Of a DNA stretch of 11,057 nt, positions 1 through 11,057 are shown one piece after another. The stretch is from the NCBI GenBank assembly GCA_041489155.1, contig JBGPQP010000021.1:1-11057 (forward strand), in the 5' to 3' direction. The first letter of the stretch is position 1, and every line of letters begins with the position of its first letter. This DNA comes from Candidatus Aenigmatarchaeota archaeon. GTDB lineage: Archaea > Aenigmatarchaeota > Aenigmatarchaeia > QMZP01 > QMZT01. The position numbers and the translations under genes were made by a program. Below the pieces are notes generated by a model. That model was not told the origin of the DNA, ran no database searches, and saw only the letters and a program-made list of their open reading frames with translations.

Positions 1-2407
1 CCGCCGCCTTCACCATGTCGTTGTTGTGGGAGATGATTATGAACTGGACGTTCTTCGACTGCTTCTTCACCATTTCGATGACGCGCATGGTGTTCGGCTT
101 GTCGAGCGGCGCGTCGACCTCGTCAAGCACGTAGAATGGCGAGGGCTTGTATTTCTGTATCGTGAAAAGGAACGCGAGCGCTGTCAGCGCCTTCTCCCCG
201 CCTGACATGGAATCTATGTAAAGCAGTTTCTTGCCAGGCGGCTGCGCAGATATGAGCAGGCCGGAGTTTATGTCATTCGCGGCCTCGAGGCCGAGATCCG
301 CTTCGCCGCTGGTCAGCTCCCTGTAAATCTCCTTGAAGAGTCTGGACATCTCGCTCATCGTCACCGTGAAGACTTCGCGCTTCCTGCCCTCTATTTCCGT
401 GATGCTTTTTACAATGCTTTCCTTCTCCTTCGCGATCTGCGTGACCCTTTCCCTGAACTCCTCGAACTCCTCGTGCAGGACTCCGAATTCCTCTATCGCC
501 TTCATGTTCACCGGGCCGAGCGCGGCGATCTTCGCGAGCGCTTCCCTTTCGGCGTCTTTCAGGCCCTGCATGCCCTTCTTCTGGTACACCTCGCGGTCGA
601 CGGACGGAAGGGATTCCCATTTCTTCTTGTTCTCCTCCCACTGCTGCTGGAGGTTGTCGAAATTCGCTTCATACCTCGCGCGGTTTATCTTGAGCCTGTT
701 CAGCTCTTCCTGCAGGTTTGCCTTGCGGTCGAAGCTCTGCCTCCTCGCCTCGCTGAGCTTCGCGAGCTCATCCCTTATCTTTCCCATCCTCGCCTCGAAG
801 TCGAAGCTCTTCGTGTCCTTTATGCTTTTGTTGAAGCCCGCGAGCTGCTTCTCAACCTCCTCGATCTCCATCGCGAGTATGCGGTTCTCTTCTTCGAGCT
901 TCTTTATGTCCTTCGCGAACCTCGCGGTCTCGGCGTCGGCGTTCGGCGCCTTCTTCATGTAATAACCTCCGAAAACAGCGCCCGACGTCTCAAAGAGATC
1001 GCCTTCCAGCGTAACCATTCTCACACGATTTTTGTCCGCAATTCTCTTCGCCTTGTCGATGTCGTTGACGCATGCCGTCGCGCCTAGTACGTATTCGACG
1101 ACAGGAGTGAATTCCCTTTCATGATGCACGATATCGGAAAGCCAGCCTAACGTGCCGTCAGGCAGCTGGCCCTTCGAAGACGAGCGGATCTTGTCGAGCG
1201 GCAGGAACCTCGCCCTTCCGATCTTGTTGTCCTTGAGGTAGCGGATGCAGTAAATAGCAGTGTTCAGGTCTTCGACGACGATGTCGTTCATGTGCGAGCC
1301 GGCGGCGATGTCCGTCGCGATCCTGTATTGCTCCGGGATGACTACCAGATCCCTGAAGAAGCCGCGCACGCCCTTCATCTGCAGGACAGGCTTGAGATTT
1401 TCAGCTCCTCCCCTGCCGAGCATGCCCAGGTTCCTGATCATCTGGTTGAGGCGTTCGATCTCCCTCTCGTTCGAGGAGATGAGGTTCTCCTTGCTTTCTG
1501 CCGCGGCCTCGAGCTTCGATATCTTCTTCGTTATCTCGATCTGGTCCTTCCTCATGACTTCCTTCATGAGATTCTCGAGCTCCCTGTCCTTCGCCTCCAT
1601 GCCCGCGTCCGTTTTCCTTATCTCCCCGTCGAGCTTCGTCAGCTCTGTTTCCTTGTCCTTTATTTCCCCTCCGATTCCGCCGATGTTCTTCTCGGCTGAT
1701 GAGAATTCCTTGAACGTGATTGTCGCCTTCACCATGTCGAGCTCGGTCTGGAGATTGCGATATTCGACAGCGGAATCTCTGTCCTTCTGCAGCTTCGTGA
1801 CTATCTGCTCCTTCTGCTCGAGGATTATCTCCGCCTCCTTCACCTTCTCCTCGACCTTCTCCAGTTCTTTCAGCGCCTTCTCCCGCTTCTCGTCGTATTC
1901 GGTTATGCCGGCGATCTCGTCTATTATCTCCCTGCGCTCGAGCGGGTTCATGTCTATCACTTTCGACACGTCGCCCTGCTTTATGATGTTGTGGCCGCCG
2001 GGATTAAGGCGCGCCTGCATGAAGGTGTCGAGAATCTGCTGGCGCGTCGTGATTCTGCCGTTCATCCTGTAAGAAGAAACGCCTTCCTTGTTGAGAGTTC
2101 GCGTGACTATTACGTTCCCGTCATCGACCGGCAGCATCTTTTTCTCGTTGGAGAAGAAGAGGTTTATCTTGGCGGAGTCCGCCGCGGTCTTGTTCCTGCT
2201 GCCGTGGAATATCAGGTCCTGCGCCTTCTTCGCGCGCAGATGCCTCGATGACGCGCGGCCGAGAACGAAAGCTATCGAGTCTCCTACGTTCGACTTGCCG
2301 CAGCCGTTCGGCCCCGTCACGACAATGAAGTTCGACGGGAACACGATGGTGGTCGGCCGCTTGAAGGACTTGAAGCCCTGCAGCACGACCTTTTCCAGCC
2401 TTACCAT
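1..2407 (-). CDS. smc: Chromosome partition protein Smc, short-armed; 3' end lies beyond the left edge (802 codons in window)
   Basis: Manual translation from ATG at 2407 is open to position 2. It shows MVRLEKVVLQGFKSF, Walker A GPNGCGKS (K38), Q-loop IIKQGDV (Q144) and IIDEIAGI. The hinge runs GVRGFFRDLV..GRARFLPL..RMVTLEGDLFETSGAVFGG, with an intact GX6GX3GG motif. The C-terminal part has LGPVNMKAIEEF, signature MSGGEK (S735), Walker B/D-loop FYVLDEVDAPLD (E763) and H-loop QFIIISH. Confidence 0.97.
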   Translation of the reverse strand, partial: MVRLEKVVLQGFKSFKRPTTIVFPSNFIVVTGPNGCGKSNVGDSIAFVLGRASSRHLRAKKAQDLIFHGSRNKTAADSAKINLFFSNEKKMLPVDDGNVIVTRTLNKEGVSSYRMNGRITTRQQILDTFMQARLNPGGHNIIKQGDVSKVIDMNPLERREIIDEIAGITEYDEKREKALKELEKVEEKVKEAEIILEQKEQIVTKLQKDRDSAVEYRNLQTELDMVKATITFKEFSSAEKNIGGIGGEIKDKETELTKLDGEIRKTDAGMEAKDRELENLMKEVMRKDQIEITKKISKLEAAAESKENLISSNEREIERLNQMIRNLGMLGRGGAENLKPVLQMKGVRGFFRDLVVIPEQYRIATDIAAGSHMNDIVVEDLNTAIYCIRYLKDNKIGRARFLPLDKIRSSSKGQLPDGTLGWLSDIVHHEREFTPVVEYVLGATACVNDIDKAKRIADKNRVRMVTLEGDLFETSGAVFGGYYMKKAPNADAETARFAKDIKKLEEENRILAMEIEEVEKQLAGFNKSIKDTKSFDFEARMGKIRDELAKLSEARRQSFDRKANLQEELNRLKINRARYEANFDNLQQQWEENKKKWESLPSVDREVYQKKGMQGLKDAEREALAKIAALGPVNMKAIEEFGVLHEEFEEFRERVTQIAKEKESIVKSITEIEGRKREVFTVTMSEMSRLFKEIYRELTSGEADLGLEAANDINSGLLISAQPPGKKLLYIDSMSGGEKALTALAFLFTIQKYKPSPFYVLDEVDAPLDKPNTMRVIEMVKKQSKNVQFIIISHNNDMVKAA

Positions 2408-2427
2408 AATATGACAACCGCAACCTC

Positions 2428-2469
2428 TTTTATATGAATATATTAATATAAGTGTGAGAACTTATTTAT
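2428..2469. promoter_or_regulatory. Divergent archaeal promoter region between smc and the PIN gene
   Basis: AT-rich gap. TATA-like TATAAAA (2434-2428, minus) lies ~25 nt before the smc ATG. GAGAAC-TTATTTAT (2456-2469, plus) lies ~25 nt before the PIN ATG. Perfect palindrome TATATTAATATA at 2439-2450. Confidence 0.55.
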
Positions 2470-2491
2470 TTCTGAATTTCCAAAACTTCTC

Positions 2492-2881
2492 ATGAAGGCT
2501 TTGCTCGACACGAATTTCCTGATGATACCCGGCGAGTTCAGGGTTGACATCTTCTCCGGGCTGCTGAACCTGGGCTACACCGAGATATTCACGCTTGACA
2601 TCGTCGTCCGCGAGCTGGAGAAGTTCTCGACGAAAGGCGGCAAGACAGCGAAGGCCGCGCGCATAGCGCTGGAGCTGGTGAGGAATTGCGAAGTCTCGAT
2701 AATCCAAACGAAAGGCGACATAACGGAAGCGGACGCGGAGATCCTGCGCCTGGCGAGGAACAAGGGCTGCACCATCTGCACGCAGGACAGGGAGCTGCTG
2801 CGGAGAGCGAAAGCCGCCGGCATGCGCGTGATAACGATGCGCCAGCAGAAATATCTCGCCGAGTCGGGTGGCGATTTCTAG
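2492..2881 (+). CDS. PIN-domain ribonuclease, archaeal Fcf1/Utp24-like family
   Basis: 129 aa with LLDTNFLMIP at the N-terminus, VVRELEK, ADAEIL and CTQDRELLRR. The acidic PIN residues and the C-terminal VITMRQQKYL fit the archaeal Fcf1-like group. Confidence 0.88.
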   Translation: MKALLDTNFLMIPGEFRVDIFSGLLNLGYTEIFTLDIVVRELEKFSTKGGKTAKAARIALELVRNCEVSIIQTKGDITEADAEILRLARNKGCTICTQDRELLRRAKAAGMRVITMRQQKYLAESGGDF

Positions 2882-2896
2882 CGGTCAGGTGTCCTT

Positions 2897-3565
2897 ATGA
2901 AAAAAGCCGGCGGCAGAAAATTCAAGCTGGTGGTCTTCGACCTTGACGGCACGGTAATCGACGGCACAGCCTCGATATGGAAAACGTTCCATTCTTTCCT
3001 CGGCCTTCTCGAGCATCCCAGAAGACTCGAGCTGCGGCGAAAATTTTTTGCAGGCAAGATAAGCTACAGGCAGTGGGCTTTCGATGACCTCGATCTCATC
3101 AAGGAGCACGGCGCGGACCAGGGCAAGATGATGAAAGCGATGGAAGGCCTGAGACTCATGAAAGGCGCTCGCGAGACGCTGGCGGCGCTGAAGGCGAAGG
3201 GCTGCGTGCTCGGCATAATATCCGGCAGCATGGACATCGTGCTGGAGAGGCTGCTGCCCGACTACAAGAAAATTTTCAGGTACGTTTACATCCCGCACCT
3301 GGCCTTCGACGCGCAGGGCAGGATCAAGGGCATAGAGGTGGGGCACGACTTCTCGGACAAGAGCAAGGCGCTCATGGAAATCTGCATCAGGGAGGGCATA
3401 GACTTGGAGCAGTGCGTCTTCGTGGGCGACAACTACAACGACATACAGGCAGCGAGGATCGCCGGCCTGTCGATCGCCTTCAACTCCGGCTCAGAAAAAC
3501 TTAACGCAGTCGCGGATGTCGTGATAGAGAAGAAGGATTTGCGGGAAATCCTTAAGCACCTATGA
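2897..3565 (+). CDS. HAD-superfamily phosphatase, phosphoserine phosphatase (SerB)-like; substrate not certain
   Basis: Motif I VFDLDGT, motif II IISGS, motif III K (DKSKAL), motif IV FVGDNYND. SD-like AGGTG at 2887-2891. Starts 15 nt after the PIN stop, so probably co-transcribed. Confidence 0.88.
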   Translation: MKKAGGRKFKLVVFDLDGTVIDGTASIWKTFHSFLGLLEHPRRLELRRKFFAGKISYRQWAFDDLDLIKEHGADQGKMMKAMEGLRLMKGARETLAALKAKGCVLGIISGSMDIVLERLLPDYKKIFRYVYIPHLAFDAQGRIKGIEVGHDFSDKSKALMEICIREGIDLEQCVFVGDNYNDIQAARIAGLSIAFNSGSEKLNAVADVVIEKKDLREILKHL

Positions 3566-3576
3566 TTTAACTGCAC

Positions 3577-3924
3577 CTAACTTACCTTAAGACCTGTTCC
3601 CCATCTTACGTTCTCGCCGTCTGTTTTGCAGTAATCTTCTATAACTCTGGCTGCAGCAAAGAAACGTTCCACATCAAGAGCGCCGTTTATCTCGCTGAGT
3701 TCGTCAAAGACCCTGTAGACGTCTATTTTACCTCTCCTCAAAACCCTGTGAAGGATGGCAAATTTGTAGCCGTCGAGTGTGTCCGCAATATCTTCTGGAA
3801 GAAAATAAGGATAAGGATACGCTCCAGCAATCTTTGCAAGCCTCTGGTCATACTCCTTCATTTTGTAGCTCAGCTTTTTCCTTGAAACAGTTTTTTCAGG
3901 AAGCTCTATTTTCCATTCTGCCAT
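3577..3924 (-). CDS. Hypothetical protein, 115 aa
   Basis: Fills the gap between the HAD and permease genes. Has its own TATA box (TTTATAAA, 3961-3954 on minus) ~30 nt upstream. Visibly lower GC than its neighbours. No family recognised. Confidence 0.75.
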   Translation of the reverse strand: MAEWKIELPEKTVSRKKLSYKMKEYDQRLAKIAGAYPYPYFLPEDIADTLDGYKFAILHRVLRRGKIDVYRVFDELSEINGALDVERFFAAARVIEDYCKTDGENVRWGTGLKVS

Positions 3925-3929
3925 AACAT

Positions 3930-3961
3930 CTAAATACTACTATTTAGTGAAAATTTATAAA
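3930..3961 (-). promoter_or_regulatory. TATA box plus 7-4-7 inverted repeat (candidate operator)
   Basis: CTAAATA-ctac-TATTTAG at 3930-3947 sits between the TATA (3954-3961) and the ATG (3924). Confidence 0.55.
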
Positions 3962-4011
3962 ACTATCTCTGTTTTTCACGACGCTATGGTTTTCGCTTTG
4001 CCCCGTTGGCC

Positions 4012-5259
4012 CTACATCCACAGGAACTGGAGCAGGACATGCGCGACCAGCACGGCGATGACGGAGAAGGGAAGGCTTATTTTGAGGTAGTCTTTCAGCT
4101 TTACCTTGTAGCCGCGCTTTTCAAGCATGCCGCACGCAAACACATTCGCCGTCGCCCCGACCGGCGTTATGTTGCCTCCTATGCCCGTCCCGATGAGCAT
4201 GCCGAAAATGAAGGGGAACGGGCTGACGCCCATGAGACTCGCCAGCTGGTTGCAGACGGGTATCATAAGAACAGTGAAGGGGACGTTGTCTATGAACGAT
4301 GAAGCCGCGACGGAAATCCAAATTATTATTGCGAGCATGACGGACGCGTTGGTTATGCCGAGGCCGCCCATGCCGTTCACGAAGTCGGAAAGCAGGCCGG
4401 TGATTTCCAGCGAGCCGATCACTACAAAAATCCCTGTTATGAATAAGAACGAGTTCCAGTCGAATTCCTTCATCATCTTTTTGGCTTTCCTACCGCCGAA
4501 CAGCAGGGCGACGATCCCCACCACAACTCCGACGATGCCCGGTGTTACGCCGAAATAAGAGCTCACCACCAGGGCCAGGACGCCCGCCACGAAAATGACC
4601 GATGGTATGTAATCGACCTTTATCTTCTCGCGGGTGATTTTAACGGGCTTGTTCATGTGCCTGAACGTGTAAAGCAGGCTCAGCAGCGCGGCAACGACGC
4701 CGAAAAACGTCACGACGCCGAGGCTCAGCCTGCCTTGGAACCAGTAGAAATCGAAGAACTTCATGCCCGTCGATATCGCCATTACCAGCGCTGGCGGGTC
4801 GGCTATCATGGTCATAGTCGTCACGACGTTCGAGCTTATCGCGATCGCGATCATGTAGGGGAAAAGGCTGGACTTCAGCTTCCTCGCCATCTCTATCGCT
4901 ATGGGCGCCATCATGAGGACCGTCCCGACGTTTTCCATGAAAGCAGAGAGAGAAGCTGTTATTATGCAGATGGCCAGGAGGGCATATTTCTCCTTTTTCA
5001 CCTTGCTGACCACCTTGTCGGCTATAAGCGTCGGCATCTTGCTCTCCATGAAAATCATCGAGACCATCATGAAGCCCCAGTAGATGCCAAGGACGTCCCA
5101 TTTTATCGACGTGAACAGCGCGGCCTGCGGCGAGACTATGCCCAAAAGAATCAGCAGCCCTGCCGAGGCAAGGGAAATGTATGCCAGCTTCACTTTTCTG
5201 GAAATGGCGAGGGCGTAGCAGGCTATGAAAATGACGAGCGCGATGATTTGCTCTATCAT
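4012..5259 (-). CDS. ArsB/NhaD-family (ion transporter superfamily) permease; possible Na+/H+ antiporter or anion transporter
   Basis: 415 aa with many hydrophobic segments. Repeat-domain motifs SAFMENVGTVL, TMIADPPAL, SSFIDNVPF and GGNITPVGATANV are typical of ArsB/NhaD/P-protein permeases. Confidence 0.85.
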   Translation of the reverse strand: MIEQIIALVIFIACYALAISRKVKLAYISLASAGLLILLGIVSPQAALFTSIKWDVLGIYWGFMMVSMIFMESKMPTLIADKVVSKVKKEKYALLAICIITASLSAFMENVGTVLMMAPIAIEMARKLKSSLFPYMIAIAISSNVVTTMTMIADPPALVMAISTGMKFFDFYWFQGRLSLGVVTFFGVVAALLSLLYTFRHMNKPVKITREKIKVDYIPSVIFVAGVLALVVSSYFGVTPGIVGVVVGIVALLFGGRKAKKMMKEFDWNSFLFITGIFVVIGSLEITGLLSDFVNGMGGLGITNASVMLAIIIWISVAASSFIDNVPFTVLMIPVCNQLASLMGVSPFPFIFGMLIGTGIGGNITPVGATANVFACGMLEKRGYKVKLKDYLKISLPFSVIAVLVAHVLLQFLWM

Positions 5260-5260
5260 A

Positions 5261-5294
5261 TTTAAATAATTGGCCAGTCCGCTAAATAACTTTT
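5261..5294. promoter_or_regulatory. Overlapping divergent promoters for the permease (minus) and the RNA/hppA1 unit (plus)
   Basis: TTTAAATA at 5261-5268 (plus). AAAAG-TTATTTA at 5294-5283 (minus), ~25 nt before the permease ATG. A further AT tract, TTAAATTAAATTAA, lies at 5355-5368. Confidence 0.5.
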
Positions 5295-5354
5295 GGCCGA
5301 GGACGTGGGCAGACCTTTCCTATCCGCGTTTCCCTTATTATAGGGGCTCGGCCA
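5294..5354 (+). ncRNA. Candidate structured RNA (three-way junction); family not recognised
   Basis: P1 is TGGCCGAG/CTCGGCCA (5294-5301/5347-5354). P2 pairs 5302-5312 with 5320-5330, with three G.U pairs, one mismatch and a 7-nt loop. P3 is CCCTT/AGGGG (5332-5336/5342-5346). A GC-rich island in an AT-rich gap, starting ~26 nt after a TATA box. Confidence 0.45.
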
Positions 5355-5395
5355 TTAAATTAAATTAAGGGATAACACCAAAAGGCAGGGGCGGG

Positions 5396-7363
5396 GTGGT
5401 AATTCTGCAACTGGAATATTTTTCGTTCTTCTCGGGCGTTATTGCAATACTTTTTGCGGCAGCGCTTTCCTTTTACGTTCTCAGAAAGCCGGCTGGCAAC
5501 CATAAGATGAAGGAGCTCAGCAGGGTCATACACAAAGGCGCCCTGACCTACCTTAACAAGCAGTACAAGTTCCTGGTAGGCTTCGTTGCAGCGATGGCAC
5601 TCGTGCTCTACTTAATCATCGGGAAGGAGATAGCGCTGGCCTTCATCATCGGCGCCTTCTTCTCCGCCCTGACCGGGAACATAGGCATGCGCATCTCCAC
5701 GCTGGCGAATGCGAGGACCGTCGAAGGCTGCAGGAAGAATATCAACTCCGGCCTCAAGATCGCGTTTTCGTCCGGTTCCGTGATGGGCCTATCCGTCGTA
5801 GGGATTGGCCTGCTCGGTGTCTCGGTGCTTTACTCAATTTTTGGCGATCCCAGCATAATCTACGGCTTCGGCTTCGGAGCGAGCTCCATCGCGCTTTTCG
5901 CCAGGGTCGGCGGCGGCATCTACACGAAAGGCGCCGATGTGGGAGCGGACTTGGTCGGCAAAGTCGAGAAGGGAATTCCAGAAGACGACCCCAGGAACCC
6001 GGCTGTAATCGCTGACCTTGTCGGCGACAACGTCGGCGACGTAGCCGGCATGGGAGCCGACCTCTTCGAGAGCTACGTCAACTCGATAATCGCTGCGATG
6101 GCGATAGGCGTTGTCTTCTCGTCATTCCAGGGTGCTGTGCTGCCCATGATGCTGGCTTCCTTGGGGATTCTTGCATCCATAGCGGGAATGTTTTTCGTGA
6201 AGGCAAAGGGCGAGAACGCGCAGTCAGCGCTCAACCGCGGCATGATAGCAGCCTCGGCGATAATGTTCATCGCGTCTTACCCGCTGATATATTTCTTCGC
6301 CGGGCCGGCGCACATGGGCCTGTGGTATGCGACAGTCTCCGGCCTCGTCGCGGGCGTGGTGATAGGCCTCGCGACCGAATACTACACCTCAGCCGGCAGG
6401 GGTCCTGTCGATTCCATCGCGAAGGCGTCGCAGACAGGCGCGGGCACGACGATAATCACTGGCCTCGCGGTCGGCATGAGGAGCACCTTAATTCCCGTGC
6501 TGACAGTGGGGGCTGCGATAATAATTTCCTACCAGTTCGGCGGCCTGTATGGCATCGCCATCGCCGCCGTGGGCATGCTTTCCACTCTCGGCATAATGCT
6601 TGCCACAGAATGCTACGGCCCTGTAGTCGACAACGCGGCCGGCATTTCGGAGATGGCCGGTCTTGGCGATGAGGTGAGGAAGAGGACTGACACTCTTGAT
6701 TCGATAGGCAACACGACGGCGGCGATAGGAAAAGGCTTCGCCATCGCGTCCGCCGCACTGACCGCTCTCGCGTTGTTCGTCGTCTACGGCCAGACCTTCG
6801 GCCTGTTCTCGATGTCCATCACCGATCCTTACGTTGTCACCGGCCTTTTCATAGGCGCTCTGCTGCCTTTCATCTTCTGTTCCTTCGCGATGAACGCGGT
6901 GGGCAAGGCGGCATTCCGCATAATCATGGAAGTGCGCAGGCAGTTCAAGGAGATAAAGGGTCTCATGGCAGGCAAGGCGAAACCCGACTACAACAAGTGC
7001 ATCGCGATTTCGACAGAAGCCGCGATGAAGGAAATGATAATCCCTGGCTTCATCGCCATCATCGCCCCGCTGTTCGTCGGCTTCGTGCTTGGCCCGGCCG
7101 CCTTGGGCGGCCTGCTGGCAGGGGCGACGGCGACGGGCTTCCTGCTCGCTTTGATGATGGCCAACGCCGGCGGCGCATGGGACAATGCGAAGAAGTACAT
7201 CGCTGCCGGGCATCTCGGCGGGAAAGGAAGCGAGACCCACAAGGCGGCTGTCATCGGCGACACGGTCGGCGACCCGTTCAAGGACACCGCAGGGCCTTCG
7301 CTGAACATCCTGATCAAACTGATGTCGATTGTCGCGCTGGTCTTTGCTCCGCTTTTCCTGTGA
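5396..7363 (+). CDS. hppA: Membrane-integral pyrophosphatase, K+-dependent type, probably Na+-translocating (start codon uncertain)
   Basis: [41 protein letters not shown] and [15 protein letters not shown]+-dependence signature GNTTAA at 6707-6724. Helix 6 reads DLFESYVNS and helix 16 reads GPSLNILIK. Confidence 0.95.
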
Positions 7364-7390
7364 CTGCCGCAATCCTGCAATCAGAGAAGC

Positions 7391-7476
7391 TGTATTTAAG
7401 TAGGCGAAGTCAAAAATTTTTAAATACACTATTCAAATAATTTGAGTAAATTTCGGTTTGTGCATGTTGAGGTGAT
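7391..7476 (+). promoter_or_regulatory. Internal promoter, candidate operators and RBS for the second PPase gene
   Basis: CAAAAA followed by TTTTTAAATA (7411-7426). Inverted repeat TGTATTTAA/TTAAATACA at 7391-7399/7420-7428. Imperfect palindrome TATTCAAA-taa-TTTGAGTA at 7430-7448. SD GAGGTGA at 7470-7476. Confidence 0.6.
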
Positions 7477-7482
7477 GTCCGC

Positions 7483-9531
7483 ATGTTCCCTGAGCCCATG
7501 ATGGTCGTGTTCGCCATAGGCATTTTCTCTCTTGTTGTCGCTGGCTATTTCACGAGGGACGTTCTCAGAAGGGACAAGGGCAGCCATGAGATGCAGAAGA
7601 TAGCCAAGGCGATACAAAAAGGATCGAACGCCTTCATCAAGAGGCAGTACAAGACCATCGCCATCTTTTCCATCATTTTGATGGCTCTCATATCAGGAGT
7701 CTATTTTCTCGTCGGCAAGCCTGATACCGCATTTTACACCGGCGTCTCGTTCATTTTCGGCGCTTTCTGCTCTGCGCTGGCAGGCATCATAGGCATGACC
7801 ATCGCCGTGCGCGCGAACCTCAGGATGGCCGCGACCGTCAAAAAGAGTTCGGGCGAGGCGGTCAAGGTCGCGATGAGGGGCGGAGCGGTCTCCGGCCTTG
7901 TAATAGTCACGATGTCGCTGCTCGGCGTCGCACTGATATATTATGTTCTGGGAGCGAACCCGCAGGAAACGCCCTTCACGATCGTCGGCTACGGCTTCGG
8001 CGCGAGCTTCGTCGCGCTTTTCGCGCAGCTGGGCGGAGGCATCTATACCAAGGGTGCGGACATAGGCGCTGACCTGGTTGGAAAGTTGGAAGCAGGCATC
8101 CCCGAGGACGACCCGAGAAACCCCGCAGTCATCGCGGATCTCGTCGGCGACAACGTAGGCGACTGCGCGGGAAGGGGAGCGGATCTTTTTGAATCGACTG
8201 CCGCGGAGAACATAGGAGCCATGATACTCGGCGTAGCGCTGTTCCCGTATTTCGGCCTGAACGGCATTCTCTTCCCCCTGGTTGCAAGGGCATTCGGCCT
8301 TATAGCGAGCATAGTCGGCATTTTCTCGGTGAGACCTAAAGACGCTGACGACCCGATGAAGGCGCTGAACAAGGGCTATTACGTCACACTCATACTGTCA
8401 GCGATATTCTTTTACTTCGTCACCATGTGGATGCTTAACAACGTGTGGTTCTTTTACGCAGGCCTTACCGGCATGGTGATGTCCATAGCGTTCATATACA
8501 TAACGCAATATTATACGGAGCACAAGTACAGGCCAGTGCAGCACATCGCGCGCTCATCCATCACCGGCCATGCCACCAACATCATAAGCGGCTTTGCCAT
8601 GGCGCTGGAATGCACCGCGCTTCCCGTCATCGCGATAGGCGCCTCCCTGATATTTTCATTCATGTGCGGCGTCTGGAGCGGCATTCCCAACGGCGGTTTG
8701 TACGGGACGGCGATTGCGACGATGGGCATGCTCGCGACGTGCGCGTACATCCTTTCGATGGACACGTTCGGCCCGATTGCCGACAATGCGGGCGGCATCA
8801 TCGAGATGTCCGGCGCTCCCACGGAGATCAGGAGCAAGATGGACAGGCTCGACGCAGTAGGCAACACGACCAAGGCGCTGACGAAGGGATATGCCATCGG
8901 CTCAGCCGCTCTTGCTGCGTTCCTGCTGTTCTCGGCCTACATGGACGACGTGGCGAAACTAACTGGCAGGGCGTTCACAGTCGTCAACATAGCGAATGTC
9001 ACAGTCTTCGTCGGCGCGATGCTCGGTGCGATGCTGATATTCCTGTTCTCATCCTTAGCGATGAACGCGGTAAGCAAGACCTCCCAGAAAATTATCGAAG
9101 AAGTCCGCCGCCAGTTCCAGGACAAGAGCATCCTTGCCGGCACGAAAGAGCCGGACTACGCGAAGTGCGTTGACATCACGACCAAGGGAGCGTTGAGGAA
9201 CATGGTGCTTCCGGGTCTCGTAGCCGTCGTCTTCCCGGTCGCGGTCGGCGCGCTGCTCAAATACGAGGCAATGGCAGCCTTCCTCATGGTCGGGACCATC
9301 GCAGGCATACTGATGGCGATTGTCATGAACAACGGCGGAGGCGCCTGGGACAACGCCAAGAAATTAATAGAATCAGGCCATCACGGGGGCAAGGGAAGCG
9401 ACGCGCACAAGGCCGCGATCGTCGGCGATACTGTAGGCGATCCCTTCAAGGACACGGTCGGGCCATCGCTCCACGTCTTAATCAAGCTGCTCTCGACCAT
9501 TACGCTGGTCCTCGCCCCTCTGTTCATATGA
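7483..9531 (+). CDS. hppA: Membrane-integral pyrophosphatase, K+-independent H+-translocating (AVP2/type II-like)
   Basis: Same catalytic motifs as the first copy. K+-independence signature GNTTKALTKG at 8860 onward. [24 protein letters not shown] and GPSLHVLIK resemble the AVP2-like clade. Strong SD upstream. Confidence 0.95.
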   Translation: MFPEPMMVVFAIGIFSLVVAGYFTRDVLRRDKGSHEMQKIAKAIQKGSNAFIKRQYKTIAIFSIILMALISGVYFLVGKPDTAFYTGVSFIFGAFCSALAGIIGMTIAVRANLRMAATVKKSSGEAVKVAMRGGAVSGLVIVTMSLLGVALIYYVLGANPQETPFTIVGYGFGASFVALFAQLGGGIYTKGADIGADLVGKLEAGIPEDDPRNPAVIADLVGDNVGDCAGRGADLFESTAAENIGAMILGVALFPYFGLNGILFPLVARAFGLIASIVGIFSVRPKDADDPMKALNKGYYVTLILSAIFFYFVTMWMLNNVWFFYAGLTGMVMSIAFIYITQYYTEHKYRPVQHIARSSITGHATNIISGFAMALECTALPVIAIGASLIFSFMCGVWSGIPNGGLYGTAIATMGMLATCAYILSMDTFGPIADNAGGIIEMSGAPTEIRSKMDRLDAVGNTTKALTKGYAIGSAALAAFLLFSAYMDDVAKLTGRAFTVVNIANVTVFVGAMLGAMLIFLFSSLAMNAVSKTSQKIIEEVRRQFQDKSILAGTKEPDYAKCVDITTKGALRNMVLPGLVAVVFPVAVGALLKYEAMAAFLMVGTIAGILMAIVMNNGGGAWDNAKKLIESGHHGGKGSDAHKAAIVGDTVGDPFKDTVGPSLHVLIKLLSTITLVLAPLFI

Positions 9532-9762
9532 GGCAGGCATTTTCATTTTGGAAACAACAACCCTCCAGAGTTCGTCACGTATAACAATTTCAGGGGACGC
9601 CTCTATTTCCTCAAAACCCAGATTGCCATCTTTCAAAACCTTGAAAGAGGGACAATATTTTTCTCTCCCCTTTCCGATCCTGACATATGCTCCGGCAGGC
9701 ACCAGTTTTCTGGCGAAGGCGTCTTTGTATTCCTGAGAGCCTCTTCCAAATATGACCGACAT
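9478..9762 (-). CDS. Hypothetical protein, 94 aa, overlapping the 3' end of the second hppA by 54 nt
   Basis: ATG at 9762 with TTATAAAA (9791-9784, minus) at leaderless spacing. Fills an otherwise empty low-GC gap. No family recognised. Confidence 0.5.
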   Translation of the reverse strand: MSVIFGRGSQEYKDAFARKLVPAGAYVRIGKGREKYCPSFKVLKDGNLGFEEIEASPEIVIRDELWRVVVSKMKMPASYEQRGEDQRNGREQLD

Positions 9763-9846
9763 GCTTTAGGCTTGGAAAAAAAGTTTTATAAGCGCATTTA
9801 ACGATGAACTGGTAGTAAACATTAGACCGAAAAAACCCTGCATCCT

Positions 9847-9860
9847 GAAATCTTTTTAAC
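9847..9860 (+). promoter_or_regulatory. BRE/TATA for leaderless mtnA
   Basis: GAAATC-TTTTTAAC ends 20 nt before ATG 9881. No SD visible. Confidence 0.5.
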
Positions 9861-9880
9861 CAGCCTTTTCAATTTTATTT

Positions 9881-10888
9881 ATGCTTGTCAACGGTAAGCC
9901 TTACCGCACCGTCTGGTTCGAGAAAAACAAGATCAGGATGATAAACCAGCTGCTTCTGCCTCACAAATTCGAGATCGCCAGCCTCGGCAGCGTCGAGGAG
10001 GTCGCGAAGGCGATAAAGACCATGGTCGTGCGCGGAGCGCCGGCGCTCGGCGCGACGGGCGCGTATGGCATGGCCCTCGCCGTCCTCAGGGGCAACAAAC
10101 CCGAACAAGCTGCCGAAAACCTCCGCAACACCAGACCGACCGCGCAGGACCTTTTCAGGGGTATAGATTACGTTATCGAGAGAACCAGCGGCAGCGGCAA
10201 AGATATGAAGGCTGCCGCCCTTAAAGCGGCTGAGGAGTATGCCAACAAATCAGCCGAGGCGTGCAAGATGATAGGCCAGATAGGCGCCGAGCTGATACGC
10301 GACCATGCCGTCATCCTCACCCACTGCAACGCAGGCTGGCTGGCCTGCGTGGACTGGGGGACGGCGCTCTCGCCCGTATACTTCGCCAAGCACCAGGGCA
10401 AGAACGTTTTCGTCTTCGCCGACGAGACGCGGCCGCGTCTACAAGGAGCGAAACTCACTTCATGGGAGCTTATGAACGAAGGGATAGAGCACGCGGTCAT
10501 CGCCGACAACGCCGCGGGGCATTACATGAGCGAGAGGGAAATCGACTTGGTGATAGTCGGTGCCGACCGCATCGCCAGGAACGGCGACTTCGCCAACAAG
10601 ATAGGCACGTATGAAAAAGCGGTCGTCGCGTACGAGAACAAGATTCCCTTCTATGTCGCTGCGCCGACGACGACAATCGATCCGTCGCGCGATAGCGGCA
10701 GCGACATCCCCATAGAAGAGCGCGAGGAGGACGAGGTCCATTTCATCGGGAACCAGCGCATCACGCCGAAGGGCGCGAAGGCGCGAAATCCGGCGTTCGA
10801 CGTCACGCCGGCGAAATTCATCTCAGGCATCATAACGGAAAAGGGTATCTTCAGGCCTGACGACATATCCCGCATATTCAGAAAATAA
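9881..10888 (+). CDS. mtnA: S-methyl-5-thioribose-1-phosphate isomerase (eIF-2B alpha-like family)
   Basis: NQLLLP, MVVRGAPALG, RPTA, LTHCNAG, DETRP, GADRI, NKIGTY and NPAFDVTP. Confidence 0.9.
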   Translation: MLVNGKPYRTVWFEKNKIRMINQLLLPHKFEIASLGSVEEVAKAIKTMVVRGAPALGATGAYGMALAVLRGNKPEQAAENLRNTRPTAQDLFRGIDYVIERTSGSGKDMKAAALKAAEEYANKSAEACKMIGQIGAELIRDHAVILTHCNAGWLACVDWGTALSPVYFAKHQGKNVFVFADETRPRLQGAKLTSWELMNEGIEHAVIADNAAGHYMSEREIDLVIVGADRIARNGDFANKIGTYEKAVVAYENKIPFYVAAPTTTIDPSRDSGSDIPIEEREEDEVHFIGNQRITPKGAKARNPAFDVTPAKFISGIITEKGIFRPDDISRIFRK

Positions 10889-10922
10889 CTTTTATATTCC
10901 CAAAACTGCCCCATCCGTAGCC

Positions 10923-10962
10923 GCAATCTTTAAATAGTTCTAATATATAACATATGTTATAT
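10923..10962 (+). promoter_or_regulatory. TATA box followed by a perfect 18-bp palindrome over the predicted TSS and start codon
   Basis: TTTAAATA at 10929-10936. ATATAACATATGTTATAT at 10945-10962. Confidence 0.7.
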
Positions 10963-11012
10963 GAAGAAACCGTATGTTCATAAAAAATACCAAATGTTAT
11001 ATTTAGAAACCG
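10954..11012 (+). repeat. Imperfect 19-bp direct repeat at 40-bp spacing, with a degenerate middle unit (20-bp period)
   Basis: ATGTTATATgaAGAAACCG (10954-10972) matches ATGTTATATttAGAAACCG (10994-11012) at 17/19. ATGTT also starts at 10974. Confidence 0.6.
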
Positions 11013-11057
11013 GAAGACAGAAAGTATGGGATACCTTATTTAGATATCCAGAAAAGG
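10961..11057 (+). CDS. 5' fragment of a gene running off the right edge; possibly an N-terminal HTH protein
   Basis: MKKPYVHKKYQMLYLETGRQKVWDTLFRYPEK is open to the edge, at leaderless distance from the TATA. The ending resembles the lead-in helix of archaeal wHTH(-nucleotidyltransferase) proteins, but this is an impression from only 32 codons. Confidence 0.55.
   Translation, partial: MKKPYVHKKYQMLYLETGRQKVWDTLFRYPEK

What the first reader, a model, noticed from the sequence alone, without database searches (positions are those of the whole stretch)
1..2407. Naturally miniaturised Smc: intact heads and hinge, each arm strand about 175-180 aa shorter
Seen: an uninterrupted frame with K38 (Walker A), hinge GG at 480-481, signature S735 and Walker B E763. 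Known: the B. subtilis Smc equivalents are K37, G662-G663, S1090 and E1118 in 1186 aa. The offset is therefore ~182 aa up to the hinge end and ~173 aa after it, ~355 aa in total, predicting ~830 aa. The near-symmetric loss keeps the antiparallel coiled coil in register, which argues against decay or an assembly deletion. Each strand is short by about two units of the ~91-residue periodicity reported for functional Smc arm lengths (recalled, not checked). Inference: a functional condensin with arms about half the usual length, relevant to the minimal ring size needed for DNA loading and loop extrusion. The gene is absent from the supplied ORF track.
Basis: partly seen in the sequence, partly recalled or inferred. 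Interest (0 to 1): 0.78.

Follow-up and report, generated by a model that had tools for sequence, protein, structure and literature searches.

The report
Half-armed SMC condensin of DPANN archaea
This is a genuine, intact chromosome-folding SMC ATPase whose coiled-coil arms are half the usual length, a build shared by whole lineages of tiny DPANN archaea, so it is a natural test of how much arm an SMC motor needs rather than an error or a one-off.

Summary
Window 2..2407 (minus strand) is an uninterrupted 802-codon frame cut only by the contig end. An identical complete protein is 839 aa.

It is an Smc orthologue that lacks the hinge-side half of both arm strands: median 174 aa per strand against 339.5 aa in its closest full-length relatives. 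It is neither decay nor mis-assembly:
- 193 of 201 sampled genomes of its phylum have a match, and the listed full-query matches span about 2.4-2.5 kb.
- Nanohaloarchaeota share the build.
- An independent assembly spans both arms without a difference.
- ScpA and ScpB are present, and the only other SMC-like gene in the genome is Rad50.

A single origin of the short form is not rejected (AU p = 0.43).

Novelty is limited. Buermann et al. 2017 noted a possible minor mode at 163 aa, and their table holds 4 of 3,337 sequences with arms under 200 aa. This scan also reached the same reading earlier on two other genomes. I found no paper that describes the lineage-wide distribution. The "two 91-residue periods" idea fits only roughly (165.5 aa, or 1.8 periods). 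Function is inferred, not shown.

The parts
2..2407 (-). smc gene, codons 1-802 of 839; the last 37 codons and the stop lie beyond the contig end
   Evidence: TIGR02168 579.9 bits (cut-off 567.35) and TIGR02169 701.7 bits (cut-off 729.4) for the full 839-aa protein
1904..2407 (-). N-terminal half of the ATPase head (residues 1-168), with Walker A GPNGCGKS at nt 2291-2314 and Q144
   Evidence: K38 and Q144 invariant in 46 sequences; AF2 strands and helices 3-166
1373..1903 (-). N-terminal arm strand (residues 169-345; 177 aa between the boundary residues)
   Evidence: AF2 helices 168-284 and 287-328; hydrophobic period 3.55; family length 172/178/180 as min/median/max
965..1372 (-). Hinge dimerisation domain (residues 346-481), with invariant G346, G476, G480 and G481
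   Evidence: Pfam SMC_hinge 3.9e-27; invariant columns; AF2 mixed alpha/beta fold 339-489 with pLDDT near 90
443..964 (-). C-terminal arm strand (residues 482-655; 174 aa), including the joint region with the invariant G631 and N634 of LGPVN
   Evidence: AF2 helices 490-527, 535-598, 602-610, 613-630 and 637-699
2..442 (-). C-terminal half of the ATPase head (residues 656-802, cut by the contig end): signature MSGGE at nt 194-208, Walker B and D-loop at nt 101-136, H794

Best explanation
The gene encodes the organism's only Smc, the ATPase core of an Smc-ScpA-ScpB condensin. It has complete heads, a head-proximal coiled coil with the joint, and a hinge. The hinge-side half of both arm strands is absent, so the hinge sits on an arm of about 160-175 residues per strand. 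That is roughly 24 nm instead of about 47-49 nm. This is the normal, selected state of the Aenigmatarchaeota lineage and of Nanohaloarchaeota. My trees are compatible with a single ancestral shortening. By homology it should dimerise at the hinge, bind ScpA at the neck and cap of the heads, and use ATP-driven head engagement to load onto and move along DNA. Its lumen and reach would be about half as large. Shown here: the sequence architecture, its conservation, the partner genes and the assembly integrity. Inferred: ATPase activity, kleisin binding, DNA entrapment and loop extrusion.
For: Family and motifs. Pfam finds SMC_N and SMC_hinge. The complete 839-aa protein scores above the curated cut-off of TIGR02168 (579.9 against 567.35) and reaches 1.6e-210 on TIGR02169. 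Walker A K38, Q144, S735, D762, E763, D765, H794 and the hinge glycines G346, G476, G480 and G481 are invariant in 46 sequences that go down to 47% identity.

Conservation of the short length:
- 114 of the 120 best homologues are 804-859 aa. The other 6 are 3 fragments and 3 intein carriers.
- 193 of 201 sampled genomes of the phylum have a match at E <= 1e-30, including 92 of 92 high-quality genomes. Listed full-query matches span about 2.4-2.5 kb.
- 110 of the 120 best homologues of a Nanohaloarchaea member are 827-876 aa. They include proteins named from Ca. Nanohalobium constans, Ca. Nanohalococcus occultus and Ca. Nanosalina.

Where the loss lies. I aligned 133 short proteins to a 1169-position profile built from 95 full-length representatives. 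Positions 1-320 and 961-1160 are occupied at about 0.9-1.0. Positions 341-480 are occupied at 0.06 or less, and positions 741-860 mostly at 0.33 or less. TIGR02169 gives the same picture: aa 4-326 match profile 2-327, aa 343 resumes at profile 520, and aa 539-802 match profile 876-1144.

Arm lengths with one set of boundaries:
- Short set (146 of 147 usable): N strand median 178 (IQR 177-178), C strand median 170 (IQR 169-173), mean of strands 174.0 (SD 4.0).
- Long set (101 of 101): 347, 330 and 339.5 (SD 13).

Structure. The AF2 model has mean pLDDT 82.2, long helices at 168-328 and 490-699, and a hinge between them. Its best crystal-structure fit is 5xei, the P. yayanosii Smc head with coiled coil and joint, at TM 0.73 on the target's length. 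At sequence level, query 3-281 and 615-823 align collinearly with 5xei.

Partners and paralogues. ScpA lies on C11 (233-aa ORF, Pfam 5.7e-15) and ScpB on C3 (242-aa ORF, 5.2e-32). The only other SMC-like gene is a 780-aa Rad50 with a zinc hook.

Assembly. A 3,799-base contig from another study matches window 1-2378 with 0 differences and 0 gaps and runs 1,421 bases past the window end. No joints were reported.
Against: No experiment or expression data exists for this protein; no RNA holder was listed. In B. subtilis the shortest engineered arms reported as functional were 253-267 aa, so arms near 175 aa have no experimental precedent for function. TIGR02169, the archaeal-type equivalog, is narrowly missed (701.7 against 729.4). 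scpA and scpB are not beside smc in this genome, and binding was not tested. The genome is 89.65% complete, so a second smc cannot be strictly excluded. The exact deletion breakpoints are uncertain. HMMER aligns the query's N coil to both the head-proximal and the hinge-proximal coil of long relatives, and on the C strand the occupancy is patchy between profile positions 680 and 880.
Confidence: 0.85

Rival explanations
1. Assembly artefact or decaying gene: the arms were collapsed by mis-assembly of repetitive coiled-coil DNA, or the gene is a deletion remnant on its way to loss.
For: The gene is truncated at a contig end, and the genome is a 39-contig draft.
Against: The same architecture occurs in 193 of 201 sampled genomes of the phylum and in hundreds of database proteins from separate sources. 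A contig from another study spans window 1-2378 with 0 differences and no joints. The frame is uninterrupted, with invariant catalytic and hinge residues. The N-strand length IQR of 177-178 indicates constraint rather than decay.
Confidence: 0.01
2. It is a distinct SMC-superfamily paralogue rather than the condensin Smc orthologue, comparable to Rad50, the archaea-specific SMC-related protein or another SMC-like ATPase, and it has a different job.
For: It scores under the TIGR02169 cut-off. The arm length is closer to that of some SMC-like proteins than to canonical Smc.
Against: TIGR02169 scores 1.6e-210 and TIGR02168 is above its cut-off, against ASRP at 1.2e-23 and Rad50 at 9.7e-21. It has a true SMC hinge with the conserved glycines. 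The best PDB relatives are Pyrococcus Smc heads and hinge. It is the only Smc-like gene apart from a separate Rad50. ScpA and ScpB are present. The shortfall in score is what losing about 330 profile positions should cause.
Confidence: 0.04
3. It is a true Smc orthologue with a reduced or altered mechanism. With half-length arms and no mid-arm segment, it may only bridge or entrap DNA locally, or help resolve sister chromosomes in a roughly 1-Mb genome, without processive loop extrusion.
For: Engineered B. subtilis arms of improper length hydrolyse ATP but fail to leave their loading sites. No engineered arm under 253 aa is reported as functional. The missing segment covers the region where a central discontinuity, or elbow, is predicted in SMC arms (Buermann 2018 preprint, passages). 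The host genomes are only about 0.4-1.9 Mb.
Against: The very narrow arm-length distribution (SD 4.0) is what Buermann 2017 link to arm-dependent force transmission, not to a passive linker. All ATPase-cycle residues and the joint are retained. Nothing here measures activity either way.
Confidence: 0.1

Closest known systems
Canonical prokaryotic Smc of Smc-ScpAB (NCBIfam TIGR02168 and TIGR02169; Pyrococcus Smc in PDB 5xei, 5xns, 4i99, 4rsj; B. subtilis Smc)
   Same: The ATPase head with all motifs, the joint, the hinge with conserved glycines, an antiparallel intramolecular coiled coil, and ScpA and ScpB partners in the genome.
   Different: About 165 residues are missing from each arm strand on the hinge side: 174 against 339.5 aa. 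Total length is 839 aa against about 1100-1200 aa. The estimated arm is about 24 nm against the 47-49 nm stated in the abstracts listed. The estimate uses a 161-residue helix at about 0.148 nm per residue, a textbook value.
Engineered Mini-Smc of B. subtilis (Buermann et al. 2017, PMC5344682; sections 8-11 and Table S1 parts 1 and 23 read)
   Same: The same design principle: a hinge with little hinge-proximal coil set on a shortened head-proximal arm. Length appears constrained to discrete classes.
   Different: This one is natural and fixed in whole lineages. Its arm (about 174 aa by my boundaries, about 160 by the layout of their Table S1 row with bounds 4-168/313-481/656-796) is shorter than the shortest engineered construct reported as functional, 253-267 aa.
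Natural short-arm Smc classes in Buermann 2017 (major mode 238 aa, possible minor mode 163 aa)
   Same: It falls in or next to the 163-aa minor mode. The tail of their sheet of 3,337 prokaryotic rows, sorted by arm length, holds 4 arms under 200 aa (193, 173, 160, 159). One has the same domain bounds as this protein, and one has an N head starting at residue 574, as in the intein-bearing relatives.
   Different: The parts of that paper I read give neither the organisms, nor the position of the loss, nor the lineage-wide distribution. The GenBank ids could not be resolved here. Three 943-963-aa representatives among this protein's relatives have arms of 232-244 aa, which is the 238 class, not this one.
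Rad50 and the archaea-specific SMC-related protein (NF003034, NF045487)
   Same: An ABC-type head split by a shorter antiparallel coiled coil.
   Different: Their models score only 9.7e-21 and 1.2e-23. This protein has an SMC hinge, not a zinc hook. The genome's own Rad50 is a separate 780-aa gene with a hook.

Membership tests
Smc (condensin Smc of Smc-ScpAB) | ABC-type head with Walker A, Q-loop, signature motif, Walker B, D-loop and H-loop | tested here: met
   K38, Q144, S735/G737/E738, D762/E763, D765 and H794 are present and invariant in 46 family members.
Smc (condensin Smc of Smc-ScpAB) | SMC hinge domain with conserved glycines between the two arm strands | tested here: met
   PF06470 at 345-457, 3.9e-27. 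G346, G476, G480 and G481 are invariant. PDB hinge hits include 4rsj, 3nwc, 5h69 and 1gxl.
Smc (condensin Smc of Smc-ScpAB) | Two coiled-coil strands of matched length that form one antiparallel arm, with a head-proximal joint | tested here: met
   Strands are 177 and 174 aa. AF2 gives long helices with paired breaks. Hydrophobic period is 3.55 and 3.59. Fit to 5xei, which includes the joint, is TM 0.73.
Smc (condensin Smc of Smc-ScpAB) | Score above the curated equivalog cut-off | tested here: inconclusive
   Full 839-aa protein: TIGR02168 scores 579.9 against a cut-off of 567.35 (passes), and TIGR02169 scores 701.7 against 729.4 (misses). About 330 profile positions are absent, which lowers the attainable score.
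Smc (condensin Smc of Smc-ScpAB) | Arm of about 340 residues per strand (about 47-50 nm) | tested here: not met
   Median is 174.0 aa against 339.5 aa in 101 full-length relatives. This is typical of the family but not a defining feature, because the literature already records other length classes.
Smc (condensin Smc of Smc-ScpAB) | Kleisin ScpA and KITE ScpB encoded in the genome | tested here: met
   PF02616 on C11 (28.8 and 26.8 bits; ORF of 233 aa at 5.7e-15) and PF04079 on C3 (112.1 bits; ORF of 242 aa).
Smc (condensin Smc of Smc-ScpAB) | Physical Smc-ScpA-ScpB complex, ATP-dependent DNA loading or translocation | not testable with these tools
   No complex prediction was run because a textbook pair would pass by likeness to solved structures. 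Biochemistry is needed.
Rad50 / SbcC | CxxC zinc hook at the arm apex instead of a hinge | tested here: not met
   There is no hook, and the hinge domain is present. The hook-bearing Rad50 is a different gene on C15.

The most novel reading that the evidence does not exclude
An arm of about 174 residues is a third discrete 'allowed' Smc arm length, roughly two coiled-coil superhelical periods below the canonical one. It appears fixed since a single ancient shortening in at least two DPANN phyla, Aenigmatarchaeota and Nanohaloarchaeota. The motor works without the hinge-side half of the arm, including the region where the mid-arm elbow is predicted. If so, DNA loading and loop extrusion need neither a 50-nm lumen nor elbow folding, and nature reached a length class that engineering in B. 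subtilis did not. Nanohaloarchaeota genomes named from co-cultured organisms carry this form (that they are co-cultured is recalled, not checked by a call), so the idea is testable.
Probability: 0.35. Interest if true: 0.75.

Novelty: new variant of a known kind. Interest (0 to 1): 0.5.

Why it matters
How SMC motors use their long arms is an open mechanistic question. Current models differ on whether arm length, a mid-arm elbow or the lumen size sets the step. Resizing experiments in B. subtilis found function only in discrete length windows and none below about 253 residues. Here, whole archaeal lineages with genomes of about 0.4-1.9 Mb keep a single Smc with arms of about 174 residues, and the N-strand length is almost invariant (IQR 177-178). 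These proteins are ready-made material for ATPase, EM and single-molecule loop-extrusion assays and for arm-swap chimeras. The practical value lies in pointing specialists to these lineages, not in a new kind of protein.

Tried and rejected
- **Independent convergence on the same short length.** A FastTree tree on head and hinge columns only (497 columns; 32 short and 101 long rows; the 5 intermediate-length proteins, the fragments and the intein carriers were left out) put 31 of 32 short proteins in one clade (support 99). The Naiadarchaeales-labelled P0155 fell elsewhere with support 72. Its deletion boundaries match the others. An IQ-TREE quick tree used 64 rows: 26 short after dropping 6 close relatives, the 12 rows next to P0155, and 26 of the other 89 long rows picked at random. 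It needed 2 changes, but starred branches forced only 1. The AU test did not reject one clade (p = 0.428, delta lnL 2.82). The group was named after the first tree had been seen. Convergence is therefore not supported.\n- **Exact breakpoints.** Pairwise HMMER aligns the query coil to both halves of the long arms, so only profile-level placement is reported.\n- **Expression.** No RNA holder was listed for the locus, so nothing can be said about expression.\n- **Read-level coverage.** Only Logan contigs were available, so depth says nothing. Runs X3, X4 and X5 cover the gene in pieces only.\n- **Literature.** Five searches: Smc with arm length, DPANN or Nanohaloarchaea terms; Aenigmatarchaeota with SMC: 2 histone papers; elbow terms. 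None yielded a description of a lineage-wide half-arm Smc. In Yoshinaga and Inagaki 2021 I saw passages only; DPANN is listed among carriers of canonical archaeal SMC, and 'shorter' occurs 0 times. In Cavalier-Smith 2020, the held first 300,000 characters have 2 SMC mentions, neither about length. The 2023 review PMC10512200 has no 'arm length' term.\n- **Not seen.** Figure 5 of the Buermann 2018 preprint and mmc1.pdf (Figure S1) of Buermann 2017. These may say which sequences are the 'naturally occurring short variants'.\n- **Not run.** Complex prediction was not used.\n- **Job failure.** The first structure job failed and was repeated later.
Full report
**Observation.** The window is bases 1-11057 of contig C21 in a 1.13-Mb, 39-contig genome that is 89.65% complete. 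An ATG-started frame on the minus strand runs from 2407 to base 2 without a stop, giving 802 residues, and is cut by the contig end. The database holds a complete 839-aa protein (P0002, on a 131-kb contig) that begins with these 802 residues exactly.

**Family.** Pfam gives SMC_N (2.3e-65) and SMC_hinge (345-457, 3.9e-27). The full protein scores 579.9 bits on TIGR02168 (cut-off 567.35) and 701.7 on TIGR02169 (cut-off 729.4). ASRP and Rad50 models reach only 1.2e-23 and 9.7e-21.

**It is real and conserved.**
- Of the 120 best homologues, 114 are 804-859 aa. Three are fragments and three are about 1380-aa intein carriers. Named ones are mostly Aenigmatarchaeota.
- In a sample of 201 genomes of the window's phylum, 193 have a match at E <= 1e-30, including 92 of 92 high-quality genomes. 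The listed full-query matches span about 2.4-2.5 kb.
- A named-genome scan kept 79 loci. The 7 Aenigmatarchaeota or uncultured-archaeon loci at 36-50% identity have short matches; the six complete ones span about 2.4-2.5 kb, and they include Ca. Aenigmarchaeum subterraneum SCGC AAA011-O16. Methanogens, Halobacteria, Bathyarchaeia, Nitrososphaerota and cyanobacteria span about 3.5 kb.
- A 3,799-base contig from a different study matches window 1-2378 with 0 differences and 0 gaps and continues 1,421 bases beyond the window. No joints were reported.

**What is missing.**
- Against the 1165-position TIGR02169 profile, residues 4-326 match positions 2-327, residue 343 resumes at position 520, and residues 539-802 match 876-1144.
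- Against 1.84 billion representatives, short proteins match in one stretch down to about 34% identity. Proteins of 1070-1220 aa match in three stretches, with the N-terminal and the C-terminal roughly 325 residues collinear with the query.
- I built a 1169-position profile from 95 full-length representatives and aligned 133 short proteins to it. Positions 1-320 and 961-1160 are occupied at about 0.9-1.0. Positions 341-480 are at 0.06 or less, and 741-860 mostly at 0.33 or less.
- So the hinge-side half of each strand is absent, while the head-proximal half with the joint is kept. Exact breakpoints are uncertain because coiled-coil sequence aligns ambiguously.

**Arm lengths.** I used one set of boundaries throughout: head N end to invariant G346, and invariant G481 to residue 656.

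| Set | Usable | N strand median (IQR) | C strand median (IQR) | Mean of strands (SD) |
|---|---|---|---|---|
| Short | 146 of 147 | 178 (177-178) | 170 (169-173) | 174.0 (4.0) |
| Long | 101 of 101 | 347 | 330 | 339.5 (13) |

P0002 has 177 and 174. The short set contains close relatives, so the rows are not independent. In a 46-sequence alignment, identity to the query is 0.65, 0.60 and 0.64 in the N head, hinge and C head, against 0.46 and 0.41 in the arms. The arms nevertheless keep their length and a hydrophobic period of 3.55-3.59.

**Structure.** AlphaFold2 on that alignment gives mean pLDDT 82.2:
- N strand: helices 168-284 and 287-328.
- Hinge: 339-489.
- C strand: helices 490-527, 535-598, 602-610, 613-630 and 637-699.
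- Paired breaks lie about 40 residues from the hinge, at 285-286 and 528-534.
- Several C-strand breaks surround the invariant LGPVN, where the joint lies.

The best crystal fit is 5xei, the P. yayanosii Smc head with coiled coil and joint (TM 0.73 on the target's length). At sequence level, query 3-281 and 615-823 align collinearly with it. A 161-residue helix at the textbook rise of about 0.148 nm per residue gives about 24 nm. The abstracts listed state 47-49 nm for B. subtilis Smc.

**Partners and paralogues.** ScpA lies on C11 (233-aa ORF, PF02616 5.7e-15) and ScpB on C3 (242-aa ORF, PF04079 5.2e-32). Neither is next to smc. The only other SMC-like gene is a 780-aa Rad50 with a zinc hook. 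No second smc was found in this incomplete assembly.

**Breadth and origin.**
- Short representatives carry Nanohaloarchaea, Naiadarchaeales, Aenigmarchaeota and, for one cluster, Heimdallarchaeota labels.
- Of the 120 best homologues of the Nanohaloarchaea member, 110 are 827-876 aa, 8 are intein carriers and 2 are shorter fragments. They include proteins named from Ca. Nanohalobium constans, Ca. Nanohalococcus occultus and Ca. Nanosalina.
- On head and hinge columns only, 31 of 32 short proteins form one clade (support 99), with P0155 apart at support 72.
- The AU test does not reject a single clade (p = 0.428).

**Known work.**
- Buermann et al. [quoted passage not shown] They also found a 91-aa periodicity of function.
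- In the passages I read, engineered arms are reported as functional only at 253-267 aa, down to about 321 aa from the wild-type 344, at 330-373 aa and at 407-435 aa.
- Their Table S1 is sorted by arm length. Its tail lists 4 of 3,337 arms under 200 aa: 193, 173, 160 and 159. The 160-aa row has bounds 4-168/313-481/656-796, which is this protein's layout. The 173-aa row has an N head starting at residue 574, like the intein carriers. I could not resolve the ids to organisms.
- The Buermann 2018 preprint mentions 'naturally occurring short variants' without defining them in the text I could read.
- The searches listed under Tried and rejected found no account of the lineage-wide distribution.
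- Two earlier notes of this scan (e1-4925556 and e1-5304747) reached the same reading on other genomes. My tests agree with them independently.

**Periodicity.** The loss per strand is 165.5 aa by my boundaries, or 1.8 periods of 91 aa. Buermann's modes give 178, or 1.96 periods. The idea fits roughly, but it cannot be settled to better than about 15 aa.

**Verdict.** This is a real, complete, conserved Smc with half-length arms. Function is inferred from conservation and the partner genes, not shown. It is a new variant of a known kind: the length class was hinted at in print, and its value is as a natural test case for SMC arm mechanics.

Noticed in passing
window 5396-7363 (+) and 7483-9531 (+): Two tandem full-length membrane H+-pyrophosphatase genes (655 and 682 aa; PF03030 at 3.8e-265 and 2.4e-256) sit side by side, which is notable in a genome of about 1.1 Mb.
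   Followed up: no
relatives: P0067, P0089, P0099; frames of 1382-1398 aa in G188, G198, G085, G048, G180, G176, G191; 8 Nanohaloarchaea proteins: Many short-arm smc genes carry an intein of about 540 aa with a LAGLIDADG endonuclease (PF14528, PF14890), inserted right at the Walker A loop. Matches to the query restart at residue 37 or 38. Two representatives of 951-976 aa look like mini-intein forms.
   Followed up: partly
G000:C15 (locus L093:386-2728, minus strand): The genome's Rad50 is 780 aa with a zinc hook at 378-417. That is about 90-115 residues shorter than the NCBIfam archaeal Rad50 profiles (872-895 positions), so its arms may be shortened too.
   Followed up: no
window 2492-2881 (+): A PIN_9-domain gene (129 aa, 2.9e-24) is transcribed divergently from smc across an 84-bp spacer. 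A HAD hydrolase (2897-3565), a CitMHS transporter (4012-5259, minus strand) and an IF-2B-family gene (9881-10888) follow it.
   Followed up: no
proteins P0155, and P0196 with cluster member P0273: P0155, an 833-aa short Smc labelled Naiadarchaeales, sits apart from the main short clade with weak support. The cluster of P0196, an 842-aa protein inside the short clade, includes a member (P0273) labelled Heimdallarchaeota, which suggests mis-binning or gene transfer.
   Followed up: partly
proteins P0148, P0167, P0173: Three representatives of 943-963 aa among the closest relatives have arms of 232-244 aa by the same boundaries, which is the published 238-aa class. All three length classes therefore occur among fairly close relatives.
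   Followed up: no
window 85-168: Contig depth spikes, and many short pieces with loose ends pile up, at about 101-142. This is the Walker B and D-loop coding stretch, which evidently recruits contigs of unrelated ABC ATPases from the metagenomes.
   Followed up: no
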